Below are positions 1 to 64,000 of a DNA stretch of 64,000 bases, one piece after another. The stretch covers positions 11,321-75,320 of the forward strand of contig NZ_JBAZUD010000001.1 in NCBI RefSeq assembly GCF_041661565.1. Reading direction: 5' to 3'. Origin of the DNA: Mesorhizobium sp. GTDB lineage: Bacteria; Pseudomonadota; Alphaproteobacteria; Rhizobiales; Rhizobiaceae. The translations under genes and the position numbers were made by a program. Within the stretch, counting starts at the first letter, position 1, and every line of letters begins with the position of its first letter. Under the pieces are notes generated by a model that did no database searches, was not told the origin of the DNA, and saw only the letters and a program-made list of their open reading frames with translations.

Positions 1-606
1 GGCATCGGTCCGTTCCGCTGGGCGGCTCTCTCCGGCGATCCCGAGGATATCTACAAGACCGACGCCAAGGTGCGCGAACTCACGCCCGGCAACACCCACT
101 TGCACAACTGGCTGGACATGGCGCGCGAACGCATTGCCTTCCAGGGCCTGCCGGCGCGCATCTGCTGGGTTGGCCTCGGCGACCGGCATCGGCTCGGGCT
201 CGCCTTCAACGAGATGGTGGCCAAAGGCGAGCTCAAGGCGCCTGTCGTCATCGGCCGCGATCATCTCGACTCCGGCTCGGTCGCGTCGCCCAATCGCGAA
301 ACCGAATCGATGAAGGACGGCTCTGACGCAGTATCGGACTGGCCGTTGCTCAATGCGTTGCTCAACACCGCATCGGGCGCCACCTGGGTCTCACTGCATC
401 ACGGCGGCGGCGTCGGCATGGGGTTCTCGCAGCATGCCGGCATGGTCATCGTCGCCGACGGCACGCCCGAAGCGGCCAGGCGATTGGAACGGGTGTTGTG
501 GAACGATCCGGCGAGCGGCGTGATGCGCCATGCCGATGCCGGCTACGACATCGCCATCGAGTGCGCCAGGGAGCACCAGCTCAATCTGCCCGGCATTCTC
601 GGCTGA
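1..606 (+). CDS. hutU: Urocanate hydratase, 3' part (5' end outside window)
   Basis: Motifs [28 protein letters not shown] and [12 protein letters not shown]; the frame is open from base 1. Confidence 0.97.
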
Positions 607-610
607 ACCG

Positions 611-1198
611 ATGCGCATCCTGCGGGCAGAAGACCACCGTTCGATCCCCTGGAAAAACGGCGGCGGTGTCACGACGGAAATCGTCGTCTCGCCCGCCGGC
701 GCCGGACTTGACGATTTCGACTGGCGCGTATCGATGGCGCGCGTCGAAGGCAGTGGCCCGTTCTCGCAATTCTCCGGCATCGATCGCACACTGGCCGTGC
801 TCGAGGGCGAGGGTATCGTCGTCGAAATCGCCGGCCGTGCGCCGATGACGGTGAACCTTGCGACCCCTCCGCTGTCCTTCCCGGCCGACGTGCCGACAGC
901 GGCCACGCTGATTGGCGGGCCGATCACCGACCTCAATGTCATGAGCCGGCGCGGGCGGGTGACGCATTCCGTCGAGCGCCTGACAGTGGCGACGCCAGTG
1001 GAAATCAGCACGAAGGCCACAACAACCCTCATCCTGTGCCTGACTGGCGGCGTCATCGTGTCCGGCACCGAACCGATCCGCCTCGGGCCGCTCGACGCGC
1101 TTCTGACGGGCCCCGATAGTGGCGGCCTGCTTGTCCAGCCTGCCTGGCAAACGGCTCTGTTCGTAATCCGGATAGGCGACACGCCCGGCGACGATTAA
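611..1198 (+). CDS. hutD: HutD/Ves family protein
   Basis: PWKNGGGVTTEI, FDWRVSMARV and FSQFSGIDR; ATG at 611 lies 4 bp after the hutU stop. Confidence 0.9.
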   Translation: MRILRAEDHRSIPWKNGGGVTTEIVVSPAGAGLDDFDWRVSMARVEGSGPFSQFSGIDRTLAVLEGEGIVVEIAGRAPMTVNLATPPLSFPADVPTAATLIGGPITDLNVMSRRGRVTHSVERLTVATPVEISTKATTTLILCLTGGVIVSGTEPIRLGPLDALLTGPDSGGLLVQPAWQTALFVIRIGDTPGDD

Positions 1199-1463
1199 CG
1201 CTTGTTTCCAAACATGATCGCGATACCTTCGAATTGTAGCGTAAGCTGCTGGCTGAATCACGAAAAGGCCTGAATCCCCTTCGTGATCTGTCTTGACTGG
1301 AAGCGGGGCGGTTGTCTTGAGTTTCTTGCGATGGATGACGCCCTGTCGTGGTGCGGAAACAATCTTGCGGCGATTGGGCTTATGCAACCAATTGCATTTT
1401 AATCGGTTTTAGGGCCATTGCCGTGGCGACGACGCCGCTCTGTGTCCGCATACGGAATTTTCA

Positions 1464-4400
1464 ATGAATATCCAGACGAATCCTGCCCAAATCGAGAAGA
1501 CGAGCGCGAGCTTCCCGGCGATAACGGAAGAACCCATCCGATCCAATTTCCTCCCCGAGGAACGCCTGCGGGTGCTTGGCGAGAGCCTGGCAAAAGGTGA
1601 CCTGACGGATCTGTTCGGCTTGACGCCTTTCGATTTCCAGGCGCGCATCCGCGACAGCGCCAAGAAGATCCTGGAAGTCTATCGTTCGACCAATGCCGCG
1701 CAGGCCAGAGGCGAGACCATCACGCCGGCGGCGCAATGGCTGCTCGACAACAACTATCTGGTCGAAGAAACCATCTTCCAGGTCAAGCGCGACCTGCCGC
1801 GCCGCTTCTATCGCCAATTGCCTGGCTTGAAACTGCCCGATGGCGGCAACGTGCCGCGCGCGCTGGCGCTGGCCTGGACCTATGTGGCGCATTCGGACAG
1901 TTCCGTGTCCGCGACCATGTTCAAGGCCATCGTGCAGGGCTTCCAGTCGGTTGAGCCGCTGAGGATCGGCGAACTCTGGGCTCTGCCGTCGCTGCTGCGC
2001 TTCGTCCTCATCGAAAATCTCCGCCGGCTGGCGGTCAGGGTCAACCGCACGCGCCAGATGCGCCAGATCGCCAATGACGTGGCCGACAAGGTGCTGGCGA
2101 CCGACGACAGCCCGGACCGGCAGGCGATCCTCTCGAATTTCAGCGCCCATGCGCACGACACCACTTTCGCCACCCAACTGCTCTACCGTTTGCGTGACGG
2201 GTCGCAGAATGCCGGCAAGGCCCTGGAGTGGCTGGAAGGCGAGCTTGAAAAGACCGGCTCGGACGCCGAGGAAATCATCATTGCCGAACACCACACGCTG
2301 TCCAGCGGCAATGTGACAACCGGCAACATCATCCGTGGCCTGCGTCTGATCAACGACGTCGACTGGACGGTGTGGTTCGAGGACGTCAGCCGCATCGATA
2401 CCGTGCTGCGCGGACGCACCGATTTCGCCGCACTCGATTTCTTTTCGCGCGATCAATACCGGACCGCGATCGAGGAACTGGCCCGCCGCTCGGACCTTTC
2501 GGAATACCGCGTCGCCGAGAAGGCCATCGAACTGGCCGGTCATAACGTCGATGAAGTGGTGACGGACCCCGGTGAGGGCGGAGAGCTCCCGGTTTCATCC
2601 GCGCATACCGATGTCGGCTTCTATCTTGTTGGCCCACGCCGGCTGGAGTTGGAAAAGGTGATCGGCTATCGACCGACGATCAGCCAGAGGGTCAAGCGCG
2701 CCTTCACCAAGACGGGATGGCTGGGCATTGTCGTGCCGGTTTTCGCGCTGACGGTGCTGCTTCTCGTCCTGTCCGGCAACGCGCTTGCCCATCTCGGCCT
2801 GTCGGTGCCGTCGATCGTCCTCATGCTGGCGCTGTTTGCGGTTCCGGCCAGCGAGGGCGCCCTTGCATTCTTCAACACAGTGGTCTCGTTGTTCCTCAAG
2901 CCGACCCGCCTGATCGGCTATGATTACAGGCACGGCGTGCCGCCGGAAGCGCGCACCCTGGTAGTGGTGCCGTCGCTGATCGGCTCGCGCGACGATGTCG
3001 AGGAGAGCATTCGCAACATCGAAGTGCATTACCTTGCCAATCTAGCGGACGAGATTCATTTCGCGCTGCTCTCGGACTGGCCCGACAGCAAGACCGAAAT
3101 CGATGTGGCGGATACCGAGATCCTCGGATTTGCCCGCGCCGAGATAGACCGTCTCAATGCCCGCTATCCCTCTCAGGGCGCGCCGCGTTTCTACATCCTG
3201 CACCGGCGCCGTCTCTTCAACGCCGCCCAGGGTGCCTGGATGGGGTGGGAGCGCAAGCGGGGCAAGCTGCACGAACTGGACCTTCTGCTGCGCGGCGACA
3301 GTGACACCACCTTCCTACCGCTCGGTGTGCCGCTGCCCGAGAACGTCGTCCATGTGATGACGCTCGATGCCGACACGCGCACCACCCGCGACGCGGTCGC
3401 GAGTCTCATCGGCAAACTCTGCCATCCGCTGAACCGTCCGCATTTCGATGCCACCAGGCGCGTTGTCACGGCTGGATACGCGATCCTGCAGCCACGCATC
3501 ACGGCATCGCTGACCAGCGGCGACGAAGCATCGTTCTTTCAGCGGGTCTTCTCGGCCAATCGAGGGCTGGACCCCTATGTCTTCGCCGTATCCGATCTCT
3601 ATCAGGACGTCTTCGGCGACGGCTCCTTCACCGGCAAGGGCCTCTACCATGTGGACGCGTTCGAGGCGGCGCTGAAGGGGCGGATCGAGGAAAACACCAT
3701 CCTCAGCCATGATCTGCTCGAAGGCGCCCTGGCGCGCTCCGCGCTGGTCACCGATGTGGAACTTGTCGAGGATTATCCGACCCGTTACTCGGTCGACGCG
3801 TCTCGTCATCATCGCTGGGCGCGAGGCGACTGGCAGTTGCTCGGCTTCATCCTCGATCCGCGCTCCGGCGTGCCGGCATTGTCGCGCTGGAAGATGCTCG
3901 ACAACCTGCGCCGCTCGCTGACACCGATCTTCTGGGTGCTGGCGGCGATCGCCGGCTGGACCCTGCTGCCCTTCACGCAGGCCGCGCAGTGGCAGGCCCT
4001 GCTGATCCTCAGCCTTTTCATGGCGCCGACATTCAACATCGTGAACGCCATCCTGCCCAAGAGCGGCGACCAGACGGCGCGGGGCCATTTCTCGGCACTG
4101 GCGCGCGATGTTGCCTTCGGCACCGCCATGGTGGCATTGAAGATCGTGCTGATGGCGCACAACGCCTGGATGATGGGCGACGCCATCGTGCGCACCCTCT
4201 ACCGGCTTTTCGTCAGCCGCCAGAACCTGCTGGAATGGCGCACAGCCTCGCAGGCGCACAAAAGCGGCGACAACGATCTCGGCTCCTACTACGGCATGAT
4301 GTATGGCGCGGTGATCATCGGCTTCGTCGGCCTCGCCATTCCGGTGCTGGCCGATTCGACCGGCGCCTTCGTCGCCTTCTTCTTCGCGCTGTTCTGGATC

Positions 4401-7400
4401 GCTTCGCCGGCGGTGGCCTCCTGGATCAGCCGTTCGGCCGAGACCGAGGACCGGCTGCGGATTTCGGCCGCCGACATCCATACTTTGCGCACCGTGGCGC
4501 GGCGCACATGGCACTATTTCGAAACCTTCGTCACTTCAGAGCACCACAACCTGCCGCCCGACAACTTCCAGGAAAGCCCGGCGCCGGTCGTGGCGCCACG
4601 CACGTCGCCGACCAATATCGGCGTCTATCTGCTGTCGGTCGTTTCCGCGCGCGATTTCGGCTGGATCAGCCTGTCCGACGCCATCACGCGCATCGACGCC
4701 ACAATGTCGACAATCGAAGGAATGCCGCGCGACCGCGGCCATCTTTTCAACTGGTACGACACGACGACGTTGAAGCCGCTCTACCCGCTCTATATTTCCG
4801 CCGTCGACAGCGGCAACCTCGCGGGGCATCTGGTGGCGGTGGCGGCCGCCTGCGCCGAATGGGCCGAAGCACCTTCCGTCCATCTCCAGGGCGATTTCGA
4901 GGGGATTCTCGACACTGTCGCCATCCTCGGCGAAAGCCTTGAAGAACTGCCCGATGATCGCCGCCAGTTGCGCCCCCTGCGCCAGCGTCTCGCGGACCGT
5001 CTCGACGGCATGCGCCGCGCCGTCGACACCATCAAGGCACAGCCGGAAATGGCATCGATCCGCACCATCAACCTGGCGGTGCTGGCAGGCGAGATCCGCA
5101 AGCTGGCCGCGGCCATCCACACCGAGGCTGCATCGGCCCAGAGCGACGTTATCGTCGACTGGGCGGCAAGACTCGAAGCCACCTGCGAAGCGCATGTGCA
5201 TGACGCGCACAGCGACGACAATGCCGTGGCCGCACTGCGCGCCAGGCTGCTCACCCTGCGCGAGCGCACGCGCCGCTTCGCCTTCGAGATGGATTTCTCG
5301 TTCCTTATGCGGCCTGAGCGCAAGCTGTTGTCGATCGGGTACCGCGTCGAGGAGCACCAGCTCGATGAAAGCTGTTATGACCTGCTGGCCTCCGAGGCGC
5401 GGCTGACCAGCCTGTTCGCCATCGCCAAGGGCGATCTCCCGACAGAGCATTGGTTCCGGCTTGGCCGGCCGATCGTCGAGATCGGTTTCCAGGGCGCGCT
5501 AATGTCCTGGTCCGGCTCGATGTTCGAGTACCTGATGCCGCCGCTGGTGATGAAGGAGCCGCAAGGCAGCATCCTCAACCAGACAAGCAAGCTGATCATC
5601 AAGCGCCAGATCCAGTACGGCCGCGAGAAGAACGTGCCGTGGGGCATCTCGGAAGCGGCCTACAATGCCCGTGACCGAGAGCTGACCTACCAGTACACCA
5701 ATTTCGGCGTGCCAGGCCTGGGCTTGAAGCGCGGCCTCGGCCAGAACACCGTGATCGCACCTTACGCGACGATCCTGGCGGCACAGTTCAATCCGCGTGA
5801 AGCGGTGCGCAACTTGGCGCGGCTCCGGCAAATAGGCGCGCTCGGCCGCCACGGCTACTACGACGCGGTCGACTTCACGCCGCAGCGCGTGCCCGAGGGC
5901 ACCGATCACGTCGTCGTGCAGAACTACATGGCCCACCATTCGGGCATGTCGATCGCGGCTGTCGCCGACGCCATATTCGAAGGCCGGCTGCGCGACCGCT
6001 TCCATAGCGATCCCGTCATCGAATCGGCCGAGCTGCTGCTGCAGGAGAGGGCACCGCGCGACATCCCGACCGCCACGGTCCGGACAGAGGCCGACGAACG
6101 ATCCAAGGACGAGAGCGAGGTCGAGAGCCCCGACAGCCGCATCGTGCTGGATCCGTTGCGGGCGCTGCGCTCGACGAGCATGATGTCGAACGGACGCTAC
6201 TCGGTGATGGTCACCGCGACCGGCTCCGGCTACAGCCGCTGGGGCGATCTTTCCGTCACCCGCTGGCAGCCGGATCCGACCGAGGACCGGATGGGATCCT
6301 ACATCTTCCTGCGCGATGCGGGCACCGGCGACTGGTGGTCGGCAACGGCCGAGCCGAAGCGCGCGGCGGAGGAAAAGGCGCAGACCCTGTTCTCCGACGA
6401 CAAGGCAAGCTTCCTGAAATCGGTCGGCTCCTTGCGCTCCGAGGTCGAGTGCATCGTCATTTCCGAAGGCAATGGCGAGGGCCGCCGCGTCACGCTCTAC
6501 AATGACGGGGCATCCGACCGCCACATCGAAGTGACTTCCTTCGCCGAACTGGTCCTGGGCTCCGAGGCATCGGACAATGCCCATCCGGCCTTCTCGAAAA
6601 TGTTCATAGAAACCGAGATCGCGCCGAACAACGGCGCGATCTTCGCCACGCGGCGCAAGCGCGAAACCAGCGAGCCCGATATCACCCTGGTGCATTTCGT
6701 CACCGACCCGTCCGGACCGGCGCGTGATGCCGAAGCCGAGACGGACAGGCGCGCCTTCATCGGCCGCGGCCGCACCATCGTCGACGCGGCCGCTTTCGAT
6801 CCAGGCGCCAAGCTTCGCGGTCATTCGGGCTTCACGCTCGATCCGATCGCCTCGTTGCGCCGCCAGGTGCGGGTGCCGGCCAACAAGAAGATATCGCTGA
6901 CCTTCTGGACCGTCGTCGGCGCCAGCCGCGCCGAGTTGGAGGAAGCCATCGCCCGGCTCGACCATCCCGAGAGTTTTGCCCGCCAGGCGATGCTTGCCTG
7001 GACGCGCAGCCAGGTCCAGACCCGTCACATGGGGCTCAGCCTGACCGACGCCGCCAACGTGCAGAAGCTTGCACGCTACCTGATCTATCCCGATCCGTTC
7101 CTGCGGCTTCCCGCCGAATCCATCGCGTCGGGGCTGGGCAAGCAGTCGAGCCTGTGGCCGACCAGCATCTCCGGCGATTTCCCGATCTTCCTGGTCAGGA
7201 TCGGCGACGTCGCCGATCTGGAGATCGTCGCCCAGGCGCTTCGTTTCCAGGAGTATATGCGCACCCGCGGCATGATGATCGACTTCGTCGTCGTCAACGA
7301 GCAGGCGTCCTCCTATGTCCAGGACCTGCAGAGGGCGGTCGAGACGCTGTGTGAGAACAGCCGCTTGCGCGGCAAGGAACTCGGGCCTCGCCAGCACATT

Positions 7401-10067
7401 TTCGCCGTGCGCCGCGACCTGATGGACGAGACCACCTACAAGACGCTGCTCGCCGTGGCCCGTGTTGTCCTGCACACGCGCAATGGCACGATCTTCGACC
7501 AGATCGAGCGGGCCGAGGGGGCTGCCCTGCAGGCGCGCGACACGCTGCAGCCGGCGGGATCGCCGGTCGGGCGCGACGGATCCGCATCATCGCCCTTGCC
7601 GCAGACACTGGCCGTGCAGACGGTGCCGAACGTCAGCGCCGACGGCACCGGTCTCGACCGATGGAACGGCTTTGGCGGCTTCGACGGCGACGGCCGGCAC
7701 TATGTCGTCAGGCTGGCCGGCCGCCGTACCACGCCGCAACCCTGGATCAACGTGGTCTCCAACGCCTCATTTGGCTTCCACACCTCGGCCGAGGGTGCTG
7801 CCTTCACCTGGAGCCGCAACAGCCGCGACTACCAGCTGACCCCATGGTCGAACGACCCGGTGTCGAACCGGCCGGGCGAGGGGCTCTACATCCATGACCT
7901 CGCCAGCGGCAAGGCGTTCTCGCCGCTCGCGGCCGTGGTGCGCGATCCCGCGATGATCTACGAGGCCTGGCACGGCCAGGGCTTCTCGACCTTCCGCGCC
8001 AAGCGCGGACCCTTGTCGATGGATCTTACCCATGTCGTCGACCCGGTCGATCCGGTGAAGATTTCGCGCTTGCGCATTCAGAATTCCGGGTCGGTGCCGG
8101 TGCGGCTGCGTGTCTATGCCTATGCCGAATGGGTGCTGGGCGGGCATCGCTCGCGCACCGCGTCGACCATTGTTCCGTCGCGGGACGCGGCCACCGGGGC
8201 GTTGCTGGCGCAAAATCCGTATGGGCTCGATTTCGGCGAACGGGTGGCCTTCCTGGCTTCCGACGGGGCCGCGCAGTCGGTGACGGCAGACCGTACGGAG
8301 TTCCTGGGCCGTCATGGCTCAAGCGAGATGCCGCAGGCGGTGCTGACCGGCGCCGTGCTGTCGGGCCGCGTCGAGGCGGGAGACGATCCATGTGCGGCCA
8401 TTGCCCGGGACGTCGAGATCCCGCCCGGCGGCGGCGTCACGTTGCTCTGGCTGTTGGGCGACGCCGAGTCGGCCGATCAGGCTAGCACCTTGGTGCAGGA
8501 GCACCGGGCCAGGGATTTCGATCAACGGCTGGCCGACAACGAGCACGCCTGGCGCGGTTTTCTGGACACGATCCAGGTCCAGACCCCGGACAAGGGTCTC
8601 GATGCCATGGTCAATCACTGGCTGCCCTACCAGAGCCTCGCCTGCCGTATCCGCGCCCGCTCCGCCTTCTACCAGGCCAGTGGCGCGTTCGGCTTCCGCG
8701 ACCAACTGCAGGATACGCTGGCGTTGCTGGCGCATGATCCCCAGCTTGCGCGCGACCAGATCCTCAACGCGGCGCGGCGGCAGTTCCCCGAGGGCGATGT
8801 GCAGCATTGGTGGCTGCCGCGAACCGGGGCCGGCGTGCGCACGATGATATCCGACGACGTCGTGTGGCTGGCTCACGCCACGGCGCGCTATCTGCTGGTC
8901 ACCGACGACGTGACGATCCTCAAGGAGCAATTGCCCTTCATCGAGGGGCAGCAGCTGGGCGAGGGCGAGCACGATGCGTTCTTTACCCCGGAGATTTCGA
9001 AGAAGACTGTCTCCCTCTATGAGCATTGCGCACGGGCGCTCGATCTGGCCATCACGCGCAGCAGCCCGGCCGGGCTGCCGCTGATCCTCGGCGGCGACTG
9101 GAACGACGGCATGAACCGCGTCGGCGAGCACGGCAAGGGCGAGAGCGTCTGGCTGGGCTGGTTCCTGTTGAAGACGCTGGGCGACTTCGCCCCCATCGCC
9201 AAGAGCGAAGGCGACACCAAGCACGCTCAAGCCTGGGCCAGCCATGCCGATTCCCTCAAGCGGGCGCTTGAAAGCACCGCCTGGGATGGCGAATGGTATC
9301 GGCGCGGCAGTTTCGACGACGGCACGCCGCTGGGCTCGCGCACATCCGAAGAGTGCAAGATCGACTCCATTGCCCAGTCCTGGAGCGTGCTTTCGGGTGA
9401 AGGCGACCCGGCACGGTCGAAGACGGCGATGGCGCAGGCGACCAGGCTGCTGGTCGACGACGAGCTCAAGATCGTCAAGCTGTTCACGCCGGCCTTCTCG
9501 AAGACCGACAAGGACCCAGGCTACATCAAGAGCTATCCGCCGGGCGTACGCGAAAATGGCGGGCAATATACCCATGCCGCCACCTGGTTCGTCATTGCGC
9601 TGGCCGATATGGGGCAGACCGACGAGGCCTATCGCTGCTTCTCGATGCTCAATCCGGTCAATCACGCGATCGACGAGGCCTCGGCCGAGCTCTATCGTGT
9701 CGAACCCTACGTGGTGGCGGCCGACGTCTATGCCGGCGACGACAATGTCGGCAACAACAAGGGCGGCCGTGGCGGATGGACCTGGTATACCGGGTCGGCC
9801 GGCTGGCTCTACAGGGCAGCCGTCGAGGGCATCCTCGGCATTGAACGACGCGGCAAGCGTGTCCAGTTCACGCCGAAACTTCCCAGCCACTGGGACGGCT
9901 ATTCCGCCACGCTCAAGATGCTTGGGGCTGAACTCAGCGTTCGTGTCGTCCGCGACAGCAAGGCGAACGCGATGTCGCTGGAGCTGAACGGGGCAAAGAC
10001 CAAAGCTTCGACGGTCGAACTCAAGAGCGGTGAAGTTTCAGACGTCCTCATCAGGATTCCGGCCTGA
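1464..10067 (+). CDS. ndvB: Cyclic beta-1,2-glucan synthase (GT84 plus C-terminal GH94 phosphorylase domain)
   Basis: 2867 aa; GWERKRGKL, RHHRWARGDWQ, SWSGSMFEYLMP, YQASGAFGFRDQLQD, GGDWNDGMN and WTWYTGSAGW. Confidence 0.97.
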   Translation: MNIQTNPAQIEKTSASFPAITEEPIRSNFLPEERLRVLGESLAKGDLTDLFGLTPFDFQARIRDSAKKILEVYRSTNAAQARGETITPAAQWLLDNNYLVEETIFQVKRDLPRRFYRQLPGLKLPDGGNVPRALALAWTYVAHSDSSVSATMFKAIVQGFQSVEPLRIGELWALPSLLRFVLIENLRRLAVRVNRTRQMRQIANDVADKVLATDDSPDRQAILSNFSAHAHDTTFATQLLYRLRDGSQNAGKALEWLEGELEKTGSDAEEIIIAEHHTLSSGNVTTGNIIRGLRLINDVDWTVWFEDVSRIDTVLRGRTDFAALDFFSRDQYRTAIEELARRSDLSEYRVAEKAIELAGHNVDEVVTDPGEGGELPVSSAHTDVGFYLVGPRRLELEKVIGYRPTISQRVKRAFTKTGWLGIVVPVFALTVLLLVLSGNALAHLGLSVPSIVLMLALFAVPASEGALAFFNTVVSLFLKPTRLIGYDYRHGVPPEARTLVVVPSLIGSRDDVEESIRNIEVHYLANLADEIHFALLSDWPDSKTEIDVADTEILGFARAEIDRLNARYPSQGAPRFYILHRRRLFNAAQGAWMGWERKRGKLHELDLLLRGDSDTTFLPLGVPLPENVVHVMTLDADTRTTRDAVASLIGKLCHPLNRPHFDATRRVVTAGYAILQPRITASLTSGDEASFFQRVFSANRGLDPYVFAVSDLYQDVFGDGSFTGKGLYHVDAFEAALKGRIEENTILSHDLLEGALARSALVTDVELVEDYPTRYSVDASRHHRWARGDWQLLGFILDPRSGVPALSRWKMLDNLRRSLTPIFWVLAAIAGWTLLPFTQAAQWQALLILSLFMAPTFNIVNAILPKSGDQTARGHFSALARDVAFGTAMVALKIVLMAHNAWMMGDAIVRTLYRLFVSRQNLLEWRTASQAHKSGDNDLGSYYGMMYGAVIIGFVGLAIPVLADSTGAFVAFFFALFWIASPAVASWISRSAETEDRLRISAADIHTLRTVARRTWHYFETFVTSEHHNLPPDNFQESPAPVVAPRTSPTNIGVYLLSVVSARDFGWISLSDAITRIDATMSTIEGMPRDRGHLFNWYDTTTLKPLYPLYISAVDSGNLAGHLVAVAAACAEWAEAPSVHLQGDFEGILDTVAILGESLEELPDDRRQLRPLRQRLADRLDGMRRAVDTIKAQPEMASIRTINLAVLAGEIRKLAAAIHTEAASAQSDVIVDWAARLEATCEAHVHDAHSDDNAVAALRARLLTLRERTRRFAFEMDFSFLMRPERKLLSIGYRVEEHQLDESCYDLLASEARLTSLFAIAKGDLPTEHWFRLGRPIVEIGFQGALMSWSGSMFEYLMPPLVMKEPQGSILNQTSKLIIKRQIQYGREKNVPWGISEAAYNARDRELTYQYTNFGVPGLGLKRGLGQNTVIAPYATILAAQFNPREAVRNLARLRQIGALGRHGYYDAVDFTPQRVPEGTDHVVVQNYMAHHSGMSIAAVADAIFEGRLRDRFHSDPVIESAELLLQERAPRDIPTATVRTEADERSKDESEVESPDSRIVLDPLRALRSTSMMSNGRYSVMVTATGSGYSRWGDLSVTRWQPDPTEDRMGSYIFLRDAGTGDWWSATAEPKRAAEEKAQTLFSDDKASFLKSVGSLRSEVECIVISEGNGEGRRVTLYNDGASDRHIEVTSFAELVLGSEASDNAHPAFSKMFIETEIAPNNGAIFATRRKRETSEPDITLVHFVTDPSGPARDAEAETDRRAFIGRGRTIVDAAAFDPGAKLRGHSGFTLDPIASLRRQVRVPANKKISLTFWTVVGASRAELEEAIARLDHPESFARQAMLAWTRSQVQTRHMGLSLTDAANVQKLARYLIYPDPFLRLPAESIASGLGKQSSLWPTSISGDFPIFLVRIGDVADLEIVAQALRFQEYMRTRGMMIDFVVVNEQASSYVQDLQRAVETLCENSRLRGKELGPRQHIFAVRRDLMDETTYKTLLAVARVVLHTRNGTIFDQIERAEGAALQARDTLQPAGSPVGRDGSASSPLPQTLAVQTVPNVSADGTGLDRWNGFGGFDGDGRHYVVRLAGRRTTPQPWINVVSNASFGFHTSAEGAAFTWSRNSRDYQLTPWSNDPVSNRPGEGLYIHDLASGKAFSPLAAVVRDPAMIYEAWHGQGFSTFRAKRGPLSMDLTHVVDPVDPVKISRLRIQNSGSVPVRLRVYAYAEWVLGGHRSRTASTIVPSRDAATGALLAQNPYGLDFGERVAFLASDGAAQSVTADRTEFLGRHGSSEMPQAVLTGAVLSGRVEAGDDPCAAIARDVEIPPGGGVTLLWLLGDAESADQASTLVQEHRARDFDQRLADNEHAWRGFLDTIQVQTPDKGLDAMVNHWLPYQSLACRIRARSAFYQASGAFGFRDQLQDTLALLAHDPQLARDQILNAARRQFPEGDVQHWWLPRTGAGVRTMISDDVVWLAHATARYLLVTDDVTILKEQLPFIEGQQLGEGEHDAFFTPEISKKTVSLYEHCARALDLAITRSSPAGLPLILGGDWNDGMNRVGEHGKGESVWLGWFLLKTLGDFAPIAKSEGDTKHAQAWASHADSLKRALESTAWDGEWYRRGSFDDGTPLGSRTSEECKIDSIAQSWSVLSGEGDPARSKTAMAQATRLLVDDELKIVKLFTPAFSKTDKDPGYIKSYPPGVRENGGQYTHAATWFVIALADMGQTDEAYRCFSMLNPVNHAIDEASAELYRVEPYVVAADVYAGDDNVGNNKGGRGGWTWYTGSAGWLYRAAVEGILGIERRGKRVQFTPKLPSHWDGYSATLKMLGAELSVRVVRDSKANAMSLELNGAKTKASTVELKSGEVSDVLIRIPA

Positions 10068-10078
10068 GACAGTTGCTA

Positions 10079-10099
10079 GTCCCGGGCAGCGCCCGGGAC
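10079..10099 (+). terminator. GC-rich hairpin after ndvB (possible terminator or RNA-stabilising stem)
   Basis: gtcccgggc-agc-gcccgggac perfect inverted repeat 11 bp after the stop; no clear U-tract. Confidence 0.45.
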
Positions 10100-10541
10100 G
10101 GAGATGTTTTGAGAACCTGACCCCGACGCGAAGTCCCGGGTCTGGTTCTAGAAAACATATTAAGATCAAAGATTTGAAGTGTTATACCCAAATTTCGTAC
10201 CTGTCGGCGGAGCTGTCGCGCCTTTGCCGTTTGAGCTGGGCCGGCCCAATTTGTCTGGCGTTATACTGTTCAAACGGCCTTTTTCGGCGACAGTCATCCG
10301 CCCGACATTGTTGCTGATTAAAATTGTGGCAGCACGCGCCAGGTGCCATGATTTCGCCGCACGGGTGACATTTTACCTGTCTTCTCAAACCGTTAGGTGA
10401 TCACGGCAGATTTCGGAACGTCGCCATCTTTTGTTCGCTTAAAAGGAACTGAAGAGGTACACGGCCATTGTTTTGCGACGTATCAACCGATACGAGTCAA
10501 ATGATGCAGTGCACAACAAACAGCGTGGCGGAGTAACTGGG

Positions 10542-12320
10542 GTGACCCTTCTGCAAATCTATTGGAGAGCGCTCGGTTATCTGGCCGAAGACAGGAAACG
10601 CGTCGCGTTGATCTGTTCGGCCAACGTCGCTCTCGCCATCATCGCCATTCTCGAGCCGATCATGTTCGGCCGGGTAATCGATGCGATTTCGGACCGCGGC
10701 TCGGTGTTTAGCACGCTTGCCCTGTGGGCGGGCCTGGGCGCCTTCAACATCGTCGCCTTCGTTCTGGTGGCGCGCGGCGCCGACCGCTTCGCCCACAAGC
10801 GGCGCAGCGAGGTGCTTTGCCAGTCGTTCGAACGCGTCATCACCATGCCGCTTGCCTGGCATCACCAGCGCGGTACATCCAACGCGCTGCATACGCTGCT
10901 GCGCGCGGTCGAGACGCTGTTCAGCCTGTGGCTCGAATTTATGCGTCAGCATCTGTCCACCGCCGTTGCCCTTGTCCTGTTGGTGCCGACCGCCATCAGC
11001 ATGGACCTGCGCATGTCGCTGGTCTTGCTGGCGCTCGGCGCCCTTTATGTCGGCATCGGCCGGCTGGTGATGAAGCGGACAAAAGCCGGTCAGGCGGCCG
11101 TGGAGCGCCACTATCACAAGGTGTTCGCGCATGTGACCGACTCGGTCAGCAACGTCGCTGTTCTGCAAAGCTACAATCGACTGGGCCACGAGGCGGAGAC
11201 GCTGCGCGGTTACGTCAAGAACCTGCTTGACGCGCAGAACCCGGTTCTCGACTGGTGGGCCCTGGCCAATGCGCTGCACCGCCTGTCGTCGACGATCTCG
11301 ATGATGGTCGTGCTGTTGATCGGCGCCTATCTCGTCACGCATGGCCAGCTGCGCATCGGCGATGTCATTGCCTTTACCGGCTTCGCCACGCTGCTCATCG
11401 CCCGCCTCGATCAGATGTCGGCCTTCGCCAACCAGATTTCGGAGGCCCGTGCCAAGCTCGAGGACTTCTACCAGCTCGAGGACTCCGCCGCCGATGCGGC
11501 CGAGCCGGACGGCCTTCGCGACCTCACGAATGTCACGGGCCACGTCCGCTTCGAGAATGTCGGCTTCGAATTCGCAAATTCGGGGCAGGGCGTCAGCGAT
11601 GTGTCCTTCGAGGTTCAGGCTGGCCAGACCGTGGCCATCGTCGGCCCGACCGGCGCCGGCAAGACCACGCTCATCAATCTGTTGCAGCGCGTCTTCTCGC
11701 CGTCCAGTGGCCGTATCCTGATCGACGGTATCGACACGCGTAGCGTGACCCGCAAGTCGCTGCGTCACTCGATCGCCACCGTGTTCCAGGACGCTGGCCT
11801 GCTCAACCGTTCGATCGAGGACAACATCCGCGTTGGCCGCGCCGATGCGAGCAATGACGAAATCCATGCCGCCGCAGACGCGGCAGCGGCGCAGGACTTC
11901 ATCCTCGCCAAGAGCAACGGCTACGACACGGTTGTCGGCGAACGTGGCGGCCAGCTGTCGGGTGGCGAGCGCCAGCGCATCGCCATTGCGCGCGCCGTCC
12001 TGAAGGACGCGCCGATTCTCGTGCTCGACGAGGCGACGAGCGCGCTCGACGTCGAGACCGAGGACCGCGTCAAGGAAGCGATCGACGAACTGCGCCGCGA
12101 CCGCACCACCTTCATCATCGCCCACCGACTGACAACCGTCCGCGACGCCGATCTTGTCGTGTTCATGGACAAGGGCAGGGTGATCGAAATGGGTGGCTTC
12201 GCAGAGCTGTCGCTCCGCAATGGTCGCTTCGCCAGCCTTCTGCGCGCCGGCGGTCTGCTCAACGACGAGGAGGTCCGTCGCCTCAGCCGCACGGTGCAGC
12301 AGCAGGAAGAAGCGGCCTGA
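10542..12320 (+). CDS. ndvA: Cyclic beta-1,2-glucan ABC exporter (permease/ATPase fusion)
   Basis: TM domain plus Walker A GPTGAGKT, LSGGERQR and ILVLDEATSALD; directly downstream of ndvB; GTG at 10542 follows GGAG. Confidence 0.93.
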   Translation: MTLLQIYWRALGYLAEDRKRVALICSANVALAIIAILEPIMFGRVIDAISDRGSVFSTLALWAGLGAFNIVAFVLVARGADRFAHKRRSEVLCQSFERVITMPLAWHHQRGTSNALHTLLRAVETLFSLWLEFMRQHLSTAVALVLLVPTAISMDLRMSLVLLALGALYVGIGRLVMKRTKAGQAAVERHYHKVFAHVTDSVSNVAVLQSYNRLGHEAETLRGYVKNLLDAQNPVLDWWALANALHRLSSTISMMVVLLIGAYLVTHGQLRIGDVIAFTGFATLLIARLDQMSAFANQISEARAKLEDFYQLEDSAADAAEPDGLRDLTNVTGHVRFENVGFEFANSGQGVSDVSFEVQAGQTVAIVGPTGAGKTTLINLLQRVFSPSSGRILIDGIDTRSVTRKSLRHSIATVFQDAGLLNRSIEDNIRVGRADASNDEIHAAADAAAAQDFILAKSNGYDTVVGERGGQLSGGERQRIAIARAVLKDAPILVLDEATSALDVETEDRVKEAIDELRRDRTTFIIAHRLTTVRDADLVVFMDKGRVIEMGGFAELSLRNGRFASLLRAGGLLNDEEVRRLSRTVQQQEEAA

Positions 12321-12329
12321 GAGACCATC

Positions 12330-12356
12330 TTTCCTTCTCCCGCAGGGGAGAAGGAC
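12330..12356. repeat. Short Rhizobiales REP-like palindrome
   Basis: tccttctccc-gcag-gggagaagga; the same arm occurs at 23955, 37710 and 52270. Confidence 0.7.
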
Positions 12357-12411
12357 CTGCGACACCACCGCTGGATTGCTCCGAGCGGACCGGCGGTCTA
12401 TGTACAATCGC

Positions 12412-13176
12412 ATGAGCGACACGACCTCACGCCCCGCTGGCTGGATGGATCTTGCCAACCCGACGCGCTTCGTCGGATTGGCGGACAGGCTGGTGCCGTG
12501 GCTGGCGGCAGCCTCGGTCCTGATCCTTGCCGCCGGGCTCTATATGAGCTTCGCCGCGCCCGAGGATTTCCAACAGGGCATCACCGTCCGCATCATGTAT
12601 ATCCACGTGCCTTTCGCCTGGCTCGCCATGATGTGCTACACGCTGATGGCAGTGTCGGCGCTCGGCACGCTGGTCTGGCGGCATCCGCTGGCCGATGTGG
12701 CGCTGAAATCCGCCGCGCCCATCGGTGCCGTGTTCACCGCGCTGGCGCTGGTGACCGGCTCGATCTGGGGCAAGCCGATGTGGGGCACGTGGTGGGTATG
12801 GGACGCGCGCCTGACCTCGGTCTTCGTGCTGTTCCTGATGTATCTCGGCATCATCGCGCTGACCCGCGCGCTCGACGACGCAAGCCGCGCCGCCTGGGCC
12901 GCCGCCATCATCACGCTCGTCGGCTTCATCAACATTCCGATCATCAAGTTTTCGGTGGAATGGTGGAACACGCTGCACCAGCCGGCCTCGGTGTTCAGGC
13001 TCGGTGGTCCGACCATCGATCCAAGTCTTCTCTGGCCGCTGCTGGTCATGGCCGTCGGCTTCACGGTGCTGTTCTTCACATTGCACCTGATGGCGATGCG
13101 CACGGAAATCCGCCGTCGCCGGGTCATCGCCATGCGCCGTGTTGCTGCACGGCAGGCGGAGCGGCAACCAGCCTAA
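12412..13176 (+). CDS. ccmC: Heme exporter protein C (cytochrome c maturation)
   Basis: Trp-rich WGKPMWGTWWVWDARLT motif, MYIHVP and WWNTLHQ. Confidence 0.95.
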   Translation: MSDTTSRPAGWMDLANPTRFVGLADRLVPWLAAASVLILAAGLYMSFAAPEDFQQGITVRIMYIHVPFAWLAMMCYTLMAVSALGTLVWRHPLADVALKSAAPIGAVFTALALVTGSIWGKPMWGTWWVWDARLTSVFVLFLMYLGIIALTRALDDASRAAWAAAIITLVGFINIPIIKFSVEWWNTLHQPASVFRLGGPTIDPSLLWPLLVMAVGFTVLFFTLHLMAMRTEIRRRRVIAMRRVAARQAERQPA

Positions 13177-13182
13177 TCTAGC

Positions 13183-14241
13183 CTAGGCCATCCGCCCCCG
13201 CGCGGCCACCGGCAGCGTGTCCAGGACCGTTTCGCCGTCGATCAGATTGACCTCGTTGAACAAATTGGTGACGACGCAGCAATGATCGGGCACCACGCGC
13301 ACACGATCGCCGATGCTGAGCTTGCCTTCGTTCGAAAGCGTCACGGTGCCATGCTCCTCGCTGAGGCCCGTCACCCGCGCTCCCGAGACGCCGAGCAGCT
13401 CGCCGAAATCGGGCAAGCCCAGCGTGTCGCTGGACAGCGCCTTGCTGCCGCTATCCAGGATGGCGCGCGTCGGCGTCGGATGGCTGACCACCGTCGACAG
13501 CACCGTCAGCGCGCAATCGTCCAGCGTGCCGACGCCCTTGGCGACCTGGTAGCGGTCGAGATAGATATAGGTGCCGGGCCGGTATTCGGTGACGACCGAA
13601 GCGTCTGCGGAGCGCCACATGTCCGGCGTGCCGCCGCTGGAGACGCGTTCGCAGGCCAGCCCTGACGCAGCCAGCGCGCGTTTGGCATCCGCCAGCCATG
13701 CCTCGGCTTCTTCGGCGCGGCCGGCGGCCGGATAGGTCATCAGCCCGCCAAAGGCGAGGCCGCCGGCCTTGTCGATCCGCCTTGCGAGCGTGACCGCCTC
13801 ATCCGCCGACTGCACGCCGCACCGGCCCATGCCGGTGTCGCATTCGACCAGGACCGGCAGGCGATGGCCCGCATCGGCAAAGGTGGCGGCGAGCCCCTCG
13901 ATCGTCTCCAGGCTGTCAGCGGTGACCGACAGGGTGATACGGCGGTGCAGGGCCAGGAGCCGCTCCAGCTTGGCGCGGCCGATTATGTTGTAGGGCAGAA
14001 AAATGTCCTCAAGGCCGGCATCGGCCATCACCTCGGCCTCACCGATCTTCTGGCAGGTGATGCCGACGGCGCCGGCCGCGACCTGCTTCTTCGCCCAGTA
14101 GGGCAATTTATGGGTCTTGATGTGCGGTCGCAGCTTCAGCCCATTACGGTCGGCATGGGCCTGCGCGCGGGCAATGTTGGCTTCCGCGCGCGCGGCATCG
14201 ATCAGGATCGACGGCGTGTCGAGGTCATGGATGGTCGGCAT
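13183..14241 (-). CDS. Fold-type III PLP enzyme, D-threonine aldolase/D-serine dehydratase (DSD1) family
   Basis: LRPHIKTHK (PLP lysine), GMGRCGV, SGGTP, EYRPGTY, LSEEHG and PDHCC. Confidence 0.9.
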   Translation of the reverse strand: MPTIHDLDTPSILIDAARAEANIARAQAHADRNGLKLRPHIKTHKLPYWAKKQVAAGAVGITCQKIGEAEVMADAGLEDIFLPYNIIGRAKLERLLALHRRITLSVTADSLETIEGLAATFADAGHRLPVLVECDTGMGRCGVQSADEAVTLARRIDKAGGLAFGGLMTYPAAGRAEEAEAWLADAKRALAASGLACERVSSGGTPDMWRSADASVVTEYRPGTYIYLDRYQVAKGVGTLDDCALTVLSTVVSHPTPTRAILDSGSKALSSDTLGLPDFGELLGVSGARVTGLSEEHGTVTLSNEGKLSIGDRVRVVPDHCCVVTNLFNEVNLIDGETVLDTLPVAARGRMA

Positions 14242-14430
14242 CGTCTGTCACCTCTGTAGAAATCCGCAGGGGTTATGACGCTGAAAGCGCCTGATGTCAC
14301 GCCGCCAGCGGGCCGGACCTGTGGTCCATGCCCCCGAACGCAAGAAGCCCCAAAAGGCAAGACGGATCGACACCTCGCCAGCGTTCGGCTATTCGATTTG
14401 CCTGACAAATCGACACCAGGGATCAGCATC

Positions 14431-15117
14431 ATGAAACGCTCCGCCATCAACGACATCATCCGCGAAGCTGACGCCTTCATCCGCTCGTTCGGCTACATCA
14501 TGCCGCCCTTCGCCTATTGGTCGCCCGAGGAGATGAAGGCGCGCCAGGCCGATTCCTCGGCGGTGTTCACCTCGCGTCTGGGCTGGGACATCACCGATTA
14601 CGGCCAGGAGAAGTTCAAGGAGCTCGGCCTGTTCCTGTTCACCGTGCGCAACGGCCGCTACGAAGACATGAAGAAGGGCATGGGCATGCTCTATGCGGAA
14701 AAGATCATGATCTCGCGCAAGGACCAACTGTCGCCGATGCATCGCCACAACATCAAGGCCGAGGACATCATCAACCGCGGCGGCGGCAAGCTGGTGCTGG
14801 AACTGTTCATGCACGATCGCGATGGCGGCATCGACCCGAAGGCCGAGGTCACCGTGCCTGTCGACGGAACCATCCACAGGCTGCCGGCCGGCGGGCTGCT
14901 GAAGCTCGACCCCGGCCAGAGCGTCACGCTGCTGCCCGGCGTCTGGCATGCCTTCTGGGCCGAGGGCAAGGACGTGCTGATCGGCGAGGTCTCGACCGTC
15001 AATGACGACCTCACCGACAATGTCTTCCGCGAACCGATCGGCCGCTTTTCCAACATCGACGAGGATGTCGCCCCGGTGCACCTGCTGGTGTCCGACTACG
15101 AGAAGTGGCTGGGGTAG
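14431..15117 (+). CDS. D-lyxose/D-mannose ketol-isomerase family (cupin)
   Basis: MKRSAIN, LGWDITDYG, YAEKIMI, PMHRH..KAEDIINRGGG and GEVSTVNDD. Confidence 0.88.
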   Translation: MKRSAINDIIREADAFIRSFGYIMPPFAYWSPEEMKARQADSSAVFTSRLGWDITDYGQEKFKELGLFLFTVRNGRYEDMKKGMGMLYAEKIMISRKDQLSPMHRHNIKAEDIINRGGGKLVLELFMHDRDGGIDPKAEVTVPVDGTIHRLPAGGLLKLDPGQSVTLLPGVWHAFWAEGKDVLIGEVSTVNDDLTDNVFREPIGRFSNIDEDVAPVHLLVSDYEKWLG

Positions 15118-15151
15118 GGAACGCACGGGCGAGCCTGCCCGCCGGCAAGCG

Positions 15152-16846
15152 TCAATGACAGCAATCGGACACTGACGACACGCTCGTTCGGCACAGGCAG
15201 GACGAGGTGATCGGCACATCCGCCTTGGCCAGCGCCCCGGCAAGCCTGGCCTGCAGACCCGGCAGCTCGTCGCTCTCGCCGCGCCGCTGCAAACATTCGA
15301 CCAGTCCGTGCAGGGACCAGACATTGTCGGGGTGCTGGGCGCAGCGCTGCACCGTGCCGCTGAGGCCCAGATCGTCGCGATAGACCTGCTCGGCCTCTCG
15401 CGCGTGGCCCTGGTCGAGAAGCAGCGCCGCCAGCGCATGGCGGGGAGGGTGCATCCACGCCCATGGCTCGGTGTAGGAGAGGTTGTCGTCCAGTTCGACA
15501 GCCAGCCGCAGATGGCCATAGGCCTCGTCATGCCGGCCCTGGTGGTACGCAAGCTCGCCGTCGAGCAGGGCGGCGCCAACAGCCAGCGAGGCGCGGGTCG
15601 GGTTGCTGAGGAACCGCCGCTCCGGCGCGATGCTCTCCACATGCCGGTGGAACCGCTCACGTTCACGCTCGGCCTCGGCGAATTGCTTCAGCGTCGCATG
15701 CGCGACGCCCTTGGCGTAGTGCTGCATGGCCGCCGTCAGCACATAGAGGCCGGGCTCTTGGACATCGGCTTCGTCGATGATCTCCCGCCAGCGGCCAAAG
15801 CGCACCAGCACATGCGATCTCATCGCATGGTAGCCTTCCACCGTCTGGGTGAGCTTGGGCCGCTCCGGCAGGCTGACCACCTCGCGCGTCACCAGCCCGC
15901 GCACCTTGTCTGCAGCCCGCAGCGCCGGCCGGTACTGCCCCGACAACATGCAGGTGAACATCATCAGATGCAGGTCGTGGCAGCAACCGAGCAGATAATA
16001 GGTCGGCTCATCCGCATAGGCGAGGTAGAGGTCGTTGGCGCGGTCCGCCTTCTCGCTGGCAAGCCTGGCCTTCTCATACGCGCCGCACAGCACGTAGATA
16101 TGCCCGGGCATATGGTTCATGTGTCCGGCATCGGGGCACATCTGCCCAAGCAGGTCCGCCGAGCTCATGCCGCGTTCCGGCATGGTGGACATTTCCAAGA
16201 GGTGGATGTGCAGGTGAACGATCGCCGGATGCTGGGCGTTGCCGGCCTCTTCGGCGAGCCGGATCGACCGTTCGCAAACCTCCAGCGCCTCGACGACATC
16301 GGAATTCGGCGCCGGCGCACCGGTCTTGAGGTTCCACAGTCGCCGCACGGTACGCATCATCAGCGCCTCGACAAGCAGCGCCATCACGTCATGGTCGTCG
16401 GGGAATTCCTGGTAGACCAGCCGCATCGCGGCGGCATAGGCATCGTCCCACCGCTCGAATTCCTGGGGGCTCACCCGGTGCGGTTTCTGGAAGCGCGCGG
16501 CCAGCGCTTCGATCAGCCGCCTCTCGACCTCACTGGCGGAAGCCGCACTGGCGCGCGCCAGCCGGACATGCTCGAAGCATCGCTTGGTCGCGCGGTCCGC
16601 CTCGGCCTCGCCATGCTCCTTCCAGGTCAGATTGTAGAAAGGCCCGGCGGCATAGGCGATTCCCCAATGCACCATGGCGCAGTCGGGATCGGTTTCCAGC
16701 GCTTTCTCGAAGCACTTGATGCCCTCCTCATGGTTGAAGCCGTAGCACCAGTTCAAGCCGATATCGAACCAGCGCTGGGTCTCGGTGGAGCAGGTGGAGA
16801 TGGGGCGGCGGTAGGCGCCGAGGTTGAAGCGGTCCATGTCTTCCAT
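15152..16846 (-). CDS. TPR-containing protein of unknown function
   Basis: WCYGFNHEE, HLHIHLLEMS, HMNHMPGHIY, YTEPWAWMHPPRHALAALL, HPDNVWSLHGL and C-terminal SSCLCR; start placed at MEDMDRF. Confidence 0.8.
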   Translation of the reverse strand: MEDMDRFNLGAYRRPISTCSTETQRWFDIGLNWCYGFNHEEGIKCFEKALETDPDCAMVHWGIAYAAGPFYNLTWKEHGEAEADRATKRCFEHVRLARASAASASEVERRLIEALAARFQKPHRVSPQEFERWDDAYAAAMRLVYQEFPDDHDVMALLVEALMMRTVRRLWNLKTGAPAPNSDVVEALEVCERSIRLAEEAGNAQHPAIVHLHIHLLEMSTMPERGMSSADLLGQMCPDAGHMNHMPGHIYVLCGAYEKARLASEKADRANDLYLAYADEPTYYLLGCCHDLHLMMFTCMLSGQYRPALRAADKVRGLVTREVVSLPERPKLTQTVEGYHAMRSHVLVRFGRWREIIDEADVQEPGLYVLTAAMQHYAKGVAHATLKQFAEAERERERFHRHVESIAPERRFLSNPTRASLAVGAALLDGELAYHQGRHDEAYGHLRLAVELDDNLSYTEPWAWMHPPRHALAALLLDQGHAREAEQVYRDDLGLSGTVQRCAQHPDNVWSLHGLVECLQRRGESDELPGLQARLAGALAKADVPITSSCLCRTSVSSVSDCCH

Positions 16847-16889
16847 TCGATTCGCGTGGTTGCCCGTCGCCAGCTGAAGCGGCGATATC

Positions 16890-17492
16890 TTACCAGCCAG
16901 CCAGCTCGGGCAAGTCGTCAAGCCAGCTCTTCTCGGTCATCAAGGCATCGCCGGCCTCCGGTGTAGCCTCGCCGGCGCTTTGGATGAGCCAGTCCATCCA
17001 CTTGCGATGGGCGGCGGGCTCCAATTGAGGCGGCAGAACCTTGGCCTTGGCCAGCATCCGCTTGCGGAAACTGGTTTGCCTGCGGAGTTTGGTCGTCGTG
17101 AACTTGATGGCCTTGCCTTGGCATTCAACAATCCACCTGTCGCCTCCAAGACTGACGAGGCGGTCGATGGCGAAACCGGGATCGACCGGCCTGTCCCGCC
17201 AGGGAAGCTCGATGGCATTCTTCCTCAGGTCGAGTGCCCATCGCCGGTAGGTCGTCCCGACAAGCTGGGGCGGCAGCACACCGGCCTGTTCGAGTATCTT
17301 CCTGCGGAAGGTAGGCTGCTTCTTGAGCTGACCAGTCGTGAATTCGACCCGATGCCCCCGAAACTCCACGTGCCACCGGATTCTCCCATTGCCGACATAC
17401 TTCACCAGTCGGTCGATGACGAACTCGTCCTCGGCAAGCGCTACGCAGCCTTGGTTGATGCTTTGGAGGATGAACTCGGTGTCAGTGACCAT
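16890..17492 (-). CDS. Hypothetical protein with two tandem copies of a ~70-aa domain (possibly phage-derived)
   Basis: Internal duplication F.IDRLV...W.VE..G....FTT..L..Q..FR...L..A.VLPPQL....R.W; start uncertain (ATG 17492, frame open to 17627). Confidence 0.7.
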   Translation of the reverse strand: MVTDTEFILQSINQGCVALAEDEFVIDRLVKYVGNGRIRWHVEFRGHRVEFTTGQLKKQPTFRRKILEQAGVLPPQLVGTTYRRWALDLRKNAIELPWRDRPVDPGFAIDRLVSLGGDRWIVECQGKAIKFTTTKLRRQTSFRKRMLAKAKVLPPQLEPAAHRKWMDWLIQSAGEATPEAGDALMTEKSWLDDLPELAGW

Positions 17493-18174
17493 TATGGAAG
17501 CCAGCGCAGGAAAACTGTCGCCGAGCTTAGCCAGTGGAACGCACCCGCGGCCACCATTCTTTTTCGCTCTGGCAATCTCACCTGCTTCAATCAGCCAAAA
17601 GGTGATGCGGGGCGCGATGATGTGCAAGGCGATAGCTTACGCACCGAAGATACCAAGGGTCGGAGTGACCGATGCTATAGAAACCCCAAATGGACCACTA
17701 TCTAGATGACGAACTGGAACGCCCTGGTCGATCGTATCGCCGGGCCGCACGATCCTGAGGAAGAAGGCTGGAACCTTGCGCGATGAAACGATCTTTGCGA
17801 GGCGGGCGTATGGCCGGCGGTAATTCGTGAGGCCGCACAATGATTCAGGACGAAGACCTGAAGCGCGGCGGGCTTCTCTTTGTGTCGCGCGGTCGGCTAC
17901 GTGCCTTTCTCTTTTGACGCATCCTTCGTGAGGAGTAGAACAAGGATGATGCTGGCCAGGTGCGGATCAATGGCGGTTCGGAAAACGAGTTCGATCATGG
18001 ATGGTCCTATCTGCCCGAGGGGGGCGATTGTTGGTGCTCGAGAACCACGCGTTTTCATGATTCCCTGAAGGAATCGTTTTCTGCGAATGGTTGGCGTCAC
18101 CACTCGGTATGTGGATGCTGTGATCTTTGCCTTCGATAGCTGCCGTGCGCCTGTCTATAGGGTCTATCCTCGGC

Positions 18175-18206
18175 AAGCCCGCCGATCACCCGGCGGGCTT
18201 TTCTTT
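18175..18206 (+). terminator. Rho-independent terminator
   Basis: aagcccgccg-atcacc-cggcgggctt followed by ttcttt. Confidence 0.8.
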
Positions 18207-18251
18207 GTGGCCAGCCGCGCCAATGATAAGTGTGGGAGCGAAGGGGAATAG

Positions 18252-18806
18252 ATGACAATCGTTCGACGCGGCTTCGAAGCCCTCCGAAGCAGGCTTACAG
18301 GAATCGGTTTCCTTAGCCTAAGTGCAAGCTGGAATCCGCCAGTTGCACAACGGACAGTGATTTTGCGACTGTTCAATCTCTTGGAGAACCGGCGCGCGCT
18401 CTACGTGCCGTCCAACTTCGAAATTCCCGGTGACGTGGATCGATCAATCATCGAAATCCGCCATGAGCTTACGCAAGTCTTGAACGACCTGCCGGAGAAC
18501 TCGCGGGCCGCGCGGCGCGTCCGACATCTGCGCACCGCCTGCCGGCGCTTTTTGGAAGATGCGCCGCCTGATTACCGAAACATCGCCTATCGCCTTCGCG
18601 ACGCCTTCGACCATGGGTCACCAGCCCGCTGGCACGATCACGGCGAGCGCGCGCTGACGCCCGGATATTTCGTGGCGTTAGGAGAGTTGCGGGCCACATT
18701 TGGATTGCAGCTTTCGGCGCTCGCGGCCGAATTCGAAATAGACGTGGAGGAAGACCTTGCCTCGATCTTCCCCGTTGCGGTCGAGCGCAATAGCCATGAA
18801 CCTTAA
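18252..18806 (+). CDS. DUF6650-like protein
   Basis: SRLTGI...SW.PP...R....LENRRALY.P...E....SI.EIR..LT and LRTACRRFL...LGELRATFG match my recollection of DUF6650; RBS AAGGGG upstream. Confidence 0.65.
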   Translation: MTIVRRGFEALRSRLTGIGFLSLSASWNPPVAQRTVILRLFNLLENRRALYVPSNFEIPGDVDRSIIEIRHELTQVLNDLPENSRAARRVRHLRTACRRFLEDAPPDYRNIAYRLRDAFDHGSPARWHDHGERALTPGYFVALGELRATFGLQLSALAAEFEIDVEEDLASIFPVAVERNSHEP

Positions 18807-19455
18807 AATGGTGCCGGAATACCCCAACAGAATCGCCCGCATTGGTTCGGTCCTTGCATTGCTCGGTTCACTGATCTGGGTTCAATGGCCAATCAATTAT
18901 GCGAGCTTCAACATTGCGGCGGTTATCCTGCTTATTGCGACATTCGTGACATGGGTAAGCACCGAAATCTCCGACTATCGAGAGGGCGAGATATTTAATG
19001 ATAATATTAAGTCGGATGATGTGGATAAGTTAAATTCAATCATAAAGATCATCGATAGGAATCAGTTCTACATTTTGAAGCAAAAATCTATAGAAACTTA
19101 TATGGATGCTGACGATTATAAAGGACTTCAAAGTCTAATATATTATAAGCAGAATGATATATTCCATTTTCATAATGTTAAGATTCAAGCTATATATGAG
19201 AAATTCTCAAACGAAGCGCTCGAATTTTACATGAGTTTTTTCGGCCTATATACATACGATGGGCACGGCAGATCGACGTGGCGTCCATCAGGGGATCGAT
19301 ACGTCAGCGACGAAGTCTACAAAGAGATACAACATGAAATTGCGGTGTTGAATCGCAAGGCGTCGAGTCTCGCGGAGCGATGGGAAGAACTGATCAACCT
19401 GTCGCGGCAGGAATTGAAGGGTGCTTCAAAAGCTATTGAGCGTTACGAACTGTGA
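18796..19455 (+). CDS. AT-rich hypothetical protein with 2 N-terminal TM helices and a helical C-terminal domain
   Basis: Hydrophobic IGSVLALLGSLIWVQW and IAAVILLIATFVTWV; ATG overlaps the upstream gene by 11 bp; 19021-19080 is 18/60 G+C. Confidence 0.75.
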   Translation: MNLKMVPEYPNRIARIGSVLALLGSLIWVQWPINYASFNIAAVILLIATFVTWVSTEISDYREGEIFNDNIKSDDVDKLNSIIKIIDRNQFYILKQKSIETYMDADDYKGLQSLIYYKQNDIFHFHNVKIQAIYEKFSNEALEFYMSFFGLYTYDGHGRSTWRPSGDRYVSDEVYKEIQHEIAVLNRKASSLAERWEELINLSRQELKGASKAIERYEL

Positions 19456-19476
19456 ATCGCCCATGGGAGATAGAAT

Positions 19477-19794
19477 ATGGGTGCAATCATTGCCCTTGTG
19501 CTTACGGGCTGCGCTGCTGTCGGTGTCTATAAGTTTTTCACTAAACGGGATTTCAGGCAAAGTCTCGTTGACGAGTTCGCTAGATCGCCCATTGAGACAG
19601 CCTTCGTCTTTTCGTGGTGCGGGTGCGGGCTATTGTTCTTTTGGGGGGTCTTTGTCCCTGCACTCGGGACCATCAAAATTCCGATATCGGGCAAGACGTA
19701 TGAACTTTGGGCAGTGGCCGGCATCGCTTTCCTTGTCGGTTTCGCGATCATAGGAGCCTATGAGTGGCTGAAGACGCCTCGTCATCCGAGATGA
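19477..19794 (+). CDS. Small membrane protein (about 3 TM segments)
   Basis: 105 aa with three hydrophobic stretches; RBS GGGAGA before the ATG. Confidence 0.65.
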   Translation: MGAIIALVLTGCAAVGVYKFFTKRDFRQSLVDEFARSPIETAFVFSWCGCGLLFFWGVFVPALGTIKIPISGKTYELWAVAGIAFLVGFAIIGAYEWLKTPRHPR

Positions 19795-19878
19795 CCCATG
19801 AGGATCATCTGCCGGAGTGTAACACTTAGCACTTTCTAATGTTGCCTAAGTGATTGAAAAGAAATGAAAAAAGAGGCT

Positions 19879-19952
19879 TGGCTGGGGAACCTGGATTCGA
19901 ACCAGGACTAACGGAGTCAGAGTCCGTGGGTCTACCGTTAACCTATTCCCCA
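19879..19952 (-). tRNA. tRNA-Gln (anticodon CTG)
   Basis: Minus strand reads TGGGGAATAGGTTAACGGTAGACCCACGGACTCTGACTCCGTTAGTCCTGGTTCGAATCCAGGTTCCCCAGCCA; it has the GTTCGAATC T-loop and an encoded CCA. Confidence 0.97.
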
Positions 19953-20006
19953 GCAGGCGCGATCATGGATCGCGCGGGCCGAGCGGCTGAGCCGCTTGAG
20001 CGCTGC

Positions 20007-20034
20007 CTTGTAGCCGCCAGCGGAAAATAGTCAA
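20007..20034 (-). promoter_or_regulatory. Putative sigma70 promoter of tRNA-Gln
   Basis: TTGACT-N16-TACAAG on the minus strand about 55 bp upstream of the tRNA. Confidence 0.5.
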
Positions 20035-20107
20035 GCCTGCTCTGCGCGCCTTGTCAGTTGTTTTGACAGCCGGGCGCACGGGCGTGGGGATTAATCCAAT
20101 CCGCGCC

Positions 20108-21040
20108 TCAGGTCTCCGTCCGGCTGAATTGCGAGCGTTCGAAGAACAGCACGACGCCCAAGCCCAGAATCAGCGGGATGATCAGGTAGAACAGCCGGAA
20201 CACGAGCAGCGCAGACAGAACGCCGACGGGATCCATGTCTGAAAGTCCGGCCAGGAAAACCACCTCGAACACGCCGAGCCCGCCCGGCGCGTGCGAGATC
20301 TGCGCGATCGAGAAGGAGACGAGGAAGACGCCAAGCACGACGAAATAGCCTGGATTGTTGGCTTCGGGCAGGGCGAAGAAGATGATCGCGGCCGCGGCGA
20401 GCAGTTCGATCGGTCCGATCAGCAATTGCCTGGCGACGATCGGCAGCGCCGGATAGTGCAGTTGAAAGCCGCCGATCTTCAGGGGATTGAGATGCAACCA
20501 GCTGCCGAAGATGTAGGCGCCGACCAGCATCAGCAGGGCAATTCCGGCCGCCATTGCCAGGCCGTGATGCGGTGCGCCGGAGAAGCGGTCGATGATTTCG
20601 GGCTCCAACACCAGCACCAGGCCGCCGACCAGCACGCTGGACAGCACGAAGGTGATCCAGCAGATCGCCACCAGGATGCCGACATCCTGGCCGGTCAGGC
20701 CCCTCGTGCCGTAGGCGCGGTAGCGGATGACGGCGCCGGAGAACACCGAGCCGCCAATGTTGTGCGACAGCGCATAGGTCGTGAATGAGCAAAGGGTCAC
20801 GAACAGCCACGAGACCCTCTTGCCGATATGCAGCAGCGCGATGTGGTCGTAGCCGGCGAGCGAGGCATAGGCGATCACGGAGCACAAGGCCGCGAGCAGC
20901 CAGCCGCGCGGGGGAATGGCCGATATGCCGTCCCAGACATCGTCGAGCGAGATGCCGCGCAGTTCGTGCCACAAAAGCAGCAGCGAAAAGATCACCGCGG
21001 CGATGCCGACGACCGGCCAGAAATAACGTCTCCAGTTCAT
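20108..21040 (-). CDS. Lysylphosphatidylglycerol synthase TM-domain (UPF0104/MprF flippase-like) protein
   Basis: SGAVIRYRAY, SHAPGGLGVFE and LLVFRLFYLIIP; multiple TM helices. Confidence 0.85.
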   Translation of the reverse strand: MNWRRYFWPVVGIAAVIFSLLLLWHELRGISLDDVWDGISAIPPRGWLLAALCSVIAYASLAGYDHIALLHIGKRVSWLFVTLCSFTTYALSHNIGGSVFSGAVIRYRAYGTRGLTGQDVGILVAICWITFVLSSVLVGGLVLVLEPEIIDRFSGAPHHGLAMAAGIALLMLVGAYIFGSWLHLNPLKIGGFQLHYPALPIVARQLLIGPIELLAAAAIIFFALPEANNPGYFVVLGVFLVSFSIAQISHAPGGLGVFEVVFLAGLSDMDPVGVLSALLVFRLFYLIIPLILGLGVVLFFERSQFSRTET

Positions 21041-21418
21041 TGCCTGACTGCCATGCGCCTGGATCGCTTCCTTCTTTGTCGGTGGCCGGAGGCCGGCTGT
21101 TCCGGATTCTGCCCTGCGTTTCAGGAATGCCTCATTGAAGCCGGCTATTCAACCGCGAACGTTTTTCGCACAGGCGGCCCTCAAGAATTGGCCGTGCAGG
21201 ATGCTGTAGAACGCGAGCGACCAGCGTCGCGACTGCCCATCCCGGCTTGCGAAAATTCGCCGGAGGCAGCGGGAACGGCGGCTGTCGCTCCGAGCCGGCA
21301 AAATTCGCCGCGCGGCTCTTGGTGATCAGGCGCGGCACTGTTAGTCTGGCGGCAACTTAAATCACTCAAGCGCCCGCAGCGTCCATCATCGGTTCGCGCG
21401 GCGCCGGAAGGAACGACA

Positions 21419-22780
21419 GTGGAAGACCGCGACACCGGCGCCGACGCGCCGGAGGTGGGCGCGTCCAGCGCTTCCCCGGGGCCTGCCGGCCCAGGGGCAG
21501 CCAGTTGGCAGCAACGCCGGCCGACGGGGCCCCGCTTCGCCGACGGGCATGCTGGCGACGCGGCCCAAAACCAGAAGGGCAAGCCCAAGAAGCGGCGCAA
21601 GCGCAGGCGCGGGCGCAAGGTTTTCGCGCGCGACGAAGCGCGCCCCGCAACGAACCGATCGCCGCCGCCGGGCGATGCCCCTGTCCCCGCGGCGAAGACA
21701 TCAGCGCCACCCGTGGCAGCTGCCCCGCCTGACGCTCCGGCACGGCCCGAACAGGGCGTCCGGCGGCCGCCGGCGTACGAGCTTCCCGTCTTCGCCGCCC
21801 TTGACCTCGGCACCAACAATTGCCGGCTGCTGGTCGCCGTGCCGACGCGGCATGGCCAGTTCCGCGTCATCGACGCCTTTTCGCGCATCGTGCGCCTGGG
21901 CGAGGGGCTGACCGCCAATGGACGGCTCGGCCAGCCGGCGATGGACCGCGCGGTCGAGGCGCTGAAAGTCTGCGGCGACAAACTGCGCAACCGCAAGATC
22001 AGGAAGGCGAGGCTCATCGCCACCGAAGCCTGCCGCACGGCCGACAATGGCGTCGAGTTCCTCGATCGCGTCGAGCGCGAGGCCGGGCTCAAGCTCGAGA
22101 TCATCGACCGACAGACCGAGGCGCGGCTGGCTGTTTCCGGCTGCGGCTCGCTGGTCGAACGCGACACGCAGGGCGTCGTCCTGTTCGATATCGGCGGCGG
22201 ATCGTCCGAGATCGCGCTGATCGATCTCAGCGGTCGCCGTTCGCCAAGGCTCGCCAACCATATCGTGTCGTGGACCTCGCTGCCGGTCGGCGTCGTCTCG
22301 CTGGCCGAGCGCTTCGGCGGCCGCACTGTGACGCGCGAGATCTTCGCCGCCATGGTCGACGATGTCGCCGCCCGGCTGGCGACTTTCGATGGCCGTGATC
22401 GGTTGAGCCATCTGAAGGCCAGCCCGAATTTCCACCTGCTCGGCACGTCCGGCACCGTGACGACGCTGGCCGGTGTGCACCTCGACCTCGAGCGCTACGA
22501 CCGCCGCCGCGTCGACGGGCTGTGGATGGATCGCGACAGCGTCGACCGCATGGTGGAAAAGCTGGTTGGCTGGGACTTCCAGCAGCGCTGCGCCAACCCT
22601 TGCATCGGTGCGGATCGCGCCGACCTGGTCCTGGCAGGCTGTGCTATATTGGAAGCCATTCGCGCGGTGTGGCCATCGGAGCGGCTGCGGGTCGCCGATC
22701 GCGGCCTGCGCGAAGGCATATTGAGCGAGCTGATGGCCGATGACGGCGTCTGGCGCAATGATGGGCGTGGCAGGGCATGA
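21419..22780 (+). CDS. ppx: Ppx/GppA phosphatase family protein with a disordered N-terminal extension
   Basis: [33 protein letters not shown] and GLREG. Confidence 0.9.
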
Positions 22781-22839
22781 TCCAGATGCGTTCGGCGAAT
22801 TGGCAACCAGGCGTAAGCGTTGGCTTGGTGACGGGTCGA

Positions 22840-22981
22840 CCCCCACTCCGTCGAGCTTTGCTCGACACCTCTCCCCCGGTCGACGGGGGAGAGGAAAATC
22901 GCAAGCTTATGCTGCCTGGCTCCCTTGCTCTCCCTCCGGAGGGGGGAGAGGTGGCTCGGCGAAGCCGAGACGGAGTGGGGG
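22840..22981. repeat. Composite palindromic (RIME/REP-like) element
   Basis: ccccactccgtc...acctctccccc and gggggagaggt...gacggagtgggg are inverted arms, each with internal hairpins. Confidence 0.8.
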
Positions 22982-23039
22982 ACGGCGGTCCTCAAATGTG
23001 CAACCGCCGAAAGATCATGCTCGGGCAAGAAATCAGCAA

Positions 23040-23837
23040 ATGACCAAGAAACCGGAAAAACCAGGATCGGCCAGCATTCGCGTCTTGAAGACGCGGATCA
23101 AGAAGAAGAGCGGCCTGAAGGAATCGTCGCGCCGCTGGCTGCAGCGCCACATCAACGATCCCTACGTCCAGCGCTCCAAGGCCGACGGCTATCGCTCGCG
23201 CGCGGCCTACAAGCTGATCGAGATCGACGACAAGCATCACCTGTTGAAACCCGGCCTGAAGGTGATCGACCTTGGCGCGGCGCCCGGCGGCTGGTGCCAG
23301 GTCGCCGCCGCGCGCACCAAATCGACCGCCGACAAGCCGCATGTCATAGGCATCGACTATCTCGAAATGGACGCCGTGCCCGGCGCGCCGGTGCTGCTGA
23401 TGGATTTCCTCGATCCGGAAGCACCGCAGAAGTTGGCCGAGGCGCTCGGCGGCGATCCGGACATCGTGCTGTCGGACATGGCGGCCCCCACCACCGGCCA
23501 CAAGCGAACGGACCACATCCGCACCATGCATCTGTGCGAGGTGGCGGCCGATTTCGCGCTGTCGGTCCTGAAGCCGGGCGGCCACTTCCTCGCCAAGACC
23601 TTCCAGGGCGGCGCCGAGAACGAGCTGCTCTCGATGCTCAAGAAGAATTTCCGCTCGGTCCACCACGTCAAGCCGCCGGCATCACGCGATGAGTCGGTCG
23701 AGCTTTACCTGCTGGCCAAGGACTTCAAGGGGCGAGAGTCCGGTCCGCCGTCAGGCGGATCGGAACGTCCAGTGGACGTTTCGAAGGACTCGAGCGCCCG
23801 GAGCCATAGCGAAGGGCCGGGGGACGCCGAAGCCTAA
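23040..23837 (+). CDS. rlmE: 23S rRNA Um2552 methyltransferase
   Basis: [34 protein letters not shown] and [11 protein letters not shown]. Confidence 0.95.
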
Positions 23838-23945
23838 CCCTGCCCACCAACTGCCGGTCCGCCGTCAGGCGGATCGGAACGTCCAGTGGACGTTCCGAAG
23901 GACTCGAGCGCCCGGAGCCATAGCGAAGGGCCGGGGGACGGCGAA
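23740..23945 (+). repeat. Tandem direct repeat of a 92-bp palindromic element
   Basis: 23740-23831 versus 23854-23945: offset 114 bp, 2 mismatches; internal hairpins ccggtccgcc/ggcggatcgg and aacgtcc/ggacgtt. Confidence 0.93.
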
Positions 23946-23954
23946 TAGCACGTT

Positions 23955-24106
23955 CCCTTCTCCCCCTGCGGGAGAAGGTGGCCTCGCAAAGCGAGGTCGG
24001 ATGAGGGGTGTTCCAGGGAACACAAACGCCTCACTCCGCTGGAACACCCCTCAACCGTCTCGACGCTGCGCGCCGATCCACCTTCTCCCCCCTGTCGGAG
24101 AAGGAA
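23955..24106. repeat. Composite palindromic (RIME/REP-like) element
   Basis: Terminal ccttctcc...ggagaagg hairpins and central inverted repeat gaggggtgttccag/ctggaacacccctc. Confidence 0.85.
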
Positions 24107-24119
24107 GAGACGGTCCCGC

Positions 24120-25541
24120 TTACTGCCCCGGCGGGGTCACCGGCTCCAGTGTCTTGGGCGCTGTCAGCCGGCCATGGCCGGAAACGGCGTTGCCGGCGTC
24201 AGGGGCCAGCCGCATGAACGACAGGCAGGCCGCCGCCGAAATCACGGCGACGATGAAGAAGGCGGTGTGGAAATCGCCCAGCGTCAGCGACCTGTCGTTC
24301 AGGCTCGTCGACACTTCCAGTATGCCGCCGGCAACCGCCACGCCGAGCGCGATCGACAGCTGCTGGAAGACGGCGGCGATCGGCGTCGCCTTGCTGGTAT
24401 CGGCCGCCGAAATCTCGGCATAGGCCAGCGCGTTGATGCCGGTGAAGAACATCGATCGGATGAAGCCGCCGACCAGAAGCATGGCCAGCATCAGAAGGTA
24501 AGGCGTGTCGGGCGTGAACAGGCCGTTGACGGCGATCGACGCCGCGGCGACCAGCGAGCCGATGATCAGTACCCGGCGGAAGCCGACGACGCGGAAGATC
24601 AGCGCGGTGACGAACTTCATGCCGATGGCGCCGATCGCCGAGACGAAGGTGATCATGCCGGATTGGAACGGCGTCAGCCCGAAGCCGATCTGGAACATCA
24701 GCGGCAACAGGAAAGGCACGGCGCCGATGCCGATGCGAAACAGGCCGCCGCCAAGCACCGACGAACGAAACACCTGGTTGCGGAACAGTTCGAGCGCCAG
24801 CAGGGGATTCTTGGCATGGCGCGCATGCAGCAAATAGAGCGCGCCCGACAGCAGCCCGACCGCCACCGTAAGGACTCCGATGGCTGGCGGCAGATAGGGC
24901 AGGCTGACCACCGACAGGCCGAACACCACGCCCGAGGCCGCGAGCCCGCTCAGCACGAAGCCGATGAAATCCAGCGGCGGGTTCTGCATGGGCTCGGTCT
25001 TCGGCAGGAAACGCGTCGCCAGCCAGATGCCGATCAGGCCGATCGGCACATTGATCAGGAAGATCCAGTGCCAGGTGAAGTAGGTGGTGATGAAGCCGCC
25101 GACCGGCGGGCCGACCAGCGGCCCGACCAGTGCGGGAACCGTCAGCCACGACATGGCCGCGACGAGATCGCTCTTCGGCGTCGCCCGCACCAGCACCAGG
25201 CGACCAACCGGCGTCATCATGGCGCCGCCAATGCCCTGCAGGAAGCGGGACACCACGAAAGCCGGCAGTGAACCCGAAAAGGCGCAGGCGATCGAGCCGG
25301 CGATGAAGACCGCGATCGCGGCGCGAAAGACGTTCTTGGCGCCGAAACGGTCGGCCATCCAGCCGCTGATCGGGATGAAGATCGCCAGCGACACGAGATA
25401 GGCAGTCAAAGCGAGCTTGAGCGCGATCGGGCTGGTGTTGATGTCGATGGCGATCGCCGGCAGCGATGTCGCGATGACGGTCGAATCCATGTTCTCCATG
25501 AAAAGAGCGACCGCCAGGATGAGCGGGATGGTGCGATTCAC
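24120..25541 (-). CDS. MFS efflux transporter, DHA2 (14-TM) family
   Basis: ENMDSTVIATSLP, GWMADRFGAK, SRFLQGIGGA and WHWIFLINVPIG. Confidence 0.92.
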   Translation of the reverse strand: MNRTIPLILAVALFMENMDSTVIATSLPAIAIDINTSPIALKLALTAYLVSLAIFIPISGWMADRFGAKNVFRAAIAVFIAGSIACAFSGSLPAFVVSRFLQGIGGAMMTPVGRLVLVRATPKSDLVAAMSWLTVPALVGPLVGPPVGGFITTYFTWHWIFLINVPIGLIGIWLATRFLPKTEPMQNPPLDFIGFVLSGLAASGVVFGLSVVSLPYLPPAIGVLTVAVGLLSGALYLLHARHAKNPLLALELFRNQVFRSSVLGGGLFRIGIGAVPFLLPLMFQIGFGLTPFQSGMITFVSAIGAIGMKFVTALIFRVVGFRRVLIIGSLVAAASIAVNGLFTPDTPYLLMLAMLLVGGFIRSMFFTGINALAYAEISAADTSKATPIAAVFQQLSIALGVAVAGGILEVSTSLNDRSLTLGDFHTAFFIVAVISAAACLSFMRLAPDAGNAVSGHGRLTAPKTLEPVTPPGQ

Positions 25542-25802
25542 AAACAGGCCCGTGTCAAAAATCTGTTTCCGGCTGGAGGGGCAAGACCGGAATGAAGGGC
25601 GGTTATCATGGCCGGCAACCCATGTCGTGTTAATTTACGGTCACTTTTGTGCGACCGTGCCGCGGATGGTGTTGTGCGCTGCATGATCGGCTTTTCATCG
25701 GCGCCGCGACGTGTTACCAGCCAGCGCCAATCCTGAAAGGGAAGAAACGAGTCGGCGCTGTCCATCCCGGTCCAGCGCTTTTTTGTATTCCGAGGGCTGG
25801 CC

Positions 25803-27305
25803 ATGGCAAAAATCATTGAAACGTCCACCGGCGCGCTGGCGCTGACCTTTGACGACGTGCTGCTGCAGCCCGGTCATTCCGAGGTCATGCCGGGCGAGAC
25901 CGATGTGCGCACCCGCATCGCCGGCGACATCGACCTCAATGTGCCGATCCTGTCGGCGGCCATGGACACCGTCACCGAGGCGCGTCTCGCCATCGCCATG
26001 GCTCAGGCCGGCGGCATCGGCGTCATCCACCGCAATTTCTCGCCGGCCGAGCAGGCCGAGCAGGTGCGGCAGGTCAAGAAGTTCGAATCCGGCATGGTCA
26101 TCAACCCGGTCACCATCGGTCCCGACGCCACTCTCGCCGATGCGCTTTCGCTGATGCGCTCCTACTCGATCTCGGGCATTCCGGTGGTCGAGAATGGCGG
26201 CACCGGCGGCCAGAAGGTCGGGCGGCTGGTCGGCATCCTGACCAACCGCGACGTGCGCTTTGCCTCGGACCCCGGGCAAAAGGTCTATGAATTGATGACC
26301 CGTGAGAACCTGATCACGGTCAAGGAGAATGTCGACCAGGACGAAGCCAAGCGGCTTCTGCACCAGCACCGCATCGAGAAGCTGGTTGTCGTCGACAAGC
26401 AGGGCAATTGTGTCGGGCTGATCACGGTCAAGGACATCGAGAAGTCGCAACTCAACCCGCACGCCACCAAGGACTCCCAGGGACGTCTGCGCGCCGCGGC
26501 CGCCACCAGCGTCGGTGATGATGGTTTCGAGCGTGCTGAACGCCTGATCGACGCCGGAGTCGATCTGCTGGTGATCGACACCGCCCATGGCCACTCGCAG
26601 CGTGTGCTGGACGCCGTGGCGCGGGCCAAGAAACTCTCCAACTCGGTGCGCATCCTGGCCGGCAATGTCGCCACCGCCGAAGGCACGCAGGCGCTGATCG
26701 ATGCCGGCGCCGATGCCGTCAAGGTCGGCATCGGCCCGGGCTCGATCTGCACCACCCGGATCGTGGCCGGCGTCGGCGTACCGCAGCTCTCGGCCATCAT
26801 GTCGGCGGTGGAGACAGCCCAAAAATCGGGCGTTTCCGTCATCGCCGATGGCGGCATCAAATATTCCGGCGATCTGGCCAAGGCGCTCGCCGCCGGCGCC
26901 AGCGCGGCCATGATCGGCTCGCTGCTGGCCGGCACCGACGAGAGCCCGGGCGAGGTCTACCTGCACCAGGGCCGCTCGTTCAAGGCGTATCGGGGTATGG
27001 GTTCGGTCGGGGCCATGGCGCGCGGCTCCGCCGATCGCTACTTCCAGGCCGAGGTGCGCGACACGCTGAAACTGGTTCCCGAAGGTATCGAAGGGCAGGT
27101 CCCGTACAAAGGACCTGTGTCTGGCGTGCTGCACCAGCTTGCGGGCGGGCTGAAAGCCGCTATGGGTTATGTCGGCGGCCGCGATCTTGCCGATTTCCGC
27201 GACCGCGCCACCTTTGTACGCATATCCAACGCCGGACTTCGTGAAAGCCACGCCCATGACGTCACGATTACCCGCGAAAGCCCGAACTATCCCGGCGGAG
27301 CCTGA
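25803..27305 (+). CDS. guaB: IMP dehydrogenase
   Basis: [20 protein letters not shown] pair, [13 protein letters not shown] and YRGMGS. Confidence 0.98.
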
Positions 27306-27327
27306 TCGGTACGGGCTAGCGCGGAGC

Positions 27328-27879
27328 CTGACGGAGACGATCCTGCGGCTGTCGCGGCATGCCGCGGCGCTCTGTTTCCTGTCGGCGGCGGTGTTCATCG
27401 CCATGACGGCGCTGGAGTTTTTTTATTTCCGCGAGTTGAGCGGTGGCCTGCCGACGCTCGACATGCGCGTTTCCGGTTTCACCCCGGACGAAGGCATGGC
27501 CTGGCTGACGGCTCTCGGCCGGCGCGGCGGCGAGATCATCCTGGTCTGGCACTATCTGACCTTCGATCTCGTGTTCCCGGCGCTGCTGTCATTGACGCTG
27601 GTCAGCCTGATCCTGGCCACAGGGCGGCGGCTGAAAAGCTTCCGCGTGCTTCCGGGACATGTCCAGTCGATCCTCGCACTGATGCTCGTGCTGCCTTACA
27701 CATTTGCCGACTACGCCCAGAACATCGCCGTGGCGCGGCTTCTGTCCGATTTCCTGTCGGCGAACGCGGATTCCCTGTCCTTCGCCTCGGCGCTGATCGT
27801 CGCCAAATTCACGCTTCTCGCCATCCCGGTCATCGCCATTGCGGTATTCACCCTGGCAAGCCAGAAACGCGCGTCCTGA
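27328..27879 (+). CDS. Hypothetical membrane protein
   Basis: Four hydrophobic segments with LDMR, DLVFPAL and ADYAQN; start uncertain (CTG 27328 or ATG 27403). Confidence 0.65.
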   Translation: MTETILRLSRHAAALCFLSAAVFIAMTALEFFYFRELSGGLPTLDMRVSGFTPDEGMAWLTALGRRGGEIILVWHYLTFDLVFPALLSLTLVSLILATGRRLKSFRVLPGHVQSILALMLVLPYTFADYAQNIAVARLLSDFLSANADSLSFASALIVAKFTLLAIPVIAIAVFTLASQKRAS

Positions 27880-27916
27880 TGCTGGACGGAAAAACAGGCC
27901 GGGCAGGGGAAGTTAC

Positions 27917-28336
27917 ATGAGCCAGACCACGATCTTCTGGCCGATGCTGGCCCATGTGCTGCTGATCTACATCGTCTACGGCGTGCTGGGGCGTCGCAGA
28001 TATTTCGCCGTCAAGTCGGGCGAGGCCAAGGTCGGCCAGTACAAGATGCGCTCGACCGAGCCGGCGTCCAGCGCAACTGTCGCCGCCAATCTCGTCAACC
28101 AGTTCGAATTGCCGGTGCTTTTCTACGCACTGTGCCTGACCTTGCACGTCACCAACGGCGTCAATTATCTGACCCTGGCCCTGATGTGGATCTTTGTCGC
28201 GACGCGCTATTTCCACGCCTGGGTCCATTTGACCAGCAACGACCTGCGGGCGCGCAGCCGCTCCTTCTTCGTCGGAGCGGTGGTTCTCCTGGCGGCATGG
28301 ATCTGGCTCGCGCTCCACCTGCTCGGCGTGGTGTGA
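27917..28336 (+). CDS. MAPEG family membrane protein
   Basis: NLVNQFELPVLFY and FVATRYFHAWVH. Confidence 0.85.
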   Translation: MSQTTIFWPMLAHVLLIYIVYGVLGRRRYFAVKSGEAKVGQYKMRSTEPASSATVAANLVNQFELPVLFYALCLTLHVTNGVNYLTLALMWIFVATRYFHAWVHLTSNDLRARSRSFFVGAVVLLAAWIWLALHLLGVV

Positions 28337-28383
28337 GCCAGGGGCTACGGTCGTAAGCTGAGCAGGGCAGACGCAAACGGCGA

Positions 28384-29535
28384 TTAGAGGTCGAAAACCG
28401 CGATCTTGCGCCTGTCGAACTTGATGCCGATCTCGCCGCGCACAAGCTTGAGCGCCGTTTCGCCGAACACGGCGCGGCGCCAGCCCTGCAAGGCCGGAAC
28501 ATCGGCCTCCTCACCCTCGGCGGCAATACGGTCGATGTCGTCGCTCGAGGCCAGCACCTTCGAGGCGACGCCTTCGTTTTCGGCCACGATCCTCAGCAGC
28601 ACTTTCAGCAGTTCCGCCGCGGCGCTCGAACCCTCGGGCGGCTGGAAATTCTTCGGCAGCTTCGGCATCTCTTCCTTGGGCAAGGCCAGCGCCGTGTTGA
28701 CCGCGCCAAGCAGCGCCGTGGCGGTAGACGACCGTTCCCAGCCCTTCGGCGTCGTGCGCAGCTTGCCAAGGGCGGCCGCGTCGCGCGGGCCCTGCTGCGC
28801 CACCTCGTAGATGGCATCGTCCTTGAGCACGCGGCCACGCGGCACGTCGCGCTCGCGCGCCTCGCGCTCGCGCCATGCCGCCACCGCCTGCACGATCGCC
28901 AGTTCCTGCGGTTTGCGCAGCCGCATCTTCAGCCGCTTCCAGGCGTCCTCGGGATGCGGATCATAGGTCTCGCGCGAGGTCAGCACTTCCATCTCCTCGT
29001 TGAGCCAGTGGGCACGGTTTTCCCGCTCCAGTTCGGCGCTGAGGTGCCGATAGACCTCGATGAGATGGGTGACGTCGGCCAGCGCGTAGTCGAGCTGCTT
29101 GTCGGAAAGCGGCCGGTGGCGCCAGTCGGTGAAGCGCGATGACTTGTCGAGCCGCGCCCCGGTGATCCGCTGCACGAGCTGATCATAGGACACGCTGTCG
29201 CCGAAGCCGCACACCATTGCCGCGACCTGCGTGTCGAACACCGGATGCGGCACGAGATCGCCGAGGTGGACGATGATTTCGATGTCCTGCCGTGCGGCGT
29301 GGAAGACCTTGACCACCGCCTCATTGGCCATCAGCCTGAAGAATGGCTTCAGGTCCAGGCTGGGGGACAGCGGATCGATCAGTGCCGTCACCCCCGGCGC
29401 TGCCATCTGGATCAGGCACAGGATCGGCCAGAAGGTCGTTTCGCGAATGAATTCGGTGTCGACTGTGACGAAATCCGACTTTTCGAAAGCGGAGACCACG
29501 GTTTCGAGTTCGTTCTGGGTGGTGATGACGTGCAT
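28384..29535 (-). CDS. rnd: Ribonuclease D
   Basis: VDTEF.RE.TFWP.LCLIQ, VFHAARQD, FDTQVAA, DW..RPL...QLDYALADV and an HRDC domain. Confidence 0.96.
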   Translation of the reverse strand: MHVITTQNELETVVSAFEKSDFVTVDTEFIRETTFWPILCLIQMAAPGVTALIDPLSPSLDLKPFFRLMANEAVVKVFHAARQDIEIIVHLGDLVPHPVFDTQVAAMVCGFGDSVSYDQLVQRITGARLDKSSRFTDWRHRPLSDKQLDYALADVTHLIEVYRHLSAELERENRAHWLNEEMEVLTSRETYDPHPEDAWKRLKMRLRKPQELAIVQAVAAWREREARERDVPRGRVLKDDAIYEVAQQGPRDAAALGKLRTTPKGWERSSTATALLGAVNTALALPKEEMPKLPKNFQPPEGSSAAAELLKVLLRIVAENEGVASKVLASSDDIDRIAAEGEEADVPALQGWRRAVFGETALKLVRGEIGIKFDRRKIAVFDL

Positions 29536-29610
29536 CAAATCGCTTTTGGCAGGAGTAAAGTCTTCCTAGATTTCAGCCGGGAGCGCTTTCGTCAAGCGTC
29601 GGCGCCATCG

Positions 29611-30855
29611 TTACGATCCCGTCGGACCTTCCGGATCACCGTTTCTCCTGGCCAGGCGCGCGAAAATGGTCGAAGTGCGCAACAGCGCGATGAAGCGGCC
29701 GCGCTCGCCTGCCGGCACGCCCGACCGGGCTTGCATGCGGTAGAGGATGACCGCGATGAAGATCGCGTAGACGACGGCGCTGAACACGAACAGCGCGCTC
29801 GGCCCGAAATACTGCATCGCCGTCGAGGCCGCGAACGGGCCGCCAATGGCGCCGAAGGAATAGAACAGCATCAGCGCCGCGTTGATCAGCACGAACTCGC
29901 CCGCGTCGGCGCGGTCGTTGGAATGCGCCGCCGACAGCGAATAGAGCGGCATGGCGAAACAGCCGAAGATGAAGATGATGACGAAGTTGAGCAGCGGATT
30001 GCTGCCGGCGACGAACACAAGCGCCAGGGCTGACAGCATCGCACAGCAGGTCGTGATCAACAGCACCCGGCGCCGGTCCCAGCGGTCGGAAAGATAGCCG
30101 AGCGGATACTGGATGATGGCGCCGCCGAAGATGCCGACGCTGACGAAGGTGACGACATCGGCGACCGACATGCCGATCTGCTCGGCATAGACCGGCGACA
30201 GCGTGCGAAAGGCGCTGTTGGTGACGCCGACGGCGATGCACCCGAAGCAGCCGAGCGGCGAAATCCGCCAGACGCGCGCCAGGTCGAGCTTGACCTCCTC
30301 GGGCGGCGTCGGATTCGTGCGGTCGCCGAGCGACACCGGCACCAGCGACAGGGTGATCATGATCGACATGATGGCGAAGATGGTGAAGCCTCCGGCGCCG
30401 AAGACCGGGATCAGGAACTGGGCGGAGGTTACCGAGCCGATATCGACCATCCGGTAGATCGCCAGCACGCGGGCCCGGTCGTGGTTGCCGACACCGGAAT
30501 TCATCCAGCTTTCGACGATGGTGAACAGTCCGGCGAAGCAGAAACCACCGACAAAGCGCACCGCGCACCACATGATCGGATCGAGAACCAGCACCAGCAG
30601 CAAGGTGCCGACCGAGGCGATCGCAGCCAGTGCCGAAAATGCCCTGATATGGCCGACCGCCTTCATGATGCGGGTGATGGCCAGGCAGCCGAGCAGGAAC
30701 CCGGCGAAATAGAACGTGCCCATCAGCCCGATCAAGGAGGCCGGAAACCCTTCCTGCGCGCCGCGCAGCGCGATCAGCGTGCTCTGCAGCCCATTGCCGC
30801 CCAGCAGGATGCCAGCGGCGAGGAGAAGCGGGATCAGTGGGCGGATGGAAGACAT
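29611..30855 (-). CDS. MFS transporter (YcaD-like)
   Basis: VGHIRAF, IVESWMN, QYPLGYLSDRWDRR and PLYSLSAAHSND. Confidence 0.9.
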   Translation of the reverse strand: MSSIRPLIPLLLAAGILLGGNGLQSTLIALRGAQEGFPASLIGLMGTFYFAGFLLGCLAITRIMKAVGHIRAFSALAAIASVGTLLLVLVLDPIMWCAVRFVGGFCFAGLFTIVESWMNSGVGNHDRARVLAIYRMVDIGSVTSAQFLIPVFGAGGFTIFAIMSIMITLSLVPVSLGDRTNPTPPEEVKLDLARVWRISPLGCFGCIAVGVTNSAFRTLSPVYAEQIGMSVADVVTFVSVGIFGGAIIQYPLGYLSDRWDRRRVLLITTCCAMLSALALVFVAGSNPLLNFVIIFIFGCFAMPLYSLSAAHSNDRADAGEFVLINAALMLFYSFGAIGGPFAASTAMQYFGPSALFVFSAVVYAIFIAVILYRMQARSGVPAGERGRFIALLRTSTIFARLARRNGDPEGPTGS

Positions 30856-31036
30856 GAAGGGGTGATCACGTGTCGGTGATCCTTATTGGACCATCACCTT
30901 GGCCAATGCCAGCGGCAATTGCCGGTGGCGTTGAGCCAACAAGGGCAACGGCTGGTTCCGACAGAAGGCAGCTTGGCTGTATTCCGTCGCGCTTGCTATA
31001 TTCCCCAGTGCTTGTCACGCAGGGTGGGGATTTCAC

Positions 31037-31831
31037 ATGTCAGGCTATTTCGGCACGGAGGTTCAGCAGCGCCTGCAAGCTCAGGCCGAGGCGAGTGTCG
31101 ATTTCATCAGAGCGACTCCCGGCGCGTGCCAGACTGGGCGCACGATGGGGTGCGATGATCCCGATCGGTTGGGCTGGGAACTGATCGACAAGATCCTCAA
31201 TCGCGACGGCGTCTGTGGCTTTCGCATGATACCGGCAAGCAAGGCGGACGAGCTCAAGTCTCGACTGGCCAAGGTCGGCTTCCGCCTCGATACCTGGGAC
31301 GTGTTTGTGGCCGACCAGGCAAGTGCCCTGGCGGCATCGGAGGCAATTATCGACCGCGGATTGCCCGGCGGGCTTGTCGATCAAGACCAGCCGGCCGAAC
31401 CGGATGGTGCGTATATGGCCCGCATCCAGGCGCATATGGCGGCATCGGGCGTAGTCCCATTTTCAGGGTCGCTGCTGGCCGGAACCTTGGGGCCGGCAAC
31501 CACGGTAGTGGTAGGCGAAGAGACGGGAACTGTCGCGGCAACCGCGCATGGGTACCTGGCGCACAATTCCTATAGCGCCTATCACCGATATGCATGGGGT
31601 GGCTTGGTTGCGGTCTCGGAATCGCAGAGGGGCCGAGGGCTCGGTAATTACATCAACGCTCGCATGATCCTCAGTGTGTTTCGCGATCTGCATGCCACAC
31701 ACATTTATGAGCTCGTCTCAGCATCGAACATACCATCCCGACGAATGGTGGAATCATGCGCACTTCGTCCGGATCCAGCGGTCGTGTGTGGGGTCGCCAC
31801 GCCCAGTGATGGTGCGCGCTTCACCCGCTGA
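31037..31831 (+). CDS. Hypothetical protein with a C-terminal GNAT acetyltransferase domain
   Basis: Acetyl-CoA motif A VAVSESQRGRGLG and N.PSRRMVESC. Confidence 0.75.
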   Translation: MSGYFGTEVQQRLQAQAEASVDFIRATPGACQTGRTMGCDDPDRLGWELIDKILNRDGVCGFRMIPASKADELKSRLAKVGFRLDTWDVFVADQASALAASEAIIDRGLPGGLVDQDQPAEPDGAYMARIQAHMAASGVVPFSGSLLAGTLGPATTVVVGEETGTVAATAHGYLAHNSYSAYHRYAWGGLVAVSESQRGRGLGNYINARMILSVFRDLHATHIYELVSASNIPSRRMVESCALRPDPAVVCGVATPSDGARFTR

Positions 31832-32025
31832 TCGCCATCAGCGATCCATGTTGGGTCACCGCTTGTTGTGAGCGATGACCGCAACGGCTCAAAAGCCAAA
31901 GTTCGCGCCGAGATGCTACCAAGCGCCGTTGCCTTGACAAATCCGGCCTCGCATGCGCTTTTCGCGCAAATTTTGAGGCCGGGCCTGATGCTTCGGCCTG
32001 CAACTCCATACCCCGGACTTCAGCA

Positions 32026-33822
32026 ATGACAATGCATCGTTACCGCAGCCATACCTGTGCCCAGCTGAGAAAGACCGACGTCGGCTCGACCGTTCGCCTG
32101 TCGGGCTGGGTGCACCGTGTGCGTGACCATGGCGGCCTGCTCTTCATCGACCTGCGCGACCATTATGGCCTGACCCAGATCGTCGCCGATCCCGATTCGC
32201 CGGCCTTCAAGGTCGCCGAGACCGTGCGCGGCGAATGGGTCATCCGCGTCGACGGCGAGGTCAAGGCGCGCTTGCCGGAGACAGTCAACGCCAACCTGCC
32301 GACCGGCGAGATCGAAATTTTCGCCCGCGAGATCGAGGTTCTGTCGGCGGCCAAGGAATTGCCGCTGCCGGTGTTCGGCGAGCCGGACTATCCCGAGGAT
32401 ATCAGGCTGAAGTACCGCTTCCTCGACCTGCGCCGCGACACGCTGCACAGGAACATCGTGGCGCGGACGAAGATCATCGCCGAGATGCGCAAGCGCATGG
32501 GCGAGGTCGGTTTCACCGAATTCTCGACGCCGATCCTTACCGCGTCTTCGCCGGAAGGCGCACGCGACTTCCTGGTGCCGTCGCGCATCCACCCCGGCAC
32601 TTTTTATGCTCTGCCGCAGGCGCCGCAGCAGTACAAGCAGCTGATCATGGTGTCGGGCTTCGACCGCTATTTCCAGATCGCGCCGTGCTTCCGCGACGAG
32701 GATCCGCGCGCTGATCGTCTGCCCGGCGAATTCTACCAGCTCGACCTCGAAATGAGCTTTGTCGAGCAGGACGATGTGCTGTCGACCATGGAGCCGGTGA
32801 TGCGGGGCGTCTTCGAGACCTTCGCCAACGGCAAGCCGGTGACGCAGAAATTCCAGCGCATCCCCTACGACGTCGCCATGCGCAAATACGGTTCCGACAA
32901 GCCTGATCTGCGCAACCCGATCGAGATGCAGGCCGTCTCCGACCATTTCCGCGACTCCGGCTTCAAGGTTTTCGCCAACATCCTGGCCAATGACCCGAAG
33001 GCCGAGGTTTGGGGCATTCCGGCCAAGACCGGCGGCAGCCGCGCGTTCTGCGATCGTATGAACTCCTGGGCGCAAGGCGAGGGCCAGCCGGGCCTGGGCT
33101 ACATCTTCTGGCGCAAGGAGGGCGACGAGACCGAGGGCGCCGGCCCGCTCGCCAAGAACATCGGCGAGGAGCGTACCGAGGCGATCCGGCTTCAGCTCGG
33201 CCTTGCCGATGGCGACGCCGCCTTCTTCGTCGCCGGTGACCCGAAGAAGTTCGTGTCCTTCGCCGGGGCGGCGCGCACGCGCGCCGGCGAGGAACTGAAC
33301 CTTGTCGATCGCGAGCGCTTCGAACTGTGCTGGATCGTCGACTTCCCGTTCTTCGAATGGAACGAGGAGGAGAAGAAGATCGACTTCGCGCACAACCCGT
33401 TCTCGATGCCGCAGGGCGGCATCGACGCGCTGAACGGCGAGGACCTGCTGGGCATCAAGGCGTTCCAGTACGACATGGTCTGCAACGGCTTCGAGATCGC
33501 GTCTGGCGGCATCCGCAACCATCTGCCCGAAACCATGGTCAAGGCCTTCGAGACGGTCGGGCTGGACCGCGACACGGTGGAAGAGCGTTTCGGCGGTCTT
33601 TATCGTGCGTTCCAATATGGCGCGCCGCCGCATGGCGGCATGGCAGCCGGCGTCGATCGTGTGGTCATGCTGCTGGTCGGGGCAAAGAATCTGCGCGAGA
33701 TCACCATGTTCCCGATGAACCAGCAGGCCTACGACCTGCTGATGAACGCGCCCTCGGCGGCGACCCCGCAGCAATTGCGCGAGCTTTCGCTGCGCGTTGC
33801 GACGGCCAAGAAGGACGCCTGA
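32026..33822 (+). CDS. aspS: Aspartate-tRNA ligase (probably non-discriminating Asp/Asn)
   Basis: [35 protein letters not shown] and GAPPHGG; His in RDHG is typical of non-discriminating AspRS. Confidence 0.97.
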
Positions 33823-33885
33823 TCGCAACGTCTGGCAGGGCTTAATCAACCGCCGGAACCGATTCTTTCAATTCGGAAATCCTAC

Positions 33886-33915
33886 AAAAAAGCCCGGCAT
33901 CGCTGCCGGGCTTTT
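33886..33915. terminator. Bidirectional rho-independent terminator
   Basis: aaaaaagcccggca-tcgc-tgccgggctttt between convergent genes. Confidence 0.88.
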
Positions 33916-33934
33916 GCGATTGCGACCGGATCTA

Positions 33935-35125
33935 TCAGTCCTCGTTCGCCTTGACATGAACGCCGAGCGTCTTGGGCAGGTCGAGCGGGTTGGACATCGC
34001 GCCCGCCATGATCAGCGCGAAGGGAACCGATGACGGCGGCGCGGCCGAGATCTCTAGGCTCTTCGGGTCATCGAGATACTTGCCGACCGCAGCGGTCACT
34101 TCGGCCGTCAGTTCCGGGTTGTTGAGCTGCGCCATGCCGAACGGCACGATCGCCTTGGCCTGGTTGGCGATGTCCTTGCCGGACATGCCCTGCTGCTTGC
34201 CGACATAGTCCAACACCTTGTTGGTCAGCGAATCGTCGTCGAAGCGAAACGAGGCGCCGTTGAACGACAGCTGCTGCATGAGGCCGAGCGCGGCCATGCC
34301 TTGCGCCGAACTGTCGGCGCCTTCCGGCTGCGCCGCCATCTTCTTCTGCATCTCCTGCAGCGACTTGATGAAGTCGACCGTGTAGCCGCCGAGATTGAAC
34401 TTCATGCCCAGCGTGCCCGCATTTGCAACGGAAACGTCGTATTTCGTCAGTTCCATCTTGCCGTCGGACGGCTGCCAGGTGCCGGCCATCTGGAAGTTAC
34501 CCGAGATGTTCTGGTAGCCGAGCGCGTTGATGACTTCCTTGGACTTGGGATCGTCGACAAGCGTCAGGTCGGCGTTGAACTTTTCCGTGGTGCCAGTGAA
34601 TTCCATCGCCTTGCCGTCCGCGGGCGGTGTGATCTTGACGGCAAGCCCGTCCATCGAGAAGGCGGTCTTGTCGGCGACCTTGACCGTCATGTTCGAGAGT
34701 TCGGCTGATTTGTACATCATCAGCGAGCCCAGCGGGCCTGTGGCGCCGTCAGCGGGGACCGTCATGCCGTGGATGACGAAGGGGCTGAGATCGAGGGTGA
34801 CGCCGTCCTTGCTGTGGCCGAACGCCGATGTCGTTACGGTGGCGATCTCATAGCCGCCATTTGCCTCCGTGACACCTTCCAGCTTGACGTCGCCGATGGC
34901 GAGAGGCTCCTTTTCCGATGCCGGCTTAACCGATACGCTCTGCAGCACCATGCTCGTTTTGTCGCCTGTCACGCCGGTCCAGGAAATGTCGACGCCCTGG
35001 GTGGCCAGAGTGGCCTTCAGCCGGTCGGCGACCGCCGTGTCCTGGGCGAGGGCGGCGTTGAGAGGAAGTGTGAGCAGGAAGGTCGAAAAAGCGAGTTTAT
35101 GGAGAGTTGAGCGTTTGATTGTCAT
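33935..35125 (-). CDS. Conserved exported hypothetical protein (YdgA/DUF945-like)
   Basis: Signal peptide ending NAALA-QD; beta-rich body; typical codon usage; family assignment is tentative. Confidence 0.7.
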   Translation of the reverse strand: MTIKRSTLHKLAFSTFLLTLPLNAALAQDTAVADRLKATLATQGVDISWTGVTGDKTSMVLQSVSVKPASEKEPLAIGDVKLEGVTEANGGYEIATVTTSAFGHSKDGVTLDLSPFVIHGMTVPADGATGPLGSLMMYKSAELSNMTVKVADKTAFSMDGLAVKITPPADGKAMEFTGTTEKFNADLTLVDDPKSKEVINALGYQNISGNFQMAGTWQPSDGKMELTKYDVSVANAGTLGMKFNLGGYTVDFIKSLQEMQKKMAAQPEGADSSAQGMAALGLMQQLSFNGASFRFDDDSLTNKVLDYVGKQQGMSGKDIANQAKAIVPFGMAQLNNPELTAEVTAAVGKYLDDPKSLEISAAPPSSVPFALIMAGAMSNPLDLPKTLGVHVKANED

Positions 35126-35449
35126 CGCGATATCCCTGAGAGTATCCTGAAATTGTTCTTCAATTCTTTGCGCCGTCACCCTTCCGTGACGAACTGGACC
35201 GGAAAAAGGCGTGTCCCGGCACAATGGTCAAAAATCACGGCGAAAGGCAAACTTGATCCCATCGTCTTTTCGCAAGCGGTGAATTTGTCATGAATGGCCC
35301 GCCGCCTGATGTCACCGCGCTTCCCTAGAGGCCACGTGTAACGGGCTGATGTTGGGCGGCGTCGCCCGGCACAGGGTTTCATGTTGCACAAACGCCCGCA
35401 TTTCGGCCGGGCTCTTGCCGCGAATCACCCGCTCGGCTAGGTCCAGCCC

Positions 35450-37702
35450 ATGGGAAAAAGGCTTTTGCCGCCTCAAGATGGCGGCGGCGATCACATCGAA
35501 CCGATCGATCTGAAGAAAGCGCTGGAAGAGCGCTACCTCGCCTACGCGCTGTCGACGATCATGCACCGGGCATTGCCCGATGTGCGCGACGGGCTGAAGC
35601 CGGTCCACCGGCGCATCATGCACGCGATGCGCCTGCTGCGTCTCAATCCGGATCAGGGCTTCGCCAAATGTGCCCGCATCGTCGGCGAGGTGATGGGCAA
35701 GTTCCATCCGCATGGCGACCAGTCGATCTATGACGCGCTGGTGCGGCTGGCGCAGGATTTCTCGATGCGCTACCCGCTGGTCGACGGGCAAGGCAATTTC
35801 GGCAACATCGATGGCGATAACGCCGCCGCGATGCGCTACACCGAAGCCCGCATGACCGATGTGTCGACGCTGCTTCTGGAAGGCATCACCGAGGATGCCG
35901 TCGATTTTCGGGCAACCTACAATGAAGAAGACGAAGAGCCGGTGGTGCTGCCCGGCGCCTTCCCGAACCTGCTTGCCAATGGCTCGTCCGGCATCGCGGT
36001 GGGCATGGCGACCTCGATCCCGCCGCACAACGCGGCCGAATTGTGCGATGCAGCACTGCATCTGATCGAGCATCGGGACGCGCCGGTGGCGAAGCTCATG
36101 GACTTCGTCCAGGGTCCGGATTTCCCGACGGGCGGCATCATCGTCGATAGCCGCGCCTCCATCCTCGAAGCCTACGAGACGGGCCGCGGCGGCTTCCGTG
36201 TCAGGTCGAAATGGATCCAGGAGGATCTGGGCAGGGGCACCTGGAGCATCGTCGTCACCGAAATCCCGTATGGCGTCCAGAAGGCGCGGCTGATCGAGAA
36301 GATCGCGGAACTGCTCATGGCGCGCAAGCTGCCGCTGCTTGAGGACATCCGGGACGAGAGCGCCGAGGACATTCGCGTCGTGCTCGTGCCGAAGAGCCGT
36401 TCGGTCGATCCCGGCATCCTTATGGAATCACTGTTCAAGCTGACCGAGCTCGAAAGCCGGTTTCCGCTCAACATGAACGTGCTTTCGCGCGGCAAGGTGC
36501 CCAACGTCCTGTCGTTGAAAGGCGTGCTGCAGGAATGGCTGGAGCATCGCCGCGACGTGCTGGTGCGGCGCTCGAAACATCGGCTTGGCGAGATCGAAAG
36601 ACGCCTGGAGATTCTCGCCGGCTATTTGATCGCCTATCTCAACATCGACGAGGTGATCAGGATCATCCGCGAGGAGGACGAGCCCAAGCAGGTGATGATG
36701 GCCCGCTGGTCGCTCACCGACACGCAGGCCGAGGCCATCCTCAACATGCGCCTGCGCGCCCTGCGCAAGCTCGAGGAATTCGAGATCCGCAAGGAGTTCG
36801 ACGGCTTGAGCGCCGAAAAGAAGCAGATAGAGGCTTTGCTGGCATCGGATGCCAAGCAATGGGCGACGATCAAGTGGGAAGTCACCAACATCCGCGACAA
36901 GTTCGGCCCGGAGACCGAAATCGGCAAGCGCCGCACCCAGTTCGCCGACGCGCCCGAGCATGACCTGACAGACATCGCGCATGCCATGATCGAGCGCGAG
37001 CCCGTGACCGTGGTCGTCTCGGAAAAGGGCTGGCTGCGGGCCATGAAGGGCCATTTGACGGACTATTCCACCTTGACCTTCAAGGAGGGCGACAGCCTCA
37101 AACTCGCCTTCCACGCCCAGACCACCGACAAGGTGCTGGTGTTCACGACGGGTGGCAAATTCTACACCATCGGCGCCGACCGGCTGCCCGGCGGGCGCGG
37201 CCATGGCGAGCCGATCCGCATCATCGTCGACATGGACAACGACCAGGATATCGTCACCGCCTTCATCCACGATCCCAAGCGCAAGCTGCTACTGGTTTCG
37301 CACGACGCCAATGGCTTCATCGTGCCGGAGGAGGAAGTGGTCGCAAACACCCGCAAGGGCAAGCAGGTGATGAACGTGAAAGCCCCGGACGAGGCCAAGC
37401 GCTGCATTCCGGTCACGGGCGACCATCTCGCCATCGTCGGCGAGAACCGCAAGATGCTGGTGTTCGCGCTCTCTGAGATTCCGGAGATGAGCCGCGGCAA
37501 GGGCGTGCGGCTGCAGAAATACAAGGACGGCGGCCTCCTCGACCTCAAGCCGTTCACGCTGGAGAGCGGCCTCTCCTGGCAGGATTCCGCCGACCGGACG
37601 TTTACGCGGTCGCGCGAGGAACTCGTCGAATGGATCGGCGCCCGTGCCTCTGCCGGACGCATGGTGCCGAAAGGTTTCCCCAGGACGGGCAAGTTCGGAT
37701 AG
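35450..37702 (+). CDS. parC: DNA topoisomerase IV subunit A
   Basis: [28 protein letters not shown] and AAMRYTE; 750 aa with no GyrA box. Confidence 0.96.
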
Positions 37703-37709
37703 CTGAGCG

Positions 37710-37801
37710 CCTTTTCCTTCCCCCCTTGTGGAGGAAGTGGCCTCGCCAAGCGAGGTCTCGGCGCTGCGCGCCGATCCACCTTCTCCCACAAGGGGAGAAG
37801 G
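37710..37801. repeat. Internally deleted copy of the 23955-24106 palindromic element
   Basis: Shares gtggcctcgc.aagcgaggtc and gctgcgcgccgatccaccttctccc with that element. Confidence 0.85.
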
Positions 37802-37889
37802 ACGCTGCGCATCACCATTTGGAGTATCGTCACGATTGCTGCACTATATCAGTGCATAACGGCGAAGGGTGTTTGGGAGACACGGGCGT

Positions 37890-39098
37890 TTGAAGGAATC
37901 CAAAATCCAGAAGCCGGAACGCCAGCAGCGCCTGTTCGGCCTGTCGACGCCGTTGCGGTCCGCCGTCATTCCGCCGCTCTCGGCGGCGCGCTGGCTGCTG
38001 GTGCTGATCGTCGCCGCCGGCGTCTATTTCTTCCACGGTTTCCTGTTTCCCGTGCTGGCAGCGCTGGTCATCGCTTTTGCCAGCTGGCCGCTCTATAGGC
38101 GGCTGCTGGCCGGCGTCGGCGGCAACCGCACCATCGCCGCGACCTTAGCCATTCTGTTCATTCTCGCCTTCCTGGTGATACCGATCGCACTTGCCGGCAC
38201 ATACGCCATCAACGAGGTGCGGGAATGGGTCGGTTGGGCGATCGAGACCAACCGGCACGGCGCGCTGACGCCGCACTGGATCACCGCGCTGCCTGTCGTG
38301 GGCGAGTGGCTGAACGAACAATGGATGGCGAATTTTGGCCATCCCGGCGGCATTGGCGAACTGATCCAGCTGGTCAGCGGCGCCAATATAGGCAGCATCT
38401 ACCGCGGTGTGTTGGCAGCTGGCGGCAGCGCCTTCGGCCTGCTGTTGACGCTGCTTTTCATGATGATCGCCCTGTTCTTCGCCTATCGCGACGGCGAGCA
38501 TTTCGCCGGCCAGGTCGATCGTCTCGGCGAGCGTATCCTGCCGGCGCGCTGGGAGCGGATTTCTAGGGTCGTGCCGGCGACAATCTCTTCGACCGTGACC
38601 GGCATGACCGTCATCGCCATCGGAGAGGGGCTCGTGCTGGGTATAGCCTACTGGTTGGCCGGCGTGCCATCTCCGGTGACGCTCGGAGCCCTGACCGGCG
38701 TCATGGCGCTTATCCCGGGCGGCGCGCCATTGTCCTTCACCCTTGTATCGATCTACCTCGCCGCCAGTGGCTCGCCGATGTCCGGCCTGGCGCTGTTCCT
38801 GTGGGGCGCGGTCGAATTGTTCATCGTCGACAAGACGTTGCGTCCGAAGCTCGTCGGCGGGCCGATAAAACTACCGTTCCTGCCGACCTTTTTCGGTCTG
38901 ATCGGCGGCGTCAAGACCATGGGCTTCCTCGGCCTGTTCATCGGCCCGGTGCTGATGGCCCTGCTGGTCGCGATCTGGCGCGAGTGGCTACGCGAGGTTG
39001 AACTGGTCGACGAGCTCGCCCCGGGCTTGCCGGCCGAGGACAGTCCGCGCATCGAGGTGTTGCCGATGCCAGGCGCGGCGGAGAAAACCAGCGCCTGA
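37890..39098 (+). CDS. AI-2E family transporter
   Basis: Multiple TM helices; FFAYRDG, DKTLRPKLVG and GFLGLFIGPVLMA. Confidence 0.9.
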   Translation: MKESKIQKPERQQRLFGLSTPLRSAVIPPLSAARWLLVLIVAAGVYFFHGFLFPVLAALVIAFASWPLYRRLLAGVGGNRTIAATLAILFILAFLVIPIALAGTYAINEVREWVGWAIETNRHGALTPHWITALPVVGEWLNEQWMANFGHPGGIGELIQLVSGANIGSIYRGVLAAGGSAFGLLLTLLFMMIALFFAYRDGEHFAGQVDRLGERILPARWERISRVVPATISSTVTGMTVIAIGEGLVLGIAYWLAGVPSPVTLGALTGVMALIPGGAPLSFTLVSIYLAASGSPMSGLALFLWGAVELFIVDKTLRPKLVGGPIKLPFLPTFFGLIGGVKTMGFLGLFIGPVLMALLVAIWREWLREVELVDELAPGLPAEDSPRIEVLPMPGAAEKTSA

Positions 39099-39156
39099 TA
39101 TTACCCAATGCATGTCGTCGCCGGGAACCTGAGGCTTCCGAACGAACAGGTCGGCG

Positions 39157-39915
39157 TCAAACCGCTTCGCTGTTGTAGCGTTCCCAGCCTTTCGGGCCGA
39201 GATGCTCCTGCGGCATGAAACGCATCTTGTAGTTCATCTTGCGCGAGCCGTTGACCCAATAGCCAAGGTAGACATGGGGCAGGCCCATCGCCCTGGCGCG
39301 GGCGATGTGGTCGAGGATCATGAAGGTTCCGAGGGAACGCTCGTCGAAATCGGGATTGAAGTAGGAATAGACCATCGACAGCCCGTCGGCCATCTTGTCG
39401 GTCAGCGCCACGGCGATCAACTCGCCCTGTCCCTTGCCGGTGATGAACGTGTCGGGGCCTCGCCGCCGGTACTCGATCACCTTGGTGTCGACATGGGTAT
39501 CCTCGACCATCATGGCATAGTCGAGCACCGTCATGTCGGACATCCCGCCACGGCGGTGGCGTGCGTCAAGATAACCGCGGAAGAGGGAATATTGTTCGGT
39601 CGAGGGCTCGGCACTGTGCATGGCGCCGACCAGATCGGAGTTGTGCTGCAGCACGCGCTTCATGTTGCGGCTGGCGACGAACTCCTGAGCGAGGATGCGG
39701 ACCGAAACGCAAGCGCGGCACGTCTCGCAGGCAGGCCTGTAGGCGATGTTCTGCGAGCGCCGGAAGCCGCCTTGCGTCAGGAGATCATTCATCTCCGAAG
39801 CCTTGTCGCCAACCAGATGCGTGAACACCTTGCGCTCGAACTGACCGTCGAGATAGGGGCATGGCGACGGCGCGGTCAGGAAGAACTGCGGCGACTGGGT
39901 CGGGTGGTGCGTCAT
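39157..39915 (-). CDS. bpt: Arginyltransferase-like protein (bacterial Asp/Glu leucyltransferase)
   Basis: [34 protein letters not shown] and YLGYWV.GS.KM.YK. Confidence 0.92.
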
Positions 39916-40054
39916 CGAGCCTTGGAAACACTCCTTCGAGTCGCTCTACCTTTGGCGCGGAAAGCAAAAAATTCAACAGGATTGTGAAGGCGCGACCAAA
40001 TCCCACGCCTTCACATGTGGGCCGATGCGGCGGTACGGCGTTCCGGAAATGGCG

Positions 40055-40525
40055 TCAACGGCCGGTGCGGCTGACGACCGTACCAAGCAGAAGGTCGTGT
40101 AGCGTGCGCTTGCGATCGGAGAACAAGGTCACCAGCAAGACCAGTGGCGACAGGATGACGTTGCCGGCCCAGAACAGGACCGAGTGGACGACCGCGGTCA
40201 GGCCATCGATCGGCCGGCCATCTAGCCTGTCGAGCCGGATGCCCATCATTTTCATCCCGGTGGTGGCCTGGTCGGCGCTGCCCAGCGTGTTCCAGATATA
40301 CAGGATGGCTACGGCTGGCACGAGAGCGCCATAGAGCATCCAGCCAAGGCCAAGGGTCACAAGACCAAGGAAAAACACCAGGATGGCGAACGGAATGGTG
40401 AGCAGCCCGACGATGATGTAGTCGATCACGAAGGCCAGGATGCGCCGCGTGCGCACGCCGTCATAGGCCCTCACGTCGTCCAGCCTGGTGGGGATTATTT
40501 CGCCGTCGAGAACGCGCGCGTTCAT
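40055..40525 (-). CDS. RDD family protein
   Basis: RRILAFVID, QAT.GMKMMGI and RTLHDLLLGT. Confidence 0.9.
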   Translation of the reverse strand: MNARVLDGEIIPTRLDDVRAYDGVRTRRILAFVIDYIIVGLLTIPFAILVFFLGLVTLGLGWMLYGALVPAVAILYIWNTLGSADQATTGMKMMGIRLDRLDGRPIDGLTAVVHSVLFWAGNVILSPLVLLVTLFSDRKRTLHDLLLGTVVSRTGR

Positions 40526-40738
40526 GTCATTTCCTCGTAACAACTAGGCCCGACATAGGCGCGGACCATTCGATGATGAAATGGTGAATGGCCGAGGCGG
40601 AATCAAGGTCGCGCGTTTTCGCCGATGCGAAGCGCAAAAGCCGCGCTTGGCGAGCTGAACCGGTTGAATTCAGCGCGTGGATGGCATTAGCTCGTTGCAG
40701 CGCAGCAAAAGGCGTCAGGGGCAGAGGGGCGGGGCACT

Positions 40739-42127
40739 ATGGACTATGACATGCTGGTCATCGGCAGCGGCCCCTCCGGCCGCCGTGCAGCGGTGCAGTC
40801 GGCCAAGCTGGGCAAATCCGTGCTGGTGGTCGACCGCGGCCGGCGCCTCGGCGGCGTCTCCGTGCACACAGGCACCATTCCATCGAAAACACTTCGCGAA
40901 ACGGTGCTCAATCTTTCGGGCTGGCGAGAACGCGGCTTCTACGGACGCGGCTACCGGGTCAAGGAGGACATTTCGGTCGGCGATCTGGTCCAGCGCCTGC
41001 ACAAGACGCTCGATCATGAGGTCGAGGTTCTGCAGCATCAGTTCATGCGCAACAACGTCAGGAGCGCGCGCGCCGCGGTCAAGTTTCTCGGTCCCAACAG
41101 GGTCAGCCTGACGACGGACAATGGCGACTACAGCGAGGTGGGTTTCACCCATGCGCTGGTGGCCGTCGGCACCAGGCCGCATCGTCCCGCCGACGTTCCT
41201 TTCGACAAGACCAGGGTCTTCGACAGCGACGAGATGTTGGAGCTCGACCGCCTGCCGCGCACCCTGACGGTGATCGGCGCCGGCGTCATCGGCGTCGAAT
41301 ACGCCACGATCTTTTCCGCGCTCGACGTGCCGGTGACACTGGTCGAGCCGCGCAACTCCATTCTTGATTTCGTCGACCGCGAGATCGTCGACGATTTCAT
41401 CCACCAGATGCGCGATCGCGGCATGACGATCCGGCTGGGCAGCGCGGTCAAGGAAATCCGCTCCAAGCCGGAAGCAGCCGAGGTGGAACTGGCCGATGGC
41501 CGCACCATCCGTTCGGAGGTGGTGCTCTATGCGGCCGGCCGGACCGGCAATGTCGGCAGCCTGGGCCTCGATGTGGTCGGGATCGAAGCCGACTCCCGCG
41601 GCCGCATCAAGGTCGATCCGCAGACCTTCCAGACCAGCGTGCCCAATATCTACGCCGCCGGCGATGTCATCGGCTTTCCGAGCCTCGCGTCGACGTCGAT
41701 GGAGCAGGGCAGGGTGGCGGCATGCCATGCCTTCGGCGTGCCGTTGCCGCCGCCGCCCGAAACATTCCCGTACGGCATCTATGCGGTGCCGGAAATCTCG
41801 ACGGTCGGCCAGTCCGAGGAACAGGTGCGCCAGAGCGGCGGCGCCTATGAGATTGGCGTGGCGCGCTTCCGCGAGACCTCGCGCGGCCACATCATGGGCG
41901 TCGACACCGGCTTCCTGAAACTGCTGTTCTCGATCGAGACGCGTCGCCTGCTCGGCGCGCACATCGTCGGCGAGGGAGCCACCGAACTGATCCATATCGG
42001 CCAGGCGGTGATCAATCTCGGCGGCACCGTCGACTTCTTCGTCAACAACACCTTCAACTATCCGACACTGGCGGAGGCCTACAAGATCGCCGGACTGGAT
42101 GCCTGGAACAGGATGGGGCGAGGGTAA
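40739..42127 (+). CDS. sthA: Soluble (Si-specific) pyridine nucleotide transhydrogenase
   Basis: GSGPSG, GGVSVHTGTIPSKTLRE (no redox-active Cys pair), GAGVIG and FNYPTLAEAYK. Confidence 0.93.
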   Translation: MDYDMLVIGSGPSGRRAAVQSAKLGKSVLVVDRGRRLGGVSVHTGTIPSKTLRETVLNLSGWRERGFYGRGYRVKEDISVGDLVQRLHKTLDHEVEVLQHQFMRNNVRSARAAVKFLGPNRVSLTTDNGDYSEVGFTHALVAVGTRPHRPADVPFDKTRVFDSDEMLELDRLPRTLTVIGAGVIGVEYATIFSALDVPVTLVEPRNSILDFVDREIVDDFIHQMRDRGMTIRLGSAVKEIRSKPEAAEVELADGRTIRSEVVLYAAGRTGNVGSLGLDVVGIEADSRGRIKVDPQTFQTSVPNIYAAGDVIGFPSLASTSMEQGRVAACHAFGVPLPPPPETFPYGIYAVPEISTVGQSEEQVRQSGGAYEIGVARFRETSRGHIMGVDTGFLKLLFSIETRRLLGAHIVGEGATELIHIGQAVINLGGTVDFFVNNTFNYPTLAEAYKIAGLDAWNRMGRG

Positions 42128-42178
42128 GCCTGCTCTGTCCGCCGCTCTCAGCCCCGCATCACCGGGCCGGCGCCGCAG

Positions 42179-42838
42179 TCAGCCTTGCACGGTCGAAGCC
42201 GCCAGCCATTGCCTGACGATTGCCGCGTCCGTGTCGCCGAATTCGTGTCCCGACGCGACGATCCGCGCATCGACTTCGGCCCCATGCCGGCTTAGCAATG
42301 TCACCAGCACCGGCGCGAAGGGTGCATAGACAAGATCGGTGGCGCCGGCGATGATCAGCACTTTCGCCTTCGCCAGATCCGTCGCCGGCACGTCGTCCAG
42401 CACCGGCATCGGCCGCAGCAGCGCGGCGCGTTCGACAAGGCCAGGATGCAGCAGCATCAGGCTCGAAACGAGATTGGCGCCATTCGAATAGCCGAGGAAC
42501 GTCGTGCTGGAGAGGTCGAGCTCATGCCGCGCCGCGGCGTCGGTGACGAAGCCGGCGAAGGCGTCGGTTTCAGCGCGGATGCTTTGCTGATCGAAACGCG
42601 TCGGCGTGATGCGTGCGAACCATCGAAAGCCATCGTCTTGGGCGATGCGGCCACGCACGGCGACCAGCACGGCGCGCGGCGCGATCTCACGCGCCAGCTG
42701 CAGCAATGTCGTCTCGTCAACCCCAGACCCGTGCAGCAGGAAAAGGCATTCGCTGGTGCGATTCCCGGGCCTGTAGACCCGATAGGGAAACGCCAGATCG
42801 AGCCGCAAAGCGCCGTCCGGGAGGTTCTTATCGGTCAT
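42179..42838 (-). CDS. Alpha/beta hydrolase (phospholipase/carboxylesterase family)
   Basis: LLHGSG, nucleophile motif GYSNGA and SGHE. Confidence 0.88.
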   Translation of the reverse strand: MTDKNLPDGALRLDLAFPYRVYRPGNRTSECLFLLHGSGVDETTLLQLAREIAPRAVLVAVRGRIAQDDGFRWFARITPTRFDQQSIRAETDAFAGFVTDAAARHELDLSSTTFLGYSNGANLVSSLMLLHPGLVERAALLRPMPVLDDVPATDLAKAKVLIIAGATDLVYAPFAPVLVTLLSRHGAEVDARIVASGHEFGDTDAAIVRQWLAASTVQG

Positions 42839-43040
42839 CGGTACATCCCGTTGGTGGCGGTTCTGGCAGTCGGTTTGCCGGCTTAAAAACGTAATATTTT
42901 CAATCACCTCGAAAAGTTGATTGAACCGGGCGCATTGCAGTCCGTTTCTGGCGCGATATCATTTCGCGGAAGGAATCGAAGCGGTGCGCCTGGGCGGTCG
43001 CATTGCCCGCATGAACAAGCAGCTTTGAGGCCTTTTGTCG

Positions 43041-44243
43041 ATGACCACCCAGATTTCGCCGGACCGCGATGCTCGTGTCCCATACCGTGACACGCGCATC
43101 GATGTGTTGCGAGCGCTCGCCCTGCTGACCATCTTTGTCGATCATGTGCCAGGCACCGCGTTCGAGCAACTGACCTACAAGAATCTGGGCTTTTCGGACG
43201 CGGCGGAGGTTTTCGTGCTGATCTCCGGCATCTCGGTGGCGCTTGCCTACGGCACAAAGTTCCAGCCCGGGAACCGGCTGCTGCTAACGTTGAAGATGTG
43301 GCGCCGCGCCGGGGTTCTCTATGCCGCACACATCGTCACCACCATGATTGTCATGGCGATTTTCTGCGCGGCGGCCGTGTCCTCCAAGCGCCCTGACCTT
43401 TTGACGCTGATAAACATCGAACCGCTGATGAAGAATACGCCGCAGGTGCTGGTCGGCATCGCGACCCTCGGCCATCAGCTTGGCTACAACAACATCCTGC
43501 CGGTCTACGCGGTGCTGCTCCTTTTGGCGCCTCTCTTCCTGTTCGTCATCGGCACCCGGCCCATGCTGGCTCTGGCCGCGTCCGGTGCCCTGTGGCTGGC
43601 GGCCGGGATCTATCAGATCGCGCCTCCGAATTACCCCGAGCCGGGCTTCTGGTTTCTCAATCCGCTTTCATGGCAGTTTCTTTTCACCATCGGCCTGGTG
43701 GCCACGTTGCATGTGCGTCGCGGCGGCGCCATTCCGGTCAATCGCTGGCTGATCGGCGCGGCCCTGGCCTATACCGTCGCGGCCCTGGTCTGGGTTCACA
43801 GCCCGCTTTGGGGACAAATCTCCTGGTTTGGCCTGCCTCCGGTTCTGACGGGTTTCGACAAGACATTCCTGTCGCTGCCGAGGCTGCTGCATATCATGGC
43901 GCTGAGCTACCTGGTCGTGGCGTTGCCGGCCGTCTCGGCCTTGTTTCGCACGGGACGCGATCATCCACTGGCGATACTGGGCAAGCGATCGCTGCCGGTC
44001 TTCATTGCCGGTACGGTGCTCGCCCTGACCGCCCAGGTGCTGAAACAGATCAATCCGGGCGGGTTTGCCTATGACAGCCTCTTGATTGCCGCTGGCATCG
44101 CCGTGCAATTCGCACTCGCCTACTATCTGGAATGGCTCTCCGGTCTTGGCTTGTCGGCGAAACGCCGCCCGGCGTGGACTGAAGCGCCGCCTGCCCATGC
44201 GACCTTCAGCATGTCACCCGTGATGGCGGCAGCCAGCCGATGA
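43041..44243 (+). CDS. opgC: OpgC-family periplasmic glucan succinyltransferase
   Basis: RD.RID.LRALAL.TIFVDH, GFSDAAEVFV.ISG, NILP.Y, NPLSWQ and LGKRSLPVF. Confidence 0.9.
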   Translation: MTTQISPDRDARVPYRDTRIDVLRALALLTIFVDHVPGTAFEQLTYKNLGFSDAAEVFVLISGISVALAYGTKFQPGNRLLLTLKMWRRAGVLYAAHIVTTMIVMAIFCAAAVSSKRPDLLTLINIEPLMKNTPQVLVGIATLGHQLGYNNILPVYAVLLLLAPLFLFVIGTRPMLALAASGALWLAAGIYQIAPPNYPEPGFWFLNPLSWQFLFTIGLVATLHVRRGGAIPVNRWLIGAALAYTVAALVWVHSPLWGQISWFGLPPVLTGFDKTFLSLPRLLHIMALSYLVVALPAVSALFRTGRDHPLAILGKRSLPVFIAGTVLALTAQVLKQINPGGFAYDSLLIAAGIAVQFALAYYLEWLSGLGLSAKRRPAWTEAPPAHATFSMSPVMAAASR

Positions 44244-44264
44244 TGGCCTTGGGGTCCAGCCGGC

Positions 44265-45338
44265 TTAGGCGGGCGAAGGACCGGACGACGACCGCACAAC
44301 CAGATCAACAGGCAGCAATTGCCGGCTGAGCGACCCGTCGTTTTCGAGGATCGCCTTGACGGCACGGCGTCCCATTTCGGCGATCGGCTGGGCGACCGTG
44401 GTCAGCGGTGGCTTGGAGTCCGCTCCTTCGGGCACACCGTCGAAGCCAACGATCGAAACATCGCCTGGCACGGCGATATCGTGTTGCCGCAACCAGTCCA
44501 GAGCGTGCAGGGCGATCTTGTCCGACATTGCGAGGATCGCGGTCGGCCTGGAGCCCGCGAAGATATGGTCGAGCCCGGCCCAGACACTTTTCTCGTCGTT
44601 GACGGTTTCGCAGATAGGCACATTCGAGACGTCGATGCCGAAACGGACGAGTTCCCCGAAATAGCCGCGCAGGCGGTCGCGAGTCGCTGAAAAAAGGGCC
44701 TTCTCGACCTGTGCCTGGGTAACCGCGCCGAAGCGCCCGTCGACGCAGGGCAGGGTGAGCACGGCAAAGCGACGATGGCCAAGCTCGGCCAAATGACGCG
44801 CGGCGAGGCCAGCCCCTTCGATGTTGTCGACACCGATGGCCGCAACCGCTTGGTCGTCCGAATCGAGATCGAGCGCCACGAAGGGCAATTTGCGTTCGCG
44901 TGCCAGCTGCACTAGGCGCGAGTCGCCCTCCATGCAGAAGACAATGAATCCGTCGACGAGGGCGCTCTGGATGTTCCAGGCGAGTTGTTCGCTGTTGGCG
45001 GCCGACACCAGCGAAATCCCGGCACCCGTCGCGTCGCATGCCTGCGAGATGCTGGCCATCATCACTCGCGCGAAAGGGTCGTCGAAGAAATAGGACAGGG
45101 GCTCGCCGGTGGCGACACCGATGGCGTTGACCTTGCCGGCGCGCAGCAGACGGCCCTTCGGGTCGGGGCCGGCATAGCCCATCGCCTCCGCCGCCGCCTT
45201 GACCCGCTCGCGGACCTCCTCGCGCACAATGTCCGGACGCGCGAACACGTTGGAAGCAGTGCCGTGCGAGACGCCGGCGGCCTTGGCGATGTCCGCCAGC
45301 CGAACCGGCCTTGTCTTTCCAGAGGTCAATGGCGTCAT
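44265..45338 (-). CDS. LacI-family transcriptional regulator
   Basis: HTH LADIAKAAGVSHGTASNVF; VSIVGFD and PPLTTVAQP. Confidence 0.95.
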   Translation of the reverse strand: MTPLTSGKTRPVRLADIAKAAGVSHGTASNVFARPDIVREEVRERVKAAAEAMGYAGPDPKGRLLRAGKVNAIGVATGEPLSYFFDDPFARVMMASISQACDATGAGISLVSAANSEQLAWNIQSALVDGFIVFCMEGDSRLVQLARERKLPFVALDLDSDDQAVAAIGVDNIEGAGLAARHLAELGHRRFAVLTLPCVDGRFGAVTQAQVEKALFSATRDRLRGYFGELVRFGIDVSNVPICETVNDEKSVWAGLDHIFAGSRPTAILAMSDKIALHALDWLRQHDIAVPGDVSIVGFDGVPEGADSKPPLTTVAQPIAEMGRRAVKAILENDGSLSRQLLPVDLVVRSSSGPSPA

Positions 45339-45373
45339 CCTTGTCTCCTAGGCCGCTTCATCTAGCACTTTCG

Positions 45374-45471
45374 TTGGATCGGTTCAAATTATGGCTTGAA
45401 GGACCGTCGGACCAGGAGTATCGTTGAATCGATTCAAGGGGGTTTTCGCGCTTTGGATTGGATCGATTCAA
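45374..45471. promoter_or_regulatory. Three LacI-type palindromic operators
   Basis: TTGGATCGGTTCAA (45374-45387), TTGAATCGATTCAA (45424-45437, perfect) and TTGGATCGATTCAA (45458-45471). Confidence 0.8.
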
Positions 45472-45490
45472 ATTCGAAGGAGTGCGCATC

Positions 45491-45643
45491 ATGCATCCGG
45501 TGAGTTATCTGTTCGAAGACATCTACCGCAATTACTGGGGCATCTCGCCGGCCAGCCGGCCGCAGAAGGGTCGCCTGGCCAGGATGTGGCGGCGCAATCG
45601 TGAGCCGCCGCTGCTCCAGCCCGGGCGTCGGCGAGACGTTTGA
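45491..45643 (+). CDS. Small hypothetical protein (50 aa)
   Basis: RBS AAGGAG, then MHPVSYLFEDIYRNYWGI...; divergent from the LacI gene. Confidence 0.7.
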   Translation: MHPVSYLFEDIYRNYWGISPASRPQKGRLARMWRRNREPPLLQPGRRRDV

Positions 45644-46009
45644 TCAGGAGCGTCGACGCGGCAGCGCCGACGCCGCCATCGCCAGCCAGCCGGCAATCAG
45701 CAGCGTGCCGCCGATTGGCGCCGACATCGGAAACAGTCTTGATCCGAGGACGTCGCGGGCAACGAGATCGCCTGCGAAAAGCAGGAGTCCGGCGAGCAGC
45801 ACAAGGCTCGCAACCCAGAGGCAGCGCTTCGCGCCGATCAAGCCAACGGCGAGGAAGACCGGCGCATGCATCAGAAGGAACGACGCGGCCGTACCTGTAA
45901 AGGCGCCGCCGCGATGGGCGGCCGCAGCCGAAAGCGCCACGCCCGCCGCGCCGACGACACCGCCGGCGAACACCAGGATACGGCTACCATTTGTCTGGGT
46001 TGGGTTCAT
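45644..46009 (-). CDS. DUF423 (YgdD/TMEM256) membrane protein
   Basis: GAAGVALSAAAAH, LLMHA, LFAGDL and APIGG.LLI.GW. Confidence 0.85.
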   Translation of the reverse strand: MNPTQTNGSRILVFAGGVVGAAGVALSAAAAHRGGAFTGTAASFLLMHAPVFLAVGLIGAKRCLWVASLVLLAGLLLFAGDLVARDVLGSRLFPMSAPIGGTLLIAGWLAMAASALPRRRS

Positions 46010-46047
46010 GGCGGGGCGGTTCCTTGTCTGGCCGGTCAACGAGCCTC

Positions 46048-47304
46048 TCAAGGCTCTCCTGCTTCCAGCGCCATATGACGCGTCCGCCGCGATTGGACAA
46101 TCCAGTTGTAGACCGCGCCGCCCGCCATCAGCACCGATGTGCCGAGGAACACCGCCCGCATGCCCAGATGGCCACCGACGAAGCCGCCGGTCAATGGTCC
46201 CGCGACCTGCCCGACATATTGCGCCGAGATTGCCAAGCCAAGCACATTGCCGCCGACGCCATCGGGAATGTTGTGGCGGATGACGCTGGTGATGCAAGGC
46301 AGCAGGCCGCCCAGCGCCAGCCCCATAAGAAAGCGCAGGCCGATCAGCTGCCAGCTGTTGGTGACGAAGGCCTGCGGAATGAGCAGCAGTGCCGAGACGG
46401 CCAGCGCTCCGACGACCACATTCCAGTGGCCGACGCGATCCGCCAGCCTGCCAAGCCAGGATGCCGACAGGATGGTGCCGAGCGCCGCCGCCGCCATCAC
46501 AACGCCGGCGACGAGCGTCACCCGGCTTTGATCTTCGATAAGTTGCTGGACATAGACAGTTATGATCGGCTCGATCGACATGGTGGCGAAGGCGAGCAGC
46601 ATGCCGGTTGTCAGCATGGCCACCACGGGGCGCTTGTCTGGGATCTGCGACCAGCCGCTTCTCGGCTTCGCCGCCGATGTGGGCCTGGCGGTCTGCGGGC
46701 GCGGGTTTTCCTTGATCAGGAAGGTCGTTGCCAGGAAAGCGAGGAAGATGACGCCGCCCGACAAGAGGAAAGTCGCGCGGATGCCGATTACCGGCGGCAG
46801 CGCGCCGCCGAGCAGGGGGCCGACCAGCGAGCCGGCCGTGATCCCAGCGGAAAGCACACCCAGCGCCCAGCCGGAGCGATCCTTCGGCGTCTGCATGGCC
46901 ACGAGTATGGTAGAACCCGAGGAATAACCTCCGGCAAAGCCGATCAGCAGGCGCAGCAGCACCAGTTGCCAGACGGACTGCACCATGCCGGTCAGCGACA
47001 TGCAGATGGCCATGCCGAAGCTGGCGCGAACCAGCATAACCTTGCGGCCATAACGGTCGCCGAGACGTCCCCAGAGGGGTGCCACCAGTGCCGCCGCGAA
47101 GAAGGTCGCGCCATAGGCGATGCCCGACCATTGCACGATCGCAGCATGGCCCTTGGCGCCGAGCTGCTCGATATAGAGCGGCAGGAACGGCAACAGCAGC
47201 GTCATGGCGACAAGGGTGGAGAACGATCCGGCAAAGCACACGAACAGGTTGCGCCGCCAGTGGACATTATAGGTGCTGTCGGTCGTCGTCGTGTTCTGCT
47301 GCAT
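46048..47304 (-). CDS. MFS transporter, DHA1 (MdtG-like)
   Basis: WRRNL, LPFLPLYI, WGRLGDRYGRK.ML.RA and GPLLGG. Confidence 0.9.
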   Translation of the reverse strand: MQQNTTTTDSTYNVHWRRNLFVCFAGSFSTLVAMTLLLPFLPLYIEQLGAKGHAAIVQWSGIAYGATFFAAALVAPLWGRLGDRYGRKVMLVRASFGMAICMSLTGMVQSVWQLVLLRLLIGFAGGYSSGSTILVAMQTPKDRSGWALGVLSAGITAGSLVGPLLGGALPPVIGIRATFLLSGGVIFLAFLATTFLIKENPRPQTARPTSAAKPRSGWSQIPDKRPVVAMLTTGMLLAFATMSIEPIITVYVQQLIEDQSRVTLVAGVVMAAAALGTILSASWLGRLADRVGHWNVVVGALAVSALLLIPQAFVTNSWQLIGLRFLMGLALGGLLPCITSVIRHNIPDGVGGNVLGLAISAQYVGQVAGPLTGGFVGGHLGMRAVFLGTSVLMAGGAVYNWIVQSRRTRHMALEAGEP

Positions 47305-47344
47305 GTCACATGTCCTGCCGCGCACCGCATGGCCTGTTGTCGCG

Positions 47345-47374
47345 GGTACCAACTTGGGATACCAAGATGGTATT
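47345..47374. promoter_or_regulatory. Putative GntR/FadR-type operator
   Basis: GGTACCAACTTGGGATACCAAGATGGTATT contains the near-palindrome TTGGGATACCAA and sits between the divergent MFS and gntR genes. Confidence 0.55.
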
Positions 47375-47483
47375 CGTGATGGACGCTAGGCTGGCCGCTG
47401 TCAATGCGACCCTCGCAAGCGTGATCGAAAAACGTGGACCGGCAGGAAGATCGCCGGCCGACGGCACAGGAACGGAACCGGCA

Positions 47484-48149
47484 ATGTCGCAGATGCAGAG
47501 CGTGGAAAAACAGCTTCGGCACATGATCCTTGGCCTCGAGATCGGCCCTGGCGAGAAACTGACCGAGCGCTGGATCGAAAGCCGCTTCGGTGCGTCGCGA
47601 ACGCCTGTCAGGGCGGCCCTGCTACGGCTCGAGACCGAAGGCTTGGTCAGCAGGGACGGCCGCGGCTGGACGGTTTCGCCCATCAATCTGGCCGAGCTGG
47701 AGCAGATCGCCGTCTACCGGGAAGCCGTAGAAGTCGCCGCGCTTCGCCTGACATGTGCCCTCGAAGACAGGAGCGCCGTCGATGTCATAGAGGCCATGCT
47801 CGAATCCTGCGACAACGACACGCCACGCGAGGAGTGGCATCGCGTCGGCATGGATTTTCACATCGAGCTGGCGCGTCTTTCGGGCAATGAATTCCTGTTC
47901 CGGGCCGTTCGCGATTCCATGACGCGACTGTCGCGGGCGCGCTGGCTGGAGGTTCGAGACGAAGCAGCGCTTGCTCGCGCATGGGCCGAACATCGCGCCA
48001 TTCTGGCCGCTGTGCGCCTCGGCGACACCGACAAGGCGACGCGCCTGCTGTCGAGCCACATCGTCGGCAGCCGCGATCGGCTGGTGACATCGCTCGCCAA
48101 TGACCGGCGCGGTCTTCGTGCCAGGGGATTTGCCGTCGTCGCCGCCTAG
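47484..48149 (+). CDS. GntR-family (FCD) transcriptional regulator
   Basis: PGEKLTE, GASRTPVRAALLRLE.EGLV, FH.ELARLSGN and EHRAIL. Confidence 0.93.
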   Translation: MSQMQSVEKQLRHMILGLEIGPGEKLTERWIESRFGASRTPVRAALLRLETEGLVSRDGRGWTVSPINLAELEQIAVYREAVEVAALRLTCALEDRSAVDVIEAMLESCDNDTPREEWHRVGMDFHIELARLSGNEFLFRAVRDSMTRLSRARWLEVRDEAALARAWAEHRAILAAVRLGDTDKATRLLSSHIVGSRDRLVTSLANDRRGLRARGFAVVAA

Positions 48150-48255
48150 CTGCCATGGTCGGGGGGCCGGTGTCCATGCGGGCAAAAAGGCCCATCCGGG
48201 CCTGACGCGCACTTTCGCCCTCGCTTCACGACCGCCGATGGCGTAAGGAGCGGCC

Positions 48256-48516
48256 ATGGAAAACAACCGATTTGAAACACCCGTGACCGTCAAATCAGTC
48301 ACGCCGGGGAGCACCCAGCTCTTGCGAACGGCCCGCGAGGCTTCCGACTACCTGCTCAACAGCTGGCCGGGAAAGCGCAGCCCCAAGCACCGCGCGGCCC
48401 TGCAGGCCTGCCACGATGCGTTGGCGGGCGACAAGCCGGCAATGAATGCCAGACGGGCTTTCATCGCGGCAGCGCGTGAAGTGGATGTCTTCGTCAGCGA
48501 CAAGGCGCCGGCCTGA
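48256..48516 (+). CDS. DUF982 family protein
   Basis: F..PVTV...REA.DYLL..WP......A..AC..AL......AR.AF..AARE; RBS AAGGAG. Confidence 0.85.
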   Translation: MENNRFETPVTVKSVTPGSTQLLRTAREASDYLLNSWPGKRSPKHRAALQACHDALAGDKPAMNARRAFIAAAREVDVFVSDKAPA

Positions 48517-48579
48517 CATAGACGCAGCTGAGCGACGATCAGGATTGAGGCACGGCCCGCGCTCGCGGGCCTTTTGCCG

Positions 48580-48726
48580 TCATTCCGCGGTTTCGGCGTC
48601 GGTCTCGTCCTCGGGCTTCGAACGTTCCCGCGCGGCAACCTTGGCCGCCAGCTTCTCGGCTTTCTTCGCCGCCTTCTGGCGGTCGCGTTCCTTGCGCTCC
48701 TGGTCGTAATTTGGTGGTCGCGCCAT
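48580..48726 (-). CDS. Small charged protein (48 aa), not in the ORF track
   Basis: RBS AAGGAG, then MARPPNYDQERKERDRQKAAKKAEKLAAKVAARERSKPEDETDAETAE*. Confidence 0.75.
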   Translation of the reverse strand: MARPPNYDQERKERDRQKAAKKAEKLAAKVAARERSKPEDETDAETAE

Positions 48727-48925
48727 ATCGGCTCCTTTTCACTGCCTCGCGGCTCTGATCCTGCCTAGGAGCATTGGCTTTCAAACACAACACCAGAAGC
48801 GCCCGCCGCGCCGATGATTTGCCGGGCTTCGCAAGATCCGGGCTTGCAAGACACGCGGCACAATGGTGTAGGAAGTGCCAGGGGCCGCTGTATTGAGAGT
48901 CCCGGCTTATTTTATCAAGTGAAAC

Positions 48926-49897
48926 ATGGCCAAGATTGCGCGAACGACGGCAAAGGTCTTCTACTATGCGCGAAACGCCGCGCGCGATATCGCCCCGCAG
49001 GCATTGTTTCGCCGAAGACTGACCGCTCGCCTGGAAAAGGCCAGGCTGCCCGATGCTGCAGTACGCCGGCGGCTGAATCACTACAACAAGCTGCAGAATG
49101 CGTTTACGCCCAGCGCGAATGCCGTGGCCGTCGGCAAGCTGCCTTTCACGCCGACCATGTATTATTACGACCTGAAGGAATTCGCCCGCTATTTCGATCC
49201 GGCGTTGCTTATCGATCTGGAATTCGGGGACGTAATCGACGTGCCGGAGGTTCCGTCGATCGTCAAGGATAGGCCGATTTGCGCTAACGACAGCAATGCG
49301 GTCCTCATGAAGCTCGACAAGTTTCGTCATTTCCAGATGCCCGCCGACTCGACTCGTTTCGCCGACAAGCTTCCGGCCGTGGTCTGGCGCGGCGATCTCA
49401 ACAACCCCATACGCACAAGGTTTCTGAATGCCGTACGTGGCCTGCCGTTCTGCGACGCCGGCTCGCACAAGCCGAACGCGCCGGCCGAGTACAGCAAGCC
49501 CTTCCTCAGCATCAGCCAGCATCAGCGTTATCGCTACATTGTCTCGCTCGAAGGCAATGACGTGGCGACCAACCTGAAATGGATCATGAGCTCGAAGTCG
49601 CTTTGCCTGATGCCGCCGCCGACATACGAGACATGGTTTGCGGAAAGCCAGCTCGAAGCCGATGTCCATTATGTACCGCTCGAAGCCGACTTCTCCAATC
49701 TTGCGGAACGCGTGGCGTATTTCGAACGCCGTCCCGAGCAGGCCGAACGCATCATCGCCGCTGCGAATGCCTATTGCAGGACATTCGCCAACGAGCAGGC
49801 CGAGCAGGCGATCTCCCTGCTGGTGCTCTACAAATATTTGGTGCTCAGCGGCCAGATCAAACCCGACTCGGAAGTCTGGCGCTACATCACGGGCTGA
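48926..49897 (+). CDS. Glycosyltransferase family 90 (LpsA/CAP10-like)
   Basis: VWRG, YRYIVSLEGNDVATNLKW, ETWF.E..L...HYV. Confidence 0.85.
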   Translation: MAKIARTTAKVFYYARNAARDIAPQALFRRRLTARLEKARLPDAAVRRRLNHYNKLQNAFTPSANAVAVGKLPFTPTMYYYDLKEFARYFDPALLIDLEFGDVIDVPEVPSIVKDRPICANDSNAVLMKLDKFRHFQMPADSTRFADKLPAVVWRGDLNNPIRTRFLNAVRGLPFCDAGSHKPNAPAEYSKPFLSISQHQRYRYIVSLEGNDVATNLKWIMSSKSLCLMPPPTYETWFAESQLEADVHYVPLEADFSNLAERVAYFERRPEQAERIIAAANAYCRTFANEQAEQAISLLVLYKYLVLSGQIKPDSEVWRYITG

Positions 49898-49970
49898 AGC
49901 GATTGCGAAATAGTGTGAAACGGTTTTCCCCGAAAAAGCGCGTAACGCTTTCCCTTGGGAATTGCGTTAG
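49898..49970. repeat. Rhizobial intergenic mosaic-type repeat
   Basis: agtgtgaaacggttttcc...ggaattgcg resembles a common Mesorhizobium/Rhizobium intergenic repeat as I recall it. Confidence 0.55.
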
Positions 49971-50026
49971 ATGATGGAGTTGCCCGGCGGAAGGCGCCGG
50001 CCGGGCCTCCTCGTCGAACCCCGCGG

Positions 50027-51070
50027 TCACACGCCGCTTCGGTCGATAACCAGATCGGCGGCGCCGAACCGGTCTTTTGCCGTCAACTGCTGGTGCCAGT
50101 AGGGGTAGAGCAGCGGTGGTCGGCTGACCGCGTCCAGGCGGGTGCGTTCGTCGTCGGTGAGCACCAGGTTCGCGGCCGCGAGATTATCCTTGAGCTGCGC
50201 CTCATTGCGGGCGCCGATCACCAGCGAGGAAACCGCCGGCCGGCCGAGCAGCCAGGCCAGTGCCACCTGTGCCGACGACACGCCGCGCTGCGTGGCGACA
50301 TCGGCAAGGACCTCGACGATCCGCCATAGCCGGTCCTCGTCGCGGATCGGCGGTTCCGACCAGCCAGCCAACTGGCGGGCGGTGGGGCTGTCGCGGTGGT
50401 ACTTGCCCGACAGCAAACCACCGGCAAGCGGGCTCCAGACCAGCACGCCCAGCCCCTGGTCGACCGAAATCGGCAGCAGTTCATATTCCGCCTCGCGCGC
50501 TTCCAGCGTGTAGTGGATCTGCTGGGTGACGAAGCGCGGCTGGTGACGGCTGTCGCTGATGCCAAGGGCCTTCATCACCTGCCAGCCGGAATAGTTGGAA
50601 CATCCGACGTAGCGGACCTTACCGTGGGCGACCAGCGTATCAAGCGCGGCGATGGTCTCTTCCAATGGCGTCACGCCATCCCATTCATGCAGAAAGTAGA
50701 TATCGATGACGTCGGTCTTGAGCCGTGCCAGGCTCTTTTCGCATTCGCGGATCAGATGATGGCGCGACAGGCCTTCGTCGTTCGGGCCCTTGCCGACCCG
50801 CATCCGCGCCTTGGAGGCGATCATTACGTCGCCCTTGCGTTTGTCGCCGAGTGCTTCGCCGATAATCTCCTCCGACAGCCCGTTCGAATAGACATTGGCG
50901 GTGTCGATGAGATTGACGCCGGCATCGATGCAAATGTCGATCATCCGGCGTGCTTCATCGACATCGGTTTTCCCGACAGCGGCGAACGGGCCGGTGCCAC
51001 CGAAGGTCATGGTGCCCAGCGTCAATGTCGAAACCTTCAAGCCGGAACGGCCGAGAGTGCGGTATTCCAT
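50027..51070 (-). CDS. Aldo/keto reductase
   Basis: LGTMTFG, IDTANVYS.G.SE, GKVRYVGCSN and WSPLAGGLLSGKY. Confidence 0.95.
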   Translation of the reverse strand: MEYRTLGRSGLKVSTLTLGTMTFGGTGPFAAVGKTDVDEARRMIDICIDAGVNLIDTANVYSNGLSEEIIGEALGDKRKGDVMIASKARMRVGKGPNDEGLSRHHLIRECEKSLARLKTDVIDIYFLHEWDGVTPLEETIAALDTLVAHGKVRYVGCSNYSGWQVMKALGISDSRHQPRFVTQQIHYTLEAREAEYELLPISVDQGLGVLVWSPLAGGLLSGKYHRDSPTARQLAGWSEPPIRDEDRLWRIVEVLADVATQRGVSSAQVALAWLLGRPAVSSLVIGARNEAQLKDNLAAANLVLTDDERTRLDAVSRPPLLYPYWHQQLTAKDRFGAADLVIDRSGV

Positions 51071-51341
51071 AACAGTCCTCGCGAATGCTTTGAGTTGGGG
51101 CGGCGCGCCGGCGGCCCGAATGCGACCAGGGATTTGTAGGACAATCTGGTCGGCTTGTCGTCATGCGGTTGCACGGATCGAGCATATCCCGCTTGTTCCA
51201 TGGCAGTGGCCACCGAGATCAAGGCTGCAATAAAACCGTCACCGCCGGTCTATATTGCATTCGGCCAAATGCTTGTCTTCGGGCCGCAGCCTGCGGTCTT
51301 TGGGGGCTCGAAGTGCCGGATTTGCAAGCGGAGCAGCTGAT

Positions 51342-52262
51342 ATGACCGAGCCAAGACAGAATTCGCCCGCCATGGACTGGCTTGAAGCCGAGCTTGCCGA
51401 CACGGTCGACGAAGACTATGAGCTTGAAATGTCGGAGCCGGCGCTGTCGTTGGAAATCGCCAAGATCTACAAGAGCGCGCATCCGCCATCGATCGACCGC
51501 ATGCGATACTTCCGCGACCTGATCAGCCTGCAATCCGAACTGATCAAGCTGCAGTCCTGGGTCTCTTACCACAAGAAGAAACTGGTGGTGATCTTCGAAG
51601 GCCGCGACTCCGCCGGTAAGGGCGGCGTCATCAAGCGCATCACCCAGCGCCTCAATCCGCGCATCTGCCGCGTCGTGGCGCTGCCGGCGCCGACCGAGCG
51701 CGAGAAATCGCAATGGTATTTCCAGCGCTATGTGCCGCATCTGCCGGCGGGCGGAGAGATCGTGCTGTTCGACCGTTCCTGGTACAATCGGTCGGGCGTC
51801 GAGCGGGTCATGGGCTTTGCCGAACCGGAGCAGGTCGAGGAATTCTTCCGCGACGTGCCGGAGTTCGAGCGCATGCTGGTTCGCTCAGGCATCACCGTGG
51901 TCAAGTACTGGTTCTCGATCACCGACGAGGAACAGCAGATGCGTTTCCTGATGCGCATTCATGACCCGATGAAGCAGTGGAAGCTCTCGCCCATGGATTT
52001 GCAGTCGCGCGTGCGCTGGGAGCAGTACACCAAGGCCAAGGAAGAGACGTTCGCCCGCACCAACATTCCCGAGGCGCCCTGGTTCATCGTCGAGGGCAAC
52101 GACAAGAAGCGGGCGCGGCTGAACTGCATCGCCCATCTGCTCAAGCAGTTGCCGTATGAGGAGGTGCCGCATGAGGAGATCACACTGCCCGAGCGCGTCT
52201 TCAATCCCGAATACGAGCGCCAGACGCTGCCGCGCGAGCTTTACGTGCCGGAGAAGTATTGA
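51342..52262 (+). CDS. ppk2: Polyphosphate kinase 2
   Basis: FEGRDSAGKGG, WYFQRY, FDRSWYNR and WKLSPMD. Confidence 0.96.
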   Translation: MTEPRQNSPAMDWLEAELADTVDEDYELEMSEPALSLEIAKIYKSAHPPSIDRMRYFRDLISLQSELIKLQSWVSYHKKKLVVIFEGRDSAGKGGVIKRITQRLNPRICRVVALPAPTEREKSQWYFQRYVPHLPAGGEIVLFDRSWYNRSGVERVMGFAEPEQVEEFFRDVPEFERMLVRSGITVVKYWFSITDEEQQMRFLMRIHDPMKQWKLSPMDLQSRVRWEQYTKAKEETFARTNIPEAPWFIVEGNDKKRARLNCIAHLLKQLPYEEVPHEEITLPERVFNPEYERQTLPRELYVPEKY

Positions 52263-52269
52263 GGGGTTC

Positions 52270-52301
52270 TTCTTTCTCCCCGTATAGTGACGGGGAGAAA
52301 G
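52270..52301. repeat. REP-like palindrome
   Basis: ctttctccccgt-atagtg-acggggagaaag. Confidence 0.7.
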
Positions 52302-52407
52302 AGCTGGATTTACGCCCGCGTGATCACAACATGCGTGGCAAGCGCCGCCCGTGCCCAGCAGCACCGGCTCGATGGCCAGATGCAAAGCCTTGCCTGGGAA
52401 GCCGGGG

Positions 52408-53439
52408 CTACCCCTTCAGCAGCTGCGCCACTTCGGGCGCGAAATAGGTCAGGATTCCGTCGCAGCCGGCACGCTTGAAGGCGAGCAGCGATTCCAGCAT
52501 CGCCTTCTCGCCGTCGATCCAGCCATTGGCGGCGGCGGCCTTGATCATCGAATATTCGCCCGACACCTGGTAGGCGAAGGTCGGCATCTGGAACTCGTCC
52601 TTCAGCCTGCGGATGATGTCGAGATAGGGCAGGCCGGGCTTGACCATCAGCATGTCGGCGCCCTCGGCGATGTCCTGTTCGGCCTCGCGCACCGCCTCGT
52701 CGGAATTGGCGTGATCGATATAGTAGGTCTTCTTGTCGCCCTTGAGCAGGCCGGCGGTGCCGACCGCCTCCCGGTAGGGGCCGTAGAAGGCGGAGGCAAA
52801 TTTGGTCGCATAGGACATGATCGCCACGTCCTGGAAGCCATTGGCGTCGAGCGCGTCGCGGATGGCACCGATACGGCCGTCCATCATGTCGGAGGGTGCG
52901 ATGATATCGGCGCCGGCCGCCGCCTGGATGACCGCCGCCGCCGTCACCTGTTCGACCGTCTCGTCGTTGACGATGATGCCGTCGCGCAGGATGCCGTCAT
53001 GGCCGTGGCTGGTGAACGGGTCGAGCGCAGCATCGGTGATGATGCCGATCTCGGGCACGGCGTCCTTGATCGCGCGTGTGGCGCGGTTGATGATGTTCTC
53101 GGGGTCGAGGATGTGCGAGCCGGTCTGGTCGCGCAGCCCCATGTCGACATTGGGGAAGGTGGCGATCGCCGGAATGCCGAGCTTTGCCGCACGCTCCGCC
53201 TCCTTGACGGCGAGGTCGAGCGACAGGCGGAACACGCCGGGCATGGCGGCGATCGGCTCGCGCACCTGTCTGCCGTCGACGACGAAGATCGGCCAGATCA
53301 GGTCGTCGACCGTCAACCGGTTCTCCTGCACGAGACGGCGCGACCAGTCGGCCTTGCGCATGCGGCGCAAGCGGCGGCTGCCTGTGACTTCGTCGACGCT
53401 GCGTGCGCCGGCTGGTTTCGTCGGGGTGAATCTGTTCAT
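52408..53439 (-). CDS. hemB: Porphobilinogen synthase
   Basis: DAALDPFTSHGHDG (Asp-type, Cys-free site), APSDMMDGRI, FYGPYREA and MVKPG. Confidence 0.97.
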   Translation of the reverse strand: MNRFTPTKPAGARSVDEVTGSRRLRRMRKADWSRRLVQENRLTVDDLIWPIFVVDGRQVREPIAAMPGVFRLSLDLAVKEAERAAKLGIPAIATFPNVDMGLRDQTGSHILDPENIINRATRAIKDAVPEIGIITDAALDPFTSHGHDGILRDGIIVNDETVEQVTAAAVIQAAAGADIIAPSDMMDGRIGAIRDALDANGFQDVAIMSYATKFASAFYGPYREAVGTAGLLKGDKKTYYIDHANSDEAVREAEQDIAEGADMLMVKPGLPYLDIIRRLKDEFQMPTFAYQVSGEYSMIKAAAANGWIDGEKAMLESLLAFKRAGCDGILTYFAPEVAQLLKG

Positions 53440-53525
53440 CGCCAAAACTCCGGATCGGCGGCTTTTACCACGAGCCCCCGCCGCTGACCAATGCGACACG
53501 ATTGTGCCAGCGATGCGATCGAGTT

Positions 53526-54350
53526 CTATCGCGGCTGCCCATTGCCCGACAGGATCTGCGCTGCGCCACGCATGGCGACGCGAAAGGCCTCGTCGAAACT
53601 GACGCCGCGCACCTGCCAGGTGTAGGTCTTGCCCGCCATCTCCAGCCGCCAGTCGGCGATCCAGCCCAATTCCCTGTCGCTCCACACGATGCTGCCGGCG
53701 AGCGCCTTGTCGGCACCGGCCTGCTTCGCGGCGGCGTCCAACGACGTCAGCGCGGTGTCGCGCATCGTGATGTCATCCAGTCCTGCCCGCGACAGCGACG
53801 CTGCCTTGGGAAAACCCACCTGCATGGCCAACGGCGTGGCGGCATTGCCAAACGATTCGCGCATCAGTTCACCGCGCTCGTTGTCGGCATCAAGCGCAAA
53901 ATGCCGGGCGCCCTGTCGGGTCGACAGGAACACCGCCAGCCGGGGCCGCTCCGCCAGCCAGGGCTTGTCGCCGAGCAAGGCCAGCACCCCGTCGATCGCA
54001 GCCGGCTTATAACGGCAATAGAGGTCGTGCGGCCGGTCATGCGTGCCTTGCTCGTCATGAATGGGAATGCCCTCCATACGGTCACGGTAGCGGAAGCCGG
54101 CGACGAACCCTCCAGGCTTGTCGCTCAGTGCCGCCATCTCCGGTTTCGCCAGCAGGCGCTGATCACCGGAAACCCGGAGCAGCACAGCGTCGAGACAGCT
54201 CTTGAAACCGGCTTCGCGGTTCACTTCGCCCTGGCCTGTGACGATGGTTTGCGATTGATAGAGGTCGTCAAGGCTGGTTGCAGCGGTCGGACGAGCGGCT
54301 ATGCCGGTCAGCACGATAACCAACAGCGCAAGGCACCAAAATCGAGCCAT
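53526..54350 (-). CDS. DUF2066-domain exported protein
   Basis: Signal peptide, LY....IV, VLLRVSGD and PW..ERP.L.V.L. Confidence 0.75.
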   Translation of the reverse strand: MARFWCLALLVIVLTGIAARPTAATSLDDLYQSQTIVTGQGEVNREAGFKSCLDAVLLRVSGDQRLLAKPEMAALSDKPGGFVAGFRYRDRMEGIPIHDEQGTHDRPHDLYCRYKPAAIDGVLALLGDKPWLAERPRLAVFLSTRQGARHFALDADNERGELMRESFGNAATPLAMQVGFPKAASLSRAGLDDITMRDTALTSLDAAAKQAGADKALAGSIVWSDRELGWIADWRLEMAGKTYTWQVRGVSFDEAFRVAMRGAAQILSGNGQPR

Positions 54351-54557
54351 GGAATGCTCCGTCGGGATGACCGTCAGCGCGGCGCCATGCGATGCCGTCG
54401 CCCGGTTTTTGCGGCGTTGTCGGCATTGCGAGTCGATTTCTAGCACTGACCGCCGGTCCGGGCAAAGCGCCAGCAATGCCTTGCCCGGCATTGACGCACC
54501 CATGCGCCACGCTCTAGCACTTCAGTCCCGGCGGCGCGGGGGAGGGATTCTTTTACG

Positions 54558-55601
54558 ATGGATTTTGGCGGAGGCGACGAGATCCGTTTCGAACATCTGG
54601 GCCGGGCCGGCGTCGTCACGCTGACGCGGCCGCGCGCGCTCAATGCCGTGACGCACAGGATGGTCGGGGCGCTGGCGGCCGCGGTTTGCGCCTGGGAGAA
54701 CGACCCAGCCATCGACGTCGTCGTCATAAAGGCCGAAGGCAGGGCGTTTTCGGCTGGTGGCGACATCCTGCATGTCTACGAGGCCGGCCGGGCGGGAAAG
54801 CCGCCGGTCGAGTTCTTCGCCGATGAATATCGCCTCAACGCCCGCATCAACAGTTTCAGGAAACCGTATGTCGCACTGATCGACGGCATAGTGATGGGCG
54901 GAGGGGTCGGCATCTCCTTCCATGGCTCGCACCGGGTGATGACCGAGAATGCCCAGTTCGCCATGCCGGAGGTCGGCATCGGCTTCTTCCCGGATGTCGG
55001 TGCCAGCCATCTGCTGCCCGATCTCGGCGGCTCCTTCGGCATGTACCTGGCGCTGACCGGCAACCGCATCCGCTACGGCGACGCGCTGTGGGCGGGCCTC
55101 GCCACCCACACCATCAAGGCGCAGGATCAGGCCGGATTCCTTGACCGGCTGACGCTGACCGGCGATCCGGACTCGGTGCTGAGCGCATTCTTAGTGCAGG
55201 CAAGGCAGGAGACCGACAGACCGACGCTCGAAGCAATCATGCGCCACTTCTCGAAACCATCGCTGAAGCGCGTCATCGACAGTCTCGAGCGCGAGGCGGC
55301 GACCGACGCGTTCGCGGCATTGACGCTTGGGACGATCCGCACGCGTTCGCCGACCAGTCTCCACATTGCCTGGCGCGCGATCAGCGCCGGAAAGACATTG
55401 TCGATGGACGCGTGCATGAAGATGGAGTTCCGCATCCTGAACCGGATGCTGGACGGCCACGATTTCTATGAAGGCATCCGCGCCGCCATCATCGACAAGG
55501 GCTCGACGCCGCAATGGAGGCCGGCGAGCCTCGGCGAGGTCAGCGAGGCGGATATCGATGCCTATTTCGCCCCTCTTGGCGAACGGGAACTCGATCTATG
55601 A
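54558..55601 (+). CDS. Enoyl-CoA hydratase/isomerase family, 3-hydroxyisobutyryl-CoA hydrolase-like
   Basis: AFSAGGDI, DGIVMGGGVG, AMPEVGIGFFPDVG and DFYEGIRAAIIDK. Confidence 0.92.
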   Translation: MDFGGGDEIRFEHLGRAGVVTLTRPRALNAVTHRMVGALAAAVCAWENDPAIDVVVIKAEGRAFSAGGDILHVYEAGRAGKPPVEFFADEYRLNARINSFRKPYVALIDGIVMGGGVGISFHGSHRVMTENAQFAMPEVGIGFFPDVGASHLLPDLGGSFGMYLALTGNRIRYGDALWAGLATHTIKAQDQAGFLDRLTLTGDPDSVLSAFLVQARQETDRPTLEAIMRHFSKPSLKRVIDSLEREAATDAFAALTLGTIRTRSPTSLHIAWRAISAGKTLSMDACMKMEFRILNRMLDGHDFYEGIRAAIIDKGSTPQWRPASLGEVSEADIDAYFAPLGERELDL

Positions 55602-56020
55602 GCGACGTGAATTCCAGACGCGTCGTTCTCCAGCCCTCCGGGGTGGAAGTGATCTTCGCCTGGTTCCAGCGCCTGATCGCCGGCTACTGCCTGTTTTTTG
55701 GCATCCTGTACTGGATCAAGCTGATCGGCTTCTACCCTGGCTCGCTCTGGCGTTTCGATCTGATGCCCGTGCACTGGCAGGTGGCTGCGGTGATGCTGGC
55801 CGTGTTCTTTCCGTTCGCGGCCGCCGGCCTCTGGATGCTGGCGTCCTGGGGGCCGGTGATCTGGTTCATCTGCGCGGTCACCGAGATCGTCATGTATGCC
55901 GGCTTCCCCGAGCTTTTCGGGCACCGCCTGCTGATCGTCGCCTCGCATGTGGGCGTGGCGCTGCTTTACATCGTCTTTCGCATCGTCATCTACCTGCAGA
56001 AGCGCCCGGCGCGGGCATGA
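55598..56020 (+). CDS. DUF6163-like membrane protein
   Basis: ATGA overlap with the upstream gene; AA.GLWMLASWG.VIW; 4 TM segments. Confidence 0.75.
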   Translation: MSDVNSRRVVLQPSGVEVIFAWFQRLIAGYCLFFGILYWIKLIGFYPGSLWRFDLMPVHWQVAAVMLAVFFPFAAAGLWMLASWGPVIWFICAVTEIVMYAGFPELFGHRLLIVASHVGVALLYIVFRIVIYLQKRPARA

Positions 56021-56259
56021 CGCCTGCCATGTCTCGGCGCGGTCTGGCTGCGCCCCGAATCCGACCCTCGATCGTTGCCTAAATCTTTAGGTTAATTATC
56101 CTTGCTCGGGTGACCGTTCGTTAAGTCTCTTTCGAAACCTCTTACCGGTAAGCTCTTGTTAGCCCTAGCGTTTAAGTCGAATTTTATGAGTATTCGATAG
56201 TGTCGCAATCAAGGTGAAAAACAAAAAATCACCAGGGCGACAAACGAGAGGCAAAGACA

Positions 56260-56775
56260 ATGATCAATTCGCGTCCGGCGGCGAAGACCGCCAACGTATC
56301 CGACGATCGCCGCGAGGCAATCCGTTCGCTGTACATGGAATCGCTGCAGCTTGTGGAACGGCTGCACCGCCGTCTGCTTGACGTGATCAAGGACGAATTC
56401 GACCGCAATGGCCGCTCCGACATCAATGCCATCCAGGCGCTGCTGCTGTTCAACATCGGCAATTCCGAGCTGACCGCCGGCGAACTGCGCTCGCGCGGCT
56501 ACTATCTCGGCTCGAACGTCTCCTACAACCTGAAGAAGCTGGTCGATCTCGGCTTCATCAACCACCAGCGCTCGCGCATCGACCGCCGTTCGGTCCGCGT
56601 CAGCCTGACGCCGAAGGGCAACGAGGTGGCTGAGGTCGTCGGCGGCCTCTATGAGCGCCATGTCGGCTCGATCGAGCAGGTCGGCGGCATCAACACCGAC
56701 GAATTCAAGCAGATGAACCGCGCCCTGCAGCGCCTCGACCGCTTCTGGAACGACACGATTGCATATCGGATGTGA
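56260..56775 (+). CDS. ldtR: MarR-family regulator LdtR
   Basis: ERLHRRLLDVIKDE, GYYLGSNVSYNLKKL and DRRSVRV; lies upstream of an L,D-transpeptidase. Confidence 0.88.
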   Translation: MINSRPAAKTANVSDDRREAIRSLYMESLQLVERLHRRLLDVIKDEFDRNGRSDINAIQALLLFNIGNSELTAGELRSRGYYLGSNVSYNLKKLVDLGFINHQRSRIDRRSVRVSLTPKGNEVAEVVGGLYERHVGSIEQVGGINTDEFKQMNRALQRLDRFWNDTIAYRM

Positions 56776-57344
56776 GACGTTCCGGCCGCATCGATCTGGT
56801 CCGCGCCAAACAGGCGCGGCCTGTCGGCTGCCGGGTCACGGTTGATGCCGAATGCCGTCAGCCTTTTCTTTCGGCGGTGGCTATTCCGGGGTCAAATAGG
56901 CGAGGGCCCTATCGGCGACGCGCCCGCCGAAGAACGGGCTCTTTCAACCTCGCGCGTAGGGGCTGGCTCCTCGACCTCATAAGTACGATCGTCCGCCGGG
57001 CAGACAATCAACGTCCGCGTCTGGATTCAGTTGCCAGAGCCGTGGGGCCAGTGCCGGGCTGAGGAGGCGCTTGTCCATGTCCGATCGGGTGTCGGTACCG
57101 AAAAAGCACTTGCCTTCTTTTTCGCCGCGCCGGCCAATGCCATTTCGGCCCCAAGCCACGTTGCCGCCATATTCCAATGAAACCGAGGAGGCTGGTGATG
57201 CCGTTCACCCGGAACCCGTATCGTGCCTCGCGCGTTCGTTGCCGTCCTGATGCGGACATGGTTGGCTAATTGTTAAGATTGCCAACTTTAGAGTGCGGGC
57301 AAGATCGGCCCTGATCGAACGCTACAAGAATGTCTGGAACGTCC

Positions 57345-58598
57345 ATGAAAACCAGCCGCCGTTTTTTCCTCTCCGGAGCCTCGCTGCTCGCCGCCGCCGC
57401 GGTGGCTGGGCGTGCAAGCGCGCAGGATGTGATCGGGGATATCCTGAAATCCTCGTCGCGCGGCAATTGGGATGACCAGTTCGACGCCCGCGCCAGCGAG
57501 GGCGGCAAGGTTGCGTCGACGCTGCCGATCTTCAGCCTGCAGACCGTTGCCTTCACCGAGCAGGCGGTCGCGCAATATCAGAATATAGTCGGGCAGGGCG
57601 GCTGGGTTGAGGTCCCCGCGACCAAGAAACTCGAACTCGGCGTCAACGATCCCGATGTCGTGCCGCTGCGCAAGCGCCTGATGGTCTCGGGCGATCTGTC
57701 GCAGAGCGCCGGCGTCTCGACGTCTTTCGACTCCTATGTCGATTCCGCCGTGAAGCGCTTCCAGCTGCGCCATGGCTTGCCGGCAGACGGCTCCTTGGGC
57801 AAATACACCTACGCGGCGATGAACGTTTCGGCGCAGATAAGGCTTGGCCAGTTGCAGACCAATCTGCAGCGGCTGCGGGAGAAGGCGGGCACGCTGGGCA
57901 GCCGATACGTGCTGGTCGATATTCCCGCGGCGCAGGTCGAAGCCGTCGAGAACGACCGCGTCGTGCTTCGCCACACGGCGATCGTCGGCAAGATCGATCG
58001 CCAGACGCCGATCGTCAATTCCAAGATCAACGAAATCATCGTCAATCCATACTGGAACGCGCCGGTGTCGATCGTGCGCAAGGACATTATTCCGCTGATG
58101 CGGAAGAACCCGGACTATCTGAAGAGCAGCCATATCCGCCTGTTCGCGCCCGATGGCAGCGAGGTGGATCCGATGAACGTCGACTGGTCCACCGATGATG
58201 CCGCGAAGTACCGGTTCCGCCAGGATCCCGGCAATGAAAACGCCATGGCGTCGGTGAAGATCAACTTCCCGAGCCCGGACGGCGTCTACATGCACGACAC
58301 GCCGCAGCAGAGCCTGTTCGGGAAGATGATGCGTTTTGATTCCTCCGGGTGCGTGCGAGTCCAGAACGTGCGCGACCTCGTCACCTGGATCCTGCGCGAT
58401 ACGCCCGGCTGGGATCGCCAGCATTTCGAGGCGGCAATCAAGACCGGTGAAAACACGCCGATCCAGGTCACCAATCCGGTACCGGTGCACTTCCTCTATC
58501 TTTCGGCCTGGTCGACAGGTCCGGGCGTCGTGCAATTCCGCGACGACGTGTATGCGCTCGACGGCGCCAACGAGCTGCAGATTACGTCTTCTCTCTGA
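57345..58598 (+). CDS. L,D-transpeptidase (YcbB/LdtP-like) with peptidoglycan-binding domain and Tat signal
   Basis: SRRFFL twin-arginine signal, AVKRFQLRHGL.ADG, YMHDTP and SSGCVRV. Confidence 0.92.
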   Translation: MKTSRRFFLSGASLLAAAAVAGRASAQDVIGDILKSSSRGNWDDQFDARASEGGKVASTLPIFSLQTVAFTEQAVAQYQNIVGQGGWVEVPATKKLELGVNDPDVVPLRKRLMVSGDLSQSAGVSTSFDSYVDSAVKRFQLRHGLPADGSLGKYTYAAMNVSAQIRLGQLQTNLQRLREKAGTLGSRYVLVDIPAAQVEAVENDRVVLRHTAIVGKIDRQTPIVNSKINEIIVNPYWNAPVSIVRKDIIPLMRKNPDYLKSSHIRLFAPDGSEVDPMNVDWSTDDAAKYRFRQDPGNENAMASVKINFPSPDGVYMHDTPQQSLFGKMMRFDSSGCVRVQNVRDLVTWILRDTPGWDRQHFEAAIKTGENTPIQVTNPVPVHFLYLSAWSTGPGVVQFRDDVYALDGANELQITSSL

Positions 58599-58616
58599 CA
58601 CGTCAGATGGTTTCGC

Positions 58617-58647
58617 AAAGGCCGCCTCCGGGCGGCCTTTTTCTTTT
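58617..58647 (+). terminator. Rho-independent terminator
   Basis: aaaggccgcc-tccg-ggcggccttt followed by ttctttt. Confidence 0.88.
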
Positions 58648-58701
58648 GTGGACGGATTGGAGCGGTTTGCGCATGGTCCGGCAAACACTAGGGCTGGTCT
58701 C

Positions 58702-60348
58702 ATGCAGGTCGCCGTCTTCATCCTCGTCGTGCTGGTCTTCGTGGCGGTATCCGGCGCTCTGGCGCGGCTTGTGCGGGTGCCGCTGCCGGTGCTCCAGATC
58801 GCAATAGGCGCAGCACTCGCCTGGCCCGTGCGTGGCATCCATGTCGAGATCGATCCGGAGCTGTTCCTGCTGGTGTTCATTCCGCCGCTCTTGTTCGCCG
58901 ATGCCTTTGGCGCACCCAAGCGCGAGCTGATCGCCCTGCGCTGGCCGATCCTCGACCTCGCCATCGGGCTCGTCTTCTTCACCATTGTCGGCTTTGGCTA
59001 TGCCCTGCACTGGCTGGTGCCAAGCATTCCGCTGGTTGTCGCGTTCGCGCTGGCCGCCGTGCTGTCGCCGACCGATGCGGTGGCTGTCTCGTCGATCGTC
59101 GACAAGACTGTCGTTCCGGCGCGGCTGATGCATATCCTGGAAGGCGAGTCGCTGCTCAACGACGCCTCTGGTCTCGTCATGTTCCGCTTCGCGGTGACCG
59201 CCGCGCTGACCGGCGGCTTTTCGTTGACGGCCGCCTCCCTGAGTTTCCTCTATGCCGTGGCGGTGGGCGTCCTTTGCGGTGCCGCCGCGTTGTTCGCCGC
59301 CGCCAAGGCGCTGCAACTGCTCAACCGTATCGCCGGCGTGCCGGCCGAGGCGCAGGTGCTGGTGATGATCCTGCTGCCTTTCGTCGCCTATCTGGGCGCG
59401 GAACATTTCGGGGCCTCCGGCATCCTGGCGTCGGTCACCGCCGGCCTGCTGACCGGCGGTACCGGGATCTTTCGCCATCTCGGCGTCTCGGCGCGCATCC
59501 AGACGATGTCGCTCTGGGCGACGCTTTCCTTCGTCTTCAACGGCGCGCTGTTCATCGTGCTCGGCGTGCAGCTTCCCGACATCATCCGCAAGGTGCCGCC
59601 CGAACTCACCGGGCATTATCCTGTTCTCCAGCCGGTTCTGACCGTGGTGGCGCTGACCCTTTGCCTGATCGCACTGCGCTTCCTGTGGATCTGGGTCGGC
59701 GACATAGGGGCGGCGGTCTCGGCGCGGCTGGGCAAGCGCCAGGTCGAGCCGTTCGGGCTGCGCGTGCGGCTGGCCGGTTCGGTGGCGGGCGTGCGCGGCG
59801 CGATCACACTGGCCGGCATATTGTCGCTGCCGCTGGTGTTGCGGGACGGCTCCCCATTCCCGGCGCGGGACCTGGTCATCTTCCTTGCCGCGGGCGTCAT
59901 CATCTGCTCGCTGGTCTTCGCCAGCCTTGCCCTGCCGACGATCGCGCGCGGACTGGTCGAACCGGGCGAGGATGCGGGCGCCGCCGAGGAGCGGCTGGCC
60001 CGTGTGGGCGCCGCCAAGGCGGCCATCGCCCACATCGAGCGTATCGCAGCGACCGACGCAGAGGACGGCGGTGAGGTGCCCGGTGCCCGGCTCGCCGCGG
60101 CCGAAGGGATTGTCGCGGCATACCGCCGCCGCATCGCCGCCTCCGACGAAGCCGTCGAGGCGCGCGCCGAGGCAAGGGAGGCTGGCCGGCTGGAGCTGGA
60201 ACTAAGGCTCGCCGGCATCGAGGCCGAACGCGCGGCGGTTCGTTCCATGCTGCGGGACGGCCTGATCAACGATCATACGGCGCGAGAGCTGTTCACCGAG
60301 ATCACGCTCACCGAGGCTCTTCTGAAGGGCAGGCAGACGCGGAAATAG
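58702..60348 (+). CDS. Na+/H+ antiporter, CPA1 family (YjcE/NhaK-like)
   Basis: FIPPLLF, LSPTDAVAV, ILEGESLLNDA and GVRGAITLA. Confidence 0.93.
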   Translation: MQVAVFILVVLVFVAVSGALARLVRVPLPVLQIAIGAALAWPVRGIHVEIDPELFLLVFIPPLLFADAFGAPKRELIALRWPILDLAIGLVFFTIVGFGYALHWLVPSIPLVVAFALAAVLSPTDAVAVSSIVDKTVVPARLMHILEGESLLNDASGLVMFRFAVTAALTGGFSLTAASLSFLYAVAVGVLCGAAALFAAAKALQLLNRIAGVPAEAQVLVMILLPFVAYLGAEHFGASGILASVTAGLLTGGTGIFRHLGVSARIQTMSLWATLSFVFNGALFIVLGVQLPDIIRKVPPELTGHYPVLQPVLTVVALTLCLIALRFLWIWVGDIGAAVSARLGKRQVEPFGLRVRLAGSVAGVRGAITLAGILSLPLVLRDGSPFPARDLVIFLAAGVIICSLVFASLALPTIARGLVEPGEDAGAAEERLARVGAAKAAIAHIERIAATDAEDGGEVPGARLAAAEGIVAAYRRRIAASDEAVEARAEAREAGRLELELRLAGIEAERAAVRSMLRDGLINDHTARELFTEITLTEALLKGRQTRK

Positions 60349-60465
60349 CAATCGCCATCCCGGTTGGCCTGGATTTGAAGTTTCTGCCGCAAACCGGCCA
60401 GCAAATTTCGCGCCGCAAACGTGGCGAGGGCAAAGCAACTGTGTTAATGGCGCGGCGAACCCGAC

Positions 60466-60510
60466 GCATGCCGCCAGAAACGATGAGGTGGTTCTGGGAT
60501 CACGACATGC
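60466..60510. repeat. Degenerate palindromic intergenic element upstream of glyA
   Basis: gcatg.cg.ccagaa...ttctgg...cgacatgc inverted arms. Confidence 0.5.
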
Positions 60511-60551
60511 TCGAACAGAAACCGACCTCCGGCCCTTAGGGAATTCAAGCC

Positions 60552-61865
<1,314 letters not shown>

Positions 61866-61940
61866 GATCGGGGCACGGACGACCTTGCCGCGACGACAAA
61901 GTCGTCGCGGCAGGGCCCGTGCGATCGACAGGGAGCCTTG

Positions 61941-62564
61941 ATGATGCGGATATCTCGCCTAGCCGACCTTAGCGCCGTCGGCACCCTGGTTGTCTTGATA
62001 GGCTTGTCGTTCCCGGGTATGGCCCTGGCACAAACCACACCGACGCAGGTTGCCCCGGCGGCGCCTGCCCAGGCCGAACCCAAGCTCGAAACGTTCGGCC
62101 GATGGTCGACATTGGTCGACGAGGTCGATACCGGCCAGGATATCCGCAAGACCTGCGCCGCCTCGACCGCTTTTGTCGGCACCGGCGGCGAAAGCGGTAC
62201 CTTGACGCTCATCATCTCCAACGGCGATGCGCTGCCGCCGGACGCTTATCCATCCCTGACGATCGCCGTCGACAACAAGGGCCTGCCGACCGGCAAGACC
62301 GTCGCGGCGACTTTCGGCGATGACAAGGGCCGTGTCGGCGTCAAGGTTCATTCCGACGCCCCGATCAACGGCAGGCTCAGCTGGACCGCGGACAACCAGG
62401 CCAAGACCAGCCTGGCGCTGCTGCGCGCCATGCGCCGCGCCTCGGCGCTCGATGTCGCCTTTGGCGACATGCCCGTGGCAAGCATATCGATGGACGGTTT
62501 CACCAAGGCTTATCGCAACCTCGGCGCGTCGTGCGGCTTCCCGACCGCCGACGTGGCGCCCTGA
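61941..62564 (+). CDS. Exported hypothetical protein, possibly IalB-like
   Basis: Signal peptide ALA-Q, Pro/Ala linker, FGRW...C and AMRR...ISMDGFTKAY. Confidence 0.6.
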   Translation: MMRISRLADLSAVGTLVVLIGLSFPGMALAQTTPTQVAPAAPAQAEPKLETFGRWSTLVDEVDTGQDIRKTCAASTAFVGTGGESGTLTLIISNGDALPPDAYPSLTIAVDNKGLPTGKTVAATFGDDKGRVGVKVHSDAPINGRLSWTADNQAKTSLALLRAMRRASALDVAFGDMPVASISMDGFTKAYRNLGASCGFPTADVAP

Positions 62565-62714
62565 CGGCATCGGCTGCCGGCGCTTGCGGCACTGGCAATC
62601 CGCCACGCGCCTCGCTACATCTGGGGCGCGGGCGGCTGTCTCTGATACTTTGCCATCGCGGCAAAAACCTCTAAGCCTTTCGCTTCACCAGATTCGCCAA
62701 CCAAAGGCTTCTCC

Positions 62715-63209
62715 ATGCGCTGTCCCTATTGCCAGTCGGAAGATACGCAGGTGAAGGATTCCCGCCCCGCCGAGGACGGCGCGGCGATCCGAAGGCGACG
62801 CGTCTGCCCCGATTGCGGCGGCCGCTTCACCACTTTCGAGCGTGTGCAATTGCGTGATCTCGTCGTGGTCAAGAAATCCGGTCGGAAAGTGCCGTTCGAC
62901 CGCGACAAGCTGCTGCGCTCGGTGGAGATCGCCGTCCGCAAGCGCAATGTCGATCCCGAACGCATCGACCGCGCGGTGACCGGGATCGTGCGCCAGCTCG
63001 AAAGTTCCGGCGAAACGGAGGTTGCTTCGGGAGAGGTCGGCCGGCTGGTCATGGAAGCCCTGAAGTCGCTCGACGATGTCGCCTATGTGCGCTTCGCCTC
63101 GGTCTACCGCAATTTTCGCGAAGCCAAGGATTTCCACGAATTGCTGGGCGAACTGAAGGTCGACGAGCCCAAGGGCGATGGCCATAAGGGCGAAGAGGAC
63201 GCCGGCTGA
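62715..63209 (+). CDS. nrdR: Transcriptional repressor NrdR
   Basis: [25 protein letters not shown]-cone and AYVRFASVY. Confidence 0.97.
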
Positions 63210-63211
63210 GC

Positions 63212-64000
63212 ATGATTGCGGCTGACAAGACCGGTCAGGCAGCCCTCGATCGCCGCTTCATGGCGGCGGCGCTCAGGCTGTCGCGCAAGAACGCGGGGCG
63301 CACCGCGACCAACCCGTCGGTCGGCACGCTGATCGTGCGCGATGACGGCAACGGCCCGATGATCGTCGGCACCGGCGTCACCGCTGTCGGCGGCCGGCCG
63401 CACGCCGAAACGGAGGCCCTCGCAGAAGCCGGCGCGCTCGCGCGTGGCGCCACGGCCTATGTCACCCTGGAGCCCTGCGCCCATCACGGCCGCACCCCGC
63501 CTTGCGCCAATGCGCTGGTCAATGCCGGCATCGCGCGTGTTGTCGGCGCTGCCAGCGATCCCGATCCGCGGGTGTGCGGCAAGGGCTATGCGATCCTGCG
63601 CGCCGCCGGGGTCGAGGTGCTGGAGAAAGTGCTGGCGGCGGAAGCCGCCGAACAGATGGCCGGCTACCTGATTCGATCGTTGAAGAAGCGGCCCGAAGTG
63701 ATTCTCAAGCTTGCGCTTTCCAGTGACGGAAAGATCGGCCGGCAAGGCCAGGGCCAGGTGTCGATCACCGGAGAAATCGCGCGCCGCGAGGTGTATCTCA
63801 TGCGGGCCGAGGCGGACGGCATCCTGGTCGGCATCGGGACTGCGCTCGAGGATGATCCCGCGCTGACGGTGCGCTTGCCAGGACTGGAAAACCGTTCGCC
63901 GGCCCGCATCGTGCTGGACCGGCAGCTCAGATTGCCGGAGACCTCCAAGCTGGTTTCAGGCGTGGACCGGGTGCCGCTCTATATCGCTGCTTGCCTGGAG
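63212..64000 (+). CDS. ribD: Bifunctional riboflavin biosynthesis deaminase/reductase, 5' part (runs off window)
   Basis: MIAADK...TATNPSVG, PHAE, TLEPCAHHGRTPPC, LKLALSSDG and DDP.LTVRL; follows nrdR. Confidence 0.95.
   Translation, partial: MIAADKTGQAALDRRFMAAALRLSRKNAGRTATNPSVGTLIVRDDGNGPMIVGTGVTAVGGRPHAETEALAEAGALARGATAYVTLEPCAHHGRTPPCANALVNAGIARVVGAASDPDPRVCGKGYAILRAAGVEVLEKVLAAEAAEQMAGYLIRSLKKRPEVILKLALSSDGKIGRQGQGQVSITGEIARREVYLMRAEADGILVGIGTALEDDPALTVRLPGLENRSPARIVLDRQLRLPETSKLVSGVDRVPLYIAACLE

Follow-up and report, generated by a model that had tools for sequence, protein, structure and literature searches.

Three tightly linked genes beside a tRNA gene in a Mesorhizobium genome raise the question of whether they form a phage-defense unit, in which a protein of the DUF6650 family controls membrane-active partners, or whether they are unrelated cargo gathered at a single insertion site. 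The genes lie in a window of 64,000 nucleotides, which is the whole stretch of DNA analyzed here, from a Mesorhizobium MAG that was obtained from groundwater and is 86.6% complete.

Gene organization and the tRNA-linked islet

All three genes are encoded on the forward strand. Gene A (18252-18806) encodes a soluble, ThsG-like DUF6650 protein of 184 aa, gene B (18796-19455) is AT-rich and its 219-aa product combines two membrane helices at the N-terminus with a helical bundle of approximately 150 aa, and gene C (19477-19794) encodes a 105-aa protein with three membrane helices. These coordinates bear out the arrangement proposed in the original prediction, where three co-oriented reading frames were described with an overlap of 11 bp between A and B and a gap of 21 bp between B and C, a spacing that couples the genes in an operon-like manner. 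Ribosome-binding sites were found for A (AAGGGG, 6 nt 5' of the start) and C (GGGAGA), and no Shine-Dalgarno sequence of its own was found for B. Translation of B could begin at the ATG at 18796, inside A, or at an alternative ATG at 18808, 1 nt past the TAA of A; most B homologues start at the equivalent of the latter, with the residues MVPE. Homologues of B (36, with 44-84% identity and 20 invariant columns) and of C (nine, with 63-80% identity) indicate that A, B, and C are real genes.

A tRNA-Gln(CTG) gene, identified with ARAGORN and Rfam (63.8 bits), is located at 19879-19952 on the reverse strand. Its 3' end therefore faces A-B-C and lies 84 bp from the stop codon of C, in agreement with the predicted adjacency to a tRNA 3' end. 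On the opposite flank, a conserved gene of 245 aa occupies 16890-17627 on the reverse strand. In two related genomes (G015 and G011), the distance between the 245-aa gene and tRNA-Gln is only about 53 bp, while it is 2.3 kb in the window; hence, the region 17576-19878 is an accessory islet of 2.3 kb inserted between these two genes. Just 5' of A, a strong terminator-like hairpin with a T-run (18175-18200, forward strand; a 10-pair stem with eight GC pairs) marks the 5' limit of the DNA that has been conserved with A in other Mesorhizobium genomes. No small ORFs or RNA families were found in 17576-18251, where a Trp-leader RNA candidate was rejected, its 21.9 bits falling short of the cut-off of 41. 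Of the features by which a tRNA island may be recognized, the islet has one, its insertion beside the tRNA 3' end where relatives have an empty site, and neither an integrase ORF nor a direct repeat of that 3' end was found within 15000-21500. The islet is non-core, as had been expected: besides the empty site in two relatives, DNA matches confined to A were found in approximately eight of 201 other Mesorhizobium species genomes, and B was found in none of the 201.

The three genes differ in base composition, with a GC content of 58.7% in A, 42.0% in B, and 52.8% in C, compared with 51.8% in the islet and 63.2% in the window. The middle gene is far more AT-rich than its host, as predicted, and the segment 19021-19080 has a GC content of exactly 30%. 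A Logan contig, assembled independently but from the probable source sample, covers 17500-19907 with zero differences, and an unrelated soil metagenome contained near-identical 151-bp pieces of A and of B. Together, these two sources rule out an assembly chimera at the GC step between A and B.

Gene A is a DUF6650 protein

Gene A, originally described as DUF6650-like, proved to be a true member of the family. It matched the Pfam profile DUF6650 (PF20355) with 37 bits (E 4.2e-9) against a curated cut-off of 27, over positions 2-94 of 150, and a scan of the whole genome identified it, at 36.4 bits, as the sole copy in the assembly. It also matched phrog_29952 (2.6e-16). The alignment of the protein with alphaproteobacterial relatives, which match the profile at positions 4-145, spans its entire length and includes a conserved C-terminal block, G-Y-F-V-A-L-G-E-L-R-A. 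The orthologues of A, which carry the NCBI name "DUF6650 family protein", occur in at least 20 Mesorhizobium strains. No hydrophobic helix was found in A, its monomer was modeled with a pLDDT of 68, and the PDB contained no match to it by fold or by sequence. Nine matches to A were identified in the plasmid collection and none in the phage collection. Among the relatives of A, a longer form was represented by a single protein of 360 aa, in which the additional length is an unrelated low-complexity tail and not a second domain. The possibility that A and B are one frameshifted gene was ruled out, since all A orthologues terminate at the same position.

DUF6650 corresponds to ThsG, the effector that responds to 2'cADPR in type VI Thoeris; there, a TIR partner makes 2'cADPR and the two components, DUF6650 and TIR, are sufficient for defense (bioRxiv 10.64898/2025.12.03.692087). 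ThsG was modeled as a homo-hexameric tube whose basic pockets lie between protomers (bioRxiv 10.64898/2025.12.03.692087). A subset of ThsG proteins has TM helices at the N-terminus and is proposed to kill by breaching the membrane (bioRxiv 10.64898/2025.12.03.692087, Fig. 4G,H), while the killing mode of soluble ThsG is stated as unknown in the same preprint (bioRxiv 10.64898/2025.12.03.692087). In addition, DS-27, a one-gene system of E. coli in which a SMEK nuclease domain is fused to DUF6650, was validated in the DefensePredictor study (PMC13092281), and a list of nuclease domains that occur with short Argonautes includes SMEK (PMC10810196). The family of A has therefore been experimentally linked to defense twice, and independently, in line with the original prediction; a defense role for this particular locus is what we infer. 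The published ThsG and the SMEK-DUF6650 fusion also correct the remark that the C-terminal domain of B resembles tails fused to TIR/SEFIR, SMEK, or HNH effectors, as this description fits A and not the domain of B.

Gene B encodes a mobile family of membrane proteins

The architecture proposed for B, two TM helices and a helical domain, was recovered, with a helix at residues 36-54 that is strongly hydrophobic and another (approximately 13-31) that is moderately so (Kyte-Doolittle approximately 1.5). AlphaFold predicted helices at 9-28 and 40-85, followed by a confident helical bundle with two tiny strands, with a pLDDT of 82 overall and over 90 for residues 70-210. The motif F.F.N..IQ ... W..LI...RQEL, which had been read from the sequence, is present. 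The 36 clusters of the B family include named members from Rhizobiales only, and the 20 invariant positions include W28, Q30, D75, K78, N80, D121, F123, F125, T161, W162, W196, and E197. A search of 1.8 billion proteins identified 58 representatives at E <= 0.001.

No match to B was found in Pfam, NCBIfam, PADLOC, PHROGs, or a PDB sequence search, and the ESM Atlas returned unnamed clusters only. Foldseek searches of the predicted fold against the PDB and BFVD identified nothing at E <= 0.001, where Csx28 (8gi1) reached only an E of 0.55, and the best VIA-align hits were designed helical bundles at a Z of 9.8, which is within the noise for helical proteins. The candidates that B is a cryptic TIR or a diverged DUF6650 were rejected, as there was no Pfam match and hhalign against DUF6650 gave a probability of 0.4%.

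Fourteen other loci encode B homologues of 38-62% identity, four in species genomes and ten in metagenomes, and neither a DUF6650 nor a C homologue was found near B in any of them. The GC content of B in these loci was 41-50%, compared with 54-61% in the flanks. Of the 12 informative loci, five have a tRNA within 200 bp of B, and nine have one within 1.4 kb. Six different tRNA species were found as neighbors, for example Gln(CTG) at L052, Gln(TTG) at L053, Ser(CGA) at L050 and L054, and Lys at L011; at L052, B stands alone beside the same tRNA-Gln(CTG) as in the window. Being solitary, AT-rich, and adjacent to diverse tRNAs, B is an independently mobile gene that is able to stand alone. No matches to B or C were found in the phage and plasmid collections. 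Two of the loci also contained HipA_2 with DUF3037 and a GIY-YIG gene, and DUF3037 and a HipA-family kinase are among the domains that DefensePredictor newly implicated in defense (PMC13092281). Several others had only housekeeping neighbors, such as acnA and ftsY. Three of the 14 loci were broken, by an internal stop (L053), a frameshift (L054), or a 2.5-kb insertion (L011). Silencing by MucR-type proteins is a common fate of AT-rich foreign genes in alphaproteobacteria and could explain how a solitary and potentially toxic B is tolerated.

Gene C and the recurrence of the arrangement

The third reading frame encodes the small membrane protein that was predicted, with three hydrophobic helices. 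When C was tested for similarity to holins, its sole match was the holin family phrog_1299, a weak one with an E of 0.087 and no stretch that passed alone.

Adjacent genes for B-like and C-like proteins occur in two other Mesorhizobium genomes, as judged from the consecutive GenBank numbers of these proteins (ESY70034/ESY70033 and WJI39554/WJI39555). The same B-C junction was found in a third contig (P0054). For the other junction, a B homologue of 76% identity (P0008) has an N-terminal extension that is an alternate-frame reading of the 3' end of A, and an A homologue of 90% identity (P0050) has a C-terminal tail of the type in the window. ESY70035 and WJI39553 were not recovered among the A-orthologue clusters. 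The GenBank numbering, P0054, P0008, and P0050 indicate that A-B-C recurs in a few Mesorhizobium lineages, and the arrangement was not seen outside this genus. The proposal of a conserved three-gene system was not supported in that form, as B is alone in all 14 distant loci, A orthologues occur with other partners, and C occurs beside B only in Mesorhizobium. The expectation that relatives would be found near defense genes fared better: defense-type neighbors, including HipA_2 with DUF3037, GIY-YIG, Hypoth_Ymh, UvrD, and an Eco57I-type RM, were observed in several loci around relatives of both A and B.

Gene A heads a swappable downstream slot

The A orthologues in Mesorhizobium share 75-91% protein identity and are followed by at least four different genes, two of which encode membrane proteins and none of which is a TIR. 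Besides the arrangement in the window, A is followed in G125 and G126, with a degraded copy in G016, by a gene for a 245-aa protein containing HNH_repeat and T5orf172/MUG113 (GIY-YIG) domains, which overlaps A by 4 bp. In both G125 and G016, A is located at the same tRNA-Gln as in the window, with this other partner. In G092 and G098, a protein of 329 aa with two N-terminal TM helices is encoded after a gap of 72 bp, followed by a Hypoth_Ymh (HEPN-type) gene and a divergent UvrD helicase gene. In G018 and G002, a weakly DUF6035-like protein of 476-487 aa is encoded after a gap of 120 bp. The similarity between the islet DNA and G125, G016, G092, and G018 begins at 18175-18192 and ends at 18772-18791, which is 15-34 nt before the stop codon of A. 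The C-terminal tail of A varies by partner: VAVERNSHEP in the window, VAIERHD with the 329-aa 2TM protein, VALDPRGGE with the T5orf172 protein, and IGLDSP with the protein of about 480 aa. No similarity was found among the different partner proteins. Within this genus, A behaves as a conserved gene at the head of a slot whose downstream occupant can be exchanged.

Partner diversity extends to more distant A homologues. In Paraburkholderia pOLGA3, a tyrosine recombinase gene overlaps the A homologue by 4 bp; this partner is not an effector, an observation that runs counter to co-function. In Nocardioides pNOCA01, an uncharacterized gene of 218 aa overlaps the A homologue by 8 bp, and in three further alphaproteobacteria, other uncharacterized genes are located 3' of it. 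Among approximately ten distinct partner types, the downstream gene was co-oriented with A in every context, and it overlapped A in four types, those of the window, G125/G126, pOLGA3, and pNOCA01.

Membrane proteins were also found on the other side of DUF6650. A separate TM-protein gene is located 11-31 bp upstream of DUF6650 in two viral contigs (L055 and L060) and two genomes (G126 and G418), and one protein (L059) is a TM-DUF6650 fusion. A TM neighbor was present in approximately eight of 17 DUF6650 contexts, which is not clearly above chance for two neighboring genes and stands as an observation against co-function, and the TM association of DUF6650 is suggestive only.

Search for a TIR partner

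No TIR match was identified with Pfam in A, B, C, or the upstream gene, and none to TIR_2, ThsB_TIR, CAP12-PCTIR_TIR, or SEFIR in the assembly at its 86.6% completeness, where the SEFIR search was weak in that its control matched no genome. As no TIR was detected, the window does not encode type VI Thoeris. An example of DUF6650 among such domains is provided by the pSymA locus of Sinorhizobium medicae, where a CAP12-type TIR is followed by a DUF6650 split in two ORFs and then by a SEFIR. PADLOC-DB v2, a library from 2023 that is older than ThsG, identified no family for A, B, C, or the upstream gene; this result, too, was noted on the side against co-function.

Functional interpretation

The explanation that we tentatively prefer is that A is a DUF6650 switch and that a membrane effector has been swapped in downstream of it. 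It is plausible that the islet is a variant of the known phage-defense family DUF6650. In the proposed mechanism, A would be a ligand-binding, oligomerizing switch that becomes activated upon phage infection and licenses the membrane protein B, possibly together with C. B, possibly with C, would then breach or depolarize the inner membrane, such that the infection is aborted. A and B would together represent a two-polypeptide counterpart of the published ThsG composed of TM helices and DUF6650, and the slot would here be filled by the independently mobile, AT-rich 2TM gene B and then by the 3TM gene C. As part of the same tentative explanation, in which A and B act together, the block may be a small integrase-less cargo islet at a tRNA-Gln(CTG) hotspot in groundwater Mesorhizobium.

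Whether A and B function together is the point on which this explanation turns, and we regard it as a possibility falling somewhat short of an even chance. A DUF6650 protein that is selected, TIR-less, and poor in other domains needs an output, which favors co-function. So does the nature of the partner, which is always co-oriented with A, often overlapping, and effector-like, with an analogous 2TM protein beside another A orthologue, and so does the persistence of the A-B junction where B is only 76% identical (P0008). Further points in favor are the overlap or 1-nt spacing of A and B, the missing Shine-Dalgarno sequence of B, the exchange of partners among A orthologues, the tail of the window type in P0050, the TM proteins encoded upstream of or fused to DUF6650, and the defense-type neighbors of relatives. 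The opposing evidence begins with B, which is solitary in all 14 loci outside the close Mesorhizobium group and hence does not need DUF6650. Likewise, the sufficiency of DUF6650 and TIR in type VI Thoeris implies that A does not need a membrane partner, and the assembly, where no TIR-type domain was found, offers no known signal source for A. The GC contents of A (59%) and B (42%) also reflect different compositional histories.

The same evidence feeds an alternative that is nearly as probable, by which A, B, and C are cargo stacked at the tRNA-Gln hotspot, each functioning independently of the others. A may then be an orphan ThsG-like gene that answers a signal made elsewhere or is idle. As part of this alternative, and with the same reserve, B could be a self-contained, single-gene mobile membrane protein, such as an abortive-infection or exclusion protein, and the tight spacing might result from recombination into an existing transcription unit instead of co-function. 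The alternative draws on the solitary occurrence of B, on its consistently AT-rich composition near six tRNA species, which shows that it moves on its own, and on the tRNA-Gln(CTG) site itself, where B occurs alone (L052) and A occurs with another partner (G125 and G016), as well as on the GC difference, the sufficiency of the Thoeris pair, and the missing signal source. However, independent stacking does not readily account for a downstream gene that is co-oriented with A in every context and overlaps it in several, for a TIR-less, domain-poor DUF6650 of about 180 aa, in need of an output, that at least 20 Mesorhizobium strains have preserved with 75-91% identity, or for the A-B junction that persists down to 76% identity of B. 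Co-function and independent stacking therefore remain close. A role outside defense is improbable by comparison, whether as accessory membrane or stress functions, as an addiction (toxin-antitoxin-like) pair, or as decaying remnants of an integrated element. Such a role would suit proteins B and C, which have no recognizable family or fold, the remnant-like islet without an integrase, the disruption of three of the 14 other B loci, and those B loci with housekeeping neighbors only. It is at odds with the two independent experimental links of DUF6650 to phage defense, with the purifying selection indicated by intact reading frames and conserved polar motifs, and with the recurrent defense-type neighbors described above.

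Returning to the switch with a swapped-in effector, a broader form of it is rather doubtful: DUF6650 might be a general, TIR-independent switch that heads a recombination-prone slot and licenses interchangeable downstream killers, including 2TM proteins, GIY-YIG/T5orf172 nucleases, and DUF6035-like proteins, with B as a new membrane-effector fold that is able to act alone and hops between tRNA flanks. DUF6650 itself is already published as a defense family. What is new here is a TIR-less series of orthologues with swapped partners, their pairing with separate membrane-protein genes, and the uncharacterized, tRNA-flanking B family. The Thoeris preprint leaves open how soluble ThsG kills and what DUF6650 does without a TIR, as in DS-27 (bioRxiv 10.64898/2025.12.03.692087). 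The Mesorhizobium loci provide a natural experiment on these questions, in which one DUF6650 orthologue is combined with at least four downstream partners, none of them a TIR. Should these combinations prove functional, DUF6650 would act as a portable switch and not as the killer itself, type VI Thoeris and DS-27 would have to be reread accordingly, and an additional membrane-effector family would be gained. Otherwise, the islet would represent cargo genes stacked at a tRNA hotspot in the ordinary way.

Comparison with known systems

In CBASS systems of the Cap15 type and in Pycsar systems with PycTM, short N-terminal TM helices and a soluble domain are encoded beside a small soluble partner. 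The likeness to B beside A is one of architecture only, by analogy, as there is no sequence or fold similarity and no cyclase, and the domain of B is predicted to be an all-helical bundle.

Type VI Thoeris, composed of the TIR protein ThsB and ThsG, is related to the islet through A, a small helical protein of approximately 180 aa that belongs to the Pfam family of ThsG (PF20355). In contrast to that system, no TIR gene is adjacent here, A is without TM helices, and two separate membrane-protein genes are located 3' of A. In DS-27 (PMC13092281), as would be the case in the islet, DUF6650 works with no TIR and is linked to a distinct killing module, for which the islet offers a candidate. The SMEK nuclease of DS-27 is fused N-terminally, whereas the candidate effector here is a separate downstream 2TM protein; A consists of DUF6650 only (184 aa, by Pfam), and B has no sequence similarity to SMEK. 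The combination of DUF6650 with membrane helices is shared with the ThsG proteins described as "DUF6650 and TM". Those proteins have their helices fused N-terminally to DUF6650 and occur with a TIR partner, while in the islet the membrane protein is encoded by a distinct downstream gene and has its own soluble domain of 150 aa.

A duplicated terminator tail and the conserved flank of the islet

The left part of the tRNA-Gln(CTG) islet was found to contain two copies of a 19-nt terminator tail, at 17866-17884 and 18191-18209 (both CGGCGGGCTT.TCTTTGTG), which share a sequence identity of 95% at a spacing of 325 bp, in a region otherwise poor in ORFs. The copy at 18191-18209 is part of a hairpin that travels together with the DUF6650 gene, and the copy at 17866-17884 may have been left behind by an earlier cassette.

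The gene at 16890-17627 on the minus strand is part of the conserved flank and lies outside the islet. It encodes a protein of 245 amino acids composed of two tandem copies of an approximately 80-aa domain, and the protein was observed beside tRNA-Gln at 74-83% identity in several Mesorhizobium genomes. A family search of this protein returned no match except for a sub-threshold DJC28_CD.

Relatives of the islet genes at other loci

Relatives of the AT-rich 2TM protein (gene B) were also encoded at other tRNA loci. In Rhizobium chutanense, where the gene adjoins tRNA-Lys (L011, 2201-5548), it was interrupted by an insert of roughly 2.5 kb that separates its two parts and carries a 721-aa ORF, for which a Pfam search found no match. 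In two tRNA-Ser(CGA) islets (L050, 452-2022; L054, 1973-3552), the B homologue was adjoined by a pair encoding a HipA_2 kinase and DUF3037; DUF3037 and a HipA-family kinase are among the domains reported by DefensePredictor as newly tied to defence (PMC13092281). Additionally, a LEM-3-type GIY-YIG gene was located 40 bp upstream of the B homologue in L049 and L054.

The neighbors of DUF6650 genes varied among loci. In the Mesorhizobium genome G092, a compact cluster of defence type (L038, 4703-10310) opened with a divergent UvrD-family helicase of 924 aa that includes a Top1 zinc ribbon; DUF6650, a 2TM protein of 329 aa, and a HEPN-type protein (Hypoth_Ymh) followed, all co-oriented. In genome G276, a 259-aa gene (L042, 2005-2784) was found 28 bp upstream of the DUF6650 gene, and a stretch of its product, F-L-D-I-L-G-F-K, is reminiscent of the motif with which class III nucleotide cyclases bind metal. 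Because a Pfam search of this protein gave no match, the possible cyclase-DUF6650 pairing is only a lead. In a Sinorhizobium medicae strain, the DUF6650 gene on pSymA was broken into ORFs of 63 and 119 amino acids, with a VapBC pair, an integrase, and IS elements near its operon. This operon (L034, 3989-6052), where two TIR-type genes (CAP12/PCTIR-TIR and SEFIR) flank the DUF6650 gene, resembles type VI Thoeris.
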